A DNA stretch of 64,000 bases from Candidatus Heimdallarchaeota archaeon (GTDB lineage: Archaea; Asgardarchaeota; Heimdallarchaeia; Heimdallarchaeales; Heimdallarchaeaceae): NCBI GenBank assembly GCA_016839945.1, contig JAEOTE010000025.1, positions 1 to 64,000 on the forward strand, in the 5' to 3' direction. Positions 1 to 64,000 of this stretch are shown piece after piece. Position numbers and translations under genes: made by a program. Each line of letters starts with the position of its first letter. Within the stretch, counting starts at the first letter, position 1. The notes under the pieces are model-generated. The model was not told the DNA's origin. It saw nothing but the letters and a program-made list of their open reading frames with translations, and did no database searches.

Positions 1-297
1 ATTGCTTTTCACTGCTCATTTTATATTCTCCATCAGTTCTATTATTGAATATTGTATATAATTACAGTATTAAATACTTTATGCCTTTCTTAAATACTTT
101 ACGCTACTTCGCGTAAATTTATTTTTTCATTTTTTGATTAACTAGATAAATATTTTTCTTACTTTTTTTCAATTTTTTTAACGTTTAAGTTACTAAAACT
201 CCATTTTCTTAAGAAAAGGATATTTTTTCCTTAAGTGAGCAATAAATTTTAATAACAAACAAGTCCTTATCCTTTCATAAGCTACGGACTAGTAAGA

Positions 298-1854
298 ATG
301 AGTAGTTCTTCAACAACTGGAAAGGATGCAAATTTTAATAATAACGAAGAAGTCAATGAAGATTCTTTATACAAACTTGAACATCCTACACGTTCTCTAA
401 TAGGTATCTTTATTTCAACATTTTTTTTGAGGGTTGCATTTGGGAGTACTACCGTTTTAATGCCTATTTTTATTTGGTATCATCTTGGAATGCAAGGATG
501 GGAAGCAAATATTTCAATAATTTTTGTAGAGATTACATATGCATTAGCAGTCATATTTAGTTCTGGTTATTTTGGTTTTAAATCAGATACGTCTGATGCA
601 AGAAAATGGATCTTATTTGGTACAGCGGCAGCCGGATTAATCTTAGGAGGTTATGGTATATGCGCTTTAAGCTGGAACCAATGGATAGGTTTTCTCCCCT
701 TAACAAATGGATTGCTTATTTTTGGAATGAGCTTGTATCACTTCTTACATGGTATTGCTGGCTCATGTAAAGTTAATGCATCTTACGGATATTTATCACG
801 TTTTTCTGTATATGAAACACGAGCTACAAGGGTTGGGTTCTATAATGTAGCAGTTACTGGTGGTCGATCAGTCGGACTTGGTCTAGCTGGTATTCTGTAC
901 AATGTTATTGTTGTTCCTGAAGAACAAGGTTCAACTTGGGTACCAAAATATCCTCAGCGGTTAGTCTTTCTTTATTTAATGTTTGGTTTTGCAATAATTA
1001 TTTCTGCAGTGTTAGTATATTTTATGCTTGATAAAACCAAATCAGTAGTAAAAGATGAACAATACAGTGTTAAGAAAGAACTATTAACTTCATGGAGGTT
1101 GATGACACACAAAAGTAGAAGAGGTATTGTTCTGCCTTTATTGGGAACTGCTTCAGCTATAGGTATTTTAAACAATTGGGGTTTTCTTGTTCTTTCTATT
1201 GAGACTAATCCTGGACAAGCTAGTATTGCAACGATAGGTGTGACTTTAGCAATGGGTGTTCCAATGGCTCTTTGGGGTTGGGTTGCAGATCGAATAGGAA
1301 GAAAAAAGACTCTTGGTATAGGTGTGATAGGAATACTTCTCCTGCTCTTTGGACTATTATTTGCATTCTTTGGTAATTTTCTTACTGGTGGAAAACCTTG
1401 GAATGATCCTACTTCACAATTCGATCCAACTGGGCTTTATACTAACATATGGATTTTAGTAATTCTAGGGATAGCGGTCTTACTAGGTTCAGCATATTTT
1501 CCTGCTATAAGTGGAAGATTAGGAGACAGTACATCTGTTGGTGTTGAAAGAGATGGTTCAAGTTCAGAGGAAGAACTAGAAAAAACAGCTGAGTTTCATG
1601 GTTCTACAATGAGTATCCAACAAACTATAATGTCAGTTAGCGAAATTATTGGAATTATTCTGGGTGGAGTATCACTTATAGTAGTGTTCCTAATTGCAGG
1701 AACTGATAAGAACTTTGCATATAATATTATTGGAATGTTGATACCAATAGCTGCTTTAATAATTTTTACAACAATCTCTACTTTACTTTGGCCAGCTGAA
1801 GATGATTTTATAGAGGTAGCTCACGTTCGAAGAAAGGAAACTTCCAAGAAATAA
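298..1854 (+). CDS. MFS transporter
   Basis: About 12 hydrophobic TM segments; MFS motif A-like GWVADRIGRK. Confidence 0.85.
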   Translation: MSSSSTTGKDANFNNNEEVNEDSLYKLEHPTRSLIGIFISTFFLRVAFGSTTVLMPIFIWYHLGMQGWEANISIIFVEITYALAVIFSSGYFGFKSDTSDARKWILFGTAAAGLILGGYGICALSWNQWIGFLPLTNGLLIFGMSLYHFLHGIAGSCKVNASYGYLSRFSVYETRATRVGFYNVAVTGGRSVGLGLAGILYNVIVVPEEQGSTWVPKYPQRLVFLYLMFGFAIIISAVLVYFMLDKTKSVVKDEQYSVKKELLTSWRLMTHKSRRGIVLPLLGTASAIGILNNWGFLVLSIETNPGQASIATIGVTLAMGVPMALWGWVADRIGRKKTLGIGVIGILLLLFGLLFAFFGNFLTGGKPWNDPTSQFDPTGLYTNIWILVILGIAVLLGSAYFPAISGRLGDSTSVGVERDGSSSEEELEKTAEFHGSTMSIQQTIMSVSEIIGIILGGVSLIVVFLIAGTDKNFAYNIIGMLIPIAALIIFTTISTLLWPAEDDFIEVAHVRRKETSKK

Positions 1855-1906
1855 TAAATGCTCAAACCAGCACTTTTTTAACCTAGTAGTAAAACGCTTC
1901 AAAACA

Positions 1907-2794
1907 ATGAAAAATCCATGGCTCTTTCTAAACAATTTAACGCTGGACAATAGTATTATTGATTCCAACACTACAGTAATTCTCGGTTTTTCTGGGTATG
2001 GTTCAGTTGGAACAGCTGTTTTAAATCATTTAGTAGAGGAAATGGATGTAAACTCTATAGGCTTCTGGGGTACTATGAGCTGGTTTCACAAAGGAATATT
2101 GGAATCACCTATAACTATATACAACCTAAATATAGATTCTAAAAATGAGAAAGAGAAATATGTTTTAATCACATCACGTTTACCGATACCTGTAGTAGGA
2201 TATGAAGCTTTACCTGATGCTTTTTGGAAATGGCTTTCAACTGAAATTCTTTCTTGGGGAGCTAAACGATATATTGTTATTGGAGGATTAAGAGAAGAGG
2301 TTCGTAATTCATCAGATGACTCATGGGTAACCTTAATCCCAACTAAAGAGTATACAAAATTATTTGACACAAAAAGAACATTCAGAGATGATTTATCTAT
2401 AAGAGGACCTATTAGTTTTCTACTAACAGAAGGAACAGCTTTTCATTATCCTGTGTTAGCTATCTTATCTTATTGCAATACATATGATGTTGACCTTGAT
2501 GCTGCTTCTATGGCTCTCAAAGAACTTGAAAAGCACTTGGATTTGGATCTCAAAAGCAAAAAATTAAGTGAATTCGATACTTCATTTCTTGAAAATCAAC
2601 TGGAATTATTTGATAATGAAGAGGATTCTGAATTTGATGAATTCAACGAATATGAAGAAGAATATGACGAAGAATTTGAAAAATATGAAAATCAAAAAAG
2701 AACAAATTCTTTCCGAAAATCCTTCTCATTCAACTCTGATTCTGATGAAAAACACTATAAAAACAATAAAGAGGATTTAGACAAGTACAAGTGA
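1907..2794 (+). CDS. PAC2-family proteasome assembly chaperone-like protein with acidic C-terminal tail
   Basis: N-terminal VILGFSGYGSVG..VLNHLVE motif, IVIGGL, I.GPISFLLTEG typical of PAC2 family. Confidence 0.75.
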   Translation: MKNPWLFLNNLTLDNSIIDSNTTVILGFSGYGSVGTAVLNHLVEEMDVNSIGFWGTMSWFHKGILESPITIYNLNIDSKNEKEKYVLITSRLPIPVVGYEALPDAFWKWLSTEILSWGAKRYIVIGGLREEVRNSSDDSWVTLIPTKEYTKLFDTKRTFRDDLSIRGPISFLLTEGTAFHYPVLAILSYCNTYDVDLDAASMALKELEKHLDLDLKSKKLSEFDTSFLENQLELFDNEEDSEFDEFNEYEEEYDEEFEKYENQKRTNSFRKSFSFNSDSDEKHYKNNKEDLDKYK

Positions 2795-2801
2795 AAATCT
2801 T

Positions 2802-3713
2802 CTAAATAATCTCTGAAAACTCTTCAATTTTTATTAGGTCTATAGCATCAACTGGACATACAGCTCTACATATTCCACATGCTTTACAATACGATTTATT
2901 GACTATCAATTTACTACTATTTCTATAAATTGTTCCTTCAGGACAATGAAACATACACTGAAGACATTGAATACATTTCTCTTGATTTATTTCTGCTTTG
3001 TAGTGACTCCAGGTTCCAGTCATCTTTGTTTTTGCAGATCCTGGTCCAATTAATTGATTATTGTTTACTTTCATTTTTGGAATTATCGTGCCTATTGGAA
3101 GTTCTTCTGTGGTAGGCAACCAAGGTTGATTCTTTTCGTAATTTCTTCCTGCTTTTGTTTCTCCAAAAATAGTCTGTTCATATGCTATTTTTGCTGCTTC
3201 AACGTTCTTTTTTGCTTGATTCTCTCCAATTTTTGGACTGAATACTGACATAATTCCTCTTTCTAAATCTGCAAAAGATAAGATATCCAATGCACGAACA
3301 AGAGAACCAAGCATGGCACTATTTGTTATAGGTTGATCTAAAACTTCTTCTGCGATTTTTGTTGCATCAATTACTCCCGCCTTTATGGATTTCGAAAGGG
3401 TGATATCCTCTGGTTTCTTGTCGGAATTCAGGATACCAACTCCATTTGGTTTAAGACCATCTGCAACATCTATTAATTCAAGAAGAGAATTGTCTAATAC
3501 AACAATAAAATTCGGTTCATAAATTTGAGTTCTTTTGTATATTCTTTTTTCATTTATTCTTGTAAATGCTAAAACTGGAGCTCCTCTCCTTTCAGCTCCA
3601 AAAGAAGGAAAAGTTACCGCATGTTTTCCGGAATAGAAGACTGCTTTAGCTAAAGCTTGCGATGCTAAAACAGAACCTGCTCCACCTCTTCCATGGAATC
3701 GAATTTCTAACAT
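2802..3713 (-). CDS. 2-oxoacid:ferredoxin oxidoreductase gamma subunit fused to delta (ferredoxin) subunit
   Basis: EIRFHGRGG, FGAERRGAPV gamma motifs; C-terminal TGTW plus two CxxCxxCxxxCP motifs. Confidence 0.9.
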   Translation of the reverse strand: MLEIRFHGRGGAGSVLASQALAKAVFYSGKHAVTFPSFGAERRGAPVLAFTRINEKRIYKRTQIYEPNFIVVLDNSLLELIDVADGLKPNGVGILNSDKKPEDITLSKSIKAGVIDATKIAEEVLDQPITNSAMLGSLVRALDILSFADLERGIMSVFSPKIGENQAKKNVEAAKIAYEQTIFGETKAGRNYEKNQPWLPTTEELPIGTIIPKMKVNNNQLIGPGSAKTKMTGTWSHYKAEINQEKCIQCLQCMFHCPEGTIYRNSSKLIVNKSYCKACGICRAVCPVDAIDLIKIEEFSEII

Positions 3714-3775
3714 TTACAATCCCTAATAAACAAGTAACGATTGTCAATATGATTAAGGTGTTATTTAAATTATCC

Positions 3776-4321
3776 CTATTGGTTCTTTTCGAATTTTGCT
3801 TTTGTTAACCATTTGTTAAATTCAATTGCCAATGAACTCTCTATTTCTTTTTCATCAGTTTTGATTCTATGGATCTCTCTTTGTCTCTCTAAAAAAGTTG
3901 GTATTATTAGTTTGAAATCTAATGCATAAAGATCGAAAATAAATGAAATTGGATGGAAATAATCTTCAAGAAAATCCTCCAACTCATCAAAATAAAGCAT
4001 GAGATCTTTATATATCTCTCTGCTAACAACGAAATTAATGATAGTGACTGTTTTCTTTTTCAAGCGTATATCTTTCGCATCTAGATTTTTTACTGTAATA
4101 GCATATGCAAATAGAAAAAGGTCTCTACTCAATTTGGTTGTAGCTAATCCTTCAATCTCTTGATTTTGCAAAATCCCCATTAAAGAGGGATAATTTGTAA
4201 GAAGAACTTGAAGTTTAACATCTTTAATATTAGAGGATAATAGCTCAAATCCAGTATCACTAAAAAATACTACAGCGAATCCCTCTTTTTCTTCATTTTG
4301 AGTATCAACTAAAGTAGTCAC
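3776..4321 (-). CDS. hypothetical protein, possible uDENN/longin-like domain
   Basis: 181-aa ORF; motif pattern shared with the cytoplasmic domain of 34148-35938. Confidence 0.55.
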   Translation of the reverse strand: MTTLVDTQNEEKEGFAVVFFSDTGFELLSSNIKDVKLQVLLTNYPSLMGILQNQEIEGLATTKLSRDLFLFAYAITVKNLDAKDIRLKKKTVTIINFVVSREIYKDLMLYFDELEDFLEDYFHPISFIFDLYALDFKLIIPTFLERQREIHRIKTDEKEIESSLAIEFNKWLTKAKFEKNQ

Positions 4322-4439
4322 TGTTCTTCATATTTTTTTTGTCATTAAAATATATAAACCCCCGAAAAGTATGATGCATATGCGTTATTCAATCATTATT
4401 AACAAATAAATTATAAGAGAGTAATGTGATTTTATTACA

Positions 4440-5150
4440 ATGGATAAGAAATTAGAAAAAAAATGGAAGAAATTTACTAAGTCTACAGATAAAAGTAAAC
4501 TTGACATTTTAGTGGAGCTTTCAGAGTTAGATAGAAGCGAGGAAATTGCTGAGTTTTTCTTTAGAGTAATTGAACAAGAAAAATATGAAAAAATCAGGAT
4601 CAAAGCAATCATGATTCTCAAAGAATATGATGATGAAAAGATAGTTGATAAGCTTAATAGCTTCTATGGACATGAAAGAGAGAAGAGCGTAAGATTAGCT
4701 CTAGTTGAAGCGATAGGTAATATGTCCTCTTCCAAAGTAGAAGATTTATTACAAACAGTAATAGAAAAAGATGATAATAATATTGTCCGCTCAATGGCGA
4801 TAAAAAACCTCCATAACAGAAAAAAGATTACCAAAGCTAAGATGAGAAATATACTTCATGATGTTATCCAGAATGATCATGATGTGTTTCCAAAACAAAT
4901 AGCATTAAGCGTGATTGAATTCTATGCAAATAAATCATCGCTTGAAATTCTGCAAAAAGTGTTTAATAGAGAAGTAAAATTCAAAATGAGAAGTCTAATT
5001 TACAAGACATTGAGCTCAATTGCAACAAAACTGAAGAAGGAATTAGATGTAGAAGAACCTAAAGAAGAATCTTTTGAAAAAACAGATAAAAAGGAAAAGA
5101 AAAGAAGGAAGAAAAAGAAAAAGGAAGAAGAAGAGCATCTATTTTTCTAA
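4440..5150 (+). CDS. HEAT-repeat protein with basic C-terminal tail
   Basis: Repeated E/D..VR.A.V.A.G helical units. Confidence 0.8.
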   Translation: MDKKLEKKWKKFTKSTDKSKLDILVELSELDRSEEIAEFFFRVIEQEKYEKIRIKAIMILKEYDDEKIVDKLNSFYGHEREKSVRLALVEAIGNMSSSKVEDLLQTVIEKDDNNIVRSMAIKNLHNRKKITKAKMRNILHDVIQNDHDVFPKQIALSVIEFYANKSSLEILQKVFNREVKFKMRSLIYKTLSSIATKLKKELDVEEPKEESFEKTDKKEKKRRKKKKKEEEEHLFF

Positions 5151-5321
5151 GAAATTAAGTTATTTCTCTCTTGAGAAAAATTCACTCTTAGAAATTTCTT
5201 TTGAAATTGTATTTTTAGTCATCTTATTACATAAAACGGATTATTTTCATAATTTGTTTAAGCGAAAATAATTATAGGTAGTAAAGAAACTGATACATAG
5301 AAAGAAATTTCGTTGATTTAA

Positions 5322-6239
5322 ATGGTTCAAAGTGTGAATATCTCTGAAAATGACCTAGAGCAAGTAAATCAATTTCTAATTGGTTTAGAAACTATTGTTA
5401 ATGAGGGAAGACAATGGGAGATGGAATCAATCATAGAAGGAGAGGGATTGGAGGGTGTTATTCAAGCCTTTCTGAGTATGATAATAGCAAACTTTGATCA
5501 GTCTTTATCAAAATTCAGAGTTTATCCAAGATTCATAAAGAAATTAGAAAATGGAAAAATAAGAATTCATAGTTCAACGAGAATATCATCAACTGAAAGT
5601 ATGGACATAACTTGGACTTTAAAAAAACCTCGTGGAGAATTTCAAAAATTAGTTATTGAAAGTATAAACTCAATGACTGTTGCAATATATGAAGAATCTA
5701 AACATGAAAGAAATGAAATTCCCAGATTAGATAAACAGTGGAAAGGATTCATGAGAGCAATCGAAAAAGTTGATATGATAAATAGGATCTATATGAAATT
5801 AAAAGAAGAGCAAGGAAAAACAAAAGCAAAAGCATTTTTTGATGATACAAAAGAGTTTGAACAAGAAGTAGATAATCTGTTTGGATTTCTAGAAGGGCCT
5901 TTCAAATTTATTGCATATATAGCTGTCATGGGTTCGAATGTTGATGGATTGAAAGGAGTAATTTTGAAGAAGAATGCGGATTATGAAGTAGTTTTTGATG
6001 ATTTTCGAGAACTTGATGCTTTGGATTCAATAACTGCAACCAAAAAAATGACAGAAAAAGAATATGTTGATTTGCTTACTTATCAATGGAAACAAAGAAC
6101 AAAGAAAAGCAAACTATTAGTAGAGATAATAGTTGATAAAGAAAAAAAGAGAATCACGTATAAATTAAAGAAAAAACCTCCTACTACAAAAAAAGGTAAA
6201 AAATTAGTCAAAGGTGAAAGAACTACTAAGAAAAAATAA
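5322..6239 (+). CDS. hypothetical protein
   Basis: 305-aa ORF, Lys-rich C-terminus, no recognised motif. Confidence 0.7.
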   Translation: MVQSVNISENDLEQVNQFLIGLETIVNEGRQWEMESIIEGEGLEGVIQAFLSMIIANFDQSLSKFRVYPRFIKKLENGKIRIHSSTRISSTESMDITWTLKKPRGEFQKLVIESINSMTVAIYEESKHERNEIPRLDKQWKGFMRAIEKVDMINRIYMKLKEEQGKTKAKAFFDDTKEFEQEVDNLFGFLEGPFKFIAYIAVMGSNVDGLKGVILKKNADYEVVFDDFRELDALDSITATKKMTEKEYVDLLTYQWKQRTKKSKLLVEIIVDKEKKRITYKLKKKPPTTKKGKKLVKGERTTKKK

Positions 6240-6251
6240 AATTGTCTATTA

Positions 6252-6908
6252 CTACTCTTCAGGTTTCTGTGCAACTACCCATACATATCCTCGTTTATCG
6301 CCAGGTCTCATTAATCTCTCTTCTCTTGCAAGGGAAAAAATAGTCCAGTTTTTTAGAGCTTTACGTAATTCTAACATTGTGATGAATCTTAATGGGGGAT
6401 CAGTCTTGAAATGAGGTTTAACATTTCCTCCATAAAGCAACCATCCTCCTGGTTTAACAGCTTTGATGAGTTCCTCAAATTTAGATGGAGTTTTCTCGAG
6501 AAGATATTGGAGACATTGAATAGCTGAAACAACATCATAACTTTCTTTCTTTAACACGAACTTCTCCATATCTTCAAGAAGTATATTCATTTTATCATCT
6601 AATCCTAATGTTTCTGCTCTTTTTTTTGTTATTTCAATTGAAGAAGGCAGTATGTCTATTGCAGTGACATCATATCCTAATTTAGCAAGAAAGCAAGAGT
6701 CTATCCCATCTCCAGTTGCTAGATCAATGGCTTTCTTTCCTTGAACATCTTGACCATATGTGAAAAAGTAAAATTCTTGTAAAGCGTAATGAGTAAGAAA
6801 GGTTGGTAACTCATTCAATGGTTGATCTAGTTGCTTCTTGTATAAATTATCCCAACCTTGCATATACTTGTCTGGCAAAACAGTAGGATACTTTTTGTTC
6901 ATAGACAT
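6252..6908 (-). CDS. class I SAM-dependent methyltransferase (TehB-like)
   Basis: IDLATGDG motif I, VTAID, YDVV, VKPGG. Confidence 0.85.
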   Translation of the reverse strand: MSMNKKYPTVLPDKYMQGWDNLYKKQLDQPLNELPTFLTHYALQEFYFFTYGQDVQGKKAIDLATGDGIDSCFLAKLGYDVTAIDILPSSIEITKKRAETLGLDDKMNILLEDMEKFVLKKESYDVVSAIQCLQYLLEKTPSKFEELIKAVKPGGWLLYGGNVKPHFKTDPPLRFITMLELRKALKNWTIFSLAREERLMRPGDKRGYVWVVAQKPEE

Positions 6909-7053
6909 TTTTGAAATAATGCACTTATAAGGTATCTTGTTTCCACAAAGGTTGAACTAATTTGGTTACGTATAAATAAGTGGCGTAAGATTTAATATAC
7001 TGTAAAAGCTTATTAGGGAAAGAGTTTAGATTTATGTTAAGGGGAGAAAATAA

Positions 7054-8721
7054 TTGAAAGGTAAAAGAACAGTTTTGATAAATTCTATTATTTTTATTTT
7101 TCTAATTTTGCATACAGGATTTGCAGTTGCAAAAAAAACAGATCAAACTAATACTGTGGATAAGGATGATTACTACTATGATTTTGAAGTACCCTATATA
7201 ATAACAAATGTTACAATTCTGGAAGATGGCTCAATAGATATTTTGTATGAAATGGAGTTAATATGTCAACCAGGAGGGCAACCCATAGATGTGGTAGATA
7301 TAGGATTTCCAAACAATCATTATAAACTGAAATCAGTAAGAGCATGGTTGGATGAGGTTGAAATTGATAAATCTAGGATAATGAAAAGTGAAGCTATTGA
7401 GATTGGAGTTGAAATATGGCTTTATGATGTGGGTTTTATTGATCCGGGAGAAACTGCAAAATTGAAAGTTTTTTGCAATAATCTAGCTATGGTGTACCCT
7501 GATGTCAATGAAGGCTTTGCATCTTGCTTGTTTTCACAAACTTGGTTTTATTGGGATTTTACATCAGGAACTACAAATAGAACTGTTAGATTCTTTTTCC
7601 CAGACGATTTACCTTCCTTAGATTCAGTGGAAAATAGATGGGCTCCAATATCTGAATTTACTAAATTTCCTTCTCCTTCTTATGGAGATCCTTACGTTGA
7701 ATTTTCAACATTTGGTTATCCTGATACACCATATGATGTAGGCGTTTCATTACCAGAGGAATATGTGAAAATACATAGTGTTTTCTGGAAACTTACAATT
7801 CCACAATACAAAGGTTTTATTTATTTTGGTTTAGCTGTATTAGCATTTGTTATACTCATGTCATTTAGTAAACGTCGATCAGATCGTAAGTATTTACCTC
7901 CAACAATCACTACTTTAGGAGGAGGTATTAGAAAAGATTTGATACCTTCAGAAGTAGCAATTTTTATGGAACGACCTTTAACTCAAGTAGCTTCTTTGGT
8001 CTTATTTGAGATGATGGAGAAAGAATATATCTCAATTAGACAAAGTTCTCCCTTAAGATTAGATGTAAACATAAACCAAACAAAGATAGAAGCTCTTCCC
8101 AAATATCAAGAATTAATAATAAATGGAATAAAAAAGAGAAATCAAGAAGATGAAAGAGTGCTAAGAGGAGCAAAATCTGGGGCTATCGAGCCTGAACCAG
8201 TTCATCAAACTGAATTGAAAAAAGCTCTTCAATCACTTATTAAGTCTGTAGGAAGAAAAATTAAGGGCTATTCTTTTAGAAAAACAAGAAAGTACTATGA
8301 AGAAATAGTTGATAAAGCTTGGATGGATATGCAAAAATCTAAACCTGAATTGCAAAACGCATTCCTATGGATAATGGTTGATGAAGATTATGAGGGTAGA
8401 TTAGATCGTCATTATACAAGTTATTACTATCCACATTGGTACGTTACCAATTACTACTTCTATACTGGAAGATCCTTTAGAACAATGCCAAAGGTTAGTA
8501 GATCGTCATTCGTAAAAATCCAAGGACATGGAAAAATTACTCAAATTTCTCCAGTTAGAAGTTTAATGGGTGGATTAATACATAAACCTCAAAGTATGCA
8601 TAAATCGATAAGAGGGGTTACTAGACCTGCTTCTACTAGTAGTGGAAGTAGAGGTTATAGCGGTGGGGGTTGTGCTTGCGCTTGTGCATGCGCCTGCGCA
8701 TGTGCTGGAGGTGGTAGATGA
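7054..8721 (+). CDS. single-pass membrane protein (DUF2207-like) with C-terminal Cys-Ala repeat tail; putative radical SAM substrate
   Basis: N-terminal signal peptide, beta-rich ectodomain (TILEDGSIDI), TM helix at about aa 255-272, cytoplasmic domain, Ser/Gly linker, ends GGGCACACACACACAGGGR. Confidence 0.8.
   Translation: MKGKRTVLINSIIFIFLILHTGFAVAKKTDQTNTVDKDDYYYDFEVPYIITNVTILEDGSIDILYEMELICQPGGQPIDVVDIGFPNNHYKLKSVRAWLDEVEIDKSRIMKSEAIEIGVEIWLYDVGFIDPGETAKLKVFCNNLAMVYPDVNEGFASCLFSQTWFYWDFTSGTTNRTVRFFFPDDLPSLDSVENRWAPISEFTKFPSPSYGDPYVEFSTFGYPDTPYDVGVSLPEEYVKIHSVFWKLTIPQYKGFIYFGLAVLAFVILMSFSKRRSDRKYLPPTITTLGGGIRKDLIPSEVAIFMERPLTQVASLVLFEMMEKEYISIRQSSPLRLDVNINQTKIEALPKYQELIINGIKKRNQEDERVLRGAKSGAIEPEPVHQTELKKALQSLIKSVGRKIKGYSFRKTRKYYEEIVDKAWMDMQKSKPELQNAFLWIMVDEDYEGRLDRHYTSYYYPHWYVTNYYFYTGRSFRTMPKVSRSSFVKIQGHGKITQISPVRSLMGGLIHKPQSMHKSIRGVTRPASTSSGSRGYSGGGCACACACACACAGGGR
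8671..8706 (+). repeat. coding (Cys-Ala)x6 repeat
   Basis: tgt gct tgc gct tgt gca tgc gcc tgc gca tgt gct; third codon positions vary. Confidence 0.95.
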
Positions 8722-10025
8722 TGGTGTCATCAAAAATGCATCATAGCAGAAATCTAGATACATTTGCAAGATTGCATCTACGAAAAGAAAAGAAAGGAAA
8801 TGGAATTTTATTAGTAAATGCAACAAGGATTTTTCACTTGAATAAAACTGCAACAGATTTCTTCTCTCGAATAATCGATAACAAAGATGATGAAGAAATA
8901 ATAAGAGAGATGAAAAGAAAATATAGAGTTGCAGAAGAACAACTTCGAATCGATTTAAAGGAACTTAAGCAATCTGTTGAAAACCTAATGAATAAACCAG
9001 ATATTGATCCAGTTCAAGATTTATCCCAAGATATTAGTCCTATGCTTGAAACTCCTTTTTCAGCACCACTTCGAATGGATTTAGCATTAACATATAAATG
9101 CAATAATAAATGTACTAAATGTTACGTTGAACAAACAAGAGATATTAAAGAATTGACTACAGAAGAGTGGAAAAATGTTTTAGATAAACTCTGGGAAATA
9201 GGAATCCCTCATGTAACTTTTACTGGAGGAGAACCAACTTTAAGAGATGATTTACCTAAACTTGTAGAGCATGCTGAAGATTTAGGTATAATTACAGGAT
9301 TAATTTCTAATGGTAGAAAATTAAAAGACAAGAAACTGGTTGAAGAGCTAGTTACAGCTGGAATTGATCACTTTCAGATTACAATTGAAAGCCATGACTC
9401 AAAAATTCATGATGAATTAAATGGTGCAAAAAATGCTTGGAAAGAAACAGTGGAAGGAATAAAGAATATTATTCCAACTCCCGTTTACATTATGACAAAT
9501 ACAACTCTTACTCCTTATAACATAAAAGATATAGAAAAAACTATAGAGTTCCTTGCTTCATTAGGAATTGACCATTTTGCAGCAAATGGAATTATCAAAT
9601 CAGGTGGAGGAAAGCAAGAAGAATTAGCTCTTTCTATTGATGAACTTGATGGAGTTCTAGATAGAGTAATGAAAAAAGCATCTGAATTAAAAATGGGTTT
9701 CTTGTGGTATTCTCCAACAAGATATTGTGATTTTAATCCAATAGATAAAGGATTAGGATTGAAACAATGTTCTGCTTCTCATATAGCAATGGCTATTGAA
9801 CCTGATGGAATGGTCATTCCGTGTCAGAGTTACTTTGAACCTCTAGGAAATATTTTAGAGACTAAATGGAGAAAAATATGGAACCATAAGACATCAAAAT
9901 CTCTCAGAAAAATGCAATATCTACCAGATGAATGCTTAGATTGTCCAGAAAGAGAAATATGTGGAGGAGGTTGTCCTCTAAACTATAAAGCTCCAATGAA
10001 TATATGTCGAGAAGCGTTTTCATGA
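8718..10025 (+). CDS. radical SAM/SPASM peptide-maturase-type enzyme with N-terminal PqqD/RRE domain
   Basis: RRE-like LNKTA..F....D..EII..M..KY.V.EE....D; CNNKCTKC; FTGGEP; SPASM C(x)nPDG.V.PC and CLDCPEREICGGGCP; ATGA overlap with upstream stop. Confidence 0.92.
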   Translation: MMVSSKMHHSRNLDTFARLHLRKEKKGNGILLVNATRIFHLNKTATDFFSRIIDNKDDEEIIREMKRKYRVAEEQLRIDLKELKQSVENLMNKPDIDPVQDLSQDISPMLETPFSAPLRMDLALTYKCNNKCTKCYVEQTRDIKELTTEEWKNVLDKLWEIGIPHVTFTGGEPTLRDDLPKLVEHAEDLGIITGLISNGRKLKDKKLVEELVTAGIDHFQITIESHDSKIHDELNGAKNAWKETVEGIKNIIPTPVYIMTNTTLTPYNIKDIEKTIEFLASLGIDHFAANGIIKSGGGKQEELALSIDELDGVLDRVMKKASELKMGFLWYSPTRYCDFNPIDKGLGLKQCSASHIAMAIEPDGMVIPCQSYFEPLGNILETKWRKIWNHKTSKSLRKMQYLPDECLDCPEREICGGGCPLNYKAPMNICREAFS

Positions 10026-10026
10026 T

Positions 10027-10794
10027 GTGCAAAATATGAGAATAAAATCAAAAGACATAGATTGGGGGGCAGATGTGGAACAGCAATTCATTCGTCAAGC
10101 TAGTTGGACTCGAGCATATAGAAACCAAATTTATAGACAAATTGGTATGATAAAAGCAAGAAATTTACTTGAAGTTGGTTGTGGAACAGGAGTTATTACT
10201 AAAGAACTTCAAGAAAAAACTTCAGCTAAAATAACTGCAATTGATTTTGATAAATCGATGATAGATATTGCAAAAGATTATGTGAGTGATGTTCGATTTC
10301 TTACTGAGAATGTGGAAGAACTATCTTTCAAAGATAAATCATTTGATTTTGTAGTTTGTCATTATTTTCTATTATGGATTTCAAACCCAGAAAAAGCTCT
10401 AAGCGAAATTGCTAGAGTCTGCAAACGAGATGCTACAATTGTTGCTCTTTCAGAACCTGATTATGGGGCATGGATTGAATATCCTGAAATGGGATTAGGA
10501 AAATATCACATTGAGTATTTGCAAAAAGAAGGAGCTGATCCTTTTATTGGAAGAAAAATATTATCACTTTTCGAATCAGCAGGATTGGAAACTGAATTAT
10601 CAGTAGTTGCACAAACGTGGAACCAAAATCTTCTAAAAGAAAATATAGGTGAAGAGTGGAAAAGAGTATTAGAAGCAGAATTAATAACTAAGAAAGAGTT
10701 TGATGAAATAATTAAGAAAGAAAATAAACTCATAAAGAAAAATCAAAGGATGATTTTCATTCCAGTTTTTACTGCAATAGGAAGGAAAAAATAA
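10027..10794 (+). CDS. class I SAM-dependent methyltransferase
   Basis: LEVGCGTG, TAID, SFDFV; GTG begins 1 nt after the rSAM stop (alternative ATG at 10036). Confidence 0.88.
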   Translation: MQNMRIKSKDIDWGADVEQQFIRQASWTRAYRNQIYRQIGMIKARNLLEVGCGTGVITKELQEKTSAKITAIDFDKSMIDIAKDYVSDVRFLTENVEELSFKDKSFDFVVCHYFLLWISNPEKALSEIARVCKRDATIVALSEPDYGAWIEYPEMGLGKYHIEYLQKEGADPFIGRKILSLFESAGLETELSVVAQTWNQNLLKENIGEEWKRVLEAELITKKEFDEIIKKENKLIKKNQRMIFIPVFTAIGRKK

Positions 10795-10797
10795 GCA

Positions 10798-10957
10798 TGG
10801 TCGGGCCTCCGTGATTTTCAGATTTTTCCAGCTAGAGCGCGTCTAACTGCTTTTGAACACGGGACCGCTCGGTCTCTACCGGCTGACACCTTGATCATTG
10901 TTCACAAGGGCGTCAAAGACTACAGCCGAGTGCTCTAAGCCACTGAGCTAAGGCCCG
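10798..10957 (-). tRNA. tRNA-Tyr(GTA) with two introns (37/38 and 59/60), CCA encoded
   Basis: Acceptor CGGGCCT/AGGCCCG, A73, CCA; anticodon arm CTCGG-CT-GTA-G..A-CCGAG; T arm CCGTG/CACGG; introns 10874-10919 and 10815-10851 with BHB motifs. Confidence 0.93.
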
Positions 10958-11114
10958 ATTATTTTGATGCATTTTTGCATCTAATTTTTGTCGTGGTACT
11001 CTGTTCTTAAATTTTTCTTTTCATTCTTTCCTTTATTTTCAGAACTGCTTTACATATTTCACCCTTATTTGAGTAAACTTAAAAATAAGTTTTGATTAAA
11101 TTATTTGGATTATA

Positions 11115-11567
11115 ATGAGTGAATCACAAGTACAATATTTCAAACTATTGGAAAAGAAATATTCAATAGAAGAAGACATTTACAAAAAGCTTGGAGACAT
11201 GCAGGATCTTAAGAAAAAAATAGCTGATCAGAATAAGAAAAGAGCAAAGGATGAACGAGAGAGAGAAGAAAGTTTAATCAGTAAAGCTGAGTATGAAGTT
11301 GAAGGATTGATTGACAAAGCATTAAAAAGCGAGGTTAAAGCAAAAAAGAAAGAAGCTTCAATTGCAGAAAAAGATTATAAGATTAGAGAACTTGAGCGTC
11401 GTATAGTCAAAGTTGAAGATGAACTTAGTAAGCTTGAAAGTGAATTACAAGAAGCTGAAAACGATATCAATGCTCATAAAACAGGGGAACCTGCATATAA
11501 AGAACCTGTATATCAAGAAGATCAACCTCCTCTAGAACCAACAGTTTTCGAAGATATTGACGAATAG
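11115..11567 (+). CDS. coiled-coil hypothetical protein
   Basis: E/K-rich heptad pattern, acidic Pro-containing tail. Confidence 0.7.
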   Translation: MSESQVQYFKLLEKKYSIEEDIYKKLGDMQDLKKKIADQNKKRAKDEREREESLISKAEYEVEGLIDKALKSEVKAKKKEASIAEKDYKIRELERRIVKVEDELSKLESELQEAENDINAHKTGEPAYKEPVYQEDQPPLEPTVFEDIDE

Positions 11568-11680
11568 CCTATCTTCACAATCCATTTTTTTATTTCTTAT
11601 TATAGCATATATTCTAGAATATTTTGAAAAACACCAACTTTTTTAAATCACTTTTTCATTTTTAAATTCGGTGTAAAATC

Positions 11681-12064
11681 ATGGAAATGTATGGAAGTGC
11701 CGATTGGAAAACAGAGAAACATGTTCCTGTAATTGAAGTAGCAGATGTTATCAAGAAAGGTGAAAAAACACCTATCACAGTAAGTGTTGGAAAGGAAATT
11801 GCTCATCCAAATAAAACTGAACATTATATATCTTGGATTAAACTCCTATTTTGGCCAGAGGGTGAGAAATATCCTATTGAACTTGGTGTCGTCAATTTCA
11901 CTGCTCATGGAGAATCAGTAAGAGGTCCAGATACAAGTACAGTTTATACTGAACCACATGCTGTATTTCATCTAAAGACAGAAAAACCAGGTAAACTTAT
12001 CGCAACAAGCTACTGCAATATTCACGGTTTATGGAAAAATAAAAAAGAAATCAAGGTAGAATAA
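11681..12064 (+). CDS. sor: superoxide reductase (neelaredoxin / class II SORL)
   Basis: EKHVP, HP...EHYI.WI, YCNIHGLW iron-binding motifs. Confidence 0.93.
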   Translation: MEMYGSADWKTEKHVPVIEVADVIKKGEKTPITVSVGKEIAHPNKTEHYISWIKLLFWPEGEKYPIELGVVNFTAHGESVRGPDTSTVYTEPHAVFHLKTEKPGKLIATSYCNIHGLWKNKKEIKVE

Positions 12065-12130
12065 AATTAACTTTTTTCTTTTTTCTTTATTTTATTGAAA
12101 ATTCTTCTACAAAATGTTTTTTTAAAATAG

Positions 12131-12694
12131 ATGCTTTTTATAGTTATGAGTAATTTCGAAGAAAAAGAAACAATACCAAGACCTGGTTCAGTTGAATATA
12201 AATTCCTATTCGGTACAGAAGAAGAGAAAAAGCGTATTCTTAAAAATTGGAAACGGATGAATAAGCTCTTTACTATCCCTTTTTACAAAATTGGAATAAT
12301 ACCACTAACTCCACTTAAAAAAGTGTTCCTTCTGCTTTACACTAAAGGAAGAAAGACTGGAAAACAAAGAATAACACCGCTTGAGTATAGAAGGAAAGAT
12401 GGGATAATTCATGTTGTTGCTGGAAGAGGTAGCAAAGCTCATTGGTTTAAGAATCTTATTGCTAACCCAGATAATGTAAAAATCAAAATAGGTTTTAGGA
12501 AATTTGATGCTGAATACAAAACTCTGGAAAACATTTCTGACAAAGTAGAGCTTCTACAATGGTACGTTAAAAAATTCCCTCGAGACGCTAAATTTCTTTT
12601 TGGGTGGAACCCAAAATTGGATGATCCAGAAAAAACTGACCTTACTCATTTTGCAAGTCTTATAGAGATAATCCAATTTCACCCAAAAACGTGA
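12131..12694 (+). CDS. deazaflavin (F420)-dependent nitroreductase family protein
   Basis: LLL.T.GRKTGK.R.TPL and W.KNL.ANP.V motifs of the Ddn family. Confidence 0.85.
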   Translation: MLFIVMSNFEEKETIPRPGSVEYKFLFGTEEEKKRILKNWKRMNKLFTIPFYKIGIIPLTPLKKVFLLLYTKGRKTGKQRITPLEYRRKDGIIHVVAGRGSKAHWFKNLIANPDNVKIKIGFRKFDAEYKTLENISDKVELLQWYVKKFPRDAKFLFGWNPKLDDPEKTDLTHFASLIEIIQFHPKT

Positions 12695-12756
12695 TTTTTT
12701 CTTAAATTGATAATAAAGAAAACTTATATCTCTTAAGTATATGATATAAAATTAAC

Positions 12757-14676
12757 TTGAACACATCATCTACATCATATAAAGGTTATAGAGGACAATC
12801 ACTAGTAATAAATCTTAGTGAGAATACAGTAAAGAAGATTTCTTCTGACAAAGATATGATTGAGAAGTATTTGGGAGGAAGAGGTTGGGCAATCAAATAC
12901 CTTTTTGACAATTTGAAACAAGGTATAGATCCATTAGAACAAGAAAATATTCTAGTAATAAGCTTAGGACCTTTAACTGGAACATTGGCACCATCAACTG
13001 CTAGATATACAATAGCGTCTAAATCTCCTCTAACTGGAGGAATAGGGTATGCAAATGCTGGAGGGCATTTTGCTCCAGAATTAGCATATGCAGGATATGA
13101 TGCTATTTTTATCCATGGAAAATCAAAGAATCCTGTATATCTATTCATAGAGGATGATCGTGTTGTATTGAAAGATGCAAAGCATCTATGGGGAAAAGAT
13201 ACATGGGAAACTGATGAATTAATTAAAAAAGAATTAGAGAATGAAAATTTTCAGATCTTAAGTATTGGACAGGGAGGTGAGAATCTAGTACGATATTCTG
13301 CTATAATGAACAATCTTTCACGAGCTGCAGCGAGAACTGGAGTAGGAGCAGTAATGGGCTCAAAGAATCTAAAAGCAATTGCTGTTAGGGGAACAGGAAG
13401 TGTTGAAGTAGCAGAACCTGAAAAATTCAACAAACTAATTGATGTAACACTTGAAAAGATATATGATGATCCTGCATATCCAAGTTTATCATTTTATGGG
13501 ACACCCTTCCTAGTTGACTTATCATTCATTAGTGGAGGTCTTGCTACTAACAATAATCAAAGAGGGAATTTTGATAAGTATGAAGAAATCTCTGCAGAAA
13601 CATTCGAAGAAAATTATAAGGTGAAATCAGAAAGCTGCTTCGCTTGCCCAATTCATTGTGGAAAATATTCAAAGATTGAAACAGGAAAATATGCTGGAAC
13701 TAAAGGAGGGAGTCCAGAATATGAAACAATTGTATGTTTAGGTTCCAAATGTGGAATAGGTAATTTAGAAGCTATATTACATGCAAACGAGCTATGTAAT
13801 AGATTCGGACTTGATACTATCTCATTGGGAGACACAGTAGCCTTTGCAATGGAAGCATATGAGAAAGGTGCGTTATCATCAGCTGACACTGATGGCATTG
13901 AATTAAGCTGGGGAAATGAAGATGCTCTAATCAAACTAATTAAGAAAATAGCATTCAGAGATGGCTTTGGCGATTTATTAGCTGAGGGTGTTAAAAGGGT
14001 TTCAGAAAAGATTGGAAAGGGTTCAGAGAAATATGCTCTCCACATTAAAGGGATGGAACCTCCTGCATATGATGTTAGAACTGCAAAAGCATTTGGTTTA
14101 GGTTGGGCCACCGCAACAAGAGGTGCTGACCACCTCGCAGCTTTACCCAATTTCGAATTACTCGGGTATGAGCCAGAAAAAGGTCAGAGCTGGTTTGGCT
14201 CTGAAAAAACTGTGGATCCATTTGCTTGGGAAGGAAAATCCCGCATGGTAGTTTGGCATGAAAATTTAGGAGCTATTGTAGATTCTGCTGAAATGTGCAA
14301 GTATACTTGCTTTTCTGCATATGCCGTCAAAGAAGATGATATGGCCCAATTCATACAATATGCGACTGGAAAGAAAATAACTGGTGAGGATATACTTGAA
14401 ATTGGAGAACGAATTTTTAATTTGGAGAGGCTTTTTAATCTAAGAGAAGGAATTGGTGCGGAAGAAGATAGGTTGCCTGATCGTTTTACAAAGGAACCAT
14501 TTACTGAAGGACCAGCAAAAGGACAAATAGTTGAACTAGATAAAATGCTACCTGAGTACTATGCAATCCGCAATTGGGATTATAAAACTGGTTTCCCAAA
14601 AGAAGAAAACTTAACGATACTTGGGCTCTTAGATTCAGCTCTGAAATACGATTTAGTTTCTAAAAAGGAGGGATAA
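12757..14676 (+). CDS. aor: tungsten-containing aldehyde:ferredoxin oxidoreductase
   Basis: YLGGRG, KSPLTG, G.GAVMGSKNLKAI, CFACPIHC, PEYET, GLDTIS. Confidence 0.95.
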   Translation: MNTSSTSYKGYRGQSLVINLSENTVKKISSDKDMIEKYLGGRGWAIKYLFDNLKQGIDPLEQENILVISLGPLTGTLAPSTARYTIASKSPLTGGIGYANAGGHFAPELAYAGYDAIFIHGKSKNPVYLFIEDDRVVLKDAKHLWGKDTWETDELIKKELENENFQILSIGQGGENLVRYSAIMNNLSRAAARTGVGAVMGSKNLKAIAVRGTGSVEVAEPEKFNKLIDVTLEKIYDDPAYPSLSFYGTPFLVDLSFISGGLATNNNQRGNFDKYEEISAETFEENYKVKSESCFACPIHCGKYSKIETGKYAGTKGGSPEYETIVCLGSKCGIGNLEAILHANELCNRFGLDTISLGDTVAFAMEAYEKGALSSADTDGIELSWGNEDALIKLIKKIAFRDGFGDLLAEGVKRVSEKIGKGSEKYALHIKGMEPPAYDVRTAKAFGLGWATATRGADHLAALPNFELLGYEPEKGQSWFGSEKTVDPFAWEGKSRMVVWHENLGAIVDSAEMCKYTCFSAYAVKEDDMAQFIQYATGKKITGEDILEIGERIFNLERLFNLREGIGAEEDRLPDRFTKEPFTEGPAKGQIVELDKMLPEYYAIRNWDYKTGFPKEENLTILGLLDSALKYDLVSKKEG

Positions 14677-14677
14677 C

Positions 14678-15172
14678 ATGTCGAGACAACCAGTTAAGCG
14701 GATTCAAATTCAGAAAGAAAAATGTAATGGATGTAGGATATGTGAATTACGTTGTTCGTTCCATCATGATTTAGTTTATTCTCCCACAATCTCTAGAATA
14801 AATGTTTACAAAGAAGAAATAGAAGGAATAACAATTCCTAAAACTTGTGTGATTTGTGGGAAATGTATAGAATCTTGCCCAGAAGCAGCTATAAGCAAAA
14901 ATGAAATGACTGGAGCTATAGAAATTAATGAAGAAAAATGTACTGGTTGTCAGGAATGTGTTTTAGCTTGCCCTTATGGAGTGATGAAAATTCATCCAAT
15001 AAGGAATGTGGCAATGACGTGTGATCTTTGTTCTGGAAATCCTCAATGTGTTAAATACTGTCCAGAGGAAGCTTTGCACTACATGACATCAAAAGATTTC
15101 TTAGCTTATAAACAAAAAGAAAAAGAAGACAAAGAATCAGGTAAAATAAAGAAACCTCCAGCTGTTCAATAA
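14678..15172 (+). CDS. 4Fe-4S dicluster electron-transfer subunit of AOR
   Basis: Multiple CxxCxxCxxxC motifs; abuts aor. Confidence 0.9.
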   Translation: MSRQPVKRIQIQKEKCNGCRICELRCSFHHDLVYSPTISRINVYKEEIEGITIPKTCVICGKCIESCPEAAISKNEMTGAIEINEEKCTGCQECVLACPYGVMKIHPIRNVAMTCDLCSGNPQCVKYCPEEALHYMTSKDFLAYKQKEKEDKESGKIKKPPAVQ

Positions 15173-15209
15173 GAAATACCTATTAAAACAAAATTAATTT
15201 ATAAAATTA

Positions 15210-15488
15210 CTATCCTCCTGCTATTGCAGGCATTATGACTACCATATCTCCTTCTTTTAGTTCTGTTTGAAAACCATTTAGAATATGTATGTTTCTTCCA
15301 TTTACTAAAATTCTGTATATTTTTCTAAACTTACCTTCTTCGTCATACAATTCTTGTTTTAATGCAGTGCCATATTTGTCTATTAGTTGTTCTAATAGAT
15401 TTTCAATACTATTTGTTTCCATTGAGAATAACTTTTCCCCTATAATATGCTTAATGTTCGAGAATGTAAGCACTCTGACACTTGCCAT
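15210..15488 (-). CDS. MoaD/ThiS/SAMP ubiquitin-like sulfur carrier
   Basis: ILVNGRNI, L..GD.V.I.PAIAGG with C-terminal diglycine. Confidence 0.92.
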   Translation of the reverse strand: MASVRVLTFSNIKHIIGEKLFSMETNSIENLLEQLIDKYGTALKQELYDEEGKFRKIYRILVNGRNIHILNGFQTELKEGDMVVIMPAIAGG

Positions 15489-15564
15489 TATCTTCTCATT
15501 GACTTAGATATTCATATATATTCTGTTAATTTTAAAAATCAAAAATAAATTTATTGGAAAAATT

Positions 15565-17508
15565 CTAGAATTTACTCGGAAAAATCATTTTAGATAATTC
15601 ATCTAACATTGTTCTAGATGCTGGAGTTATGGTTTTTGATGTTTTAAGAACACTATTCAGATCATTCCATACTGATGTTGAAGTACTTATTATTTTAGTA
15701 AAAGCTTCTAATTTCTGTAGAGCAGAATAACTTTGACCTTTTATGACATAACTGAAAAGAAACTTCTGTTTTGGTTTGAGGAGCAAGGTGTACTCCTGAT
15801 GTTTTATTCTTTCTATAGATCCTTCAGAAGAGAATGTTTCTCTACTGAATGAAATAATAGCTGCTAAGAAACCTCCTATTAGTATTCCATCAAGTTCACT
15901 CCCTTCCAAATAATTCTTAGTGAATAGAGGGGTTCCACTTTCTGCTAATATTAAAAGCATAATTGGTTCTTCATTAGTAATTTCAGGAATGTCCACTTCT
16001 CTTCTTTTCATCTGTTTTATAACAAGTTCTCCTAATTGAGCAAACTCTAAACGGTCTTTAAGACTTGCATTTTTTGAAATTAACTCCTCCCATTCACTCA
16101 ATTGGTTTAGAAGTTCATCATGATCACTAGATATATTCATCGCAAGTCTTCGTAATCCTTTCTTTTCTGCAATAGATTGTGCATTAGAAAGCAATTCTCT
16201 AGCCTTGTTCAAGTCTAAATCTATTAGAGCTAATTGACTCTTAAACCAGTTTATTTTAGCAAGCAAATCATAGGATTGTTGTTGTTTTGCTATTTCATCC
16301 AAACTACTTACTATTGGTTTAACTATCTCTAGTACCTCTTTTTCTCCTGTAATTTTTAATTCTTCCAGAAGTAATTCACACAAATTTAGTAATGATAGAA
16401 CTGTAAGAGAATGATCAACGATTTCTTCTTCAATTATTTCACGAAGTAATTCCTGGGCTTGAACTTTATCTCTCATTCTATTACTAGTCTTTAGTATCAT
16501 TGCTTCTGCTAATCTATATACCTGAAAAGTTATTTTATCTGTATCTAAACTGTTTATTTGTTTTAGCCGATTAAAATATCTCTCTGCTCTTCTATTCTCT
16601 TTTGCGTCAAGTGATACAGAAATTAAATAATAAAGATTTAGTGCAATTTCTTGTTTATTTCCAATTTCCTCTCTAAGATTAAGAGCCTTTTTGAAATAAT
16701 AAACTGCTGTATCAAAATCTCCTTTTTGTTGATAAATCTCTCCAATATTGCATAGTGATAATGAAATGAATTGGTTATTCTCAAATTCTTCCCAGTAGCT
16801 TAAACTCTTTTTATAATTTTCTAATGCTTTTTCCAACTCCCCTTGTAATCGATAGACATTACCTATGTTATTTAGTGAAGTTGCTATATCATCTTTGTTT
16901 CCAATTTCATAACAAAGTTTGGAACTATTTTCATAATATTCTAGCGCTTTGTGTAATTCTCCCTTTGTTTTGAACAAGACCCCCAAGTTATTCATAATTG
17001 TACTTATTTCTTTCTTATCTCCAATTCTTTTCCATAAATCCAAACTTCTTTTGTACAGCTTCTGTGCCTTACCTAATTCTCCTTTTGAATGATAAACAAC
17101 TCCTTGTAATCGCAAAACAATGGCTTCTTTATATTTCAAGTTAGATTTTTTTTGTTGTTTTAATTTTGCAAAAAACTTATCATTGTCTGATATGACACTT
17201 AAAGATTTGTCAAACTCTCCTAGTCGCCAGAAAGAATGTGCAATTTCAATAACTGCATCAGTTCCTAAAAGATGATTTTTTCTGCTACGACACTCTTTTA
17301 ATGCTACTTCAGCAAGTCCAAGAGCTTTCTCATATTTACCTAGTTTGTTAAGTATGCTGCTTTTCAGAATTTTGCAGTTCAATTGCTCTTTAGTACTTAA
17401 CTTCTTTCCTTTTTCGATAGTTCCCACTACTTGAAGTGCTTTGTTGTATTTGCCTTCAAGAACCAATTGTTCAGCTCTTTCAAGCTCTTGGGAACTTAAG
17501 GAAGACAA
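15565..17508 (-). CDS. TPR-repeat protein with C-terminal longin-like domain
   Basis: NNLG/NNIG TPR repeats; C-terminal LLILAESGTPLF...LIGGFLAAIISFSRE. Confidence 0.85.
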   Translation of the reverse strand: MSSLSSQELERAEQLVLEGKYNKALQVVGTIEKGKKLSTKEQLNCKILKSSILNKLGKYEKALGLAEVALKECRSRKNHLLGTDAVIEIAHSFWRLGEFDKSLSVISDNDKFFAKLKQQKKSNLKYKEAIVLRLQGVVYHSKGELGKAQKLYKRSLDLWKRIGDKKEISTIMNNLGVLFKTKGELHKALEYYENSSKLCYEIGNKDDIATSLNNIGNVYRLQGELEKALENYKKSLSYWEEFENNQFISLSLCNIGEIYQQKGDFDTAVYYFKKALNLREEIGNKQEIALNLYYLISVSLDAKENRRAERYFNRLKQINSLDTDKITFQVYRLAEAMILKTSNRMRDKVQAQELLREIIEEEIVDHSLTVLSLLNLCELLLEELKITGEKEVLEIVKPIVSSLDEIAKQQQSYDLLAKINWFKSQLALIDLDLNKARELLSNAQSIAEKKGLRRLAMNISSDHDELLNQLSEWEELISKNASLKDRLEFAQLGELVIKQMKRREVDIPEITNEEPIMLLILAESGTPLFTKNYLEGSELDGILIGGFLAAIISFSRETFSSEGSIERIKHQEYTLLLKPKQKFLFSYVIKGQSYSALQKLEAFTKIISTSTSVWNDLNSVLKTSKTITPASRTMLDELSKMIFPSKF

Positions 17509-17600
17509 CAGTTTGACCCCAATATAAAAAATATCAAAATAATATTAATAACATTCCGTCAGAGGTAAGTTTCAAAAAATTAAGAATTCATGATTTACAG

Positions 17601-18455
17601 TCATTCCAGATTACAGAGTCTTTTGCTTAGTTCCCATAATTCTTGTTGAAATTCTTTATTCTGAGATATTCCATTAGTTTCTGTTTGTTTTTTATTGACA
17701 AAATGTCTCCCACTTATTCCCTCAACTTCTGGTGAAGAAGCAAGATATATGGGTGTTTCTGATCCTTTTTCAGGTGTTTTAGCAAAAATTCCAAACAGAG
17801 GATAAAATATCTTGTACATTTTATTATTCAATCCTATGTTGGTTTTGGTAAAACCTGGATGAGTAGAATTTATAGTTACATCAGTTCCCTTTAATCTCTC
17901 AGATAGAAAATTTGAGATCATTATTCCATATAATTTTGATTCTGCGTAAGCAATAAAACCTCTGAATTTCCTTTTCTCGAAGTTATAATCTTGTAAATTC
18001 TTTCTTGCTTGCTTATATATATCCGAAGAAATAATAACAATTCTTGAAGGAGAGCTATCTTTGATCACTTCAAGAAGTAAGTTTAGTAGTAGAAAAGAAC
18101 CAAGATAATTTACTGCAAACATGGATTCTATTCCATCTTCTGTTCTCTGAAGATTGAGGTTAAAAATGCCGTGGTTAATAATGAGAACATCCAATCTTTT
18201 GTACATCGATTTGTAGTTTTCTGCAAATTTATTTATGGATTTTCTGGAAACAAAGTCGCAAATCATTAGATCAATTGAGTTATTGCCTGTAACTTTTTTG
18301 ATCTCTTCAAGTGCTTTCTTTCCTTTTTCTTTATTCCGGCAAACCATTACAACATGAGCATTCATTTCTGCTAGTTTATGTGAAGTAGCTTTTCCTATAC
18401 CTGAATTTGCACCAGTAATAACACAAATTTTCCCTTGCATGGTAATAGACCTCAT
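17601..18455 (-). CDS. short-chain dehydrogenase/reductase (retinol-DH-like)
   Basis: ITGANSGIG, YAESK catalytic motif, HPG. Confidence 0.92.
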   Translation of the reverse strand: MRSITMQGKICVITGANSGIGKATSHKLAEMNAHVVMVCRNKEKGKKALEEIKKVTGNNSIDLMICDFVSRKSINKFAENYKSMYKRLDVLIINHGIFNLNLQRTEDGIESMFAVNYLGSFLLLNLLLEVIKDSSPSRIVIISSDIYKQARKNLQDYNFEKRKFRGFIAYAESKLYGIMISNFLSERLKGTDVTINSTHPGFTKTNIGLNNKMYKIFYPLFGIFAKTPEKGSETPIYLASSPEVEGISGRHFVNKKQTETNGISQNKEFQQELWELSKRLCNLE

Positions 18456-18522
18456 ATGATATAATTTTCTTATACTTTAACTAATTTTCGTAGGATTTGT
18501 AGATTATATATTATTTTATAAT

Positions 18523-18771
18523 TTAGTATGTAGGAAATTTCTCGCGTAGTTTAGACATTGCTTCATTAATGGGAAAATCCTTCAATTCCTTAGCAGCATC
18601 GTAATGGTCAACACAAAACCATTCAGCATATGGAGGATGTCCTACTAATCCTTCCTTTCGCATAGCACTCTCCCATTTTTCATCACTTTTTCTTTTCTTA
18701 AAATAAATTAGTCCACCTTCATCTGAGTCCAAGAATTCTTTATAACAGATAGCACATATTGGTGGTTTCAT
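18523..18771 (-). CDS. small putative zinc-binding protein
   Basis: CAIC ... WFCVDH. Confidence 0.7.
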   Translation of the reverse strand: MKPPICAICYKEFLDSDEGGLIYFKKRKSDEKWESAMRKEGLVGHPPYAEWFCVDHYDAAKELKDFPINEAMSKLREKFPTY

Positions 18772-18820
18772 GCTTTTTCATTAGTTCTTATTTATTATAA
18801 AAGTCTATGGAACAATGCAT

Positions 18821-19705
18821 CTATTCTAATCGCGAAATTCTTCTTATTAATGTCATTGTTTCAGTTGCCATCAATCTATTGTTTGAATCTTCATCACTTC
18901 TGGCAATTTCACCAAGTGGTTCTATTGCTCTTGCATCCTTGAGTTCAGCGAGATTACTTATAGCTTGATATCTAACTTTTGCATTTCTATCTTCTAACGC
19001 TTTTAGATTTATATCAAAAAGCTTGACATCCTCTATTTCTGCCTTTTTAATGATTTTATTTAATTCATTAAGAGCTTGATATCTTATCTCCCAATCCTTG
19101 TCATTGGAAGCCTTTTCTAGATGTGGAACAGGATTACCTTCAACACGTGATGTAAGGAATTCTACAACTACTTCTCTTACTAATTTATTATAATCCAGAA
19201 CATATCCAGCGACAAGAGATGTGGGTACCTTAACTTGGAAATTTAATAGGGTACTCTTAGCTTCTTCTCTTACTGACTCAGTATCATCTCTTAATGATTC
19301 AAATAATGGTTCGATAATGCTAGGACTTGTAAAATCCTTCAACGCTTTTGCTGAAGAATATCGTACTTGTGGATGACTGTCTCTTAAAGATGCTATAATA
19401 AAATTCACTGTTTCTGGATTATTTTGTTTTCCAAAAGATTCTATAGCTGAATTCCTAACTTCCCAAGAACTGTCTTCTAGAGCATGTGTTAGTGCTATAA
19501 GTGCTTGTCTGTCGTTTATGTCACCCAATATATCAGCGGCATAGCTACGAACATCTTTGTCATTATCTTGCAATGATTTGATGATTATATCTAAAGCTTC
19601 TTGATTATCCTTAAATGGAATAAGTTTTTCCAAAGCTAGCTGACGAAGAGCGGGGTCCTCATTACTTAACATTTTAACAATTTCAGATATCTCTTCATTT
19701 ACCAT
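18821..19705 (-). CDS. HEAT-repeat (PBS lyase-like) protein
   Basis: Repeated L.D....VR..AA..LG. Confidence 0.9.
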   Translation of the reverse strand: MVNEEISEIVKMLSNEDPALRQLALEKLIPFKDNQEALDIIIKSLQDNDKDVRSYAADILGDINDRQALIALTHALEDSSWEVRNSAIESFGKQNNPETVNFIIASLRDSHPQVRYSSAKALKDFTSPSIIEPLFESLRDDTESVREEAKSTLLNFQVKVPTSLVAGYVLDYNKLVREVVVEFLTSRVEGNPVPHLEKASNDKDWEIRYQALNELNKIIKKAEIEDVKLFDINLKALEDRNAKVRYQAISNLAELKDARAIEPLGEIARSDEDSNNRLMATETMTLIRRISRLE

Positions 19706-19907
19706 TTGATAATCTTCCGTAAATTTTCTGATTTCTATTAAAGTTTATCGTCTGTTAATTTAAAAATAGTGAAATCAGTTAAAATATCCATTTCTTTGAA
19801 ATAGTAGTAAAATCAAACAAAGCAATTACAAAATCTTAAATAACTTGCGTCTCTCTCTAATTACATTTAGCATTAGCAATGCTACAACAATCACAATACT
19901 GGTAACT

Positions 19908-21257
19908 ATGTTAACAACACGGCAGAAAATATCTTATGGGATTTGTAGATTAGGGACTTCACTTCTTCTAAATGTAGTTACAGTGTTTACTTTTTGGGCA
20001 TACAAAGATATGTTTGAAATACCCGCAGAATTGAGCGGAATTGGAAATGCTATAGGTAAAATAGCTATTGCAATCTCAGGTTTCGTTTTTGGATATTTAT
20101 CAGATGTTATTGATCCATCTAAAAGAAAACTGGGCAGAAGAAAATTTTTCATCTGGACCGGAGCTCCACTTTTAGCAATCTCATTTATTATGTTATTTAC
20201 TCCCCATCTTTTTATCCCAGTAGAACAACAAACAATGAGATTTGTTTGGTTAATAATCTGGAATTCGATGTTTCATTTGTTTTACGGTTATTTATTAATG
20301 CCTTACCAAGCTTGGTATGTTGAAATAACAAATGATGATGAAAGGATAGGTGTTTCAGCTATTCAGAATGTATCAAATTTATCTGCAAGTTTGATTGGCG
20401 CTGGTTATATCCTTTTTATATCAGATTATTATGGTGAGACAACGAAAATTGAGGGGACTTCGGGAATTTGGTTGCTAGTTTTTGCTATCGTGTTCGCAAT
20501 AGTTGAAGTCGCGTTGTTTTTACCTGCACTTCTAACTATAAAGGAAAAGCCGATTAAGTTTGTAAAAAGGAATATCTGGAAAGAAGTCAAAGTTACGTTA
20601 AAAAATCGTAATTATGTAATTTATATGATTAGTTTTAGTATTATGTGGGTAGGTGTGATATACGTTACGGCTCTGCTACTGGATTTTATCCACATAATCT
20701 TAGAATTTGATACGAATGCAGAAACGCTTCCTTTTGCTGCTGCTCTTTTTGTCTCAACAATACTAGCATATGCGTTCTGGACGCCAGTTGGTAATAAAAT
20801 AGGAAAGAAAAAAGCTCTTGCTATATCATATGTCGTTTTAATCATCTGGATCCCACTTACTCCATTGATCGGAAAAATTACCTTTCTTCCTTTAGCTGTT
20901 CAAGGTTACATCTTCGGTATTGTAGCAGTATTTTTTATTGCTCCATCATTTCTATTACCATACGCCATAATAGGTGATATAGCAGATAAAGACGAAAGAG
21001 ATACTTCTCTAAATAGAGCTGGACTTTATACTGGATTTAAGAACATCCCGATAAACATAGGACAAGCGATTGGATATATCATGGCTGGATTTTTGAGTGC
21101 ATTACCTGATAATTTTGGTTTAACTTGGTTAGGTCCTATTTCTGTAGTTTTTCTTGTAGCAGGTTTACCAATTTTCCTTTTAGGAAATTATGATCCGTTT
21201 ATGAAGAAGGTTGAAGTATCGAAAAATGAAGAAATTTTGGAAAATAAAAATAATTAG
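19908..21257 (+). CDS. MFS transporter, GPH (melibiose/glycoside) family
   Basis: GYLSD...GRRK, 12 TM, D.DE..T...RAG.Y; ATG at 19908 preferred because it aligns with the paralogue at 31565-32941. Confidence 0.88.
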   Translation: MLTTRQKISYGICRLGTSLLLNVVTVFTFWAYKDMFEIPAELSGIGNAIGKIAIAISGFVFGYLSDVIDPSKRKLGRRKFFIWTGAPLLAISFIMLFTPHLFIPVEQQTMRFVWLIIWNSMFHLFYGYLLMPYQAWYVEITNDDERIGVSAIQNVSNLSASLIGAGYILFISDYYGETTKIEGTSGIWLLVFAIVFAIVEVALFLPALLTIKEKPIKFVKRNIWKEVKVTLKNRNYVIYMISFSIMWVGVIYVTALLLDFIHIILEFDTNAETLPFAAALFVSTILAYAFWTPVGNKIGKKKALAISYVVLIIWIPLTPLIGKITFLPLAVQGYIFGIVAVFFIAPSFLLPYAIIGDIADKDERDTSLNRAGLYTGFKNIPINIGQAIGYIMAGFLSALPDNFGLTWLGPISVVFLVAGLPIFLLGNYDPFMKKVEVSKNEEILENKNN

Positions 21258-21379
21258 TAGTTAAAGATACCATTCATGGCTGCTTGAGTTAGCTGCTCAA
21301 TTCTTGAAGTTTCTTTAGCTACTCTTAAGGCTGTTTCTAGTTCTTTTGCTTGTTTTTGTGTTTTTACTTTGTATGACAT
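21254..21379 (-). CDS. small hypothetical protein (41 aa), not in ORF track
   Basis: ATG..TAA ORF MSYKVKTQKQAKELETALRVAKETSRIEQLTQAAMNGIFNY; GTGAG SD-like motif upstream; stop overlaps the convergent MFS stop. Confidence 0.5.
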   Translation of the reverse strand: MSYKVKTQKQAKELETALRVAKETSRIEQLTQAAMNGIFNY

Positions 21380-21579
21380 TTTTTCTCACTATCTATAACA
21401 TAAAAATCGTATTTATTAAGCGTTTTTTTAATTAATTATATAAAACGTTAAACTTTTGTTGAGGATGAAGCAGTGTAATGATTAAAGCTAGAAAACTCTT
21501 AGTGAATAGCTTTAACCAATGGGTTAAAGCTTGCATACTTGAGAGAAAAATATATAGGTTTCGGATATTTTTCTATCTC

Positions 21580-22386
21580 ATGGTTGGATATACTCTACTC
21601 TCTTGGAATGTAAATGGTATTAGAGCAATGTCAAAAAAGGTGATTTATCAGAGAGTTAAGTTCAACACATGGTTAAATAGAACCTCTCCTGATATGCTTT
21701 GCATTCAAGAAACTAAAGCTCATCCTGATCAACTAACATCTAAATTACTAAATCCTCAAGGATACAAGAGCTATTGGAATTCAGCTGAAAAAAAAGGTTA
21801 TAGCGGTGTGGCAACATATTCTAAAATCACACCATTAAGAGTTAATTATAAAATTGGTGAAGAGAAATTTGATAGAGAAGGAAGAATAATTGAAACGGAA
21901 TATCCAGAATTTGTTCTTTTCAATGTATATTTTCCTAATGGTAAACTAAATGAAGAAAGGTTAAAATACAAACTAGAATTTTACGATTATTTCCTAGGAT
22001 ATATAGAAAAAGTAAGAGAGGAAGGAAAATCAATTGTTGTTTGTGGAGATGTTAACACAGCTCATACAGAAATTGATCTTACTCATCCAAAGAGTAACGA
22101 AAATGTTTCAGGGTTTCTACCGATAGAAAGAAAATGGATTGATAAGTTACTTTCCTTAGGTTATGTAGACACTTTTCGTCATTTCAATAAAGAACCTAAA
22201 CACTATACTTGGTGGTCGGTAAGGAACATTGTTAAAGGTGTTACTGCTAGGGAAAGGAATGTTGGATGGAGAATAGATTATTTCTTTGTTACAGAAGATA
22301 TTATCGAAAACGTTAGAGAGTCATATATGCTTCCTGAAGTGATTGGATCAGATCATTGTCCTTTAGTCCTTAAATTAGATTTTTAG
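21580..22386 (+). CDS. xth: exodeoxyribonuclease III / AP endonuclease
   Basis: SWNVNGIRA, QETK, GYSGVA, GDVNTAH, GWRIDYF, GSDHCP; start moved to ATG 21580. Confidence 0.95.
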   Translation: MVGYTLLSWNVNGIRAMSKKVIYQRVKFNTWLNRTSPDMLCIQETKAHPDQLTSKLLNPQGYKSYWNSAEKKGYSGVATYSKITPLRVNYKIGEEKFDREGRIIETEYPEFVLFNVYFPNGKLNEERLKYKLEFYDYFLGYIEKVREEGKSIVVCGDVNTAHTEIDLTHPKSNENVSGFLPIERKWIDKLLSLGYVDTFRHFNKEPKHYTWWSVRNIVKGVTARERNVGWRIDYFFVTEDIIENVRESYMLPEVIGSDHCPLVLKLDF

Positions 22387-22442
22387 CAATAAATTATTGA
22401 AACAAGAAAGGTTTATTATTCTAAAAATAAATTTCTAGTATT

Positions 22443-22793
22443 ATGTATATGGTAAAATCTGGTAAATTTAAAGATTTAATGGCTACACCTTTTAGAGATT
22501 GGTTTATTAAGGAAGAAAATATTCAAAGATTAAAAAATGCTCTTCCAGAAGGAATGAAATACGTTGATACCTATGTTACTATCATGAATACTGGTGAATA
22601 TGATTATGAAATCTGGTTCGAGTTAGATAACTGGGAGGTTATAGATGTGCTTCGAAACCACGATCCATGGTGGGAATTTTATGAGCAAAAAATGAAGGAA
22701 ATAGGTTTATTTGATAAACAAAGACCAGACAATAAATTCCTTCGTAAATTATCAGATGTTTTAATATCTGAGCCAGATCCATCAGAAGACTAG
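22443..22793 (+). CDS. hypothetical protein
   Basis: 116-aa ORF with TATA-like element upstream; possibly a dimeric alpha-beta barrel. Confidence 0.65.
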   Translation: MYMVKSGKFKDLMATPFRDWFIKEENIQRLKNALPEGMKYVDTYVTIMNTGEYDYEIWFELDNWEVIDVLRNHDPWWEFYEQKMKEIGLFDKQRPDNKFLRKLSDVLISEPDPSED

Positions 22794-22916
22794 AGTAATT
22801 AATAAAACGCTCCCAATGATTTTCAAAATCAACAAGAAGTAATCTCAAATAAATCTGGAATTTGATTACATGTATTAGATATAAATATAAATAGAGTTCA
22901 ATATACCTGCAAATAT

Positions 22917-23723
22917 ATGTTTGAAATTTTAGAATTAGAAGATATAGACGAGAAGATTTTTTGGGATTATGTTCTCAGTGATGTTCCAAGATATTTCTTT
23001 TTCATTCTAGATTTAAAACAATATCCTGAAAGCTGTCGGTTCTTTCTTGCAATTGAGAATGACATCATAGTAGGTTTATGCCTCATTTGGAAAAATCATG
23101 TTGCTCAAATTCGAGGTCAAAATGAAAAAATAATAAAAGCTCTAATAGAAGTAATCCCTAAAGATATTCCAATTGACGAGATTAGTGTTGAGTATAAGTA
23201 CAAAGAACTACTGCATTCCCTGTTTCCTAAACCAAAGAATAAGTTTTCATTACACAGGATGGTACTGCAAAAAGAAAAAATGATTCCTCGATTCCCATTA
23301 AACAAACCTTTTACTGAGAGGATATTAACTAAAGAAGATGCACCAAAGATTGTCAAGCTAATGAAAAAGGCTGATTCTTTTTATTGGAGTAAAATAACTG
23401 TTGATGATTTAACTTTTGATGAAAATCAGAATTATTACAGTCTCTTTGATGATAACAAATTAATCTGTTTCACTTTAGCATGGATTGATGAGACAGCTGC
23501 AATTATCTCAACTGCAGCAACACTTCCAAAATATCAAAACAAGGGACTTGCTACATATTTAGTTAATGAAACAATACACAAAATGATGGAGCATACAGAA
23601 ATTGCAATTATACATGTGATTACTGAAAACAAGCCTGCGATAAGAGTATATTCCAAAATAGGATATGAAATATATTCGACTTATGAAATTATAGAATTAA
23701 ATAAAAGTCCAATGAAATCCTGA
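22917..23723 (+). CDS. GNAT-family acetyltransferase
   Basis: T.PKYQNKGLAT motif A; N.PAIRVYSKIGY. Confidence 0.88.
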   Translation: MFEILELEDIDEKIFWDYVLSDVPRYFFFILDLKQYPESCRFFLAIENDIIVGLCLIWKNHVAQIRGQNEKIIKALIEVIPKDIPIDEISVEYKYKELLHSLFPKPKNKFSLHRMVLQKEKMIPRFPLNKPFTERILTKEDAPKIVKLMKKADSFYWSKITVDDLTFDENQNYYSLFDDNKLICFTLAWIDETAAIISTAATLPKYQNKGLATYLVNETIHKMMEHTEIAIIHVITENKPAIRVYSKIGYEIYSTYEIIELNKSPMKS

Positions 23724-23744
23724 TTCTCTTTATAATTTTATTCT

Positions 23745-25016
23745 TTAACTATCAGATTTTTTTCTAGTTTTGATAATTAGAAATTCCGCGAAAATATCGT
23801 TATCTAAATACGCTTTACTAGGAAATCTCTCTACTAGTTCTTCTGAAGCTCTTGGCTCACTCATCTCTATTATTTCTAGGTTATTTTTTACAAGTTCGTT
23901 AACATATGAACTAATTGGTCTTTGAAAACAAACACTTGGGAATCCCTCCCAGTAGGTGATAAGTACTGGTCTCTCATCAAAATAATTCTGTAATATTCTT
24001 ATTCTATCCTCATTTCTTTTACTACCTTTTGGGATTCGTAATGTTGTTGCTGCAGGAAATGAAAATGCTGGATGGGTTATACTGAAAACAAAAATCCCAT
24101 TATCTTTTAGAACATGTGCAATATTTTTGAGTGTAACCTTAAAATCAGCAATATCCATCAATGCCATATTACATACAACTTTGTCAAAATAACCTCTTTC
24201 AAATTCATAATGAAGTTCTTCAGCATTTAGTTTCAATAATCTAATTCCCAATTTATCCTTCTTTTCTCTTTCAATTGCTCTGTCAATCATGTTTGAAATA
24301 TCTATACCAGTTACTTTTGCTCCAAGTTTAGCTAAGTATCTAACAACAGTGCCTTCACCACAAGCAACATCTAGAATTTCTTCATCCTTTTTTGCATTAA
24401 GTAAACGATATACATCTGGTAAGATTAAATGTGTGTGGTGATATTCTTTTTCATCTTCTTCTGGTGATATCCATTTAGATGCTAATGCATCCCAAGTGCT
24501 TTTTGGGGTGTATTCATCAAGGGTTTCGAGTCTCTTATGTCTAACTGAATCTCCTGTTGAAAGGATTCTCTCTGAACCCCAAGCTTTATGAGGAAATTTT
24601 TGAGCTTCTAGCTCCTCTTTGTAGATAGGCATCCAGACAACCACATTTTCTTTTGGTTTAAGGTCACCTATTTGGAAAGGATGAGTGCCATCATATTCTG
24701 CAAAATCTAAAGCGGGATTGAGTTTACCACATTTATGACAAGGAATGGAATAGTAATAATCATAACATAGGAATTCTTCTCGTACCATTTTTTCTTCTGC
24801 ACAACTTTTGCAAGTAAAGTCTTTGCACGAAGAACACCAAGCTATTCCATTAAAGTGAACACTTGACTCACATTTACTACAATTATATTCCCAATGTAAG
24901 TGACATCTAGGAGTAAAATCATCTCTATCATGTATGGCGTTATTGATAGGATAGTCTGTTGCAATTTTATTGTATTCAAAACAGTAAAAACAAGGTTGAA
25001 ATCCTTGAAGGTCCAT
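23745..25016 (-). CDS. class I SAM methyltransferase with N-terminal multi-Cys zinc-finger region
   Basis: Five CxxC pairs plus CHLH in the first 100 aa; ILDVACGEG, TGIDIS, FDKVVCNMALMD. Confidence 0.85.
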   Translation of the reverse strand: MDLQGFQPCFYCFEYNKIATDYPINNAIHDRDDFTPRCHLHWEYNCSKCESSVHFNGIAWCSSCKDFTCKSCAEEKMVREEFLCYDYYYSIPCHKCGKLNPALDFAEYDGTHPFQIGDLKPKENVVVWMPIYKEELEAQKFPHKAWGSERILSTGDSVRHKRLETLDEYTPKSTWDALASKWISPEEDEKEYHHTHLILPDVYRLLNAKKDEEILDVACGEGTVVRYLAKLGAKVTGIDISNMIDRAIEREKKDKLGIRLLKLNAEELHYEFERGYFDKVVCNMALMDIADFKVTLKNIAHVLKDNGIFVFSITHPAFSFPAATTLRIPKGSKRNEDRIRILQNYFDERPVLITYWEGFPSVCFQRPISSYVNELVKNNLEIIEMSEPRASEELVERFPSKAYLDNDIFAEFLIIKTRKKSDS

Positions 25017-25067
25017 AGATTACTTTATTACAATACATTAAAAAAATGACGGAAGATGTTTTTATGT

Positions 25068-25949
25068 TTAATCTTTAATTCGAGATTTAATATAAATTGT
25101 TGAGATAACCATAACAATAATTGATGTTACTAAAAGAAATCCTGAAGTTGGATGAAGTGTCCATAAAGATTCATAAGCATACTCAACAAATACCCAATAA
25201 TCTTCGATAACTGTTTCTTCCCAAGACCAAACATAACTTTTACCATTAGTAAAATTAAAGATAGAGAATTTTAAATTATCATAAAGATCGGTGTTATTGT
25301 AGAAATACTTTGGTTGTTCTCCGTAAATTCTAAATTCAACAGTTTCTGTTGTTACTCCATTCCATGCTCTGGCTGTTCCTACATCATATGTTATCATAAT
25401 GGTGTCAAAGATATTTGTATCTTTATTAGCAATGGTGTCTGAAAATTTGTTTATTTCTGAACTGAAAGTATAACGAATAGAAGTGTTCGAATAACTTGAA
25501 ATATTTGCAACACATATGGCATATTTTCTGCCATACAAGGATGGAGGTTCATATTTACTAAGGAAAAGTTGAGTAATATTAAATTCCTTTTCCATTCCTT
25601 CAATTTCTATTTTCAGTGTTTTTTCTATATCGTAATATGAATAAAATGGAGCTGCAATTGTAACTACTTGAGTTTCCCCTGGATTATAGATTGTATAATT
25701 ACCATCAAAAGATATCATGAAATCTCCTTCTTCTTTAAAAGTCTCATTGATATTCATCAATACATTAGCTTCTATCATTTGCAGATTAGTTTCAGTATCA
25801 GTAAAAATACCTCCAATAGCTTCTTCCATTACAATCAAAGGATTAGACTGGATGTTTAGATTATCTAATTTCATAGGAACAAAGAAAAGCAAAAGAATCA
25901 TTATTAGAGGAATGATACTCTTAGTTTTCCGATTAAAGAAGTAAATCAT
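25068..25949 (-). CDS. secreted, C-terminally anchored protein (DUF4424-like)
   Basis: Signal peptide, C-terminal TM, YDVGTARAWNG; paralogue of next gene. Confidence 0.7.
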   Translation of the reverse strand: MIYFFNRKTKSIIPLIMILLLFFVPMKLDNLNIQSNPLIVMEEAIGGIFTDTETNLQMIEANVLMNINETFKEEGDFMISFDGNYTIYNPGETQVVTIAAPFYSYYDIEKTLKIEIEGMEKEFNITQLFLSKYEPPSLYGRKYAICVANISSYSNTSIRYTFSSEINKFSDTIANKDTNIFDTIMITYDVGTARAWNGVTTETVEFRIYGEQPKYFYNNTDLYDNLKFSIFNFTNGKSYVWSWEETVIEDYWVFVEYAYESLWTLHPTSGFLLVTSIIVMVISTIYIKSRIKD

Positions 25950-26027
25950 CTAAAAAAATGTTAAAACATAAACAAAGATAAATTTTTTGAATTAACAGAA
26001 TATTCACATAAATTCGAATTGTGATTA

Positions 26028-26927
26028 TTACATTTTTTTCCCTTTTCTGATTTTTATGACTTTAATAATTATAAAAACTATACATGCTAAAAATGCAGCA
26101 GATCCAAGAGTTACACCTATAATGAATTGATTTAAAGGTGAAATTCTTCTTTGATAAAAAGGGAAATGACACGTAATTCTGTCCTCCTCTATTCTTTCAT
26201 TTTTCCATGACCAAGAATATTTAAAACCATTTTCTACTTCCTTAATGGTGGGTTCTATTTCATACCAGTCAGTTTCATTTCTTCCTGTACATCTAAGAGT
26301 AGTAGGTTGTTGTCCATAAGCTGCAATTGTTACGGTTTCAGTAATGTTTCCCGACCATGCTCTTGCTGTACCTATGTCGTAGTGTAAAAAAGCTAATCCA
26401 TAAACTATGTTTCCCACTTTCCAGAACAATTTGTAATCAAATGAATAATGAAGAGTCGTACTTGTGTTTGAAACAAATGTCAGATTTGATACATAAACGT
26501 CTCTCTCTATTGGGTCACTTAAATATTCATACCATGGACTATCTTCATAATATTCAATAGTCATAATTTCATATTCAATTTCTGTACCATTAGCAAGAAC
26601 TCTAAAATTATTGAAATCAAACGAAGCCCAATGTACAAAAGGTGCACCAACTAGAGTAGTAGTTGTTTCATTTGGATTAAATATAGTGTAATTAGCATTA
26701 AACCTTATTTGGTATTCTTTAAGATTATCAGTACTTGATACTTCAAAAAGAACTTGAGCTTCTGGCATCATAAGATTTGTATTGTTTTTTGGAATAATCA
26801 TACCAAACTCATCTTCATCAACATTAATCTCATTTGCATTTACTTCATGAATTCCTATCGGAAGATAAACAGTTCCAACAAGTATCAGTATTGCACTTAT
26901 AATACTAGTTGCTTTAGTTTTTAGCAA
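26028..26927 (-). CDS. secreted, C-terminally anchored protein (DUF4424-like)
   Basis: Signal peptide, NYTIFNP, YDIGTARAWSG, C-terminal TM. Confidence 0.7.
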   Translation of the reverse strand: MLKTKATSIISAILILVGTVYLPIGIHEVNANEINVDEDEFGMIIPKNNTNLMMPEAQVLFEVSSTDNLKEYQIRFNANYTIFNPNETTTTLVGAPFVHWASFDFNNFRVLANGTEIEYEIMTIEYYEDSPWYEYLSDPIERDVYVSNLTFVSNTSTTLHYSFDYKLFWKVGNIVYGLAFLHYDIGTARAWSGNITETVTIAAYGQQPTTLRCTGRNETDWYEIEPTIKEVENGFKYSWSWKNERIEEDRITCHFPFYQRRISPLNQFIIGVTLGSAAFLACIVFIIIKVIKIRKGKKM

Positions 26928-27098
26928 AGAACATTACCCAAATGTAATATTCAATTATCCATTTATTTCTTTCTTAATAGAACTAATTGTTGTTTTTCAT
27001 TATATTGCAAAGGAGGAGACCTTTTTGGATGGGACACCTTGTTAAAATGACATACCTAACCGGCAGTGGAAATTAGTAACGCTTCCACTGGAGAAAAT

Positions 27099-27800
27099 TT
27101 ATGAATTTTCGATCTCTTCTCCAGTAATTTCTTCAATTTCTTTAATCCCTACTCCAACAATACCATATTCTGCAACCCATCGAGTAATAGTTTCTCTTAA
27201 CTCATGTATTCCATCCATACTTAAACAAGAGGTTTCAATTGACATAATCCTTTCTTCTTTAACTGGAAGTTCATGATCCTTGACGAAAGCTTTGATGTAA
27301 TCCATTGCACTAATTATTACCTTTTCATCTGGTTGAAGCAAATCAGTCTTATTAGGAACTAGAATAATCAGTGTTTTTTCATATATCCAATCTTTGACAT
27401 AAGCAAATTTTAACCACATCTCCAAAGATTCTAGTGTTCTATGATTTGTTACATCAAAGATAAGTAAAAGAACAGACACTTTTATCATAGCTGGAAAACA
27501 ATCGAAGATATCCAATATTTCTTCAAAAGTTGTAACATGAGGGTTGTCTTTTTGTCTTTGTCCTGGAAAGATATAGATTTGTGGTGTAGAAGTTACTACC
27601 TTATCTCCTACTAGAATTTTATCTGTCAGAAATTCCATTTCTATGTTGTAGGATTTTTTAGTTTTAAGTAAAACATCATTATGTTCAACTGAAGTAATGT
27701 GCGGATTGATTAATAATCTAGACAAAACAGATTTCCCAGTTAATCCATCACCTAAAGGTATTATGCTACCAGTTGCATAATTCTTCATTTCACTAGTCAT
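27099..27800 (-). CDS. Ras-superfamily small GTPase, divergent
   Basis: G1 GDGLTGKS, G3-like IFPGQ, LIFDVTN, G4 NKTD, G5 ETSC. Confidence 0.8.
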   Translation of the reverse strand: MTSEMKNYATGSIIPLGDGLTGKSVLSRLLINPHITSVEHNDVLLKTKKSYNIEMEFLTDKILVGDKVVTSTPQIYIFPGQRQKDNPHVTTFEEILDIFDCFPAMIKVSVLLLIFDVTNHRTLESLEMWLKFAYVKDWIYEKTLIILVPNKTDLLQPDEKVIISAMDYIKAFVKDHELPVKEERIMSIETSCLSMDGIHELRETITRWVAEYGIVGVGIKEIEEITGEEIENS

Positions 27801-28049
27801 TTATATCTGTCCGTCTATTATACACTACAATAACACTCTTTTCCAAACTGAACACTTAAAGAATGTTCTTATGTTACAATATGAAAAAGGGAATAAAATT
27901 CTTTTTAAAGTATCAATCCACATAAAAGATTGTAATCTTTTTTGATTTATTGTATTTCTACTTTATAGTCCAAGAAGTTTCATAGTTGTGGAGAAATCTT
28001 TAAAGCAACTTCTAAACAAAGAGAGTTAACTATATTTGGTGAATTATTA

Positions 28050-29294
28050 ATGTATGACCAGTTTAGAGAAATAGGCCCTCATTTTGAACTATCAGATACA
28101 CATAAAATGGTAAAACAAAGTGTAAGGGAATTTGCAGAAGCAGAAATAGCACCATATGTAAAAGAATGGGATCAAGCTCATCAATTCCATAAACCTATAC
28201 TTAAGAAAATGGCAGAACAAGGTTTACTTGGAATTAGTATTCCTGTTAAGTATGGTGGTGGAGGATTAGATTATATCTCACTTGCAATAGCATGTGAAGA
28301 ATTAGAAAGAATTGATACAGCTTTTAGAGTTATACTATCAGTACACAATGGTTTGACAACGTTGACAATTTTTCAATGGGGAACTCCTGAACAGAAGAAA
28401 CAATATCTCCCCTCACTCGCATCGGGAGAAGTAATGAGTACTTATGGACTAACAGAACCAGCAGCTGGAAGTGACCCAGCAGGATTAAAAGCTACATGCA
28501 AACTTGAAGGAGATGAATGGATCATTAATGGAGAAAAAATGTGGATTAGTTACACAGAATCCTCTGATTTATTCCTTATTTTTGCATATGAAGTAGATGT
28601 TCGACATAAAGGAATGAGAGCATTTATTGTTGAGAGAGATTTTGGTGGAATTACTACAGGTAATCTTGAACATAAAATGGGAATAAAAGCTGGAGAAACT
28701 GGATGGATTCATCTAGATAATACTCCTGTACCTAAAGAGAACCTACTTGGTTTGCCTGATGAAGGATTTAAAGTTGCTATGGGTGCTCTTGATTGGGGTA
28801 GGTACACTGTAGCAGGTGGAGCTGTTGGGGGAGCTAAAGCATCTCTAGAAGCTGCAGTTGAATATGCAAATGAAAGGGAAACTTTTGGAAAAAAAATAAG
28901 CCATCATCAATTCATTCAAGGTATGATAGCTGAATGTGTTTCTGACATAGAAGCAGCAGAGCTCATAACTTGGAAAGCTGGTTGGGCAAAAAATCAAGGA
29001 AAAATTAATACACGTGAAACAGCTTTAGCAAAATGGTATGCAACTAATGCAGCTGTCAGATGCGCAGACAGAGCTATTCAAATTCATGGAGCTTATGGTT
29101 TTAGCGATGACTATCCTGTAGCTAGATATTATCGAAATGTTAGAGGAGCTACTATCTATGAAGGAAGTAATGAAATACAAAAGATAATCCAAGCTCGTTA
29201 TGAACTTGGTTTTTATGAAGATAAGCCTTTAAGATGCATGCCTCCTGCTTATGATCCTGAAGAATGGGCAAAAGAAGATACAGATAAGTTCTGA
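28050..29294 (+). CDS. acyl-CoA dehydrogenase
   Basis: GLTEPAAGSD, NGEKMWIS, QIHGAYG, IYEGSNEIQ. Confidence 0.95.
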   Translation: MYDQFREIGPHFELSDTHKMVKQSVREFAEAEIAPYVKEWDQAHQFHKPILKKMAEQGLLGISIPVKYGGGGLDYISLAIACEELERIDTAFRVILSVHNGLTTLTIFQWGTPEQKKQYLPSLASGEVMSTYGLTEPAAGSDPAGLKATCKLEGDEWIINGEKMWISYTESSDLFLIFAYEVDVRHKGMRAFIVERDFGGITTGNLEHKMGIKAGETGWIHLDNTPVPKENLLGLPDEGFKVAMGALDWGRYTVAGGAVGGAKASLEAAVEYANERETFGKKISHHQFIQGMIAECVSDIEAAELITWKAGWAKNQGKINTRETALAKWYATNAAVRCADRAIQIHGAYGFSDDYPVARYYRNVRGATIYEGSNEIQKIIQARYELGFYEDKPLRCMPPAYDPEEWAKEDTDKF

Positions 29295-29360
29295 TATCTT
29301 TTCTTCTCTTCTCAATTTTTTCTGCTAAATCTTTTTAATAATAAACTTAAACTGTTTCTT

Positions 29361-31028
29361 ATGAAATTTGATTATTCATATGATTTAGTTATAGTAGGCT
29401 CAGGTGGAGGAGGGATGACTGCCTCTCTTGTTGCTAAACAAGCTGGATTGGATGTATTATTAATAGAAAAGACAGAATACTATGGTGGATCAACAGCTCT
29501 TTCTGGTGGAGGGATGTGGGTTCCAAATAATTTCTTACTAGAGAAAGCAGGTGTAGAAGATTCCTATGAAAAAGCTAAGGAATATTTGAGCAACACAGTG
29601 GGAGATAGAGTCCCCACAGAAAACCAAGAAGCCTTTCTAAAAGAAGCACCAGAAATGATTGGATGGTTAAGAAATAACGCAAATATGAAATTCTTATATG
29701 TTCATGGATATTCTGATTATCACCCTGATAGACCAGGGGGATTAGCTGCTGGTAGAGGACTAGAATCAAAACCATTTAATGGTCGTAAATTAAAAAACGA
29801 CTTTCAATATTTGCGTCCTCCATCAATTGAAGCACCTTTCGGTATTGCTTTCACAATTTCTGAATATCATGATTTGGGGATGATAACATCAACCTGGAGG
29901 GGAAAATACGTTGCACTCAAAACTGGAATTAAAACAATATTTAACTTAATATTTGGTATTAAATACTTAACTTTAGGTCGAGCTCTAATTGCTAGACTCC
30001 GTTATGCAATGAAGAAACATAATATCCCTTTATGGTTGGAAGTTCCTTTCAAGGAATTAATTGTAGAGAATAAAAAAATAGTAGGTGTAATAGCTGAAAA
30101 AGAAAATAAGGAAATTCGAATTGAAGCTAAAAAAGGAGTTCTACTAGCAGCAGGAGGATTTCCTTTCAACTTGGAAATGAGAAAAGAGTATCAACCACAA
30201 CCAACCTCTATTGAATGGTCTTCAGCATGTCCTGGAAATACTGGTGATGCAATTTTAGCAGGTATTAAGATTGGTGCTGATATTGATTTGATGGATGATG
30301 CTTGGTGGGGTCCTTCTTCATTACCTCCAGAAGAACCTGTCTTCTTTCACGTTGGAGAAAGAGGTTATCCAGGAGGAATTATGGTTAATAAAGATGGAAA
30401 ACGTTTTACAAATGAAGCTGCTAGCTATGTTGTTGTAGTTCACGAAATATATGAAAAACATTCTGAAGAAAATCCCCACATCCCTTGCTATTTCATATTT
30501 GATCAGAGATTTAAGAACAAATATATGTTCGGTATAGCCTTTCCTAGAATGAAATTTCCACAGAAATATTATGATACTAGCTATATGAATAAAGCTGAAA
30601 CTATAGCTCAACTTGCAAAAAAAATTGGTGTAAATGCAAAGAAACTGGAAGAAACCATTAATCAATATAATGAGTTTGCATTAAATGGAAAGGATCTAGA
30701 TTTTGGTAAAGGAGATAATGCTTATGATAATTTCTACGGTGATCCTAAGGTTAAACCAAATCCGAATTTAGCTCCACTAAAAAAACCTCCTTATTATGCT
30801 GTTGAATTTTATCCTGGTGACTTAGGAACTAAGGGTGGACTTGTAACTAATGAATATGCACAAGTTTTAAGGAAAAACGGTAGTATTATAGATGGCTTAT
30901 ACGCTACTGGAAATACTATGGCTTCTGTTATGGGTAACACGTATCCTGGACCAGGTTCACCAGTATGTTCAACAATGACATTTGGATATGTTGCTGCAAA
31001 GCATATAATTGAAAAGAAACAAAAATAA
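29361..31028 (+). CDS. kstD: 3-ketosteroid-delta1-dehydrogenase-like flavoprotein
   Basis: GSGGGG FAD site, GGSTALSGGG.W, YSDY, RF.NE..SY, GDLGTKGG, YPGPG, MTFGY. Confidence 0.78.
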   Translation: MKFDYSYDLVIVGSGGGGMTASLVAKQAGLDVLLIEKTEYYGGSTALSGGGMWVPNNFLLEKAGVEDSYEKAKEYLSNTVGDRVPTENQEAFLKEAPEMIGWLRNNANMKFLYVHGYSDYHPDRPGGLAAGRGLESKPFNGRKLKNDFQYLRPPSIEAPFGIAFTISEYHDLGMITSTWRGKYVALKTGIKTIFNLIFGIKYLTLGRALIARLRYAMKKHNIPLWLEVPFKELIVENKKIVGVIAEKENKEIRIEAKKGVLLAAGGFPFNLEMRKEYQPQPTSIEWSSACPGNTGDAILAGIKIGADIDLMDDAWWGPSSLPPEEPVFFHVGERGYPGGIMVNKDGKRFTNEAASYVVVVHEIYEKHSEENPHIPCYFIFDQRFKNKYMFGIAFPRMKFPQKYYDTSYMNKAETIAQLAKKIGVNAKKLEETINQYNEFALNGKDLDFGKGDNAYDNFYGDPKVKPNPNLAPLKKPPYYAVEFYPGDLGTKGGLVTNEYAQVLRKNGSIIDGLYATGNTMASVMGNTYPGPGSPVCSTMTFGYVAAKHIIEKKQK

Positions 31029-31042
31029 ATTAGAAAGAGAAA

Positions 31043-31453
31043 TCAAGAAAATCTCTTATCTATTTCTTTTATAACATCCTTCATTATTTCATTTACTTCA
31101 TCTGCTAATATGCTTACTTCTTTACTTTTTACAATACTCATAGCTTCTTTTGGTTTCATTGCAGAAACCACAATATTGTTTTTTTCATTTTCATAGATAA
31201 TAACATTACAAGGCAAGAGCGCACCCATTTCGGGAACTAGTACGATAGCTTTATGAGCAAAGGGTGGGTTGCATGCACCAAGAATTTTGTATGGACGAAT
31301 TTCAGCATCGATTTTCTTTTTCAACGTTTCTTTTGCATCTATTTCAGTTAAAATCCCAAAACCATGATCTGCTAAAATTTCTCTAGTAGCTTCTTCAACT
31401 TCTTTGAATCTATCAGCATCAATTTCCAATTCAGTAGAAATCACAATAGACAT
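31043..31453 (-). CDS. DUF302 family protein
   Basis: GFGILTEID, Y.ILGACNP, LLPCNV. Confidence 0.9.
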   Translation of the reverse strand: MSIVISTELEIDADRFKEVEEATREILADHGFGILTEIDAKETLKKKIDAEIRPYKILGACNPPFAHKAIVLVPEMGALLPCNVIIYENEKNNIVVSAMKPKEAMSIVKSKEVSILADEVNEIMKDVIKEIDKRFS

Positions 31454-31564
31454 AATTATCCACTAGATTAATAACAAATAAATCTTTACCTCTACAAGAT
31501 TTTTATTCTAAAGCTTCTGGAACTTTTTTCTTAACATATTCCATGGGTTATATAGCTTCTTCTC

Positions 31565-32941
31565 TCATCCTTTTTCTATAGTACTTTCATTCTTCATTTT
31601 AGCTGAGGTTTTTATTAAGTCGAAGAAGGGATCATAATTTCCTATAATAATTGTAGGTATTGAAAGTAAGAAGAAAACTGCAACAATTGGTCCCAACCAT
31701 TGCAATCCCCAATAAGAAGCACCTGGTTCAGGATTATAAATGAGTGGAACTAGTAGATAAGCAGTGGCTTGAAAAATGTTAAGTGGAATTGAATTAAATC
31801 CTGTATACATTCCAGCACGAGATTCTTTAGTGATTCTTTCATCTTCATCTGCTAGATCTCCTATAATTGCATTAGGGAATAGATATGTTGTTGATAAGCC
31901 AAAACCAAGTAGTAAACCAAATACCCATGTTTCAACATAGTCAGGGATCACAGGTATTTTACCTAAGACTAGAGTCAGCGGTAGAATTAGTATTAGACAC
32001 CCATAGCTAATTAACAGTCCAATTCTTTTTCCTATTCTTTTAGACATTTTCTCCCAGAATATGAAACTTAACATAGTTGTACCAAACATAGCTACAGCAA
32101 ATATAGCAAAATCCCTCATACCCGTAAGACCTAGGAAACTTATAAGATCAAATGTAAGAGCCGTTAGTATTGTCAAACCCATAGAGTAAATTCCTTGAGT
32201 TATAAACCAAAGAACATAATTTTTGTTTGTTAAAACTACTTTGAATTCTCTTAGAATATCTCTTTCCTTTCTTTCAACAGGTTCTTCTTTTACGCTTAAT
32301 AATACTGGAAGGAATGCCAGAACTTCGATAAGCGCAAAAATAATTACTGCTACTAAAAGAATAATACCTAAACGTCCTAAAATAGCCGTGGGACCAACAT
32401 TTTTTATTTCTTCATCAAGCATTCCTGTAAAAATAAAAGCAAAGGCTAATCCCCCAATTGTAGCAAATAGATTAGTAGTGTTTTGAATAGCTGACATACC
32501 TACCCTATCGTCCTCTGTAGTTACTTCAGGCATCCAAGCTTGATAAGGAGTAGTTAAATATCCATAAAAAAGGTTAAACAATGCATACCAAACTAGAAGC
32601 CAAATAAAAACTAGAATTTCCTTATCTAGAGGAATGAAATAATGAGGGATGAATAACATTACAAAGGATACTGCTAGAATTGGAGCACCTGTCCAAACAA
32701 AAAACTTCCTTCTCCCCCATTTAGGATTTTTAATTATATCAGAGAGATAACCAAAGATGAATCCTGAGAACGCTATTACAATTTTACCTACTGCGTTTCC
32801 AATTGCATTAAGTGTATAATCTAGTTGAAAAGCTGAACCATAAACGTAGACTGTAGCAATTGTAACTACTTGCATGAATATAGCTGTTCCAAATTTCCCA
32901 ACACCAAAAAATATCCTTTGACGACGAGTGAGTTTATGCAT
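31565..32941 (-). CDS. MFS transporter, GPH family
   Basis: GYLSD..WGRRK, 12 TM; paralogue of 19908-21257. Confidence 0.88.
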   Translation of the reverse strand: MHKLTRRQRIFFGVGKFGTAIFMQVVTIATVYVYGSAFQLDYTLNAIGNAVGKIVIAFSGFIFGYLSDIIKNPKWGRRKFFVWTGAPILAVSFVMLFIPHYFIPLDKEILVFIWLLVWYALFNLFYGYLTTPYQAWMPEVTTEDDRVGMSAIQNTTNLFATIGGLAFAFIFTGMLDEEIKNVGPTAILGRLGIILLVAVIIFALIEVLAFLPVLLSVKEEPVERKERDILREFKVVLTNKNYVLWFITQGIYSMGLTILTALTFDLISFLGLTGMRDFAIFAVAMFGTTMLSFIFWEKMSKRIGKRIGLLISYGCLILILPLTLVLGKIPVIPDYVETWVFGLLLGFGLSTTYLFPNAIIGDLADEDERITKESRAGMYTGFNSIPLNIFQATAYLLVPLIYNPEPGASYWGLQWLGPIVAVFFLLSIPTIIIGNYDPFFDLIKTSAKMKNESTIEKG

Positions 32942-33027
32942 ACTATCACATAACTGTAATCGTTTTATAACTGGATAAAAGAAAAATGCAATTATAAAAA
33001 AATTACGGGAAAAATGAGGAAATGGTT

Positions 33028-34026
33028 TTATCTCATTTTGTCCTCATAATAATAATTCGGTTTGTATGTTAATGGCCATTCTGGTTCGTTATCTAAGACT
33101 TTCTCAATTTCGCTTAGGACATCTTCTGATAATTCTACATCAGATGCTTTAACATTTTCTTCTACATGCTCTGGTTTTGTTGCCCCTATTATTGCAGCAG
33201 ATATTTCAGGTCTGCGAAGTATCCAAGCAAGCGCTAATTGACTCACAGTGATATCAAGTGATTTAGCTATTTCACCAAGTTTCTTAACTTTAGTAATGTT
33301 TTCTTCCGTAATGTTCTTCTTTAGGAACGCTGATTGATCAGCTCTACTACCTTCAGGAATACCTTCGTTATATTTGCCTGTTAGCAATCCTTGAGCAAGA
33401 GGCGACCAAACTGTAAAACCCATTCCATGAGTTTTTGCTACTGGCATAATTTCTAATTCAATATGCCTAACAAACATGTTGTACAATGGTTGTTCAACTA
33501 TTGGTTTATGAGCACGAATATCTTTTGCAATAGCATTTGCCCTTTCTAATTGTGCAGCAGTCCAAACAGAAGTCCCCCAATACCTTATTTTACCATCTCT
33601 TATAGTCTCGTCTAATACTTCTACAGTTTCTCTTAGAGGAGTCATATAATCATATCTATGCATATAATAGATGTCAATGTAATCCATATTTAATCTCTCA
33701 AGTGTTCCCTCAATTGCATTCAGAATGTTCTTTCGACCAAGACCCCAAGCATTTATGTTCTCAGACATTGGCCAGAAGACTTTGCTTGATATAACAAGAT
33801 CTTTTCTATTATATGTTTCATCAGAAAGGAAATCAGCTATGACTTTTTCAGCTCCTCCTTTCGCATATATTTCTGCCGAATCAATAAAATTAATCCCGTT
33901 TTCTATAGCAGCTTCCATACATTTCTTTGCCATCTCATCTTCAACTGATCCTCCATACGTTAACCAAGATCCGAGAGATATTTCACTGATTTTTAATCCA
34001 GATTTTCCTACTTTTCTATATTTCAA
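33028..34026 (-). CDS. aldo/keto reductase (Kv-beta-like)
   Basis: GLKISEISLGSW, D.AE.Y, WSPLAQGLLTGKY. Confidence 0.93.
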   Translation of the reverse strand: MKYRKVGKSGLKISEISLGSWLTYGGSVEDEMAKKCMEAAIENGINFIDSAEIYAKGGAEKVIADFLSDETYNRKDLVISSKVFWPMSENINAWGLGRKNILNAIEGTLERLNMDYIDIYYMHRYDYMTPLRETVEVLDETIRDGKIRYWGTSVWTAAQLERANAIAKDIRAHKPIVEQPLYNMFVRHIELEIMPVAKTHGMGFTVWSPLAQGLLTGKYNEGIPEGSRADQSAFLKKNITEENITKVKKLGEIAKSLDITVSQLALAWILRRPEISAAIIGATKPEHVEENVKASDVELSEDVLSEIEKVLDNEPEWPLTYKPNYYYEDKMR

Positions 34027-34147
34027 TTCGATTCCTCCAAATCAAAATTAAGATTATTCTCAAGAAATAAAAAAAAACCTCTGTAATAAATTATGTGGAT
34101 TAACAAGAAGTATCTGGAATTGATTCCAAACGTTAATTATAATTGAA

Positions 34148-35938
34148 TTATACAAAAACGATTTCTCTGAAATGATTTAATTCATCTTTGGTCATTCTAT
34201 TTGGGTATTTAAATTTCTTAATGTAGTTTCTGAATTTCTGGTTCATTACATCAATTCGAACTAAATGCTTTGTACTTTCTTCTGGAAATATAACAGTAAT
34301 CAGATAATATTGTTTTCCCTTTAATCTAGGATCACTTGGTTCATCATCCTTTCCCCAGAATGAAAAAATAATGACATTATGGTTTTCTAATGAGGGTGCA
34401 GGAAGAGGACCATATACACCTACTTCATATCTTTGTCCTTGTCCTATTGACACATAACTAAATCCAATAAAAACCTCCAGATTTACATCCAAACCTCTGA
34501 AATCCGCTTTAACTAACTCTCCACCTTCTACACCAAAACGGAAAAATCCAACACCCACATTATCTGAGTAAGCTATCTTTCTTTTTTCTGTAACGTAATC
34601 CAAAATCTTCTTAGTTCCGATTAATTTCACGCCTTTTCTATATTTAGGAATTATAATGTAAGTTAGTAAATAAAAGATTAAAATTAAAAAAAGCGCAAGA
34701 GTAACTGTAATTATTGGAATGAGATAACTCCTCTCAGCTTCTGGAGGTTTAGCTGGTTCTGACAGAGGATACTTGTCATATAAACCAACAGTGCCCTCTA
34801 TTACATAAACTTCAGCCCCATGCAAATTGTCCCAAAAGTTCCCTTCTTCACTTTCTTCATCAAACCATGTGTTTTTTACTCCAGATTTTTGATATGCTTG
34901 ACTTACTCCCCCTTCATTGTTTCCAATGAAATTGTTATGATGTACTTGATTTTCTGAAGAATAATTAAAATAAATACCATATGCCGTGTTGTTGATTAAA
35001 TTATTGTAAGTAAATAGATTATGATCAGATAGGTATATCAAAATCCCACTACCAATTTGCTTTGTAATAGTGTTGTTAAAAATAAAACAATCCTCACTAT
35101 AGTTCATGAGTATACCATATTTATTCTCTGAAATGGTGTTAGTTTTCAAACTAATAGACGTTGATTCTTCAATTATTACTCCATTCCCTATATTCTTAGA
35201 GATAATATTTCCTGAAACTGTTGCAGATAGAATATTAAAAATATAAATTCCCTTAACATTGTGAATCACATGATTGGAAGTTACATTAAAATTTCTAGAA
35301 AAAGAGGCTTCTATTCCTATTTCATTATCAGAACAATAATTATTCTCTAAGATTGTGTTATCACAAAATCTTACTAATATACCTCTTAACTGATTGTTTG
35401 TACAATTATTACTCTCTAGATAAATATTATCTGATGTCACACAATAAATTCCATATTTGTTATAATGTAGCTCATTATTTGATATGAATGCTCCTGGGAC
35501 ATCCCATAAGTCAATTCCAGTTGAGTAATGGTTAACACATGTATTGTTTATCACTTGAGCAGTTCCTTCTGAAATCCAAGAGATCCATATGCCAAAATCT
35601 AATGCATCTATGAAGCAGTTTCTTATGATAAAGAATTTAGTTGTTGCACTGATATTTATCCCACACGCATCTACATCTGAAGTGATATTATAATCCTCTA
35701 TTATGTATGGATCATTAAAAGATCCTGAACCTGGGAATGCTGTGAAATTACTATCATCATCAATATGAATTGGGGCATGTGGAATCAAATTATTAACTAA
35801 GTATATTTCACTTAGTATATCTTCTTTTAAGGATAAACCAATATCAAAGTTGAGCAGAAAGGAAGTAACAAGAAGTAAGAAGAGAAATATAACAACCATT
35901 GCTTTTCTATTCTTACTAGTCTTGAGCGTCATTTTCAT
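34148..35938 (-). CDS. membrane protein: NosD-type parallel beta-helix ectodomain, TM helix, cytoplasmic domain
   Basis: Signal peptide, Asn-rich N...GI repeats, GNFW, TM at about aa 407-430, cytoplasmic domain of about 150 aa. Confidence 0.85.
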   Translation of the reverse strand: MKMTLKTSKNRKAMVVIFLFLLLVTSFLLNFDIGLSLKEDILSEIYLVNNLIPHAPIHIDDDSNFTAFPGSGSFNDPYIIEDYNITSDVDACGINISATTKFFIIRNCFIDALDFGIWISWISEGTAQVINNTCVNHYSTGIDLWDVPGAFISNNELHYNKYGIYCVTSDNIYLESNNCTNNQLRGILVRFCDNTILENNYCSDNEIGIEASFSRNFNVTSNHVIHNVKGIYIFNILSATVSGNIISKNIGNGVIIEESTSISLKTNTISENKYGILMNYSEDCFIFNNTITKQIGSGILIYLSDHNLFTYNNLINNTAYGIYFNYSSENQVHHNNFIGNNEGGVSQAYQKSGVKNTWFDEESEEGNFWDNLHGAEVYVIEGTVGLYDKYPLSEPAKPPEAERSYLIPIITVTLALFLILIFYLLTYIIIPKYRKGVKLIGTKKILDYVTEKRKIAYSDNVGVGFFRFGVEGGELVKADFRGLDVNLEVFIGFSYVSIGQGQRYEVGVYGPLPAPSLENHNVIIFSFWGKDDEPSDPRLKGKQYYLITVIFPEESTKHLVRIDVMNQKFRNYIKKFKYPNRMTKDELNHFREIVFV

Positions 35939-36082
35939 TTTATAATTGATATTACTAGATATATTTCTTAAATACTCTGTGATGGTTCTGTCATAATAAA
36001 CTTCAAACTTTATAGGACAAAAAAATCCATAGGCAAAAACTCTTATTCCTGTTTTAGTTTTTTTGAACGAGGTTTATAAAAA

Positions 36083-37255
36083 ATGATACATGATGATAAT
36101 GTTCTCAAATATTTTGAATCTCAAAAGGCTCCTTTACCAATGAATTTCATAGCTCAAGGTGTACTGCAAATGGATACTATAATAGCAGCAATCAACCCTA
36201 GAGCCACTGAAGAAGTCATACGAGGAGTTCTTCGAGCCGCAAAAAAATCTCTTTCAGTAGTTATTTTTGAGTTAGCACTAAGTGAGATGTCAATTTCTGG
36301 AGGTTATACAGGTTATACTCCAGCTAAATTTGCAGAAACTTGCATATCAGCTGCTGAAAAAGAGAAATGGTTTGCTTATGCACTTCATGCAGATCATCTT
36401 ACTGTTAAAAAAGGAACAGATGAAGAAATGGATGTTGTCAAGAAGGAAATTGCAGCTCGTGTTGATGCAGGATTTTCTGGTTATGCTATTGATACTTCAT
36501 TCTTATTTAATCGTGAAGAAGATACAGTTCAAGGTCAATTGAAAGAAATAATCTCAAAAGGATTGATTCTTTTTGACTTTCTCAAAAACAAACTTGGTGA
36601 TACCCCCTATGGTTTAGAAGGTGAAGTTGGCGAAATAGGTATAACAGAATTTACAACTGTAGAAGAAGCAATATATTATGTTAAAACACTTGCAGAAAAT
36701 GGTGTTGACATTGATTATCTAGCAATAGCTAATGGTTCTAAACATGGAGTAAATGTTGATGCTGATGGAAATGTTGTACCACAACTTGGTATTAATGTAA
36801 AAAGAACAGTTGAAATAGTGAATTCTTTACAAGGGATAGGGATTAACACACGTATAGCTCAACACGGTATTACTGGAACACCAGTTAATGTAATAGCTTC
36901 AACCTTCCCACATGGAAGTATAGCTAAAGGTAATATTGGAACACATTGGCAAAGATTAGTCTACTCCATTTTAAAAGAATGTGAACCTGATCTTTATGCA
37001 AAAATGAGAAACTGGGTGTTAGGTAAATATGAAGAACCTGGTGTAGATGAACATAAAATATTCGCTAAGAGTTCTAAATTTGCTTGGAAAGAATTCTTTG
37101 ATGAAGTTAAACAAATTAGCTCAGAAGCGAAGAAAAAAATCTTATTAAAAGCTGAACAAGACATGACTGATTTCATTCAAGCTTTGAAGATGGAAAATAC
37201 TGCAGTATCTTGTTACAAATATATGAAGGAAAATAATCTTATAAATACATATTAG
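36083..37255 (+). CDS. fba: class II fructose-bisphosphate aldolase
   Basis: LHADH, EGEVGEIG, LAIANGSKHG, AQHG.TG, K.NIGT. Confidence 0.88.
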   Translation: MIHDDNVLKYFESQKAPLPMNFIAQGVLQMDTIIAAINPRATEEVIRGVLRAAKKSLSVVIFELALSEMSISGGYTGYTPAKFAETCISAAEKEKWFAYALHADHLTVKKGTDEEMDVVKKEIAARVDAGFSGYAIDTSFLFNREEDTVQGQLKEIISKGLILFDFLKNKLGDTPYGLEGEVGEIGITEFTTVEEAIYYVKTLAENGVDIDYLAIANGSKHGVNVDADGNVVPQLGINVKRTVEIVNSLQGIGINTRIAQHGITGTPVNVIASTFPHGSIAKGNIGTHWQRLVYSILKECEPDLYAKMRNWVLGKYEEPGVDEHKIFAKSSKFAWKEFFDEVKQISSEAKKKILLKAEQDMTDFIQALKMENTAVSCYKYMKENNLINTY

Positions 37256-37257
37256 GA

Positions 37258-38178
37258 TTGATGTCTATGAGTAATTCAACCTATCCTACACTTGATGCAT
37301 ATTTGGATGCAGTTAAGCCAAAAGAGTTAAGTGACCTTCTACGTGAATTGATCAATATCAGTTTGATAGTCCCAGAACAGATTTTAACATTCATGATAGG
37401 TGAAAATGATTATTCGGGAATAATTAATGTTTCAGGTGATGAACAGTTAAGTCTAGATATAGCAACTCATGAACTATTCCTACAAAAAATGCCAAATCAC
37501 CTATATGCAATGTTGCTAGGAGAAGAAACTGATGAAAATAATATACTTGAAGGTACTGGGAATTTTATCATTATTGGAGATTTTATTGATGGTTCATCCA
37601 TTGTAAGAAGTAGAGGTCCTGGAGCAATTGTACATATAATAGATAAGGAAGGCAAAACTGAAGCTGCTTTTACGGTTAGTTTTACATTATTTTTGCGTTT
37701 CGATTTGGCAACAGAAGCTGGGTATATACAGTTTGTACATGATGGGAAAGATTTCCGTGTCTTAAAGGATTCTTTATCGATCAGTCCAAACAAAAGTCCT
37801 GTATATGGTTTTGGTGGAAAGCGTACACACTATTCCGAAAAGCAAAAAGAATTTGTTGATGTTATTGATACAAAAGGAAAAATCAGATATGGAGGATGTA
37901 TGGTTCAAGATATGAATAATGTTCTAGACAAAACAGGTATTTTTGGGTACTTTGCTCCTAAACTTCGTTTTGTTTATGAAATAATTCCATATCTATACCT
38001 TCTATCAAAAGTAGATGGTGATGGATTCTTTATTACTCCTGCTGGACAAGAAATCAAATATGAAGATATCAAACCATTGGATGTTACAAAGCTAACAGAT
38101 ATGAATTATCTTCACCAAAGAGCAGGATTTGTTGGGGGATCCAAGGATCTTGTAAATATCTGGTTTGACATAGAATAG
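37258..38178 (+). CDS. fbp: class I fructose-1,6-bisphosphatase-like protein
   Basis: N.SGDEQ..LD, GEE, DFIDGSS (cf. DPLDGSS), RYGGCMVQD, KLRFVYE..P; directly follows the aldolase. Confidence 0.78.
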   Translation: MMSMSNSTYPTLDAYLDAVKPKELSDLLRELINISLIVPEQILTFMIGENDYSGIINVSGDEQLSLDIATHELFLQKMPNHLYAMLLGEETDENNILEGTGNFIIIGDFIDGSSIVRSRGPGAIVHIIDKEGKTEAAFTVSFTLFLRFDLATEAGYIQFVHDGKDFRVLKDSLSISPNKSPVYGFGGKRTHYSEKQKEFVDVIDTKGKIRYGGCMVQDMNNVLDKTGIFGYFAPKLRFVYEIIPYLYLLSKVDGDGFFITPAGQEIKYEDIKPLDVTKLTDMNYLHQRAGFVGGSKDLVNIWFDIE

Positions 38179-38181
38179 AAT

Positions 38182-38928
38182 TTAATTATCCTCGGAGTCA
38201 TCTTCTCTCTTTTTTTCTTTTTCTTGTTTAAAAAACAGATTATCTATTTCATCATATTTTTTATCTATTTCTTTCATTTCATCTTCTATGGTTTCTTCAA
38301 GAATTGATATTTGATCATCTATGTTTTCCATTTCTTCTTTCATGTCTTCCTCTAATTTCTTTATTTCCTTAGAAATTTCTTCAGCTTCTTCTTCCATTGA
38401 TTCTTCAAGAACTTCAATTTCTTCACTTGATACTTCTTCTATTGTTTCTTCCATAACTCTCTCAATTTTTTCCATATCTGATTCAATTTTACTCTCTTTT
38501 TCCTTATCATTTATTTTGTCTCTCTCTTCTAACCTGTGATCTTTCTCGTCTACTAGTTTGAGAACAAAATTCAATACTTTATCAAAAAGAGGTTGAAAAA
38601 CCGCTACATTAAAATCTTGATGATGAACGCATAATTTATCGATCATTACTCTTTCTTGTTCAAAGTCATAAATTAAAGGATAAAAACGGCAGCCTTGTGG
38701 TCTATTTTCATAGATAGAACACATTTTTTCTTTTAAGAAAAAACACTTATTATCAACATTTTGTAGAGCTAGAAATCCATCTTTCTCCTCTAAGAAGTTT
38801 TCTGCACTAAAACCTAGTTTTTCAATTCTTGATACATCCATGTTTGAAAGAAACATCTCTGTTTCTAGGCAACAATGAAAACAATCTTCTATAAAGGGGC
38901 AATAAAATTCTGGAAGCGGGGTAAACAT
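38182..38928 (-). CDS. YkgJ-family cysteine cluster protein with acidic coiled-coil tail
   Basis: C...CFHCC, CFFL...CSIYENRP.GCRFYP. Confidence 0.85.
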   Translation of the reverse strand: MFTPLPEFYCPFIEDCFHCCLETEMFLSNMDVSRIEKLGFSAENFLEEKDGFLALQNVDNKCFFLKEKMCSIYENRPQGCRFYPLIYDFEQERVMIDKLCVHHQDFNVAVFQPLFDKVLNFVLKLVDEKDHRLEERDKINDKEKESKIESDMEKIERVMEETIEEVSSEEIEVLEESMEEEAEEISKEIKKLEEDMKEEMENIDDQISILEETIEDEMKEIDKKYDEIDNLFFKQEKEKKREDDSEDN

Positions 38929-38941
38929 TTTGATTCTCCTT

Positions 38942-40327
38942 CTATTCTGTGTTCTGTATTTTTTTGATTATTTCTTTAATTTTCTTTCCAAATACATCAA
39001 CCAAGCTTTGAATTTCTTCCTGATCATCAGCTTCTATTGTCATACGAATTAAGGGAGATGTATTGGATGGACGAATAAGCACCCAACCTTTTTCTAAGTC
39101 CACTCTTACTCCATCAAGTGTATTAAGTCTTTCATGTTCTTTTGTTAATTCTATCTTTAATTCTTCAACTACATCAAATTTTATCTTATCACTACACTCT
39201 ATTTCTTCTTTATATATTGGGTAGGTTGGAATTCTTTTAACCAAACCTGAAAGTATCTCTTCACTGTTATTAAGTATTTCTGCAATTTTTAAGGGAGTAA
39301 CAATTGCGTCATCAAAAAGAAAATAGCTGGGAATGATAATGTGACCACTAGATTCAATTCCAAGTGGAGAGTTCTCTAATTTTGCTTCAATAGTCAGAAA
39401 GGTGTGACCAACTGGTATTTGTTTGACTTTGTATCCTAATGGTTCTAGTTGTTCTTCGACAGCTTTAGAACATTCAACATTAGCTATTATTGTTCCTTCT
39501 TTTCTTGTCAAACCATGTTTGCCAATTAAGATACCTGTTACATCTGCAGAGAGAACCTTCCCTTTGTTATCGACGATAACTGCTCTATCACCATCACCAT
39601 CAAAAGCTACACCAAAATCACATATATGACTAAGAACAGCTTCAATTAATTTCGTCAGGTTCTTAGGTTTAGGATCAGAAGGTCTCCCTGAAAACAATGG
39701 GTCTGTATCACAATAAACAGGAATTATCTCTAGATCTAAAGATGAAAAAACATCAGGAGCTGAAAGTGTTGTACTTCCCCCTCCACAATCTAGAGCAACT
39801 TTGATTTTTTTAGAAAAAGAAAATTTTTCCTGAAAGAATTTTATGTATTTTTCATTTATTTTAACCGATTTTACCTTTCCTACTTCTTTCCAGTTAACTA
39901 CATTATGCCCCTTTTCTAGAGCAACATCTCTTATTCTCATCAGTTCCTCTTCTGAATAACCAACTCCATCAGAATGATAAAACTTAATTCCATTCCATTC
40001 AGGAGGAAGATGACTAGCTGTAATAAACACAGTTGCATCTGTTTTCAATATCCAACCTGCAAAAAGTGTTTGACCAAACGCTGTTACTCCAACATCAATT
40101 ACATTTATACCTGAAGCTAAAACAGCTGAAATGAAAGAGTAAGCTAAAGGATTACTTGAATATCTAATATCTCTACCAATTGCAACTTCTTTTCCTCCAA
40201 GATCTTGACGAACATAGTTTCCAAATGCTAAACCTATTTTGTACATGATTTCAGGGGTCAGATCTTCATTATACAATCCTCTTATGTCATAAGCTCGAAA
40301 AATGTGAGGAGATATATTTTCTGTCAT
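38942..40327 (-). CDS. phosphomannomutase/phosphoglucomutase
   Basis: IFRAYDIRG, ITASHLP, FDGDGDR, IRPSNT. Confidence 0.95.
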   Translation of the reverse strand: MTENISPHIFRAYDIRGLYNEDLTPEIMYKIGLAFGNYVRQDLGGKEVAIGRDIRYSSNPLAYSFISAVLASGINVIDVGVTAFGQTLFAGWILKTDATVFITASHLPPEWNGIKFYHSDGVGYSEEELMRIRDVALEKGHNVVNWKEVGKVKSVKINEKYIKFFQEKFSFSKKIKVALDCGGGSTTLSAPDVFSSLDLEIIPVYCDTDPLFSGRPSDPKPKNLTKLIEAVLSHICDFGVAFDGDGDRAVIVDNKGKVLSADVTGILIGKHGLTRKEGTIIANVECSKAVEEQLEPLGYKVKQIPVGHTFLTIEAKLENSPLGIESSGHIIIPSYFLFDDAIVTPLKIAEILNNSEEILSGLVKRIPTYPIYKEEIECSDKIKFDVVEELKIELTKEHERLNTLDGVRVDLEKGWVLIRPSNTSPLIRMTIEADDQEEIQSLVDVFGKKIKEIIKKIQNTE

Positions 40328-40437
40328 TATTTAAGAAGTGTTTTCAATGTATAAAAATTTGATTGCTTTTACTGAATTTAGATTTTTGTTCAAGTAACCA
40401 CATAAATTTTTTAATTAAGTATTATTTAGCAAGAGTT

Positions 40438-41178
40438 ATGCATGTTGCAATTGTCTACCTACTTATTTTTCTTGGGTCTTATTTGGTTGGATCTATTCCT
40501 TTCAGCTGGATTGTTGTTAAATTAAAATTAGGTGAAGATCTAAGACAAATTGGCTCGGGAAATGTGGGGGGAAGAAATGTTTACAGAGCAACTAAATCAA
40601 AATCTTGGGCTCTATTTGCTGGGTTTCTAGATGTAACTAGATCAGTAGCAGCTTTTGCAATACCCTATATATTGACAAAGATTTTCTATTTCTCAACAAA
40701 TGATGTTCTTGTGGAGTTTTTTATTTGGCCTGAATTTGGAATTCTAACTTGTTTTTCATTAGTCATTGCAGGTTTTGGTGCAATACTAGGACATAATTGG
40801 CCAATATATCTTCTATCTCATGGTGGTCGAGGAATAACAGTAGTAATAGCTACTACTCTAGTTTCTAATCCTATTTTACTGGCTTTTTGGGCTATTTTGT
40901 GGCCAATATGTATCTCTTTTGTTGGTTATTCGTCAATAAATTATATAGTTGTAACCTTGTTAGTTGGTGTTATTGCATTGTTTCTACCTCAATCCATGTT
41001 GATGCCTTGGGCTAGTTATAATTTAGGATTAGCAGTACTATTCTTTTTGGTTGCAATTGTTATGATTAGTAGACAACGTGATAATATCAGAAAGATGAAA
41101 GCTGGTGAAGCAAAAAGAATGAGAATCTTCAAAGCTTTAAAAGGAAAAGGAAAATTAGGAGATGAAATATTAAAATAA
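40438..41178 (+). CDS. plsY: PlsY-family glycerol-3-phosphate acyltransferase
   Basis: YLVGSIP, DLR..GSGNVG..NV.R, GHNWPIY, GGRGI; ATG at 40438 preferred. Confidence 0.85.
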   Translation: MHVAIVYLLIFLGSYLVGSIPFSWIVVKLKLGEDLRQIGSGNVGGRNVYRATKSKSWALFAGFLDVTRSVAAFAIPYILTKIFYFSTNDVLVEFFIWPEFGILTCFSLVIAGFGAILGHNWPIYLLSHGGRGITVVIATTLVSNPILLAFWAILWPICISFVGYSSINYIVVTLLVGVIALFLPQSMLMPWASYNLGLAVLFFLVAIVMISRQRDNIRKMKAGEAKRMRIFKALKGKGKLGDEILK

Positions 41179-41207
41179 GAAATGAAGTAAGTACAATCTT
41201 ACTCATT

Positions 41208-42062
41208 TTATTTTTCTGGTTTGTATGCTGTTACAGTTATGCTTTGAATAGATTTCTGGATATCCTCCAAATCTTCTTTGACATCCTCGAAATTTTCTAA
41301 GTTTACAGGTTCTCCTTCAATAACTAAGACAGGTTCTCCGACATTTTCTAAAGTATCTTCTAAATCTTTGAGTTTTTGATCTTTATCCATAACTTCTATA
41401 TCCTCAAAACCTGCATTTCTAATGATACCAAGGTATTTGTTTTTCAGTTCAGCACCAGCTACACACCCAGCGAGTAGTGTTTCGTTATTTCTAAGTGATT
41501 CAGGAAGTTCTCGAAGTAGAACTATATCAGATATAGCTATTCTTCCACCAGGTTTTAGTACTCTAAATACCTCATCAAATACTCTTTGTTTTTCAGGAGA
41601 TAAGTTAATTACACAATTAGATATTATGATGTCAACAGAATCATTTGCAACAGGTATATTTTCAATTTCACCAAGTCTAAATTCAACATTTTCAAAATTG
41701 TTCTTTTCTGCGTTGTCTCTAGCCAAATCAATCATATTTGCGGTCATATCTACTCCTATAACTTTTCCAGATAATCCGACTTTTTGAGCAGCAAGAAAGC
41801 AGTCAAGGCCCCCACCAGAACCTAAGTCAAGAACAATTTCTCCTTCCTTAAGCGAAGCAATAGCGGTAGGATTTCCACAACCAAGTCCCATATTAGCCGC
41901 ATCAGGAATGCTTTCTAATTCTTCGGAAGTATAACCAATTGCTTTACTGACATCTTCAGCACATACTTTTTTACTCCCGCAACAAGAAGAGCTTTTTTTA
42001 GCAACTTCTCCATATCTGTCTCTTACTATTTTTTTTACTTTTTTCGATTCCATGTTTCTCAC
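41208..42062 (-). CDS. arsM: arsenite methyltransferase
   Basis: N-terminal CC, GLGCGNP, LDLGSGGG.D, ISNCVINL, GCVAGA. Confidence 0.92.
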   Translation of the reverse strand: MRNMESKKVKKIVRDRYGEVAKKSSSCCGSKKVCAEDVSKAIGYTSEELESIPDAANMGLGCGNPTAIASLKEGEIVLDLGSGGGLDCFLAAQKVGLSGKVIGVDMTANMIDLARDNAEKNNFENVEFRLGEIENIPVANDSVDIIISNCVINLSPEKQRVFDEVFRVLKPGGRIAISDIVLLRELPESLRNNETLLAGCVAGAELKNKYLGIIRNAGFEDIEVMDKDQKLKDLEDTLENVGEPVLVIEGEPVNLENFEDVKEDLEDIQKSIQSITVTAYKPEK

Positions 42063-42066
42063 CTAT

Positions 42067-42339
42067 TTATTCTAAAATTTCCTTCATAATCGGTTTGAGC
42101 ATGACTTTAACCATATTCTCCATTTTTTCAGCTTTAAACAATGATATACTGGTTACTTTACCTTTATCTCTCATTCCTATAACAATAAGCTTGTCCTTCT
42201 CTTTTATATCCATGTTCTCTCTTAGACTCTTTGGAAGAACTATTTGCCCTTTAGAATCTACAGTAACAACTCCTTCAACATGACAACAACTTTCTCCTTC
42301 TCCACTAGAAGGACAACATTCTTTTTCTTCTTTGTTCAT
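42067..42339 (-). CDS. AbrB/MazE-fold transcription regulator with Cys pairs
   Basis: CC...CC then VVTVDSKGQIVLPK.LR; ATG at 42339 preferred. Confidence 0.8.
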   Translation of the reverse strand: MNKEEKECCPSSGEGESCCHVEGVVTVDSKGQIVLPKSLRENMDIKEKDKLIVIGMRDKGKVTSISLFKAEKMENMVKVMLKPIMKEILE

Positions 42340-42385
42340 CTTTCTCAAGTTGGTTAAATTATACAAATATATAAAGATTCTGAAA

Positions 42386-42412
42386 AGTAAGAAAATTCTT
42401 ACTATTCTTACT
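42386..42412. promoter_or_regulatory. putative operator upstream of the AbrB-arsM operon
   Basis: Inverted repeat AGTAAGAA-aa-TTCTTACT plus a third TTCTTACT copy. Confidence 0.5.
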
Positions 42413-42458
42413 TTCTCTTATACAAATACTTTTAATCATTTTTCTAAACACGACATTA

Positions 42459-42971
42459 ATGAAAAAAGCCATAATTATTACAGGAACACCAGGAACTGGA
42501 AAAACTGTTATAACAAATTTGCTTGAGAAAGAAGGTTATTCAACAATAGAAGTTGGAAAACTCGTCAAAGAAAAAAATCTATATGATTACTATGATGAAG
42601 AGCGTGAAAGCTATGTTGTTAATGATGTCCTTCTGAACGAAAAACTAGTTGAATTGTTACAAAAACACTCTTCATCTGAACCTTTGATAATTGATGGCCA
42701 TGTAGTGGAACTCCCTCCCAAACACGTTTTGCATTGTATAGTTCTCAGGTGTTCAATACTACATCTTCGCCAAAGGCTAATGGAGCGAAATTATGGTTCT
42801 TTGAAGATTGACGAGAATGTCGAAGCTGAGATTATGGAAGTGCTTCTTACCGACATGTTGGAACTCTATGGACCTGAGAACGTAAGCATAGTTTATTCAG
42901 ATGGCACAGTGGAAGAAACTTTTGAGCAAGTTCTTTCAAAGGTGAAAAAGGTCTCGAATAATACATTCTAG
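42459..42971 (+). CDS. adenylate kinase, AK6/Fap7 family
   Basis: IIITGTPGTGKT, IIDGH, VLRC, KI.ENVEAEI. Confidence 0.92.
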   Translation: MKKAIIITGTPGTGKTVITNLLEKEGYSTIEVGKLVKEKNLYDYYDEERESYVVNDVLLNEKLVELLQKHSSSEPLIIDGHVVELPPKHVLHCIVLRCSILHLRQRLMERNYGSLKIDENVEAEIMEVLLTDMLELYGPENVSIVYSDGTVEETFEQVLSKVKKVSNNTF

Positions 42972-43327
42972 CTATTAATTCTAATAGACAATATTCCTCT
43001 TTTATCCTTTATTACGGAAACTGCTTCATTTGGGGCTACGATTGTGAATACTTTGTTTTTAGATCCTTTTCCAAACAGCTTTGACCATTTGAAGTCATCC
43101 CCAGCATCGAAGGAAAATAACTTTACTCCAATGAAATCTTCGTAATCAATTTTTCCCATCGTTTTTTGGATTAAATCAAGCTCTTCAGAATGTGTTAAAC
43201 CACTTTCTAATATTAGTATTGTATTTCTCATCACTTTAGATAAGATATAGCGTATTTTTTCATCAGAAGAGAGATCATGTGTTTCTGTGAAAGGTATAAA
43301 ATCTACTCTGTATCTCATACTCATCAC
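42968..43327 (-). CDS. oapB: DUF2073 family protein (OapB-like)
   Basis: EKIRYIL..V...ILILE.GL...EE..LI..TM..I....F.G; coupled to the Era-like GTPase. Confidence 0.8.
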   Translation of the reverse strand: MMSMRYRVDFIPFTETHDLSSDEKIRYILSKVMRNTILILESGLTHSEELDLIQKTMGKIDYEDFIGVKLFSFDAGDDFKWSKLFGKGSKNKVFTIVAPNEAVSVIKDKRGILSIRINS

Positions 43328-43938
43328 CTCATCTTCCTAGCCAATTCGGCTATTTTATCATAAAGAGTTTCAATTCCATCGCCTTGAATTGCAGAAACAG
43401 GTACAACAGGATATTCGCAGAAAGCATCTCTAACTAGTCTAACATCAGCTTCAGGTAAGTCAATTTTGTTTGGAACTATGATAAATGGTTTGCTTTGATG
43501 CTCTAAATTTCCTAAAATTGTGAAATTTACTTGATCAAATGGAGTTCTAGTTGCATCAACAATAACAAGAGCTACATCAACATTTTCAAGATATTTTATT
43601 GCTTCTACAATACCTCTTGTAGCTTCTTTCGCTCTTTCCATTGCTTCGCTAGCAGAAAGTCCATGTCTCATAAAATCCTTTGGATTGACAGAACTAGCAA
43701 TACCTGGCATATCTATTAGAGTTAAATCTAATTTTGTGCCATTAGCTGCGAAATTCACTTTTTCTAATTTCTGTATTGAACGCGTTTCATGAGGAATTTC
43801 ACTAACTACACCAACTTCTTGGTCTGCCCAATCTTTTCCCATTTTGTTTGCTAATGTTGTTTTTCCAGCATTAACTTCGCCATAGAATCCTAAGTTTACT
43901 GATTTTGGCTTTGATTTTAGCCATAATCTCCATGACAA
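43324..43938 (-). CDS. oapA: archaeal Era-like GTPase (OapA-like)
   Basis: GEVNAGKTTLAN, S.IPHETR, DMPG, RAKEAT.G..EAI, NKIDL. Confidence 0.88.
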   Translation of the reverse strand: MSWRLWLKSKPKSVNLGFYGEVNAGKTTLANKMGKDWADQEVGVVSEIPHETRSIQKLEKVNFAANGTKLDLTLIDMPGIASSVNPKDFMRHGLSASEAMERAKEATRGIVEAIKYLENVDVALVIVDATRTPFDQVNFTILGNLEHQSKPFIIVPNKIDLPEADVRLVRDAFCEYPVVPVSAIQGDGIETLYDKIAELARKMR

Positions 43939-44108
43939 TTAATTCACCTAAGCATTCATAATCTGAAGTTAACATAAAACGAAATAATATTGACATCACA
44001 CTCGGGTATTACTAACTTAAGGAGTAGTTTAGATATTAACAATTTTGTTTTCCAACAAAATTTATTAACATCCTAAAAAACAGCATACAGTATTCCAGTA
44101 ATAAGGAA

Positions 44109-45203
44109 GTGTTAGAAATCTTCTTGATGGGTTCAAGCTTAGTTGTATGGCTAAAACTATTGTGGAAAAGTAAATTTAATGTAGATTTTATTTACATCCC
44201 TAGAGTTATTGCAATTACATTAGTGGTTTCTATCTTTTATCCTTTAGTTTTATATGAAAAGATTAGGTTCAATAAAAGAATAAAGATGACAGAAATTAAT
44301 GAAAATCCAATTTTCATTGTTGGTCATTGGAGAACCGGAACTACTCATCTACAGAACTTAATGTTAGAAGATAATCGTTTTGGTTATTTGAATTTGGTTG
44401 AAGCTACATTCCCTAATTTAATTCTTGGGAGTTACAAACTAATATACACTTTAATGAAACCACTCATACCTGAAAAAAGACCAATGGATAACATGATGAT
44501 GTCTCCTGAAACTCCTCAGGAGCATGAATTCGTATTAACAAATTTCTGCTTACTATCTCCATTGACAGCATTGTTCTTTCCTTCAAATAGAATCAAATAT
44601 ATGCAATATGGTTCTTTTGAGGAAGCAACTGAGAAAGAAAGAGAAATTTGGAAAAAGAATTTTTTGTATTTCTGCAAAAAATTAACTTTATTGAAAGAAG
44701 GAAAAAGATTGTTACTAAAAAACCCACTAGATACCTTTAGGATAAAGCTGATTTTAGAACTATTTCCGAATGCTAAATTCATAAATATCTATCGAGATCC
44801 TTACAAAGTTTTTTTCTCCACAGTAAAGCTTCATAAAACAAACACTTCTCTTTTTTGGTTGCAGAAACCTGATTATGAACTAGATGAATTCGTTTTTGAT
44901 ATGTATAAAAAAATGTATAGACAGTTTTACAAAGATATTGAAACTATATCCAAAGAAAATATTATCGAAATTAAATATGAAATTCTTATTGATAATCCTC
45001 TGAATGAACTAGAAAAAATATATGAGTTTCTCGAATTAGGAAACTTTGAATCAATTAAACCTCTAATTGTTGAATATCTTGATTCTCTATCTGATTATGA
45101 AGTTGGAAAGTATAATATCTCAAAAAGAGATTTCCAACGAATTTATTCAAATTGGTATGAAACTATTGATCGATGGGGTTACAAAAAAATCACTTCAGAG
45201 TAA
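44109..45203 (+). CDS. PAPS-dependent sulfotransferase family protein
   Basis: IFIVGHWRTGTT, LLKNP, FPNAKFI.IYRDP...S. Confidence 0.9.
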   Translation: MLEIFLMGSSLVVWLKLLWKSKFNVDFIYIPRVIAITLVVSIFYPLVLYEKIRFNKRIKMTEINENPIFIVGHWRTGTTHLQNLMLEDNRFGYLNLVEATFPNLILGSYKLIYTLMKPLIPEKRPMDNMMMSPETPQEHEFVLTNFCLLSPLTALFFPSNRIKYMQYGSFEEATEKEREIWKKNFLYFCKKLTLLKEGKRLLLKNPLDTFRIKLILELFPNAKFINIYRDPYKVFFSTVKLHKTNTSLFWLQKPDYELDEFVFDMYKKMYRQFYKDIETISKENIIEIKYEILIDNPLNELEKIYEFLELGNFESIKPLIVEYLDSLSDYEVGKYNISKRDFQRIYSNWYETIDRWGYKKITSE

Positions 45204-45233
45204 ATTTCATGTAATCCTTATGTTGTTCAAAAG

Positions 45234-46382
45234 TTATAAACAAACGATTTCTTTTGGAGTATTTGACAATCTTATCGAACCTTCTTTAGTAACTATACAA
45301 TCATCTTCTAATCTAACTCCAAATTTGCTCTCAAAGTATAATCCTGGTTCTACAGTTATTATGGAATTTTCGAGTAAAGGTTTTGAAGGCCTTGTTGGAG
45401 TTCCTCTGTAAATCCCATATCCAATATCATGGGTTTCAATTCCTAAAGCATGTCCTGTTGAATGTAAATAATATATCTCTGGATCATATCCATATTCTTC
45501 GAATTTCTTTCTAACAGCAATTTCCACTTCTTCTCCTAATACTCCAGCTTTAATTTTTGAATAAGCTGCTTCTTTTGCTTGGTCTACAGCTTCATATGCT
45601 CTCAACACTTCTTCGGAGGGATTTTTACCTATCCAATATGTATGTGTAATATCTGATTGGGATAAATTATATGAAACACCATAATCAATCAATAGTACTT
45701 GATTGTTTTCAATTTTCTTTTCACTTGCTTTATGATGAGGAATTGCTGCATTGGCACCAGAAGCTACAATTGCTTCAAAAGCAACACCTCCCCTTTTATT
45801 ACACTCAAATTCTACTAAAGCAGCTAGCTCTTTTTCTGTCATACCAGGTTTGATGATGGGTTCAATAATTTCTTCCATCAGCTCTTCAGCTAGTCTAGCA
45901 GCTATCTTATGATTTTCTATTTCTTTCTTAGTTTTATTTGCCCTTATTTCAAAAATGATGTCTTTTGCTGGAATATATTGTATCTCTTTATTGAGATTAG
46001 TTAATGCTTTGAATGTACCAGCTGATATGATGTCGAAGTTAAGATGTTTAAATGATTCTTCCACGAAGTTTAAAGCTATTTTAGATCCTTTTGGAACGGC
46101 CATCATCTCATCTTCCATTAGTTTCACTAATTCTTCACTTTTTTTGTACTTCTTTACTTCAAATGTTTCATTGTCAACCATCATAGCTTCCATTTGTGAA
46201 GTAATCACAATTGGTTTGCCTTCTTTATGAATCAGAATGAAGGTGGAACTTGCAAACCACTTTTCTAATAGATATTTTAGGTGGATATCATAAGAGTGAT
46301 GACAAAAAACTATCCACCCATCTACATTATGTTTTTTTAATATGTTTTGAATTCTTTTGATTTTTTCACTCATATAAACCAC
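45234..46382 (-). CDS. Xaa-Pro aminopeptidase (M24)
   Basis: PHH, LIDYG, SDIT, HSTGHALG...HD, TVEPG, GVRLEDD. Confidence 0.93.
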   Translation of the reverse strand: MVYMSEKIKRIQNILKKHNVDGWIVFCHHSYDIHLKYLLEKWFASSTFILIHKEGKPIVITSQMEAMMVDNETFEVKKYKKSEELVKLMEDEMMAVPKGSKIALNFVEESFKHLNFDIISAGTFKALTNLNKEIQYIPAKDIIFEIRANKTKKEIENHKIAARLAEELMEEIIEPIIKPGMTEKELAALVEFECNKRGGVAFEAIVASGANAAIPHHKASEKKIENNQVLLIDYGVSYNLSQSDITHTYWIGKNPSEEVLRAYEAVDQAKEAAYSKIKAGVLGEEVEIAVRKKFEEYGYDPEIYYLHSTGHALGIETHDIGYGIYRGTPTRPSKPLLENSIITVEPGLYFESKFGVRLEDDCIVTKEGSIRLSNTPKEIVCL

Positions 46383-46995
46383 AAGTTCTTAATATCTTTT
46401 TTAACCAATCAGGTATAAAGTTTAATTCCGATAATTCTATTAAATCTTTAAATGTGTCTATATCATTATAGACGTTTTCATGCATTAGAAGTTTAAAATC
46501 TCTTCCCTCTTTTTTGAAAACATCTTTGAATTTTAGTGATGAATTTATTCCAAACAAAAATGGAAATTTGTCATTTCTATTAAAACACAAAATACTTGTT
46601 CCATTATCCAGTGTTGGTGCTAAAATAATCTTCCTTTCCAATTCATGTAGTTTAATTATTTTTGCTAAAGTTTCAGTATTTATTAAAGGAAGATCTGCCA
46701 TTATTATTACGACTATTTCCTCATCTATTTCATGCAAAGCTTCTTCTATAGCTATATTCAGATCATTGCTCTGATCTTGTATAATTATGGACTTTTCTGC
46801 AAAATCAATATCTCCTTTAGTTAAGAGATAAATGCTCTTTTCTATCTCTAAATCTGATACTTCTTTTAGAACATGTTTTATTGATTCATTAAGTAAGGAG
46901 TCCACCAATTTATCATCTAAATCGAGTCGAAGTCTACTCTTGTCGTTTTTAGTTCCTCTAAATGGAATTAGGATTCCTATTTTCATGTGCATCAA
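46366..46995 (-). CDS. cofC: 2-phospho-L-lactate/PEP guanylyltransferase (F420 biosynthesis)
   Basis: IPF....KSRL, IMADLP, AP..DNGT, DIDT..DL; adjacent to cofD. Confidence 0.85.
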   Translation of the reverse strand: MMHMKIGILIPFRGTKNDKSRLRLDLDDKLVDSLLNESIKHVLKEVSDLEIEKSIYLLTKGDIDFAEKSIIIQDQSNDLNIAIEEALHEIDEEIVVIIMADLPLINTETLAKIIKLHELERKIILAPTLDNGTSILCFNRNDKFPFLFGINSSLKFKDVFKKEGRDFKLLMHENVYNDIDTFKDLIELSELNFIPDWLKKILRTCGLYE

Positions 46996-47017
46996 TTCTT
47001 TTATTTTAGATATAAAC

Positions 47018-47971
47018 TTAGGATTTAGAGTTCATTGCATCATTTAATCCCTTATCTAGAACTGTTCTGGCTAAATTTTCTGCAATTTTAACATCTTTAA
47101 AAAGAATGTCCTCTACTATAACGTTCATATTGGTTTCTTCTTTTATTGTTTCTTGTAAGTTCTTATCTGATACATCAATAACAATGGTTTTGCATAATTT
47201 TTCGTAAATTCTAGCTATCTCTATTGAGGAAGTTTCTAAATTTTCTATTGTCATAAGTTTACTTGTAGGACCGCTAATGGGTTTGCTTCCTATAATAGGA
47301 CTAATAACCCAACACTTTTCTCTGTTCTTCTCCATCCATCTCCTTATTTCCCTTAGTTCAAGTATTGGCTTTATACTAGTTATAGGATTGCTAGGTCCTA
47401 CAATAACTAATTTAGATTTTTCCAGAGTTTGAATTATCTCTGCTGGAATTTTAGCTGATTCAATCCCTTTAAAATACACTTTTTTGATTGCTATCTCTCC
47501 CCTATGTTTTACCCAAAATTCTTGGAAATGAATATCCTCATCATTAGTGGTTATTATCCTTGTTTCAATATGACTATTAGTACTTGGTAAAATAGTGGCT
47601 CTGATTCCTAGCTTCTTTGAAATCTCTCGAATTATCTCACATTGATTATATCCTTCCCCCATTTTTTTTGTTCTAAAAAGATGTAATCCTAAATCCTTAT
47701 CACCTAAATTAAACCAAGTATTTTTCTCAAATTTTCTTAAGAACTCTATTGTATGAAAACTATCTTCTTTAATTCCCCAATGTTTATCCTCATCCAAGAA
47801 TCCACTAAAAAGGTAAATTAAAGTATCAATATCTGGAGAAATATAAAGACCATACATCCAAATATCATCTGCAGAATTTGCAATTACAGCAATATCACTA
47901 TCATCTATTATCTTTCGAAAACCTTGAATTAGTTTTGGGGTTCCAGTTCCTCCTGAAAGGAAAGTAATCAT
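47018..47971 (-). CDS. cofD: 2-phospho-L-lactate transferase (F420 biosynthesis)
   Basis: LSGGTGTPK, ISPDIDT, WF.LGDKD, HFQEFWV, GPSNPITSI. Confidence 0.95.
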   Translation of the reverse strand: MITFLSGGTGTPKLIQGFRKIIDDSDIAVIANSADDIWMYGLYISPDIDTLIYLFSGFLDEDKHWGIKEDSFHTIEFLRKFEKNTWFNLGDKDLGLHLFRTKKMGEGYNQCEIIREISKKLGIRATILPSTNSHIETRIITTNDEDIHFQEFWVKHRGEIAIKKVYFKGIESAKIPAEIIQTLEKSKLVIVGPSNPITSIKPILELREIRRWMEKNREKCWVISPIIGSKPISGPTSKLMTIENLETSSIEIARIYEKLCKTIVIDVSDKNLQETIKEETNMNVIVEDILFKDVKIAENLARTVLDKGLNDAMNSKS

Positions 47972-48012
47972 TAAGAAGCCAATAAATATTTGATTTAAAA
48001 TTGTATTGAAAC

Positions 48013-49059
48013 TTACTTCTTTGAAGAGGATTTCTTTGTTTTAGTAGATGATTTAGTCTTAGTTGTCGTTTTTGATTTTGGTTTTGTTTCAGTTTTCTTC
48101 TTTGCAGTTGTCTTAGGTTTGGTTGTAGTCTTGGGTTTTGGTTTGGTTGTAGTCTTAGGTTTTGGTTTTGCTACAGCTTTAGGTTTAGGTTTGGTTGTAG
48201 TCTTGGGTTTAGGTTTGGTTGTAGTCTTGGGTTTTGGTTTAGTTGTAGTCTTGGGTTTTGGTTTAGTTGTAGTCTTGGGTTTTGGTTTAGTTGTAGTCTT
48301 AGGTTTTGGTTTTGCTTCAGCTTTAGGTTTAGGTTTAGCTTCTACCTTGGTTTTTGGCTTAGCTTCTACTTTGGTTTTTGGCTTAACTTCTACCTTAGGT
48401 TTAGGTTTAGCTTCTACTTTGGTTTTTGGCTTTTTCACAACCTTCTTTTCTCTTTTAGGAACAATATCTGAAAGTCTAAGTCTGGAAGTTGATTTTATTA
48501 CTACACGATAATAAGATCCTGATTCTCCCATAAGTGGATTTCTTATAATTTTTATAACATCTCCAGGTTTTGCTTGTATCGCTTTAACAGCAGGATCTGT
48601 TTCCAATACTTTTGGAATTTGATGTTTTTCAATCTGATATTGTTTTAAGAAAGTATTAATCTCTCTGGAATTTAATCTCAAGTGCTGCGGTACATGTTCA
48701 TGATCAAAAATATTAAACAGAGGATTTGTACTGCTAATAATTTCAATTCCTAGCTTAACTGATTCTTTCTTTGCATAATGAGTCAAGGGAGCTTCTGCAA
48801 TTAATAATGCATTATCAATTTCATCTTCTTCTTGAAGTTTTCCTAAAATTCTGATTGTTTTTACTCCAATTTGGGGATTTTTAGGAAATCTTGCAATAAC
48901 ATTTGCTTTTCCACCATCTTCAACAGTCATTAGACCGTAGACATCAAGATAATCATCATCTTCTTTAGTCTTATCAATTTTAAAGCCTCGAAACTCAAGA
49001 ATTTCTTTGACTCCCTTAACAATTCTTTTTTCTTTAGCTTGTTGTTCTTTGGATACCAA
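48013..49059 (-). CDS. rpo5: RNA polymerase subunit Rpo5/RpoH with RPB5-like N-terminal domain and Lys-rich repeat tail
   Basis: Core [12 protein letters not shown]...IPKV..TDP......[10 protein letters not shown]...YYRVV; N-terminal [13 protein letters not shown]; KPKPKTTT repeats. Confidence 0.88.
48100..48432 (-). repeat. coding tandem repeat of about 24 bp (KPKPKTTT / KPKTKVEA octapeptides)
   Basis: Units such as ttggttgtagtcttgggttttggt, about a dozen imperfect copies. Confidence 0.9.
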
Positions 49060-49121
49060 GAGAGTTACCTCGCCATCCCTTTTTTTCTATGAATTTAAAA
49101 TTTTTTGACAAGTGAGAGCTT

Positions 49122-49487
49122 TCACTTTTCTTTTTCTTCTTCTTTTTTCGATTTTATTCGGATGTAGTAAGAACCGTCCTTATTTCTTGCAATGATTGGG
49201 TCATCATCATTAGATTCAACAATTAATTTATCAACGTCTACTTCAAAAACACCTTCTTTTGTCAAACGAATAGCTTCTAATCCCTCTTGAATGTCAGTAT
49301 CTTTTATTTCCCTATCTATAATAAGATCTAATTCGTGTTCTACCCTCTCATCACCTGAAGGTTCTCTGAATGTTTTAAATTTAAAAGATCCACAATATGG
49401 ACAACCATTAACAATTATTTCTGTGGATAATGCTAATTCTTTCTCGCAAATCGCACATATTGTTTTCTTTTTGGTTTGTTCTGACAT
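49122..49487 (-). CDS. oapC: Zn-ribbon protein, DUF2072 (OapC-like)
   Basis: CAIC...I..GCPYCGS.KF; E.IR....G.FE.D...L; GSY.I. Confidence 0.75.
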   Translation of the reverse strand: MSEQTKKKTICAICEKELALSTEIIVNGCPYCGSFKFKTFREPSGDERVEHELDLIIDREIKDTDIQEGLEAIRLTKEGVFEVDVDKLIVESNDDDPIIARNKDGSYYIRIKSKKEEEKEK

Positions 49488-49527
49488 TAAATATCACATT
49501 CTTCTCCATAATCTAATACACAAAGTT

Positions 49528-50382
49528 TTACTCCATTTTAATGCTTGAATTATATAGAAATTTTTCATTATATCCACAATTATTACATCCTTTTTCCTGA
49601 AGATCTTCAATCATTTTGTAATCCCCACCTTCACCAATATAATATATTTCGCCACATTCACACAAGTAAGGATAAGGAAGCACATTGCTTTCTCTATAAT
49701 ACAATGGACCAAAATAATGATCTGAAATTGTTTCCTTCGAATCTGGTTTAGCTTGTAGTATATATAAATCCGAACTTTTTCTGTCTAAAGGTGTCTTAAC
49801 ATCGTACTTATTAAAATTAGGGAGAACTTCTATTAACTCAAGTTTCATCTTATCTATCATTTTCTGAATTAACTCTTTTTTTTCTTCCTCAATATCAAAA
49901 GAGAAAAATATTTGAGCTTTATCATCTTTTTTTGCACATTGAACAGCTCTTGACAGACCTAGTTCTAATCCTTCTTTTGTCATGGATGGTTCAATGAAAA
50001 TATAATCAAACTGATTCTTCAATACGTTTATCATACGTATTCTGATGTCATGATTGATATATCGAATTGTACGTATTTTATGTTTAAATTTCATTTTAAA
50101 TACGATCTCAGGCACTCTCTTATCAATGTCTAGAACAGCTAAATCCTTTGGCTTTGACATTATTCCTATACTTAGTGCAGTAAGATCCATATCACCAAGT
50201 AAGATAACTCGTTTTCCATCATAATCTTCTGGATTAACAAGTAGAGATCTCTGTAAGCTTGTTTTTTCTGTTATATAATACTGATCGAGTTCCTGATTAG
50301 GCCCCCCCCTATAATTCTTTAGTATGCTATAAGCATCAGATATTTTTTGTTTAAGTTCTCCTTCTAAAGAATGGATTGTCAT
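49528..50382 (-). CDS. branched-chain polyamine synthase (BpsA/DUF43)-like protein with C-terminal Zn ribbon
   Basis: LDQ.Y.T, LLGDMDLT.L (cf. GDDDLTS), VLDIDKR, FD.IF.EP..T..G; CECG...CNNC. Confidence 0.72.
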   Translation of the reverse strand: MTIHSLEGELKQKISDAYSILKNYRGGPNQELDQYYITEKTSLQRSLLVNPEDYDGKRVILLGDMDLTALSIGIMSKPKDLAVLDIDKRVPEIVFKMKFKHKIRTIRYINHDIRIRMINVLKNQFDYIFIEPSMTKEGLELGLSRAVQCAKKDDKAQIFFSFDIEEEKKELIQKMIDKMKLELIEVLPNFNKYDVKTPLDRKSSDLYILQAKPDSKETISDHYFGPLYYRESNVLPYPYLCECGEIYYIGEGGDYKMIEDLQEKGCNNCGYNEKFLYNSSIKME

Positions 50383-50420
50383 TGCATGTTTCTGTACGTA
50401 CCAATTTAAAAAAATTTGCC

Positions 50421-50462
50421 ACTTTTTGTTATTTTTTGTTATTTTTTGTTATTTTTTGCTAT
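50421..50462. repeat. intergenic 10-bp tandem repeat (about 4 copies)
   Basis: actttttgtt attttttgtt attttttgtt attttttgct at. Confidence 0.85.
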
Positions 50463-50466
50463 TAGC

Positions 50467-52731
50467 TTAGGAAAGAAATGTTAATTGTTTTAGAACACTG
50501 AACAATTGATCAAGGGGAAGTTGCTGAAGTTTCTTTGAATCTCTAGCTTGTCTTTCTAGTTCTTTCAACAGAATACTATACTCATATGCAGATTTAGCAA
50601 TTTGAGAAAATGCTTGATCAAAATGAGAAATAGTCTGAAGTATATCACTTGCACTTCTTGCGAATTTTGATCCATCAAGAAAATATGAAGCAGATTTGTA
50701 ATTATCTTTGCTGTTACTAGCTCCAAATCCAAGTATTGCAGTTTTAGTGGCTTCAAGAAATTCAATTAATGCATCTGCTAGATTTTTTTTCACTTCTATT
50801 GCAGTCCAATTAATATCTGATGCTTCAGTACCAAATAATTCCTTATGATCTAACAGTTCTTTACAATCTTCTGATATGCGTGAGTTTATTGCATCAAACA
50901 AATCAAAATTGCTAAATGCGTGATTAATAACTGATTCACAATTAGCTTTAATGGTTGGTTCAGCAGAATTAGCAAGATTATAACCTTGAGCGAGTTTATC
51001 AATAACTGTGTTCAAGAAGAGAAATTGTCTGGTTAATTCAAACAGACGTAGCTCAACATCTTGTCCTTGTATGAATGTTTGACTATATCTTTGCTCCACC
51101 CAAACGCTATCAATATTTGATTCACCACTTAATTGAGATATTTCTAATGCTTTTGTTGAGAAGTAATGAGCTTTTGCATGATATATCAAATCTAGCACTT
51201 CATTCACTTCCTTATCCTTAAGATATAATTCAAGATTAATTGAATTTGCAATGAACTCCAAGCATTCAATATCTTTAACAATATAGACTTTCCTTTCTGT
51301 TTTCGGGAGGAAGTATGCTGACAATTTTATATTGTTAATATCTTCTAATAGCGTCTCTACATTTTCAACTGTAACTTTCTTCCCTTTTTTCTCCATACTT
51401 CTAAGTTGTTCTGCAATGTCTTTTGTTGCATATTCTAATCTTTCAATAAATCTAGAGAAATTTTGTTCTGCTCTCTTTATTGCCTCTGCATGTGGAACTT
51501 TTTCTAAGATTGATATCTTGATTTCTTGAACATAATTGAGATAAACAAAAGGTAAACTACTTACATAATTTATATTGACTTTTAATCCTGGTCTATTTAC
51601 TATACTCTCGATTTGCATAATTGTATCTTGGATTTTTCCATCCTCTTTTGTTGGAATTATATCAATTAGCTGAGAAGTTTTCGCTGCTAATTCTGATATA
51701 CTGTGCCAAAAAGTGTGAAGAGTTTCTTTCTTGATAATTTCTTCTTTAAATTTCAAACTCCAATCATCAATTTTAGTATTTTTTGTTAATATTTCTAGTG
51801 CTTCTTTTTCTAATCCTAAAACTAGATTGAGGTACTCCACGCTAGCTCTAAAACTATCATCCTTTGCTGCTTCAAAGCTTAAGCGTAAATAATGATCAAT
51901 CAATTCATTGTTTCTCAAAGCTTGATTTATAGGTATTTGGTTATTTTTTATTTGCTTAGCTTGTAGTTCTGGATCATCAGTTAACCCTTCATAATTCTCC
52001 AAAGCTTTCCGCAAATGAAACAAACTTCTTTCGAAAACAAAATGCGAAGCTATGGGATCTCTCCACCACCAATCTTCTCCCAATCTGTTTAAGAATTGAG
52101 AAGTGAAAGATACATCAAATCTTGCTTGAGACAGTTCATAGGAACCTCTCTCTTCTAATAATTTCATATTTTCACCACTTTCTGGAGATTCTTCAAGAAG
52201 CTGCAGTAAGTATTGCTTTTGATTTAGTAATAGAAATGCTAGCATAACTTCTTCAATGCTTGATGATTTGGGGTGATTTGAATCAAAATAAGTTTGCGAT
52301 ATACTATTTAGAATTCTATACCCTTCAACATATGATGAGCAATAAACTGGGGAAGGACTCGTTTCAAAAATTCCAGTATTGACGATGTCAGCATAGATTA
52401 TCATTAAAATTGCTAACTCCATTTGAAATTCCTGTAAATTCTCAATCCTGAATGTAAGATTCTCTTTTCTTTGCTTATCTTCTTCAATTTGTGATTTATC
52501 TCTTGTCCATTCATCCAAGTATCTTCTGTATAACAAATGAGATAGAGATGAAACATCAGAAAGTGAATCTGCGCAAAAACGAGAAAAGCTTAACCAGATT
52601 TGATTAATTTCCTCTAATTCATCAATTTGGACAAAAGATTGATAGATTCTTTCTCTTTCAAGTTCCATTAGTACAAATTGTTTGAAGGGTGAGTCTCTAA
52701 GTAGTTCGATTGTTTCTTTTAAAAATAACAT
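50467..52731 (-). CDS. large all-helical hypothetical protein
   Basis: 754-aa ORF, helical-solenoid-like composition. Confidence 0.75.
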   Translation of the reverse strand: MLFLKETIELLRDSPFKQFVLMELERERIYQSFVQIDELEEINQIWLSFSRFCADSLSDVSSLSHLLYRRYLDEWTRDKSQIEEDKQRKENLTFRIENLQEFQMELAILMIIYADIVNTGIFETSPSPVYCSSYVEGYRILNSISQTYFDSNHPKSSSIEEVMLAFLLLNQKQYLLQLLEESPESGENMKLLEERGSYELSQARFDVSFTSQFLNRLGEDWWWRDPIASHFVFERSLFHLRKALENYEGLTDDPELQAKQIKNNQIPINQALRNNELIDHYLRLSFEAAKDDSFRASVEYLNLVLGLEKEALEILTKNTKIDDWSLKFKEEIIKKETLHTFWHSISELAAKTSQLIDIIPTKEDGKIQDTIMQIESIVNRPGLKVNINYVSSLPFVYLNYVQEIKISILEKVPHAEAIKRAEQNFSRFIERLEYATKDIAEQLRSMEKKGKKVTVENVETLLEDINNIKLSAYFLPKTERKVYIVKDIECLEFIANSINLELYLKDKEVNEVLDLIYHAKAHYFSTKALEISQLSGESNIDSVWVEQRYSQTFIQGQDVELRLFELTRQFLFLNTVIDKLAQGYNLANSAEPTIKANCESVINHAFSNFDLFDAINSRISEDCKELLDHKELFGTEASDINWTAIEVKKNLADALIEFLEATKTAILGFGASNSKDNYKSASYFLDGSKFARSASDILQTISHFDQAFSQIAKSAYEYSILLKELERQARDSKKLQQLPLDQLFSVLKQLTFLS

Positions 52732-52831
52732 TAATTATCTGTAAGAGTGTTAGTAAAAAAATATTTTGACGTTAAATACATTTATTCTTTTAGGAAAAAA
52801 ACTAAGTATAATCCTATAATCTTGTAGATTT

Positions 52832-53062
52832 TTATTCAGGTTTATACCACTTGGGTTCTTTCATTTCTCCAAGTCTTTTATTAAACTCTTGAACTAGTTT
52901 TCTTGCTATAATTGTAGTTTCTGCAGGATAATGTTTGGATTTGCTCAATTGTATTCTCCTGCCACAATAAGGGCACATTTTTGTCTTTTGTTTAGCTTTA
53001 CAATAACTGAATCTACTACATTTTAAATTACTACACCTTACAACAATAAACTCGGTAGACAT
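52832..53062 (-). CDS. DUF1922-like Zn-ribbon protein
   Basis: VVRC...C...Y.....KT..CPYCG. Confidence 0.75.
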   Translation of the reverse strand: MSTEFIVVRCSNLKCSRFSYCKAKQKTKMCPYCGRRIQLSKSKHYPAETTIIARKLVQEFNKRLGEMKEPKWYKPE

Positions 53063-53067
53063 TTCTC

Positions 53068-53481
53068 CTATTCTCCTATAATAGTTACAGCTACTGTTCT
53101 AGATCTTGATCGAACATCCAAGCAAACAAATACTGGTTGTTGCCATGTTCCTAGTTTTAAATTTCCATTTTGGATTGAGATAGATAGACTTGGACCTATC
53201 AAAGATGCACGTAGATGGGAATGTGCATTAGAATCAATCATATCATGCTTATATCCTGCACCTTTTGGAACTAATTTTTCCAGTATCTCTCGAAAATCTT
53301 CAAGTACTCTCGATTCAAACTCAATAGCTGTTAAAGCTCCAGTAGAACCGATTACATTTGCTAGAAGTACCCCTTCCTTAATATTTGATTCTGCTACATA
53401 TTTACTAAATTGTGATGTTAAATCTATAATATCTATTTCACCCTTAGTCTGAAATTGTAAAAGTTTACTAATAACTTGCAT
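53068..53481 (-). CDS. YjbQ/UPF0047 family protein
   Basis: Y.H....NAHSHLRASLIGPS, LGTWQ; ATG at 53481 preferred. Confidence 0.92.
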   Translation of the reverse strand: MQVISKLLQFQTKGEIDIIDLTSQFSKYVAESNIKEGVLLANVIGSTGALTAIEFESRVLEDFREILEKLVPKGAGYKHDMIDSNAHSHLRASLIGPSLSISIQNGNLKLGTWQQPVFVCLDVRSRSRTVAVTIIGE

Positions 53482-53581
53482 ATAAAGCACCAATAATTTG
53501 TTGTTCTCTATAATATCAATAAATATTCTCTTAAAAATTAATTGATTCAATTATAAAAATCGAGATTCCTATTTTTTATGA

Positions 53582-54202
53582 TTATGAATTTGGTATTTGA
53601 CGAATTACATTGTTATATAGTAATCCCTTAGCTGCTTTTTCAGCGTCATTTTCAGATAGTTTCATTAGTTTCACTATATCATTTAATGTGGCTGATCCTT
53701 TGTATTTTAGCAATGAGAGTACCTTTTCTTGTTGAGGACTGAATATCTGTGCCGCATCTCTCCTTATAGTCAGTGGATTAAGTTCTAATTTAGATTCTGA
53801 TAAATTACTTAGAGGTTTGCTATACTTTTTTAGTTGTTTGTCAACGAAATGTTTCATTATCGAATACTGTTCAACCCTCCCATTCCAATCAGTTAATGAT
53901 TCTGAAAAGCGATTATGGAATTCATTCTGGATATCTTCCAGATTTTGTCTAATAGTTTTTTCATCATCACTACTATCTACACAAGCTACTGTAACAGTTT
54001 GATTACCAGTTATGTAAATGAACTTATAACTAGCGGTTTGAAGATAATCACAACCTTTGTCGATATTTTGAGCAAAAATCTCAATAGCACTCAAGAAGCT
54101 AGTAATTAAATTCTCATCATGATCTATGCTACCATACTTTCTATGATATAGACATTCGCCTGTATCTTTTGCAATCCATATATTATGTAGCATAGAATTC
54201 AA
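53582..54202 (-). CDS. longin-like domain protein with C-terminal winged helix-turn-helix
   Basis: IWI...TG.CLY.RKY....DENLITSFLSAI..FA; L..I...F...F; C-terminal wHTH pattern. Confidence 0.72.
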   Translation of the reverse strand: MNSMLHNIWIAKDTGECLYHRKYGSIDHDENLITSFLSAIEIFAQNIDKGCDYLQTASYKFIYITGNQTVTVACVDSSDDEKTIRQNLEDIQNEFHNRFSESLTDWNGRVEQYSIMKHFVDKQLKKYSKPLSNLSESKLELNPLTIRRDAAQIFSPQQEKVLSLLKYKGSATLNDIVKLMKLSENDAEKAAKGLLYNNVIRQIPNS

Positions 54203-54295
54203 GTAGATAAATCATAATCAACACAAAAATGCACATAATACTCAGATATTTTCTCCCAACTATTCACAACCTATTTTTTTCAATAATGAGAATTA

Positions 54296-54763
54296 TTATG
54301 AATCTATACCAAAATCTGTTTTCTTAACTAAAGTAAAACCACAACGAGCACATTTTAACATATAGGAATCTTCCTTTGATCCTCTTCCAGCATGTTCTAG
54401 ATTATATCTACAGTTGGGACATAAAATATCATTTGGTTCTAATGATAATATACGTTCCATTTCTATATTGAAATGTTGCTGTTGATCTATGAGTTCTGAA
54501 GATGTTGAGAGATAAAATCCTTCAGAATATTTGGAGATGATTATAACATCATTACTTTTAATTGGATTGGTCTTAAACCAGTCATCTAAGCCTGTAATCT
54601 TACCCTTTCTTGTTAAATGAGATCCGTAATACTCATCAAAAGATTCAATAAAAAACAGAACTCCCTCTTTGGGAAACATATCTCTATCTTCATCTGATAT
54701 TGTTATAGTTTTTGAGTTGATCTCATCATAAGTCAAATTTTTAACAAGGAAACCCACATGCAC
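54296..54763 (-). CDS. hypothetical protein with possible pseudobarrel domain and C-terminal Zn ribbon
   Basis: ITGLDDWFKTNPIKSNDVIII; CPNC...CARC. Confidence 0.65.
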   Translation of the reverse strand: MHVGFLVKNLTYDEINSKTITISDEDRDMFPKEGVLFFIESFDEYYGSHLTRKGKITGLDDWFKTNPIKSNDVIIISKYSEGFYLSTSSELIDQQQHFNIEMERILSLEPNDILCPNCRYNLEHAGRGSKEDSYMLKCARCGFTLVKKTDFGIDS

Positions 54764-54866
54764 AAATATCTCTCCAGATTAGGCTGATTAGTTCAAATTT
54801 CTTTATAAAAAACTTAGTAGAGGCAATAAAATATTTTTTTCTCGAAAAAAACCGAATATAACTATT

Positions 54867-55796
54867 CTACTTCATTTTTTCTTTTTTTATAGCGATAAGC
54901 TCTTCAGGTACAACTGTTCTAATTCGTCTTGGGGCAACTTCGAACTTAATATTGGTTGCTCCATAATTCACAATCTCTCCTTCTACTTCAACTGGTAAAG
55001 GTTTACTCAATTCTAAGCTAACTTTCTTCCCTCTTATATATTCAACACCTTTCTTTCCTAAATGTTTTCCAGGTTTTAAAACATTTAGTAAATAATATTG
55101 TCTTAATTTTCTGATATCTCCAGCGTAACATATGGCAAAATCTTCATAGAAATGATAATTATCGGGTAACATATGAAATCCTCCCCCAAAGCGACTTCCA
55201 AAACCTACAGAAATTATTAATAATTTAAAACTAATTTCATCATTATCATCAATTTGAAATTTTGTTGGCACCAGTCTATATTTACCAATACCTTTGAAAG
55301 CAAGATAATAGTACTTCGCAAATCCTCTCAACCATTTTGCGTCTGTAAAAGATGAAACAGAGATTGTTGCTCCAGCACCTGTATCAACAATATTGACAAA
55401 GTATCTCTTATCATCATCAGCTTGCGCTATACCAACCCCTAAATCGAGTGTATTTCCCTTTTCTAAAATATCCAAACTTCGATGATAATTATCATCATAC
55501 TTAAGGCCAAGAGCATGATCATTTCCATTTCCTAAAGGTAGTATCCCGAACTTGTTGTCTAATTCATAAAGACCATTAGCTACTTCGTTTACTGTACCAT
55601 CTCCACCTGTTGCTACCACACAATCAAAATCTTTTCCTTTATCTCTTGCTAATTCAATTGCGTGCTTTGGAGATTTTGTAAAAATACTTTCGTAGTCGAA
55701 ATTTCTTTTCTTAATCTCATCTTCTACCTTTGGCCATAGTTTCCCTATTAGACCATTATGAGCTTGAGGATTAACTATGAATAAATGCGAAACCAT
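54867..55796 (-). CDS. diacylglycerol/lipid kinase family protein (DAGK/YegS-like)
   Basis: IVNP, GGDGTVNEV.NG, GILPLGNGND, FGGG, VEGE. Confidence 0.92.
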   Translation of the reverse strand: MVSHLFIVNPQAHNGLIGKLWPKVEDEIKKRNFDYESIFTKSPKHAIELARDKGKDFDCVVATGGDGTVNEVANGLYELDNKFGILPLGNGNDHALGLKYDDNYHRSLDILEKGNTLDLGVGIAQADDDKRYFVNIVDTGAGATISVSSFTDAKWLRGFAKYYYLAFKGIGKYRLVPTKFQIDDNDEISFKLLIISVGFGSRFGGGFHMLPDNYHFYEDFAICYAGDIRKLRQYYLLNVLKPGKHLGKKGVEYIRGKKVSLELSKPLPVEVEGEIVNYGATNIKFEVAPRRIRTVVPEELIAIKKEKMK

Positions 55797-55844
55797 AGTA
55801 GAGAAAAGTATAGGCTGTATTTAAAGTTTAACTAGAAACAGGTG

Positions 55845-55934
55845 TGGAGCCTTAGAGGGGAGTTGAACCCCTGTCCTGTGATTTTCTCGATAGATTTACG
55901 AGATCACTGCTCTGGACCGCTGAGCTACCAAGGC
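55845..55934 (-). tRNA. tRNA-Thr(CGT) with 13-nt canonical intron, CCA encoded
   Basis: Acceptor GCCTTGG/CTAAGGC, U73; GTGAT-CT-CGT-A[intron 55884-55896]A-ATCAC; BHB helix CTCG/CGAG; T loop TTCAACT. Confidence 0.95.
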
Positions 55935-56064
55935 TGCTTTTTTATTTTAGATTAAACTTATAGATTTTATGAGTATCGATAAAGTAGAAGGCTAATAATG
56001 TAAATGATTAATAGCCAACAAAACAAGGAAATTGATGGTAATTTCCATCTTTAGAATTTATGAA

Positions 56065-57288
56065 CTAATCAAGTGGAAATCTTGCGTACCCTCGAAATTC
56101 TATCCAGTCCTTTAAATGATCCTCAATAATTTCTTGAATTGCGTCTTGATCAAGATTTCTAGCCATCTCTTCGTCAGGAGTTAGAATTGCCATAATATAA
56201 CGATCTTCTTTGAATTTCAAATCACGTAGAATAAATATTTCATTTGTTCCATCATCTAGTGAATACCTTCTTATTCTTAAGAATGGTTCACGTAATCTAT
56301 CGATATTCTCAATAGCTTCATAATATGCGTTATGAGCTAAATCCTCTAGTTCTTGCTTTATGGAATGTTGAGCAAAACATACATTTATGCTATAATCATA
56401 TAATCCAAAGAAATCTGCTTTTAATTGTTCAACAACATTTTGTGATGCTTCTTTTACGCCTTCTTGAATAAGAGATATTTCTCTAAATATGTGTGAAAAT
56501 GCCCCTAAAATAGATGATCTTATTTTTACACTTGTTCTGAACATATCTTTAGCCGGTTCAAAAAATGGACAATTATTTGTCATATAGTCTGTAATAGATT
56601 CGAAAACATCTAGAGATTTAGTGTCTATTTCGTATTCAGGATCAGATTTGTGAAAGAATATCTTCCATGGAACTTTAAGTTTCAGATTATTTGTAACGTT
56701 TATTATCTGCTTTAGATACTCAAAACTTTCCTCAAACCTATCCTTTGCTTGAACATCGATCACAAAAAGGATTATGTCTGTACCTACAAAGTACTGATCT
56801 GGATTTTCTAGATAATCTTCTCGATAAATACTTTGTCCTCCTAATTCATGAATAAAAATATCCATCTTAAAAACATCAATTTTTTCACGAAGTAGTCCCC
56901 TAGTTGGTGCTAAAGCATATAATTTCTGGAACAAAGATGATAGTGTGCTTCTATGTTTCAAAGCTATAGATAATGATGTTTTTCCTGCATTATCGATTCC
57001 AACCATAACTATCTTTGCACCTGCACTGACCTTTTCTTTTTCTTCTACTAAAACAAGTCTACTTGCAGCAATCCAACTGTTTATCCTTTCTTTAGGAATC
57101 TTCTTTGCAATCTTATCGTAATGGTCACTCCATTTGTCTGAAAGATCTTCAATTGTTTCTAGTTGAAATCCTTTCAATAGTTCGACTTCATCTTCATTAA
57201 TATCTAAGAGAGCTATTATTGGAAGTTTTTTCAGATCTTCCTTGCTTCTATATTCTTCTTTTAGGAGTTTGTCACGTATTTCAGACAT
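56065..57288 (-). CDS. Arf/Rag-like small GTPase with N-terminal HhH-like and C-terminal roadblock/longin-like domains
   Basis: GIDNAGKTS, PT.G, ELGGQ..YR, LFVID, HKSD, RTS. Confidence 0.82.
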   Translation of the reverse strand: MSEIRDKLLKEEYRSKEDLKKLPIIALLDINEDEVELLKGFQLETIEDLSDKWSDHYDKIAKKIPKERINSWIAASRLVLVEEKEKVSAGAKIVMVGIDNAGKTSLSIALKHRSTLSSLFQKLYALAPTRGLLREKIDVFKMDIFIHELGGQSIYREDYLENPDQYFVGTDIILFVIDVQAKDRFEESFEYLKQIINVTNNLKLKVPWKIFFHKSDPEYEIDTKSLDVFESITDYMTNNCPFFEPAKDMFRTSVKIRSSILGAFSHIFREISLIQEGVKEASQNVVEQLKADFFGLYDYSINVCFAQHSIKQELEDLAHNAYYEAIENIDRLREPFLRIRRYSLDDGTNEIFILRDLKFKEDRYIMAILTPDEEMARNLDQDAIQEIIEDHLKDWIEFRGYARFPLD

Positions 57289-57467
57289 CTTTCTTCTTTC
57301 TCCAGAGTAGGTTGTGTGTTTAAAGTCTTATTATTACAATAATCACTCTGTCAAATAAGAATTTTGTTAACAATGTAATCATGAAAATTTGTTTACATCT
57401 TCTTTGAAGAAATAAAGTTTAAAAAGGCAAAAGCTAGCGCTTTAATAAATCGAAAGGTGTATACGAA

Positions 57468-59471
57468 TTGCGAACACACAAAGTTAAAAGTTTGATATTT
57501 GTTTCAACGATGATTCTAGGATTAGTCCTAGCAAGTATATTAGGTTCTTCAATGAACTTCTCACCCTTAGAAAACACAACCTCTTTATCCCCCAATAATG
57601 AAATAATTTTATTTAATAACACAGATCCAATTATTGATGGATATTTAGATAGCTATTCAGACGAATGGGAAAATGCAACAATTTTAACTACTACCTATGG
57701 ATTCCCAACTACAACAATAACAATACGTGTGCAAGCAAATGAGACATATTTATTCATGGGATTCAGTTTTACAATTCCTGAATATTCTCCAATAAATACA
57801 ACTATACCTACAGGTGATAGTTATAATAACCAATCTCATACTTGGTTTACAATAGTATTTGACAATAATTTTGACCAAAAAATTGGAAATGAATTGTCTC
57901 CTGGAGATGCTATTGCTGTAAATTATAGAGCTGAAGGAGCTTATGATTGTTTCATTAATGGAACATCTCCTGAATCTTTTGTACTGGATGTAAACGCAAC
58001 CGGTTTTAACGATGCAATTGGATTTCTAACCCAAAAAGAAGATGATTTTCATAATTATGAAATATCAATAGAAGTTGCAAAGAAGTTGAATTCAGGCGAT
58101 GAAAATGGGTATGATATGAGAGTTCATGAAAGTGACAAATTGAAGTTTCTACTTCTAGCTTTTGAGAATGAGACAGCAGTATATAATTATACTACTTTAA
58201 ATAGTCACATCACTGCCTGGAAAACTATAAGCTTAGAAACACAACACACTTACTTCTCCTATGTTGAAACTTATGATGAAATAGATGCTCTTCTATATGT
58301 CTCAGATTCATCATATACAAGTTTTTATAATCTGACAAGTATTGCTCATTTCTTATATCAATATGGAATGAACGCAACTATTGTTTTAGAGGATGCTTAC
58401 GAATTTACAACTCCAAGTCTTGATTTAGTAGACTTAGTAATATTGCTTGGTTCTTTGACTGATTTAACTGAAGAAGAAATAGAAGCTCTTAGATTCTATG
58501 CAGCTGCTGGTGGAAGTCTAATGATATTAGCTGATGGAACAGATTCTGAAAGCAAGATTAATGATTTATTAACTCATTTTGATATGGAAATTTATAACTC
58601 AACTATTATCTCTAAGAATATTGCAGTTAATTCTTCTATTATAGTAACTGGAAATGATATCATAGATTTACCTTTTCTGGACTCTTCTACACTGTTAACT
58701 AATCAACCAATAAACGAAGTTGTTTATTATGGATCTGCTATTAACTTTACTGATGAGATTGGAGAAAAAATAATCCAATTCCAAGAAGGAGATTTGTATT
58801 CCACAATAAATGTGACAGGTGATTACTACATAGATTTGGATAAAAATGGTGAGTTCAATTCTTCAATCGATCTTTCTCTTAATGATTCAGCAACATTGCA
58901 GGCAGCCGTGGAATTACAAAGAGGAGGAAAAATAATAGTTACAGCTTCTGCTGAATTATTTAATCAAACTGCCTTCGCTCAAAAAGACAATAAGTACTTC
59001 TTACTCCGAGAAATACAATGGTTGTTGAACTCTCAAAATAGAATAAACATTCAAAGTTATGAAGTGCTTGAATCAGAAGTAGTAGAAGGTGAGGATATTC
59101 ATGTCACCATCACAATTAAGGGAGACAATGATACTGTCCTTGATGATGTTCATGTATGGGTTACTCTTCAAACATTCAAGACAGATATAAATTCATCCGA
59201 TTTATCAATAAAGGAAGATGGCATTAGCTACAATGGTTCTATAAATACTGACGTAGCTCCAGTAGCATTTGTTGATGTGTCAATTAGAATGCATAAAAGA
59301 GGATATGGCTACAATGAAACTGCACTTTATCAAGTTTTTATTGACCCACTACCAAGAGGCTTTATTAAAATAGATATTGTAGCTCTAATTATATTCGTTT
59401 GTTCTATTGGACTAGCAGGTATTGGAGCTTTTGCAATAAAGAAATACAAGTTCGAAAGCAATGGCGAATAA
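57468..59471 (+). CDS. secreted, C-terminally anchored glycoprotein with GIFT/OST48(Wbp1)-like C-terminal half
   Basis: Signal peptide; P.IDG...EW sugar-binding-like start; EIEAL..Y...GGSLMIL; GKIIVTAS.ELF; Ig-like domain; TM; many NxS/T sequons. Confidence 0.7.
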   Translation: MRTHKVKSLIFVSTMILGLVLASILGSSMNFSPLENTTSLSPNNEIILFNNTDPIIDGYLDSYSDEWENATILTTTYGFPTTTITIRVQANETYLFMGFSFTIPEYSPINTTIPTGDSYNNQSHTWFTIVFDNNFDQKIGNELSPGDAIAVNYRAEGAYDCFINGTSPESFVLDVNATGFNDAIGFLTQKEDDFHNYEISIEVAKKLNSGDENGYDMRVHESDKLKFLLLAFENETAVYNYTTLNSHITAWKTISLETQHTYFSYVETYDEIDALLYVSDSSYTSFYNLTSIAHFLYQYGMNATIVLEDAYEFTTPSLDLVDLVILLGSLTDLTEEEIEALRFYAAAGGSLMILADGTDSESKINDLLTHFDMEIYNSTIISKNIAVNSSIIVTGNDIIDLPFLDSSTLLTNQPINEVVYYGSAINFTDEIGEKIIQFQEGDLYSTINVTGDYYIDLDKNGEFNSSIDLSLNDSATLQAAVELQRGGKIIVTASAELFNQTAFAQKDNKYFLLREIQWLLNSQNRINIQSYEVLESEVVEGEDIHVTITIKGDNDTVLDDVHVWVTLQTFKTDINSSDLSIKEDGISYNGSINTDVAPVAFVDVSIRMHKRGYGYNETALYQVFIDPLPRGFIKIDIVALIIFVCSIGLAGIGAFAIKKYKFESNGE

Positions 59472-59558
59472 GCTTTGCTTTCAATTTTAATATTTTTATA
59501 CTTTTGAATAAATCTTATTATAGTGATGTCTCATAATAATTTTAAGTGTGAAAATTAA

Positions 59559-60281
59559 ATGATCAATTTAGCTATCTTCTCTGATGTTCATTCCAATCTA
59601 GAAGCGCTAAATGTTGTAGTTGATTATATTAAAGATATTTCACCTGATATCATAATATTCCTTGGTGATATAGTAGGATATGGTCCTAACCCTAAAGAAT
59701 GTATTAAGATTGTTGAAGATATAGCTCAAATACATGTTGTGGGAAATCATGATTATGCCATTTTTACAGATAACTTCATGTATTTCAATCCTTTACCAAA
59801 GATTTCACTGTCATGGACAAAACAGCAACTTACTGATAAGGAAATCCAAATTCTAGGATCTCATCCATTTTTCTCAATTTTTCCATTGTTTGTCACTGAA
59901 GGTAATGCAATGTTTGTTCATGGTTCACCAAGAAAACCTCTAAGAGATTATGTATCTCCTAACCTACCCTCTTGGTCATATAACATGTTCTTCGAAATAA
60001 CAAGAGAATTTACTGAAATAGATTTCCTCTTTCTAGGACACACTCACAAACCACTCCATATAATTAATGAGGAAAAGCACCTTCTCAACCCTGGTTCAGT
60101 AGGACAACCTAGAGATAAAAATCCCAAAGCATCTTTTATGACTTTTCAAATCAAGGAAAAAACAAAAGAATTTGAATTCGAACATGTTCGATTAGATTAT
60201 GATGTTGAAACAACTTGCAAAAAGATGGAAGAACTTCAGTTTCATCCCTTTCTTATTAATAGATTAAGAAGAGGAATCTAA
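59559..60281 (+). CDS. metallophosphoesterase (calcineurin-like)
   Basis: SDVHSN, LGDIVGYG, GNHD, HGSP, GHTH, NPGSVGQPRD. Confidence 0.93.
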   Translation: MINLAIFSDVHSNLEALNVVVDYIKDISPDIIIFLGDIVGYGPNPKECIKIVEDIAQIHVVGNHDYAIFTDNFMYFNPLPKISLSWTKQQLTDKEIQILGSHPFFSIFPLFVTEGNAMFVHGSPRKPLRDYVSPNLPSWSYNMFFEITREFTEIDFLFLGHTHKPLHIINEEKHLLNPGSVGQPRDKNPKASFMTFQIKEKTKEFEFEHVRLDYDVETTCKKMEELQFHPFLINRLRRGI

Positions 60282-60298
60282 TCATTAAATGATAAATA

Positions 60299-61408
60299 CT
60301 ATGTTTTGATTTCATCTTCATTCTGTGTTTCTTCGATTTCTTCTTCTTTCTTCTTATCTTCTTTTTGTTTATAATCCTTCAAAAATATTGAAGTAATTGC
60401 TGCTGTAATTAGAGTAAGACCTGTCCCTATAAGTGTTTGATAAATAATCGAAGCACCAGTTATTGCGGGATCTATAAGAAGACCCTCCATTAAAGATTGT
60501 GTTGTAATTGTTCCTACTCCTAATCCTGCTGGAGTAACAATTCCTGCTAGCAATGTTATTGAAGTTATAGAGGCAGAATCAATCAAAGAAAGGGTTTCTC
60601 CAAATGCCAATAGAGTAAATTTGAGAGAATAAAATTCCAGAATCCACCTTACAATTGTTGTAATAACTACATAAGTTGCAATAATTCTCTGTTTATACAG
60701 ATTTTTTAGTGATGAGTAATAATTTAGCATAGCGGGATGAAAGGTATTCTCAAGCCAAAGATCTCCTTTCGATGAGAATCTCCCAACTATTTTTCTCAAT
60801 ATTTTGTAGAATATCTCTCCAACAGGGGGTAGGAATAAAATAAAAGATAATACGATTGTTCCAACAAGAGCGGAATAAAAAATAACCTTAGTCACAGTTT
60901 CAATTGTTGCAGCTTTATTCGGATCAATTAATTCAAAGTTTTGAATAATCGTCGGAATTGTTTTACCTAAAGCTACAATAAAGAAAATTAAAACTACAAA
61001 GAGATCTAGTATTCGAAAGAGGACGATAGCTGCAAGAGAAGAAGTTCTTGGAATTGAAACTGATCTCTTGTTGATCTCAACACTAACTATCTCTCCAGAT
61101 TTTAAAGGACCCAATGTGCTAAATCCATATCCCACAAAGAAAGGAATAAGGAAATTTTTGAAAGAAAGACCTTTCGAAGATGGTTTAACAAGGACATAGA
61201 ACCGAAATGCTTTGATGAAGAGACTAATAACCATGAAGGCTAATGCTAATAACAAGAATCCAAATGCTGATTGTAAGAATAAACCAAAAACATTACCTAA
61301 AGGTTCTTGCTTGTTTAAGTGATAAAAGAAATAAACAAGTGTTCCAAGCATAACCAAAATCACAAGTATTCTGAAGAAGTACTTTCGAAAAAAATGTTTT
61401 ATGTTCAT
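60299..61408 (-). CDS. LPG-synthase TM-domain / flippase-like membrane protein (UPF0104)
   Basis: Multi-TM; KAFRF, P.KSGE, RILD, TPAGLG. Confidence 0.85.
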   Translation of the reverse strand: MNIKHFFRKYFFRILVILVMLGTLVYFFYHLNKQEPLGNVFGLFLQSAFGFLLLALAFMVISLFIKAFRFYVLVKPSSKGLSFKNFLIPFFVGYGFSTLGPLKSGEIVSVEINKRSVSIPRTSSLAAIVLFRILDLFVVLIFFIVALGKTIPTIIQNFELIDPNKAATIETVTKVIFYSALVGTIVLSFILFLPPVGEIFYKILRKIVGRFSSKGDLWLENTFHPAMLNYYSSLKNLYKQRIIATYVVITTIVRWILEFYSLKFTLLAFGETLSLIDSASITSITLLAGIVTPAGLGVGTITTQSLMEGLLIDPAITGASIIYQTLIGTGLTLITAAITSIFLKDYKQKEDKKKEEEIEETQNEDEIKT

Positions 61409-61501
61409 CCGTTTGTACCTTCAAATTCTATAAAAATAGATTTTCATATCAACAATCTAGAAGGATGAAGAAAGGAAAGGAATTAAGTTGCTTTGTTTTG
61501 A

Positions 61502-61666
61502 TTACCCAGTTTCGACTCCGCCTTCTAGGAACCATTCGTAGGTACATTCACGACATACTTGTTTCTTTCTATAGACAGGATTATGACCAAAATAAGCAAT
61601 TGGTTTAGACTTATCCTCAACTTCTTTTAAATTGCGACTATGACATTTAGGACATTCTTTAGCCAT
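61502..61666 (-). CDS. small Zn-ribbon protein (54 aa), not in ORF track
   Basis: MAKECPKCHSRNLKEVEDKSKPIAYFGHNPVYRKKQVCRECTYEWFLEGGVETG; GGTGA SD upstream. Confidence 0.8.
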   Translation of the reverse strand: MAKECPKCHSRNLKEVEDKSKPIAYFGHNPVYRKKQVCRECTYEWFLEGGVETG

Positions 61667-61955
61667 TTCTAATTTTCACCTTTAGAATTGTTTCTTGCTT
61701 CTTTCTTTAGTCACAACCTATAAAAAATTTGTGTAAGTTTCAATTGATGTTTAAAGTTTTCTTTTAAATGTTAAGGAAATTTTTAGAATAAATCATTAAT
61801 TATGTGATTTATGTCGGAATGTTTTATACAAATAGAGTGTTAAAACACCCTAAATAGTTCTAGACATATTAAAAATGATATTAAAATATGCTAACCTGCT
61901 TTAGATTTTTTTCTTTTTTATGTGAATTTTACTCTATATAAGAATTCTTTAAAAT

Positions 61956-63599
61956 ATGAAAAATATAATCACATTAATGCAAACCATTGGAGATTTTTAT
62001 GATGCATATATCAAGAACAAGGAAGATTTTCCTGACATTGATTATTTTTACAATGATGTCCCTCAAACATACGGTGATGCTGTAGATTTAGCACTTTCAA
62101 TGCCTGAGTTTAAAATAGACTTAAATAAATTACAAGAAGCTAAAGAAGTTCTTCTTAATTATCATAAAAAACTAGGTTTGCTAACACCTAAAGTAAAAGA
62201 TCATATTTTAAACCTGGAAAAAGGAGTAGTCATCGCAGGACAACAAGCAACAATCTTCGGTGGTTCAGGAATTATAGGTAACAAAATTGCTGCTCTAGCC
62301 AATATTAATGAAATAAGTAAAGAAAAGGGAAAAGAGTTAATTCCTGTTTTTCTAGTTAATACTCATGATGGAATTCAACCAGAAATAACAACAATACATT
62401 TACCTAATAACCAATCATCGACAAGTAAACCTATTATTTTACAAGATGTAAAAGATGGAGTAACATTGAACACCATTCAATCAAATAATCCAAGTTGGTT
62501 ATACGAAAATCTAAATATAATAAGAAACAACTTCAATGAATTCAAAACAACTATTGATAAAGATAATCAGAAATTATTTAACGAAAAAGTTGACCATGTG
62601 CTTACTTTTCTAAGAGAAACATATAGAGCATCTTTAAATCTAGGGGAATGGGTTACATTAATTTGGGGTATTCAAGCAAATATAATCAATAATTGGGGTA
62701 TAGTCTTTTTACCATCATCCGATGAAAGAATTAGAGATTTAACTACAAGCGGTTACGAATACATCTTAAAAAATAGAAAAGAATACATAGATGAATTTAA
62801 TTCCGCAACCTCCAAGATTAAAGAAATGAATCTTAAGTCTACTACAGCTCCCAAGAAAAATGATTACTCTCCCTTCTTTTATGAGTGCCTTAACGATGGA
62901 TACCGCATAAAATTAACTTGTACTGAAAATGAAAATGAATTACAGTTTCATGGAGTGTGTCCAATAGACGAGGTTGAGTACTCATTTGCAGTAGATAAAA
63001 ATAATCCTGACTTATCTTCTTATAGCAAATATCTATCACCAAGGTTAGACACAAATCAAGCAATATTACAGACTTTCTTACCAACTTATATTAGGATTTC
63101 AGGTCCAGGTGAAATTAATTATAATGCTCAAGTTATTCCTCCAATAAGGAAAATTGGAATTCAATTTCCAATTTATGTGAAGTATACGCGAATGCTTTAT
63201 AATACTCCATGGATAGAGAAAATAGCAAACGATTCAACAGTTGAAAAGCACTCTCTCTTTACAAAAGATTTCTTTAGCTTTCTTGGAAAAATTGCAAAAT
63301 CACGAAGAAGAAAAGAAAAGGATCAACTTAGAGAAGCAACAATCACACTTACAGATTTTATTAAATCCAGAAAATCTGAATTAGAAAAATTGAAGGAAAC
63401 ACCAATACATCTACTAGAGAAATACAAATCTTATCAATTTGGAATGTATGATGAAAGACATCATTGGCAAGAAGTTAGTTGGCCTTGGTTTGTTATGGCT
63501 ATAATAACGGGTTTAAACGATTGTTTAGCTTCCTATAAACGATACTATTCTGGAGATTTACCTATTGGTGGAATAGGGTTTATTAATTCAAGATTGTAA
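61956..63599 (+). CDS. bshC: bacillithiol biosynthesis cysteine-adding enzyme BshC-like
   Basis: VIAGQQA..FGG, K, IPVF....HD, SP......Q..LPT...I.GPGEI.Y.AQ; about 550 aa. Confidence 0.8.
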   Translation: MKNIITLMQTIGDFYDAYIKNKEDFPDIDYFYNDVPQTYGDAVDLALSMPEFKIDLNKLQEAKEVLLNYHKKLGLLTPKVKDHILNLEKGVVIAGQQATIFGGSGIIGNKIAALANINEISKEKGKELIPVFLVNTHDGIQPEITTIHLPNNQSSTSKPIILQDVKDGVTLNTIQSNNPSWLYENLNIIRNNFNEFKTTIDKDNQKLFNEKVDHVLTFLRETYRASLNLGEWVTLIWGIQANIINNWGIVFLPSSDERIRDLTTSGYEYILKNRKEYIDEFNSATSKIKEMNLKSTTAPKKNDYSPFFYECLNDGYRIKLTCTENENELQFHGVCPIDEVEYSFAVDKNNPDLSSYSKYLSPRLDTNQAILQTFLPTYIRISGPGEINYNAQVIPPIRKIGIQFPIYVKYTRMLYNTPWIEKIANDSTVEKHSLFTKDFFSFLGKIAKSRRRKEKDQLREATITLTDFIKSRKSELEKLKETPIHLLEKYKSYQFGMYDERHHWQEVSWPWFVMAIITGLNDCLASYKRYYSGDLPIGGIGFINSRL

Positions 63600-63601
63600 G
63601 T

Positions 63602-64000
63602 TTACAATATCTTTTGATACCAATCAAGATACATGTTTGTTATTTTTACAGATTCAAACTGATTGACTACTTTTTCTCTACCTTTTTTTCCTAATGATTT
63701 AGTTTTTGATTCATCTTCAAGTAATTGTATCATATAGTTTACAAAAGTATCTATATCTTCCAATTCATATACAAAACCGTTCTCATTGTGATCTAATACT
63801 TCAGTAACTCCACCAACATCCGGTGCTATTACAGGAACTTCACATGCCATTGCTTCTGCCAGTGTTAAACCAAAGCTCTCTTTAGAGCTCGCAGATAGTA
63901 AAGCAGATGCACAGTTGTATATGGGAGTCAAGGTGTTTCGAACTCCTTGAAAAATAACATGCTCACGAATATCTAGTTGGTTTGCCAATTCTTCACTTTT
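63602..64000 (-). CDS. bshA: GT4 glycosyltransferase, probably BshA (5' end outside window)
   Basis: S.KESFGL.L.EAMACEVPVI...VGG..EV..H..NG; frame open to window edge; converges on bshC. Confidence 0.6.
   Translation of the reverse strand, partial: KSEELANQLDIREHVIFQGVRNTLTPIYNCASALLSASSKESFGLTLAEAMACEVPVIAPDVGGVTEVLDHNENGFVYELEDIDTFVNYMIQLLEDESKTKSLGKKGREKVVNQFESVKITNMYLDWYQKIL

Follow-up and report, generated by a model that had tools for sequence, protein, structure and literature searches.

We report a three-gene set, M-R-T, on the + strand at 7054–10794 of the analysed window (the whole 64,000-nucleotide stretch of contig JAEOTE010000025.1, from a Candidatus Heimdallarchaeota archaeon), and we read it as an operon for the post-translational maturation of M's own tail. 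M (7054–8721, with a TTG start and the stop included) encodes a 555 aa single-pass membrane protein that ends in a Cys-Ala tail, R (8718–10025) a 435 aa RRE(PqqD)-radical SAM-SPASM enzyme and T (10027–10794) a 255 aa class I SAM-dependent methyltransferase. We give this reading a probability of about 0.6, a leaning rather than a firm conclusion; it rests on comparative genomics, with no biochemistry. The pairing points, as judged from sequence alone, to an undescribed chemical modification of the tail of a whole membrane protein.

The gene structure is shown by the DNA and the ORF list, with homologues and an AlphaFold2 model added for M, Pfam and NCBIfam for R and T, and an orthologue alignment for R. 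In an ATGA overlap (8718–8721), the first codon of R uses bases of both the last sense codon and the stop of M, and only one base lies between the R stop (10025) and the GTG start of T (10027); in this operon structure the three genes are translationally coupled. The intergenic DNA of 5000–13000 holds no short Cys-rich precursor ORF, and the few short Cys-rich candidates in that interval all overlap the genes in other frames. The initial annotation had described the three linked genes, the overlap, the 1-nt gap, the domains and the lack of a short precursor ORF nearby; all of this held, and its coordinates were correct.

The presumed substrate is the GGG-(Cys-Ala)6-GGGR tail of M (residues 537–555, 8662–8718, + strand), defined from the DNA and from homologue conservation, where the C-terminus reads ...SRGYSGGG-CACACACACACA-GGGR. 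Since TGT/TGC and GCT/GCA/GCC codons are mixed within the (CA)6 repeat (8671–8706), it is not a clean DNA microsatellite. Its conservation is shown across 121 homologues: columns C544–R555 are 97–100% conserved, which makes the tail the most conserved stretch of M, against ~19% per column for the remainder of the protein, and Ala and Cys are equally invariant in it. M as a whole is about 1% Cys. An exhaustive HMMER search returned 849 representatives of the M family, and 122 of the best 146 end in (CA)n[G(CA)n]GGGR, the number of tail cysteines varying among representatives from about 5 to 8; the target sequence is near letter-for-letter identical between Chloroflexota and Asgard archaea. We infer that a variable repeat number is easier to reconcile with an enzyme that modifies repeat after repeat than with a fixed metal site, and the disorder predicted for the tail is as expected of a substrate, not of a structural element. 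The proposal of the initial annotation that the substrate is the cytoplasmic tail of a 555-aa membrane protein is thus supported, by comparative genomics only.

Ahead of the tail, M comprises a signal peptide or signal anchor (residues 1–26, 7054–7131, from the sequence and a model helix), an extracytoplasmic beta-sandwich domain (residues ~40–245, 7171–7788), a transmembrane helix followed by a basic stretch (residues 253–277, 7810–7884), a conserved cytoplasmic domain (residues 278–529, 7885–8640, from the conservation profile and a domain model) and a Ser/Gly-rich linker (residues 530–536, 8641–8661, from the sequence, with pLDDT below 50), all on the + strand. The AlphaFold2 model built on 121 homologues (mean pLDDT 87) has a hydrophobic helix at 2–21, a beta-rich ectodomain at 48–234, a long helix at 253–277, a folded alpha/beta domain at 298–523 and disorder over 530–555. 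Because KRRSDRK comes next after the long helix, the segment beyond it is assigned to the cytoplasm. The cytoplasmic domain carries the motifs YLPP...GxG..R.L...KKG...YE...KMKGFS..T..YY...AW...W and folds well when modelled alone (pLDDT 85, pTM 0.83); it is likely to be a docking module for R, with no binding shown. M has no Pfam match at E <= 0.01 and no NCBIfam match, and a bacterial homologue is likewise without a Pfam match. For the cytoplasmic domain Foldseek returned no PDB match at E <= 0.001, while the VIA-align scores to GOLPH3 (Z 5.9) and Vps74 (Z 5.1) were too low to trust, and both were rejected as its fold. The M-family profile gave nothing meaningful against PDB sequences. Pfam scans of long M homologues gave no informative extra domains; their extensions are a duplicated ectodomain or, in the homologue P0111, a pseudo-radical-SAM domain.

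The ectodomain has an Ost1/ribophorin-I-like fold by VIA-align and Foldseek. It aligns to 6c26_1 (Z 14.4, rmsd 3.1 A, 179 residues aligned) and 6s7o_E (Z 13.4) by VIA-align, and to OST chains, which we take to be Ost1/RPN1, at E 9e-9 by Foldseek; DUF2207 is among the nearest ESM Atlas clusters to M. The beta-sandwich of the ectodomain is that seen in the membrane-proximal luminal domain of Ost1/RPN1, and both Ost1/RPN1 and DUF2207 proteins share M's layout of ectodomain, one TM helix and cytoplasmic domain. The fold is, however, also common to M1-aminopeptidase N-domains (Z ~11 by VIA-align). The likeness to Ribophorin I/Ost1 is limited to the ectodomain fold and that to DUF2207 rests on language-model and fold searches only, with no Pfam match to Ribophorin_I or DUF2207 (PF09972/PF20990) at E <= 0.01. 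An AglB gene is absent from M's neighbours in the window (5322–12694) and from the gene clusters conserved across related loci.

The domain content of R is likewise shown. On the + strand, R encodes a PqqD/RRE-like peptide-recognition domain (residues ~18–100, 8769–9017; Pfam PqqD at residues 32–83, 29.5 bits against a cut-off of 23.4, matched also by a bacterial orthologue), a CxxxCxxC radical-SAM cluster motif (C128, C132, C135; 9099–9122; Pfam Radical_SAM, 97 bits) and a seven-Cys SPASM domain (residues ~337–430, 9726–10007; Pfam SPASM at residues 351–410, 40.2 bits against a cut-off of 21.5). In 35 orthologues the cluster motif, the SPASM cysteines C337, C351, C369, C406, C409, C415 and C419, and the RRE residues R18/H20/L21/R22 are all invariant, and R thereby meets the architecture of RRE-dependent radical-SAM/SPASM peptide maturases. 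Its nearest solved relatives are SkfB (best; 6efn, E 1.1e-25), PqqE and SuiB. R falls far under the curated cut-off of every named NCBIfam radical-SAM family (PqqE, NirJ/NirJ1/NirJ2, AhbC, AhbD, SkfB, AlbA, MftC, ScmE and others), scoring, for example, 143.7 for PqqE (cut-off 381), 139.3 for NirJ2 (500), 115.1 for AhbD (500) and 108.3 for SkfB (300). TIGR04463 (CrpC) lies outside its 25 best of 76 matching NCBIfam families, and so scores below about 68 bits. T has the profile of a Rossmann-type SAM-binding domain: it matches Methyltransf_11 (85.4 bits), Methyltransf_25 (75.4 bits) and UbiE-type families, and reaches no specific equivalog cut-off in NCBIfam. Co-folding the RRE with the tail, as had been suggested at the outset, was run on R with M residues 476–555 and gave a score of 0.02, which counts neither for nor against binding and yields no verdict.

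The association of M with R is shown by synteny and by co-occurrence. Of the 68 species loci that retain 1.5 kb of flank or more, 60 have R as the gene immediately downstream of M, and M-R loci span Chloroflexota, Acidobacteriota, Zixibacteria, Cloacimonadota, and Heimdall- and Hodarchaeia. A T orthologue is present at 44 of the 54 loci with at least 5 kb downstream. Within a sample of 201 Asgard genomes, every M-bearing genome has R (41/41), and the 151 genomes that lack a close R (at least 42% identity) all lack M as well. In neighbourhood and joint inheritance, enzyme and presumed substrate thus behave as in the RRE-dependent radical-SAM/SPASM maturases, save that this substrate is a protein tail instead of a short peptide. 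Adjacency is not obligatory: three of the 68 loci have no R within 3–7 kb, and in one Asgard family (f16) the R-T pair sits on contigs other than M's. Hundreds of anaerobes, bacterial and archaeal, share the pairing, which is mainly bacterial (Chloroflexota), so that the initial annotation's picture of an unusual system in an Asgard-like archaeon held only in part.

Two of the outcomes named there as refutations concern comparative genomics, and neither was met. CA-tail homologues do not mostly lack the radical-SAM neighbour, given the adjacency and strict Asgard co-occurrence above, and R does not group with AhbC/D or NirJ: it misses their cut-offs, carries a PqqD/RRE domain and has peptide maturases as its solved relatives. 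A cofactor enzyme of the NirJ or AhbC/D kind is ruled out for R by domain architecture, cut-offs and context, also because a paralogous clade sits next to a protein that has M's cytoplasmic domain but another kind of Cys-repeat tail.

That clade belongs to a sister Asgard family, with relatives labelled Thorarchaeota, in which an R paralogue (32–36% identity) adjoins a protein ending in (CHSA)n-GG[F/G]R that has M's cytoplasmic domain (hhalign probability 99.8, E 1.5e-28). This sister cassette also holds an alanine-racemase-fold, D-serine-dehydratase-like gene. Bacterial cassettes carry, in addition to M, R and T, a small Zn-ribbon membrane protein, unlinked in the present Heimdall-group genome, and a Cys-less pseudo-radical-SAM paralogue of R; some also carry a small PAS-like protein. 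In P0111, an M homologue carries a Cys-less, RRE-bearing R paralogue as an N-terminal fusion. R and its paralogues track tail type, and the P0111 fusion and the sister cassette are independent links between the R family and M.

The proposed mechanism is inferred at each step, including whether R binds or acts on the tail, the bond type, the target of T and the cellular role. M would insert in the membrane with its ribophorin/DUF2207-like domain outside, and with the folded domain and Gly-flanked (Cys-Ala)6-GGGR tail in the cytoplasm. R would dock on M through its N-terminal RRE and abstract hydrogen atoms along the repeat, using its radical-SAM cluster and two SPASM clusters; most likely, Cys sulfurs would be joined to carbons of neighbouring Ala, giving sactionine- or ranthionine-type thioethers in a ladder of small rings. 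T would then methylate the product, on a thiol left free or on the C-terminal carboxylate, and the tail would remain on M, the product being a modified membrane protein and not a freed peptide. Thioether cross-links plus methylation are the probable chemistry, with the bond type guessed from relatives. Against this reading, biochemical and mass-spectrometric evidence is lacking, rings closed between residues so near each other (one to three positions) would be tight, Ala is an uncommon acceptor, the separate R-T pair of family f16 and the three loci without a nearby R are exceptions to the linkage with M, and alternating Cys is also a classic metal-thiolate pattern.

This last point underlies an alternative in which the tail is a metal-thiolate or iron-sulfur element (sensor or storage) that is not covalently changed, R and T loading or assembling the cofactor or acting on another substrate. 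A strand with alternating Cys along one face is reminiscent of the Cys-x-Cys motifs in metallothioneins. The flexible glycines flanking the tail and the PAS-like protein of some bacterial cassettes would also fit. We consider it unlikely, in that a metal site would not need Ala to be as invariant as Cys, the repeat number varies, R has a peptide-recognition domain, R and its paralogues track tail type, and one pseudo-enzyme paralogue is fused to M.

Alternatively, R could modify the tail without thioethers, by epimerisation of Ala/Cys (as YydG/EpeE), conversion of Cys to formylglycine or dehydroalanine (anSME-like), or C-C links. Radical-SAM/SPASM enzymes perform all these reactions, R reaches no curated family cut-off and so its chemistry is not fixed by family, invariant Ala positions suit epimerisation equally, and the racemase-fold gene of the sister cassette would be in keeping with it. 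This too seems improbable: epimerases and anSMEs are not known to carry an N-terminal RRE of R's type, the tail lacks the anSME motif C/S-x-P/A-x-R, and R's closest solved relative by sequence is the thioether-forming SkfB.

The initial annotation had also allowed that the tail is released as a RiPP, which would make M a giant precursor whose modified end is cleaved off. Secreted RiPPs are the usual products of RRE-radical-SAM enzymes, cleavage could take place in the Gly-rich linker, and a YgjP-like metallopeptidase gene lies downstream at one bacterial locus. However, release is very unlikely: across about 80 loci the cassette has no conserved protease or exporter; moreover, the 530 residues ahead of the tail, with their membrane anchor and two folded, well-conserved domains, go well past what a leader peptide would be, and the tail faces the cytoplasm.

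Maturation of a tail that stays on M thus remains our preferred reading. In a bolder version, which we hold tentatively and would not bet on, the tail, R-type enzyme, pseudo-enzyme paralogue and Zn-ribbon membrane protein constitute a widespread, undescribed class of protein-tethered, RiPP-like maturation with at least two tail alphabets, (CA)n-GGGR and (CHSA)n-GG[F/G]R, that equips ribophorin/DUF2207-like membrane proteins, at their cytoplasmic end, with an appendage that is covalently cross-linked or redox/metal-active. If true, it would be a new membrane-bound cofactor or signalling element for anaerobic bacteria and Asgard archaea.

The usual view of RiPP-type radical-SAM enzymes is that they make small secreted peptides, and here one is seemingly dedicated to the end of a full-size membrane protein. 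Confirmation would establish a new post-translational modification and a new enzyme subfamily, and would give a first functional handle on the large DUF2207/ribophorin-like membrane protein family of unknown role; the system also lends itself to testing, as trypsin would free the presumed substrate as one C-terminal peptide. No Pfam or NCBIfam family covers the M-R-T system, and the literature searched (on DUF2207, on the tail motif, and on Asgard radical-SAM enzymes and RiPPs) holds no description of it.

The claim of a new system nevertheless held only partly, as it is tempered by CrpC/CrpA: CrpC of Methanococcus voltae (TIGR04463) puts thioether (ranthionine) cross-links on the large protein CrpA, including at CA-containing motifs such as ACAGM and CAVD (PMC13692751, 2026). 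There, too, the gene for an RRE-radical SAM-SPASM enzyme neighbours that of a large protein in which Cys motifs are repeated towards the C-terminus (PMC13692751), and our system, if confirmed, would extend this very recent finding that such enzymes cross-link whole proteins. In contrast to M, a membrane protein with a dipeptide repeat and an invariant GGGR end, CrpA is soluble, has at least 10% Cys and carries 17-residue repeats; the M cassette adds a methyltransferase and, in bacteria, the Zn-ribbon membrane protein and pseudo-radical-SAM paralogue. The sactipeptide/ranthipeptide maturases (SkfB, AlbA, CteB, PapB) share R's order of RRE, radical SAM and SPASM/twitch and have Cys-rich substrates encoded next door, and the NCBIfam models for AlbA and the KxxxW maturases cover nearly all of R when aligned to it. 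The sactipeptide/ranthipeptide maturases act on short leader-core peptides, which undergo cleavage and export, whereas the presumed target of R is the C-terminus of a 555-aa membrane protein, whose cassette conserves neither a protease nor a transporter. QhpD, a radical-SAM/SPASM enzyme, makes several Cys thioethers in QhpC, a polypeptide kept in a functional protein. QhpC (the quinohemoprotein amine dehydrogenase gamma-subunit) is, unlike M, small, periplasmic and cross-linked to Asp/Glu, and that system has no repeat tail, membrane protein or methyltransferase. Finally, the His-Xaa-Ser system (HxsA, HxsB/HxsC; TIGR03977), itself defined by comparative genomics only, also has a repeated short motif as the presumed target of paired radical-SAM proteins, and the HxsC models give partial matches to R below cut-off; it differs from M in having an H-x-S repeat on a small precursor.

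The best-supported reading of this locus, which we hold at a probability of about 0.6, is that R, a radical SAM enzyme, would recognise M, a single-pass membrane protein and presumed substrate, and modify the Cys-Ala repeat of its tail, and that T, a class I methyltransferase, would methylate the product. The action of R on this tail, as proposed in the initial annotation, is an inference supported by the comparative data below, and the chemistry is likewise inferred. The layout of the three open reading frames also held: M at 7054–8721 (+, 555 aa), R at 8718–10025 (+, 435 aa) and T at 10027–10794 (+, 255 aa), which together make up the whole cassette in the window. At the M/R junction, which reads ...GGT GGT AGA TGA TGG..., the ATG of R (8718–8720) overlaps the last sense codon and TGA stop of M, and T starts one base past the stop of R. 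Mixed synonymous codons at 8662–8718 (+) specify the tail, GGG-(CA)6-GGGR, which would fall within a single C-terminal tryptic peptide, GYSGGG-(CA)6-GGGR. As had been stated, there is no short precursor gene nearby, since a scan of 5000–13000 for short Cys-rich open reading frames gave only fragments overlapping these genes in other frames.

Several other features surround the cassette. A second class I methyltransferase (TehB/UbiG-like, 218 aa) lies divergently just upstream of M (6252–6908, −), and locus L001 from a related Heimdall genome likewise has two methyltransferase genes close to its cassette. Downstream, 11115–14676 encodes a coiled-coil protein, a desulfoferrodoxin-type superoxide reductase, an F420H2-quinone-reductase-like protein and an aldehyde:ferredoxin-oxidoreductase-like reading frame, most of them syntenic in the related Heimdall contig L007 (6973–9939) and not in other phyla. 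For a candidate two-intron tRNA-Tyr at 10798–10957, no tRNA was reported by ARAGORN (10600–11200) or Rfam (10700–11150, E ≤ 1), possibly reflecting the limits of these tools with multiple or non-canonical introns.

A word-based search recovered Heimdall homologues of M and one bacterial homologue with 30% identity and an identical tail, and an exhaustive profile search with the M family returned 849 cluster representatives (E ≤ 0.001). Of the top 146, 122 terminate precisely in (CA)n, in many cases with one interrupting Gly, followed by GGGR; seven carry near-variant tails (GGGA, GGGGGR, VSCACACAGGGAR and similar), and the remainder appear truncated. Tail frequency is taken only from these representatives, since the species-genome loci were partly selected with the pattern CACACAGG. 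Mean column identity in a 121-sequence alignment of M was 19%, with C544–R555 at 97–100% and Ala as strict as Cys, and the number of cysteines per tail ranges from ∼5 to 8. A purely metal-binding tail would be compatible with the Cys spacing, but it leaves both the invariant Ala and the variable repeat number unexplained, and we consider it unlikely.

No family in Pfam or NCBIfam matches M. An AlphaFold2 model based on 121 homologues (mean pLDDT 87) predicts an N-terminal hydrophobic helix, a beta-rich domain (residues 48–234), a single transmembrane helix (253–277) followed by basic residues, a folded alpha/beta domain (298–523) and a disordered C-terminal end (530–555). The ectodomain best matches the membrane-proximal luminal domain of 6c26_1 (Z score 14.4) and 6s7o_E (Z score 13.4), with an rmsd of 3.1–3.3 Å over ∼180 residues and Foldseek E-values down to 9e-9; these are chains of the yeast and human oligosaccharyltransferase, which we take to be Ost1 and ribophorin I. 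Since the N-domains of M1 aminopeptidases rank next (Z score ∼11), the fold is not exclusive to oligosaccharyltransferase chains. ESM Atlas neighbours include DUF2207 clusters, and the Pfam DUF2207 model does not match M. Folded alone, the cytoplasmic domain reached a pLDDT of 85, and no confident relative was found for it among solved structures. Four bacterial homologues of 766–774 aa (P0018, P0042, P0048 and P0057) have two tandem ectodomain copies ahead of the membrane helix.

Relatives of M were found in 303 genomes in a species-genome scan, mostly in Anaerolineae and other Chloroflexota, with further hosts in Zixibacteria, Acidobacteriota, Cloacimonadota, Fermentibacteria, Edwardsbacteria, a deltaproteobacterium, Heimdallarchaeota and Hodarchaeota. 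One carrier, L084, is a MAG labelled Anaerolinea thermophila. Synteny was counted over the 79 retrieved loci whose M carries the tail, using only loci with enough flank as denominators. With at least 1.5 kb downstream, a cluster-bearing R lies directly downstream of M in 60/68 loci; a Cys-less R paralogue is the sole adjacent R-like gene in 4/68, R is found at another place within the locus in 1/68, and 3/68 have no R. A methyltransferase orthologue is present in 44 of the 54 loci with at least 5 kb downstream, and 34 of these 54 contain R2, a second R-like gene that has a PqqD domain, lacks CxxxCxxC and contains 0–3 cysteines. Immediately upstream of M in 58/70 loci (at least 600 bp upstream) is Z, a membrane protein of ∼130 aa with two membrane helices and a CxxC...CPxC zinc ribbon; some cassettes also include a small PAS-like protein and an unassigned 337-aa protein. 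Z lies directly ahead of M in L001, and the genome studied here has a Z homologue (E 5.8e-27) on a different contig from M. At L089:1501–1878 and 1972–2913 (contig C73), this own-genome Z has a luciferase-like oxidoreductase on one side and, on the other, a 313-aa membrane protein with a C-terminus resembling a RING-H2-type zinc finger.

One metagenomic representative, P0111 (948 aa), joins an RRE and a degenerate radical-SAM barrel with homology to R (E 4e-19) to a membrane segment and then a complete M with its tail, the N-terminal pseudo-enzyme part being Cys-less. P0111 may be a natural fusion, though it rests on one sequence, which faulty gene calling could have produced; its order agrees with loci L037 and L087, in which M comes immediately after an R2-type gene. 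That the tail is released as a RiPP, an option raised initially, is very unlikely, given the lack of any conserved protease or exporter.

In Asgard archaea M and R co-occur. M is present in 41 of 201 sampled genomes, all 41 of which encode an R with ≥42% identity, and M is found in 0/151 genomes without a close R. The co-occurrence and synteny of CA-tailed proteins with this enzyme, a check set out in the initial annotation, thus held in the Asgard sample and for most of the loci across phyla. M and R are both found, adjacent, in the same 19/21 genomes of family f1, 6/10 of f5 and 4/40 of f13. In f16 they are unlinked, with Z-M(-M2) at contig ends and R-T on other stretches; that they co-occur even so indicates that the association is functional, not merely positional. 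Nine further genomes have an equally close R (≥42%) without a detected M, all of them from f16 and 72–89% complete. A second M-like gene stands in tandem behind the first in f16, and contigs and predicted proteins often stop at or shortly past tail-protein genes (loci L091 and L093 in genomes G096 and G060; proteins P0161–P0167). Repeats or tandem paralogues could be breaking assemblies there, maybe masking linkage to R. The patchy Asgard distribution and bacterial majority are suggestive of horizontal transfer.

A paralogue of R at only 32–38% identity occurs without a CA-tailed M in 33 genomes (f10 and one f9 genome), and three of these loci were inspected. In two, from a sister Asgard family, a 722–725-aa signal-peptide protein adjoins the paralogue (L095:7947–10115, +; L096:3194–5371, −) and ends in ...ACHSACHSACHS...CVSGG[F/G]R, with (CHSA)-type repeats followed by GG[F/G]R. 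Both loci also encode a Z-like zinc-ribbon membrane protein, an alanine-racemase-fold/D-serine-dehydratase-like protein and a metallophosphoesterase; in the third, L094, the zinc-ribbon and dehydratase-like genes are present, and the tailed protein and phosphoesterase were not found within the stretch fetched. The sister tailed protein has the cytoplasmic domain of M (profile comparison: probability 99.8%, E 1.5e-28, M positions 287–451), and its relatives in databases carry the label Thorarchaeota and mostly break off before the tail. The enzyme clade therefore changes with the repeat while the domain stays, as would be expected if the cytoplasmic domain presents the tail to the enzyme. We read the (CHSA)-type tail as another ‘tail alphabet’ for a system of this kind. 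A purely metal-binding tail also leaves this covariation unexplained.

R matches PqqD (above the Pfam cut-off), Radical_SAM and SPASM, so its initial assignment as an RRE-radical SAM/SPASM enzyme held. Against NCBIfam, PqqE, NirJ2, AhbD, SkfB, AlbA, MftC and others all score far under their curated cut-offs, and R therefore belongs to no named family. On the concern that R might group with cofactor enzymes, the low scores include NirJ2 and AhbD, and the best solved relatives, SkfB (6efn, E 1.1e-25), PqqE and SuiB, are without exception peptide maturases that carry an RRE. Neither the CxxxCxxC motif nor any of seven SPASM cysteines varies across 35 orthologues of R, and T is a generic, UbiE/Methyltransf_11-like methyltransferase. 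Thioether formation is favoured as the putative chemistry because the nearest relatives of R make thioethers, because the substrate is Cys-rich with both Cys and Ala invariant, and because recent work demonstrated cross-linking of a large protein by CrpC, with C-A among the motifs used (PMC13692751). Epimerisation or Cys oxidation of the tail by R in place of thioethers is unlikely, though not excluded. Co-folding of R with the tail region of M provided no evidence for or against binding.

Neither the tail motif nor the system was found in the searchable literature, and no Pfam or NCBIfam model covers M, Z or R. The general kind, an RRE-radical-SAM/SPASM enzyme maturing an adjacent Cys-rich polypeptide, is already known. 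CrpC/CrpA offers a precedent for a protein substrate of such enzymes, and QhpD/QhpC is another.

Follow-up and report, generated by a model that had tools for sequence, protein, structure and literature searches.

Locus and gene product

The window analysed here is a stretch of 64,000 nt at the beginning of contig JAEOTE010000025.1 (assembly GCA_016839945.1) from a Candidatus Heimdallarchaeota archaeon of the family Heimdallarchaeaceae. It carries a complete rpoH (rpo5) gene in reverse orientation. The gene and its parts are as follows.

48013–49059, minus strand: complete rpoH/rpo5 gene, 348 codons plus stop, with TTG start (ORF list and translation)
49060–49121, minus strand: upstream spacer of 62 nt with TATA-like TTTTAAAT at 49093–49100 and GAGGT at 49067–49071 (read from the sequence)
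48718–49059, minus strand: N domain, aa 1–114, predicted catalytically dead Mrr-like PD-(D/E)XK domain and homologue of the RPB5 jaw (AF2, PDB profile, HHalign, Pfam)
48499–48717, minus strand: Rpb5_C assembly domain, aa 115–187 (PF01191, 79 bits, E 2e-22)
48016–48471, minus strand: low-complexity tail, aa 197–348, 152 residues (composition)
48113–48429, no strand assigned: tandem DNA repeat of 24 nt (also 48 and 72 nt) encoding the tail octads (Tandem Repeats Finder)

The predicted product of 348 aa has three parts, an Mrr-like N domain (residues 1–114), Rpb5_C (115–187), and a Lys/Thr/Pro tail (197–348). The initial annotation had placed the gene at 48496–49059 and described an N domain followed by an RPB5 C domain. 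Its start at 49059 and both domains are retained, but the annotated interval takes in residues 1–188 only, and 48496 is just the end of Rpb5_C; the frame continues to 48013, and the Lys/Thr/Pro-rich tail of 152 aa had been missed. The TTG codon at 49059 is favoured as the start because aligned homologues open with MVSKEQ at the equal position, and because the next in-frame Met, residue 44, is inside the N-domain fold, into which a start at this residue would cut. The GAGGT motif, 7 nt ahead of the TTG, is a putative ribosome-binding site, and TATA-like TTTTAAAT is a putative promoter element.

The Rpb5_C match spans the full model (1–73) at a score far above the PF01191 gathering cut-off of 23.5. 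In Foldseek alignments, the domain is 39–47% identical to RpoH chains of Pyrococcus, Thermococcus, and Sulfolobus, and about 23–28% identical to eukaryotic chains. Residues R173 and R185 are invariant in both family alignments inspected and were matched to the arginines of IIR...YR in human RPB5. In yeast Rpb5, R200 and R212 form salt bridges to the largest subunit (Zaros 2007, PMC1802627), and R173 and R185 would be their counterparts.

The protein is the only predicted Rpo5/RpoH subunit of RNA polymerase in this organism. A six-frame search of its own assembly (3.0 Mb, 88% complete) gave a single Rpb5_C match, and the closed genomes G026 and G074 of the same family have one match each. The second short rpoH that the initial annotation had suggested looking for beside rpoB was not found in this assembly, where the region 5' of rpoB is unassembled, as its contig begins 44 nt before rpoB. 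Canonical archaeal rpoH is usually described as encoded beside rpoB. Here, rpoB is on a separate contig and is not followed by an rpoA-sized ORF, and the distance between rpoH and rpoB is 450 kb in G026 and 685 kb in G074. The neighbours of rpoH are unrelated genes, OapC-like zinc-ribbon and BpsA_C-like genes upstream, and cofD, cofC, and an M24 peptidase gene downstream.

The tail consists of 38% Lys, 22% Thr, and 17% Pro, and has a net charge of +51 and pI of 10.8. There are ten KPKPKxxx octads in it, seven of them KPKPKTTT. The DNA repeat encoding them has a period of 24, 8.2 copies, and 89% matches; the exact repeat number may be wrong, as the genome is a metagenome assembly. An antisense ORF at 48119–48511 on the plus strand was rejected as a gene, being a mirror image of the tail repeat. 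An artefactual origin of the tail was also rejected, as more than 20 homologues, taken from independent assemblies, likewise run on K-rich and without a stop. The closest aligned homologues (62–72% identity over the whole length, 72–81% over aa 1–195), which come from independent assemblies and presumably belong to the same genus, have basic tails of 59–127 aa built from other repeat units. Among the seven most distant aligned homologues (48–60% over the whole length, 55–69% over aa 1–195), six have short acidic tails rich in Glu and Asp, 23–64 aa long and with a net charge of −6 to −19, and the seventh, P0035, has a nearly neutral tail (+1) of 42 aa. The basic tail appears to be confined to the closest relatives of the Heimdallarchaeaceae genome studied. 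It is conserved in composition and not in sequence, which fits a disordered electrostatic element. With an E limit of 1, Pfam gave the tail no match to histone H1 or HC2-like proteins (PF07382). Only two homologues, P0023 and P0026, have PF07382 recorded for their tails, and the likeness here is one of composition.

The N domain and its relatives

About 114 residues precede Rpb5_C, in agreement with the roughly 110 extra N-terminal residues of the initial annotation. The AF2 model of the N domain alone (pLDDT 89) has the order alpha-beta-beta-beta-alpha-beta-alpha-beta of a minimal PD-(D/E)XK fold. When the model of residues 1–196 (pLDDT 80.5) was searched in Foldseek, the top 36 matches were full-length eukaryotic RPB5 chains, with E of about 1e-12, about 205 aligned columns, and TM of about 0.6. 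They precede the archaeal RpoH chains of 75–80 aa, which align to the C domain only. The geometry between the two domains is uncertain in the model (pTM 0.56, linker pLDDT below 50). When the N domain was searched alone, EndoMS/NucS headed the matches, followed by about 25 RPB5 chains. In VIA-align, AF1548 (Z 10.7), Arabidopsis NRPB5 (Z 10.2), NucS (Z 9.6), and ASFV RPB5 (Z 8.9) were aligned with it, the highest identity being that of Arabidopsis NRPB5 (21% over 106 residues). These fold comparisons of the isolated N domain were therefore rejected as proof of RPB5 specificity, since Mrr-like nucleases are equally close. The fold is Mrr-like, and the specificity for RPB5 rests on sequence and architecture.

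The putative active site has been lost. In the alignment with a true Mrr enzyme, the catalytic Asp is matched by D39, and the Q-A-K motif by (I)-A-R57. The (E/Q)xK motif of strand 3 reads hydrophobic-A-R here, with Gln/Glu lost and Lys replaced. Residues E19, D39, and R57 are invariant in the close family but vary in archaeal N domains beyond it. The positions that stay invariant across the diverse archaeal N domains are R24, G65, R70, and T93 alone, and they do not form a catalytic set or triad. The N domain can be described from its sequence as a Mrr-type PD-(D/E)XK fold devoid of the catalytic (E/Q)xK. The eukaryotic RPB5_N was catalogued as a PD-(D/E)XK domain without an active site and listed for Eukaryota only (PMC3424549).

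The motif pairs with eukaryotic RPB5 that the initial annotation had pointed out are real, and the similarity exceeds chance by far. A profile of residues 1–196 from 23 family members was aligned by HMMER to solved human RPB5, covering its residues 63 to 209. This alignment pairs one family motif with FPEEPKVGIKTIK, and the other, prefixed with (A), with (A)LIVVQQGMTPSAKQ of human RPB5; LTHYAKK is paired with MTPSAKQ. When the profile of the N domain (1–114) was compared with 177,635 distinct PDB chain sequences, the top 11 matches were all RPB5 of animals, plants, and yeasts (E 1.6e-7 to 0.036), with Arabidopsis NRPB5 matched over residues 2–98, and no nuclease chain was listed from this whole set. 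Against 1.84 billion representative proteins, the same profile gave just 44 matches at E up to 1e-3. Archaeal two-domain RpoH proteins ranked first; those at E 1.5e-09 or better were full-length proteins of about 180–250 aa with N domain and Rpb5_C, or short fragments of such proteins. Eukaryotic RPB5 followed (1.4e-8 to about 1e-4), and true Mrr_cat enzymes entered only at 4e-4 or weaker.

In HHalign, the N domain was matched to RPB5_N with 97.8% probability (E 9e-13, 99 columns), the latter alignment being composed of nine green-lineage sequences and one unidentified eukaryotic sequence. In profile-profile comparison with eukaryotic RPB5_N, N domains of other Asgard archaea reached 97.7% (E 1.4e-12), and those of Bathyarchaeia 94.8% (E 5.5e-8, 46 columns). 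A genuine Mrr enzyme (P0085, 91.5 bits to Mrr_cat) was matched to the archaeal N domain with 93% probability (E 3e-7, 97 columns) but to the eukaryotic RPB5 N-domain profile with only 2%. Because the enzyme matches the archaeal and not the eukaryotic domain, the archaeal N domain takes, in these comparisons, an intermediate position in sequence, with Mrr nucleases on one side and the eukaryotic jaw on the other.

The Pfam Rpb5_N model, proposed as a check along with the initial annotation, did not recognize the domain. With 14.3 bits it stayed below the cut-off of 27, and the alignment was confined to profile positions 64–84. On residues 12–109, both nuclease models outscore it, NA-iREase1 with 24.3 bits and Mrr_cat with 21.2 bits. 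The Mrr_cat score (gathering score 21) of 21.2 bits refers to aa 1–115 alone and drops to 17.9 when the entire protein is scored. With this model, 26–43 bits were obtained for other two-domain forms of archaea. The matches are nevertheless not those of a generic Mrr or restriction endonuclease domain alone, as eukaryotic RPB5_N is the nearest non-archaeal relative by sequence. With an equal domain order and an equal junction to the C domain, the sequence comparisons identify the N domain as a homologue of the eukaryotic RPB5 jaw.

Distribution and origin of the two-domain subunit

In total, 51 close homologues were found in Heimdallarchaeaceae/Heimdallarchaeota MAGs, annotated plainly as subunit H. 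Rpb5_C is present in 282 of 301 genomes of the phylum, mostly one per genome, and in most Asgard families sampled it lies in an open frame of about 185–245 aa. The ORFs extracted from 20 Asgard families with long frames all code for a nuclease-like N domain and Rpb5_C. Exact-sequence look-ups matched two-domain families to Hodarchaeales, Jordarchaeales/Jordarchaeum, Borrarchaeum, and a Thorarchaeota-labelled family (f11), the last often with two tandem copies. In family f2 of the same order, there are forms of 372–500 aa with two or three nuclease-like domains ahead of Rpb5_C. Short forms of 79–125 aa were found in Odinarchaeum yellowstonii (f8) and in families f14, f18, f19, and f13. A split gene in the short-form lineages was rejected after a search of representatives of f8, f14, f18, and f19 with a broad N-domain profile, which found nothing in those of Odinarchaeum, f19, and f18 and gave a marginal match in the f14 genome (E 0.045; positive control 2e-16).

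The two-domain form is also present outside the Asgard archaea. At least 80 species titled Bathyarchaeia or Bathyarchaeota encode it at full length as a protein of 183 aa, and in a sample of 251 genomes of this phylum, 23 long frames were found among the 150 matches listed. The Asgard and Bathyarchaeia N domains are mutual best matches in profile-profile comparison (98.9%, E 1e-17). Some database entries of Bathyarchaeota and Thorarchaeota are clipped to the short form because of the TTG start. The NCBI protein of Bathyarchaeota CP070730.1 (115 aa) begins at an internal ATG, the TTG of the conserved frame being 68 codons upstream, and an entry of 86 aa from Thorarchaeota is in one 90% cluster with a form of 187 aa.

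A maximum-likelihood tree was computed by quick search from 54 sequences and 191 columns, with eukaryotes represented almost entirely by the green lineage. Heimdallarchaeaceae were recovered at 99. Eukaryotic and giant-virus-like sequences formed a clade at 100 SH-aLRT, on a long branch and in a polytomy with Asgard groups. The phylogeny suggested in the initial annotation recovered this clade but not the point at which the eukaryotes attach; the tree does not place them, and no vertical descent from Asgard archaea is drawn from it. The presence of the two-domain form in Bathyarchaeia allows other histories.

The protein is best read as the sole Rpo5 of this archaeon, composed of Rpb5_C, a dead Mrr-type homologue of the RPB5 jaw, and a polycationic tail, with the jaw domain fused in archaea and inherited by eukaryotes; we give this reading a probability of about 0.8. 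In archaea, RpoH would have gained a dead Mrr-type nuclease domain by fusion; the two-domain subunit would have passed to eukaryotes, which then added an insertion to it. The RPB5 jaw probably arose in archaea. A two-domain RPB5 predating the eukaryotes, as the initial annotation had proposed, is supported: the gene is the sole rpoH, and a pre-eukaryotic origin fits because the form is widespread in Asgard archaea and Bathyarchaeia.

Convergence would mean that archaea and eukaryotes separately fused unrelated Mrr-type domains to RpoH and that the archaeal domain is not an orthologue of the jaw. It could be argued from the generic minimal PD-(D/E)XK fold, structurally as near AF1548 and NucS as RPB5, from the Pfam scores nearer to Mrr_cat than to Rpb5_N, and from the repeated gain of extra N-domain copies in the forms of 372–500 aa. 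Nevertheless, we consider it improbable, as eukaryotic RPB5_N is the closest non-archaeal sequence relative, ahead of the entire very large Mrr family, and as domain order, junction, and loss of the active site are common to archaeal and eukaryotic forms. Moreover, Mrr is detectably similar to the eukaryotic domain only via the archaeal one. This similarity to Mrr, retained in archaeal N domains and gone from the eukaryotic domain, also speaks against a two-domain gene born in eukaryotes or giant viruses and later gained by sediment archaea, a history that seems very improbable. Giant-virus-like contigs do carry compact RPB5 genes of 181–188 aa, near the archaeal length, and the 54-sequence tree gives no polarity. 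However, most Asgard families and at least 80 species of Bathyarchaeia have the long form as their single rpoH, archaeal N domains are without the eukaryotic insertion, and the C domain is nearer to archaeal RpoH (39–47%) than to eukaryotic chains (about 23–28%). The N domains of Asgard archaea and Bathyarchaeia are, furthermore, each other's best match at the values given above.

A reading of the N domain as an active nuclease or a defence module, tethered to the polymerase without serving as a structural jaw, is hardly credible. Within the domain, D39, the counterpart in the alignment of Mrr's catalytic Asp, does not vary in the family, and neither do E19 and R57, but all three vary across other archaeal N domains. 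The strand-3 motif is without an acidic residue or Gln, the best Pfam match is a family of inactive restriction endonucleases, and the eukaryotic counterpart is listed without an active site (PMC3424549). An archaeal fusion of a dead domain, later inherited by eukaryotes, remains the preferred reading.

Putative function and comparison with known polymerase subunits

By analogy with solved polymerases, Rpb5_C, the universal module of this subunit, would clamp two parts of the largest subunit via R173 and R185. As in Pol I, II, and III, the N domain would be placed low in the DNA cleft, at its lower end, where it would contact downstream DNA, in the space filled by Rpo13 in Sulfolobus. The eukaryotic Rpb5 jaw acts ahead of the transcription bubble, at a distance of about 15 nt (PMC1802627), and Rpo13 fills the space beside Rpo5 that is taken by this jaw in eukaryotes (PMC3479171; PMC2675907). 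The Lys-rich C tail of Rpo13 is required for dsDNA binding, which is abolished by its deletion, while the N tail is Glu-rich (PMC3479171). The polycationic and presumably disordered tail found here may bind dsDNA non-specifically, like the Lys-rich tail of Rpo13 or a histone H1 tail, and may raise the hold of the polymerase on DNA or chromatin. A more elaborate role can be imagined for the Thr-rich octad array (KPKPKTTT, ten copies), as a regulated platform on which Thr phosphorylation would switch between binding and release of DNA or chromatin, comparable in function to the CTD of Rpb1 or the tail of histone H1 and doing in Heimdallarchaeaceae the job of Rpo13 in Sulfolobus; we regard it as rather unlikely.

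The RPB5 N domain was called eukaryote-only by Zaros 2007, Korkhin 2009, Wojtas 2012, and Steczkiewicz 2012. No report of an archaeal two-domain Rpo5 was found in the open-access literature, and an archaeal RPB5 N domain is unmentioned in Eme 2023, in a review from 2026 on archaeal small subunits, and in two structure-based Asgard surveys from 2026. Should the two-domain Rpo5 of archaea hold up, the jaw's origin would move back into archaea, as it did earlier for Rpb8. The jaw would derive from a restriction nuclease of Mrr type that lost its activity, the archaeal domain being the link in sequence that had been missing, and there would be testable material on the guidance of downstream DNA in archaeal polymerases without Rpo13. 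The TTG start also exposes an annotation problem, the clipped two-domain entries in databases.

Compared with known systems, the N domain shares its fold with Mrr-type enzymes and their inactive kin (PF04471; NA-iREase1, PF22722; AF1548, 1y88; the C domain of NucS/EndoMS). It differs from Mrr-type enzymes in being without the catalytic (E/Q)xK, in being fused to a polymerase subunit, and in a sequence closer to RPB5_N. Rpo13 of Sulfolobales (2waq, 4ayb; PMC3479171) is a functional analogue without homology, a helix-turn-helix subunit in its own right that is about 104 aa long and has a Lys-rich tail, whereas the jaw and the Lys-rich tail are combined in one protein here.

Canonical archaeal Rpo5/RpoH (about 75–90 aa; 8cro_H, 4qiw_H, 2waq_H, 1hmj) is the same essential subunit and has the C-domain module in common, at 39–47% identity, but has neither the N domain nor the tail. 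The RPB5 of giant viruses and ASFV (8q3b_E; metagenomic forms of 181–188 aa) is a compact two-domain protein of similar length. Unlike the archaeal protein, the giant-virus-like forms reach Pfam Rpb5_N, are without a basic tail, and group with eukaryotes in the tree.

Among the closest systems is eukaryotic RPB5/RPABC1 (POLR2E, yeast ABC27; PF03871 and PF01191; PDB 1dzf, 7eu0_E), a subunit of Pol I, II, and III with the like order of a dead PD-(D/E)XK jaw followed by Rpb5_C. The archaeal subunit serves one polymerase. It is without the insertion of 13–20 residues between helix 1 and the sheet; in alignments with Arabidopsis and green-algal RPB5, the archaeal sequence has gaps of 10–13 residues after helix 1, and its N domain is 114 aa long compared with about 125–142 aa in eukaryotes. 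The archaeal N domain is below the Pfam Rpb5_N threshold and still Mrr-like, and the polycationic tail of 152 aa has no counterpart in the eukaryotic RPB5 sequences examined. Common to both are the RGY closing helix 1, FP..P.VGVKTI(R/K), the T-x-x-A-K motif (TPSAK in human), and the invariant Arg pair of the C domain.

Variants of Rpo5 in other Asgard families

Both copy number and domain number of Rpo5 vary in other Asgard families. Genomes labelled Thorarchaeota (family f11) often have two two-domain rpoH genes in tandem, separated by about 50 nt, and many of them give two Rpb5_C matches per genome. In a sister family of the same order, two or three tandem nuclease-like domains precede Rpb5_C and Rpo5 is 372–500 aa long, as in protein P0066 (481 aa). 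Examples are:

L017, 690-1253 and 1301-1885, + strand: tandem pair of two-domain rpoH genes, Thorarchaeota-labelled genome
L033, 905-2023, + strand: multi-domain Rpo5, sister family

In some public annotations, the N domain of two-domain Rpo5 is cut off (proteins P0176 and P0318). A Bathyarchaeota entry (locus L039, 1501-2049, AC No. CP070730.1) is annotated from an internal ATG as 115 aa, versus 183 aa for the complete form, the true start of which is TTG. A Thorarchaeota entry is annotated as 86 aa versus 187 aa.

Rpo5 genes under bacterial labels and on giant-virus-like contigs

Two-domain rpoH of the Bathyarchaeia type was located on two contigs assigned to bacterial MAGs, DATKLC010000100.1 (L045) and DASPTR010000162.1 (L105), with the labels Krumholzibacteriaceae and Acidoferrum; this placement is probably binning contamination. 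A group of compact RPB5 sequences of 181–188 aa scores high enough for Pfam Rpb5_N and falls with eukaryotes in the maximum-likelihood tree. Most genes on their contigs are without Pfam match; the neighbouring genes include one for an HMG-box protein and one for an FtsJ methyltransferase. These are probably giant-virus sequences, with the following example:

L116, 10001-10558 (PJEL010001494.1): compact RPB5

Surroundings of rpoH and location of rpoB

Immediately upstream of rpoH in the window is a gene for a zinc-ribbon protein matching OapC. It is listed here with ORFs that lie further upstream:

49122-49487, - strand: OapC-like (origin-associated protein C) zinc-ribbon protein, 121 aa, Pfam OapC, 43 bits
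49528-50382, - strand: BpsA_C-domain (branched-chain polyamine synthase) protein, 284 aa, 98 bits, ending in a CxxC...CxxC segment
50467-52731, - strand: ORF of 754 aa, no Pfam match at E 1e-3
53582-54202, - strand: Longin-like (regulated-SNARE-like) protein, 206 aa, sub-threshold at 22.7 bits versus 26.2

The Longin-like protein is a candidate eukaryote-signature protein. Opposite the rpoH tail, an antisense ORF of 130 aa made up of repeats (48119-48511, + strand) was rejected as a gene, as it is the 24-nt tail repeat read in reverse.

The rpoB gene of the same genome is on another contig, which starts 44 nt ahead of it:

L003 (contig C3), 45-3461: rpoB, 1138 aa

No rpoA-sized ORF follows rpoB within 5.5 kb on this contig. 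In this genome, the genes that usually form an rpoH-rpoB-rpoA cluster appear to be scattered.

Follow-up and report, generated by a model that had tools for sequence, protein, structure and literature searches.

Rpb5 forms part of the downstream-DNA path in archaeal and eukaryotic RNA polymerases, and charged tails are known from several polymerase components, some of them basic, like the Lys-rich tail of Pol I A34.5, and others acidic, like the N-terminal region of Rpb6 and the tail of Bacillus delta. Archaeal subunit H, which consists of the RpoH domain alone, cross-links to downstream DNA at +10 to +20 in initiation complexes and, in elongation complexes, makes contacts 1–7 nt in front of the active site; Rpb5 cross-links at +5 to +15 (PMC2847245). 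In Sulfolobus, Rpo5 is adjoined by Rpo13, which occupies the place where the eukaryotic Rpb5 N-terminal domain lies (PMC3479171). Rpo13 binds dsDNA but not ssDNA, non-specifically and weakly (Kd ∼2 µM), and dsDNA binding is abolished when its Lys-rich C-terminal tail (aa 85–104) is removed; its authors proposed a tuning of non-specific versus specific DNA contacts (PMC3479171). The same study (Wojtas et al. 2012) stated that the N-terminal Rpb5 domain is present in no archaeon, a statement that predates the discovery of the Asgard archaea. The basic tail of Elf1 has likewise been mentioned in connection with downstream DNA (PMC7289017).

We analysed a 64,000-nt stretch of DNA (the window) from the assembly (G000) of a Candidatus Heimdallarchaeota archaeon of the Heimdallarchaeaceae, which carries an rpo5 gene with a long, repetitive, Lys-rich 3′ end. 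A sequence-only reading had singled out positions 48013–48460; on the minus strand these are the stop codon and the final ∼148 codons of a 348-codon ORF (48013..49059). The features of the locus are as follows.

48013..49059, minus strand: complete rpo5/rpb5-like coding sequence, 348 codons plus stop, TTG start (ORF list and translation)

48730..49059, minus strand: N-terminal restriction-endonuclease-fold domain (aa 1–∼110), equivalent of the eukaryotic Rpb5 'jaw' (phmmer, AF2, Foldseek)

48499..48717, minus strand: RpoH/Rpb5 C-terminal assembly domain (aa 115–187; Pfam RNA_pol_Rpb5_C)

48433..48498, minus strand: family-specific basic linker (aa 188–209), IKS-x-SRLRL followed by a K/R-rich lead-in to the repeats (orthologue alignment)

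48121..48432, minus strand: tandem array of 13 in-register 24-nt units, that is, octapeptides (aa 210–313; TRF and unit listing)

48016..48120, minus strand: degenerate Lys/Thr/Ser-rich C-terminal end (aa 314–348), with the stop codon at 48013–48015 (unit listing)

49093..49100, minus strand: candidate TATA-like TTTTAAAT, ∼35 nt upstream of the rpo5 TTG (read by eye only)

49125–49487, minus strand: oapC, coding for an origin-associated protein homologue (OapC), directly upstream of rpo5 (Pfam E 5e-11)

The rpo5 TTG aligns with the ATG or TTG starts of orthologues (M or L before VSKEQ/ATKEQ), and since the start residue is shared, the TTG start is credible. The candidate TATA-like sequence sits in the 62-nt gap between oapC and rpo5. 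Two genes of F420 biosynthesis, cofD and then cofC, follow directly downstream on the same strand, cofD lying 41 nt past rpo5, and rpoB is found on a separate contig (C3). In a genome profile search, PF01191 gave one match in the whole 3.0-Mb, 88%-complete assembly, at the coordinates of the Pfam domain of rpo5. Considering that this is the single PF01191 gene in the assembly and that core identity within the genus is 70–92%, the tailed Rpo5 is probably the working subunit, and we infer that it is incorporated into RNAP. An antisense ORF (48119..48511, plus strand; 130 aa of V/L/G/F repeats) was rejected as a mirror reading of the repeat array without support.

The protein that precedes the tail proved to be Rpo5, as had been read from the sequence. 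Pfam RNA_pol_Rpb5_C (PF01191) covers aa 115–187 over its full profile (1–73) with an E value of 2.3e-22 and 79 bits against a cut-off of 23.5 bits. When the core was compared with PDB sequences using phmmer, aa 39–197 of human RPABC1 aligned to aa 22–175 of the query (E 1.2e-18), and the best matches were eukaryotic Rpb5, not archaeal subunit H. At aa 13–109, Pfam gave weak restriction-endonuclease-fold matches only (Mrr_cat, NA-iREase1), and PF03871 remained below threshold, with E values of 3.6e-4 to 0.1 in orthologues. An AlphaFold2 (AF2) model of Rpo5, built on 26 homologues, had pLDDT values of 81–95 in the N-terminal domain and 65–88 in the C-terminal domain. In a Foldseek search of the PDB, the top 36 matches were full-length eukaryotic or viral Rpb5, 35 of them over ∼195–220 aligned columns (best E 7e-14); archaeal Rpo5/H structures cover only the 75-aa C-terminal domain, with TM scores of ∼0.74–0.79 normalised to the target. 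Based on the phmmer and Foldseek matches to full-length Rpb5, we conclude from sequence and model that the core has a eukaryote-like, two-domain Rpb5 architecture. It is a genuine member of the eukaryotic Rpb5 (RPABC1)/archaeal RpoH family (PF01191), and its N-terminal domain resembles that of Rpb5 in both sequence and fold.

Two-domain Rpb5 is widespread in the Asgard phylum: matches span query aa ∼8–190 in most sampled families (also at loci L025–L045). We found no description of two-domain Rpb5 in Asgard archaea in the searchable literature, an absence that is not proof of novelty. The eukaryote-type N-terminal domain is arguably more consequential than the tail among the features of the rpo5 gene. 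Variants of the protein were seen elsewhere in the phylum. In families f3 and f4, which belong to the same order as the present family (f1), Rpb5-like proteins (L026–L030; G036, G028, G026, G037, G040) are 430–500 aa long; their ∼270 extra N-terminal residues include a poly-Lys linker and possibly additional REase-like domains, and precede the Mrr_cat-like and Rpb5_C domains. In many genomes of f11, a pair of Rpb5-like genes lies side by side (for example, G212:C3:4336-5520 and G166:C410:5249-6444).

Past the canonical C-terminus, the IKS-x-SRLRL extension is common to all members of f1; in the family alignment, I188, S190 and R193 are invariant and K189, L194 and R195 nearly so. Beyond this linker lies the repeat array, for which TRF reported a period-24 array at 48116–48312 (8.2 copies, 89% matches, score 296), enclosed by period-48 and period-72 arrays over 48113–48429 (score 362). 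Units 1–5 are of the KPKTKVEA type or KPKPKAEA and are followed by eight KPKPKTTT units with one KPKPKAVA interspersed. The eight KPKPKTTT units vary only at three synonymous third-codon positions, and one neighbouring pair is identical at 24 of 24 nt. Over its ∼145 residues (aa ∼204–348), the tail contains 39% K, 23% T, 17% P, 5.5% V, 5.5% A, 5% E and 4% S, and its net charge is about +50, compared with +5 for the 203-aa core (11% K). From aa ∼193 to the end, the AF2 model has a pLDDT of ∼50 and neither helix nor strand. With the isolated tail, Pfam gave no significant match, only sub-threshold compositional ones (Trypan_PARP, E 0.014; DUF3432). We conclude that the Rpo5 tail is predicted to be an intrinsically disordered polycation.

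What the sequence-only reading observed is borne out, and its interpretation is supported in part. As the ORF, the Pfam domain and the PF01191 search show, the tail exists, is in frame and belongs to the one Rpo5/Rpb5 gene detected in the genome, and the description as highly basic and probably disordered agrees with the composition and the model. It was, however, described as about 150 aa of octapeptide repeats; a low-complexity tail of nearly this length is present, but only ∼104 aa (the 13 units) are true octapeptides. It was also called Thr-rich, which is correct for this protein but is not a conserved property, Thr plus Ser ranging from 11 to 34% among orthologue tails.

To place the tail within the genus, 24 loci were read (G000 and 23 other congeners). 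A Rpo5 orthologue was present in all 24 sampled congeneric genomes, with core identities of 70–92% in 23 and, in G016, no more than a partial match (41%) across the C-terminal domain. All 24 loci carry a Lys-rich repetitive tail, and the frame is open to a normal stop except where the contig ends or Ns intervene. Counted from the YR-x-VV strand, complete N-free tails measure 81–160 aa, with 30–41% K and net charges of +20 to +54, and the tail in the G000 window is the longest and most charged among those sampled. The repeat unit differs between species (KPKTTT, PAKKTT, the 11-mer AAKPKEATKKP, KAKATPDK, KPKKTPSKTA and also 17–23-mers). A repeat was detectable at 26 loci, and at each of them the DNA period that scores best is divisible by 3 (18, 24, 27, 30, 33, 48, 51, 54, 66, 69 or 72), and either alternative frame of the tail loci contains 1–29 stops. 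Lys is the only residue conserved across the tails of the genus; S/T-P motifs number 0–8, and the lowest Thr plus Ser content, 11%, is that of L008.

Compared to its closest relative, G003 (92% core identity), which uses 18-nt KPKTTT units instead of 24-nt units, G000 shows gaps of 18, 6 and 12 nt. By inspection of the DNA, both the core and the final ∼100 nt of the tail look well conserved between the two, the degenerate C-terminal end as well as the core, and the centre of the array is rebuilt from 18-nt units. Length variation had been predicted from the near-identity of the units, and between species both unit and length indeed change quickly. A metagenome search for strain-level copy-number variants, made with an exact/IUPAC 32-mer from the core–tail junction, found no match in the contigs; a protein-guided scan returned only an 80% relative, a 92% relative that breaks off at aa 160, and two that are distant. 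A frameshift-like tail occurred in only one of 47 related database proteins. This protein (P0032, 295 aa, a cluster representative of the genus) ends in a Q/N/H-rich tail with QNQKQHQVRQP repeats, which looks like a Lys-rich repeat read in a shifted frame, whether through a sequencing error or as a real variant. Because in-frame Lys-rich tails are found throughout the sampled genus, with periods in multiples of 3, while the sequence is remodelled, what selection appears to maintain is the frame, the content of lysine and the positive charge rather than the sequence, leaving turnover by slippage free.

Ordering the family from basal to derived on a maximum-likelihood tree of Rpo5 cores suggests where the tail arose. 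In the most basal genus (g12), the tail after the last core strand is 24 aa long and mixed, with a net charge of +6; in g11 (two single-contig assemblies) it is 33 aa long and acidic (net −6); in g13 it comprises 72 aa, a short basic patch followed by a long acidic run (net −16). All long basic repeat tails fall in the clade of the present genus, g1, and its sister genus g10 (support 90/90), both genomes of the latter having a Lys-rich tail. Outside f1, the protein usually ends at or near the YR-x-VV last strand, the f5 proteins being 181 aa long, and some other lineages have acidic tails (for example, G272 of f7 and G111 of f12). Since the tails of the basal f1 genera are short and acidic or mixed, and those of the other sampled Asgard lineages acidic or absent, the long basic tail is a derived trait of the g1+g10 clade, with a single origin followed by retention. 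The same distribution indicates that Rpo5 can function without a basic tail.

A wider survey covered 144 representatives examined from the 150 best of 1,817 Rpb5/RpoH-like hits in a library of 1.84 billion proteins. Among these 144, a long basic C-terminal extension was found only in the representative of this genus, in most the chain stopped no more than a few residues from the last strand, 11 were extended by at least 30 aa (several of them acidic), and one had a 35-aa K-rich end. The differences from described Rpb5/RpoH thus lie in this extension, confined to one clade among the 144 of 150 best hits examined, and in the location of rpo5 away from rpoB. A long polycationic tandem-repeat tail on Rpo5 or Rpb5 was not found described in the searchable literature, and this absence is not proof of novelty either. 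The core and charged RNAP tails are of known kinds; what the searchable literature did not yield is a clade-wide basic repeat tail on Rpo5 that is swapped for acidic or mixed tails in basal genera. Compared with other charged RNAP tails, the distinctive point is that acidic and basic alternatives occur at one Rpo5 position within a single archaeal family.

The tail had been called histone-H1-like, and this is apt for its composition. With the C-terminal domain of linker histone H1, chlamydial Hc2, AlgP and the tails of actinobacterial HupB it shares ∼35–40% Lys, Pro and small residues, as well as short repeats, rapid divergence and predicted disorder. This likeness is one of composition and does not amount to evidence of homology. 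Measured against an H1 C-terminal domain, the tail has 39% K, 17% P and predicted disorder, but Ala is largely replaced by Thr (5.5% A, 23% T), and S/T-P motifs, including S/T-P-x-K, are absent from it (some orthologues have 5–8 S/T-P). The globular winged-helix Linker_histone domain had no Pfam match in the whole protein or the tail at E values up to 10, and chlamydial Hc2 (PF07382) had none to the G000 tail at E up to 10; the tail of one orthologue (P0026) reached 31.9 bits with the HC2 profile, below the 40-bit cut-off. Nor does the tail have the make-up of an Rpb1 CTD: there is no conserved consensus, periods range from 6 to 23 aa, S/T-P motifs number 0 here, and T+S varies from 11 to 34%. 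With the Rpb1 CTD and the Elf1 basic tail it shares the principle of a low-complexity charged extension on an RNAP subunit or bound factor, which here would modulate nucleic-acid contacts, but subunit, sequence and repeat differ. The nearest precedent in function is Rpo13, whose Lys-rich C-terminal tail is required for non-specific dsDNA binding (PMC3479171). This likeness is functional only: there is no homology, the Rpo13 tail is ∼20 aa long and non-repetitive, and the tail described here is ∼145 aa long, repetitive and within Rpo5. Rpo13 itself (PF12136, with a helix-turn-helix core) was not found in G000, the control search being positive in Sulfolobus; Elf1 is present in G000.

The genomic background bears on how exceptional the tail is. 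The genome has a GC content of 32%, and 7 of 4573 open frames of at least 80 aa pass a filter for Lys-rich low complexity, namely Rpo5 and six others: a gelsolin-like protein, a uS4–HhH fusion, Rrp41, Alba, a 4174-aa giant ORF and a probably non-coding KKKS frame. The Rpo5 tail is the extreme case; apart from the KKKS frame, none of the other six is as long and pure. Individually, uS4 (L051, G000:C125:2847-3803) has the S4 and S4/S9 N-terminal domains, a K/P/E-rich linker and a C-terminal HHH_5 domain (E 2.8e-14); the gelsolin-like protein (L050, G000:C89:97090-97812; small, with a weak Pfam match, E 1.5e-3) has an internal KPKPKPKAEPK-type linker that is closely similar to the Rpo5 tail of the sister species G003; exosome subunit Rrp41 (L052, G000:C34:6178-7158) has a (KEVKEAPKKEV)n C-terminal repeat tail; and Alba (L053, G000:C89:113180-113641) has a K/E-rich N-terminal extension. 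The 4174-aa frame, on the minus strand of C89, shows by eye a topoisomerase-VI-B/ATPase-like start, many helix-hairpin-helix-like repeats and a Lys-rich C-terminal end.

Histone-fold genes (PF00808) were not found in a genome search of G000. Within the family they were found in 3 of 30 genomes, in f3 in 2 of 12 and in f4 in 1 of 3; in three other families of the class, they occur in all genomes (22/22, 12/12 and 2/2), with 1–12 copies each. This scarcity agrees with a published remark on order UBA460, provided that the order is the same (PMC10919886). We asked whether the basic tail goes together with a lack of histones and rejected the idea: no PF00808 gene was found in 27 of the 30 family genomes whatever the charge of the tail, which leaves no specific correlation within the family. 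Since the acidic-tailed genera also lack histones, histone absence is context and not a correlate.

What might such a tail do? We consider it reasonably probable that the disordered polycationic tail of Rpo5 binds nucleic acid non-specifically, the most likely ligand being downstream duplex DNA. This reading is rated best because a 145-residue polycation anchored to the last RpoH strand should easily reach the downstream DNA. The sequence-only reading had proposed DNA binding near the downstream-DNA jaw, which is plausible by analogy with the published data on subunit H and Rpo13 (PMC2847245, PMC3479171). In such a mechanism, a disordered polycation of ∼145 residues, attached to the last strand of the RpoH domain, would arise, and keep changing, through slippage or unequal recombination of short in-frame DNA repeats that are A/C-rich. 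Flexible and anchored beside the downstream-DNA channel, it would bind nucleic acid electrostatically and without specificity, and would thereby raise or tune the hold of RNAP on duplex DNA during initiation and elongation, as the Rpo13 tail does in Sulfolobus. Incorporation of the tail into RNAP, its binding to DNA and any effect on transcription are here inferred. In a bolder form, which is speculative and quite unlikely as a whole, the RNAP of a histone-poor Heimdallarchaeaceae clade would have a built-in DNA tether resembling a linker histone; with it, polymerase would clamp downstream DNA, scan it or gather in clusters on the nucleoid, the acidic tail of basal genera would do the opposite (nucleic-acid mimicry or release), and tail charge would act as an evolvable affinity switch.

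The tail could instead be low-complexity sequence that expanded almost neutrally, an A/C-rich repeat that is prone to slippage, grew at a permissive C-terminus and is tolerated without a specific role. Unit, period and length do differ in almost every species, the tail is short and acidic or mixed in basal genera and acidic or absent in other sampled Asgard lineages, and K/P or K/E stretches recur in the gelsolin-like protein, uS4, Rrp41 and Alba of G000; a GC content of 32% favours AAA/AAG codons, so that mutational bias in this AT-rich genome could explain part of the composition. A neutral tail would, however, be expected to be often frameshifted, truncated or lost, yet it is in frame and Lys-rich in 24/24 congeners and both g10 genomes, its K content stays at 30–41% in complete N-free tails and all repeat periods are multiples of 3. 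In addition, the non-repeated tail ends look conserved with G003 (by inspection) while the centre is remodelled, and only 6 other ORFs of 4573 pass the low-complexity filter, none as long and pure except the probable non-coding KKKS frame. We therefore regard neutral expansion as unlikely. Still less credence attaches to the tail being an artefact of assembly or gene calling, with a collapsed, chimeric or mis-framed repeat. Repeat copy number is unreliable in short-read MAGs, and the contig breaks off within the tail in 5 of the 24 congeneric assemblies and in both g10 genomes, one further congeneric locus containing a run of Ns. Nevertheless, independent assemblies of more than 24 species agree on a basic tail that is in frame, reaches a proper stop codon and has a K-rich end of similar kind, and in the window the array is 48 kb from the start of a contig at least 64 kb long, with cofD just beyond it, which makes an artefact hardly credible. 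The sequence-only reading had proposed a comparison of sister genomes; relatives carry the tail, as judged from 24/24 congeneric loci and both g10 genomes (81–160 aa in the genus where complete and N-free), and artefact is largely excluded for the existence of the tail, an exclusion that does not extend to exact copy number.

Polycations also bind RNA, polyphosphate and acidic proteins, and the charge pattern of the tail is not ligand-specific. It might accordingly bind a ligand other than DNA (nascent RNA or rRNA, which would couple it to the exosome or to ribosomes; polyphosphate; or an acidic partner protein) or drive clustering or condensation of polymerases. The other low-complexity proteins found in G000 are mostly RNA-related (uS4, Rrp41, Alba), and the bacterial H1-like protein AlgP reportedly organises polyphosphate granules (PMC9239181). 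We consider this improbable: the subunit to which the tail is attached is the one that cross-links downstream DNA (PMC2847245), the nearest precedent, Rpo13, binds dsDNA and not ssDNA (PMC3479171), and nothing in the analysis points to a particular alternative. The suggestion that Thr-rich repeats form a phosphorylation-regulated platform like a CTD is not supported. The 23% Thr of this tail and the TP-x-K-like motifs of some orthologues (up to 8 S/T-P per tail) speak for it, but S/T-P motifs number 0 in G000, Thr plus Ser falls to 11% in L008, and the conserved property is lysine and positive charge; with only Lys conserved across the genus, a CTD-like platform is disfavoured and very improbable.

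Should the tail be merely tolerated low-complexity sequence, it would be an annotation curiosity; it also marks a spot where short-read assemblies break. If, as we favour, it binds DNA, nature would provide here, across a whole clade, a case of polymerase–DNA affinity tuned by a fast-evolving charged tail. This case would fall in the archaeal class Heimdallarchaeia, to which the closest known relatives of eukaryotes belong, and in a family in which histone-fold genes were mostly not found. With one folded core bearing a basic tail, an acidic tail or none across related genera, the family would offer a simple test system.
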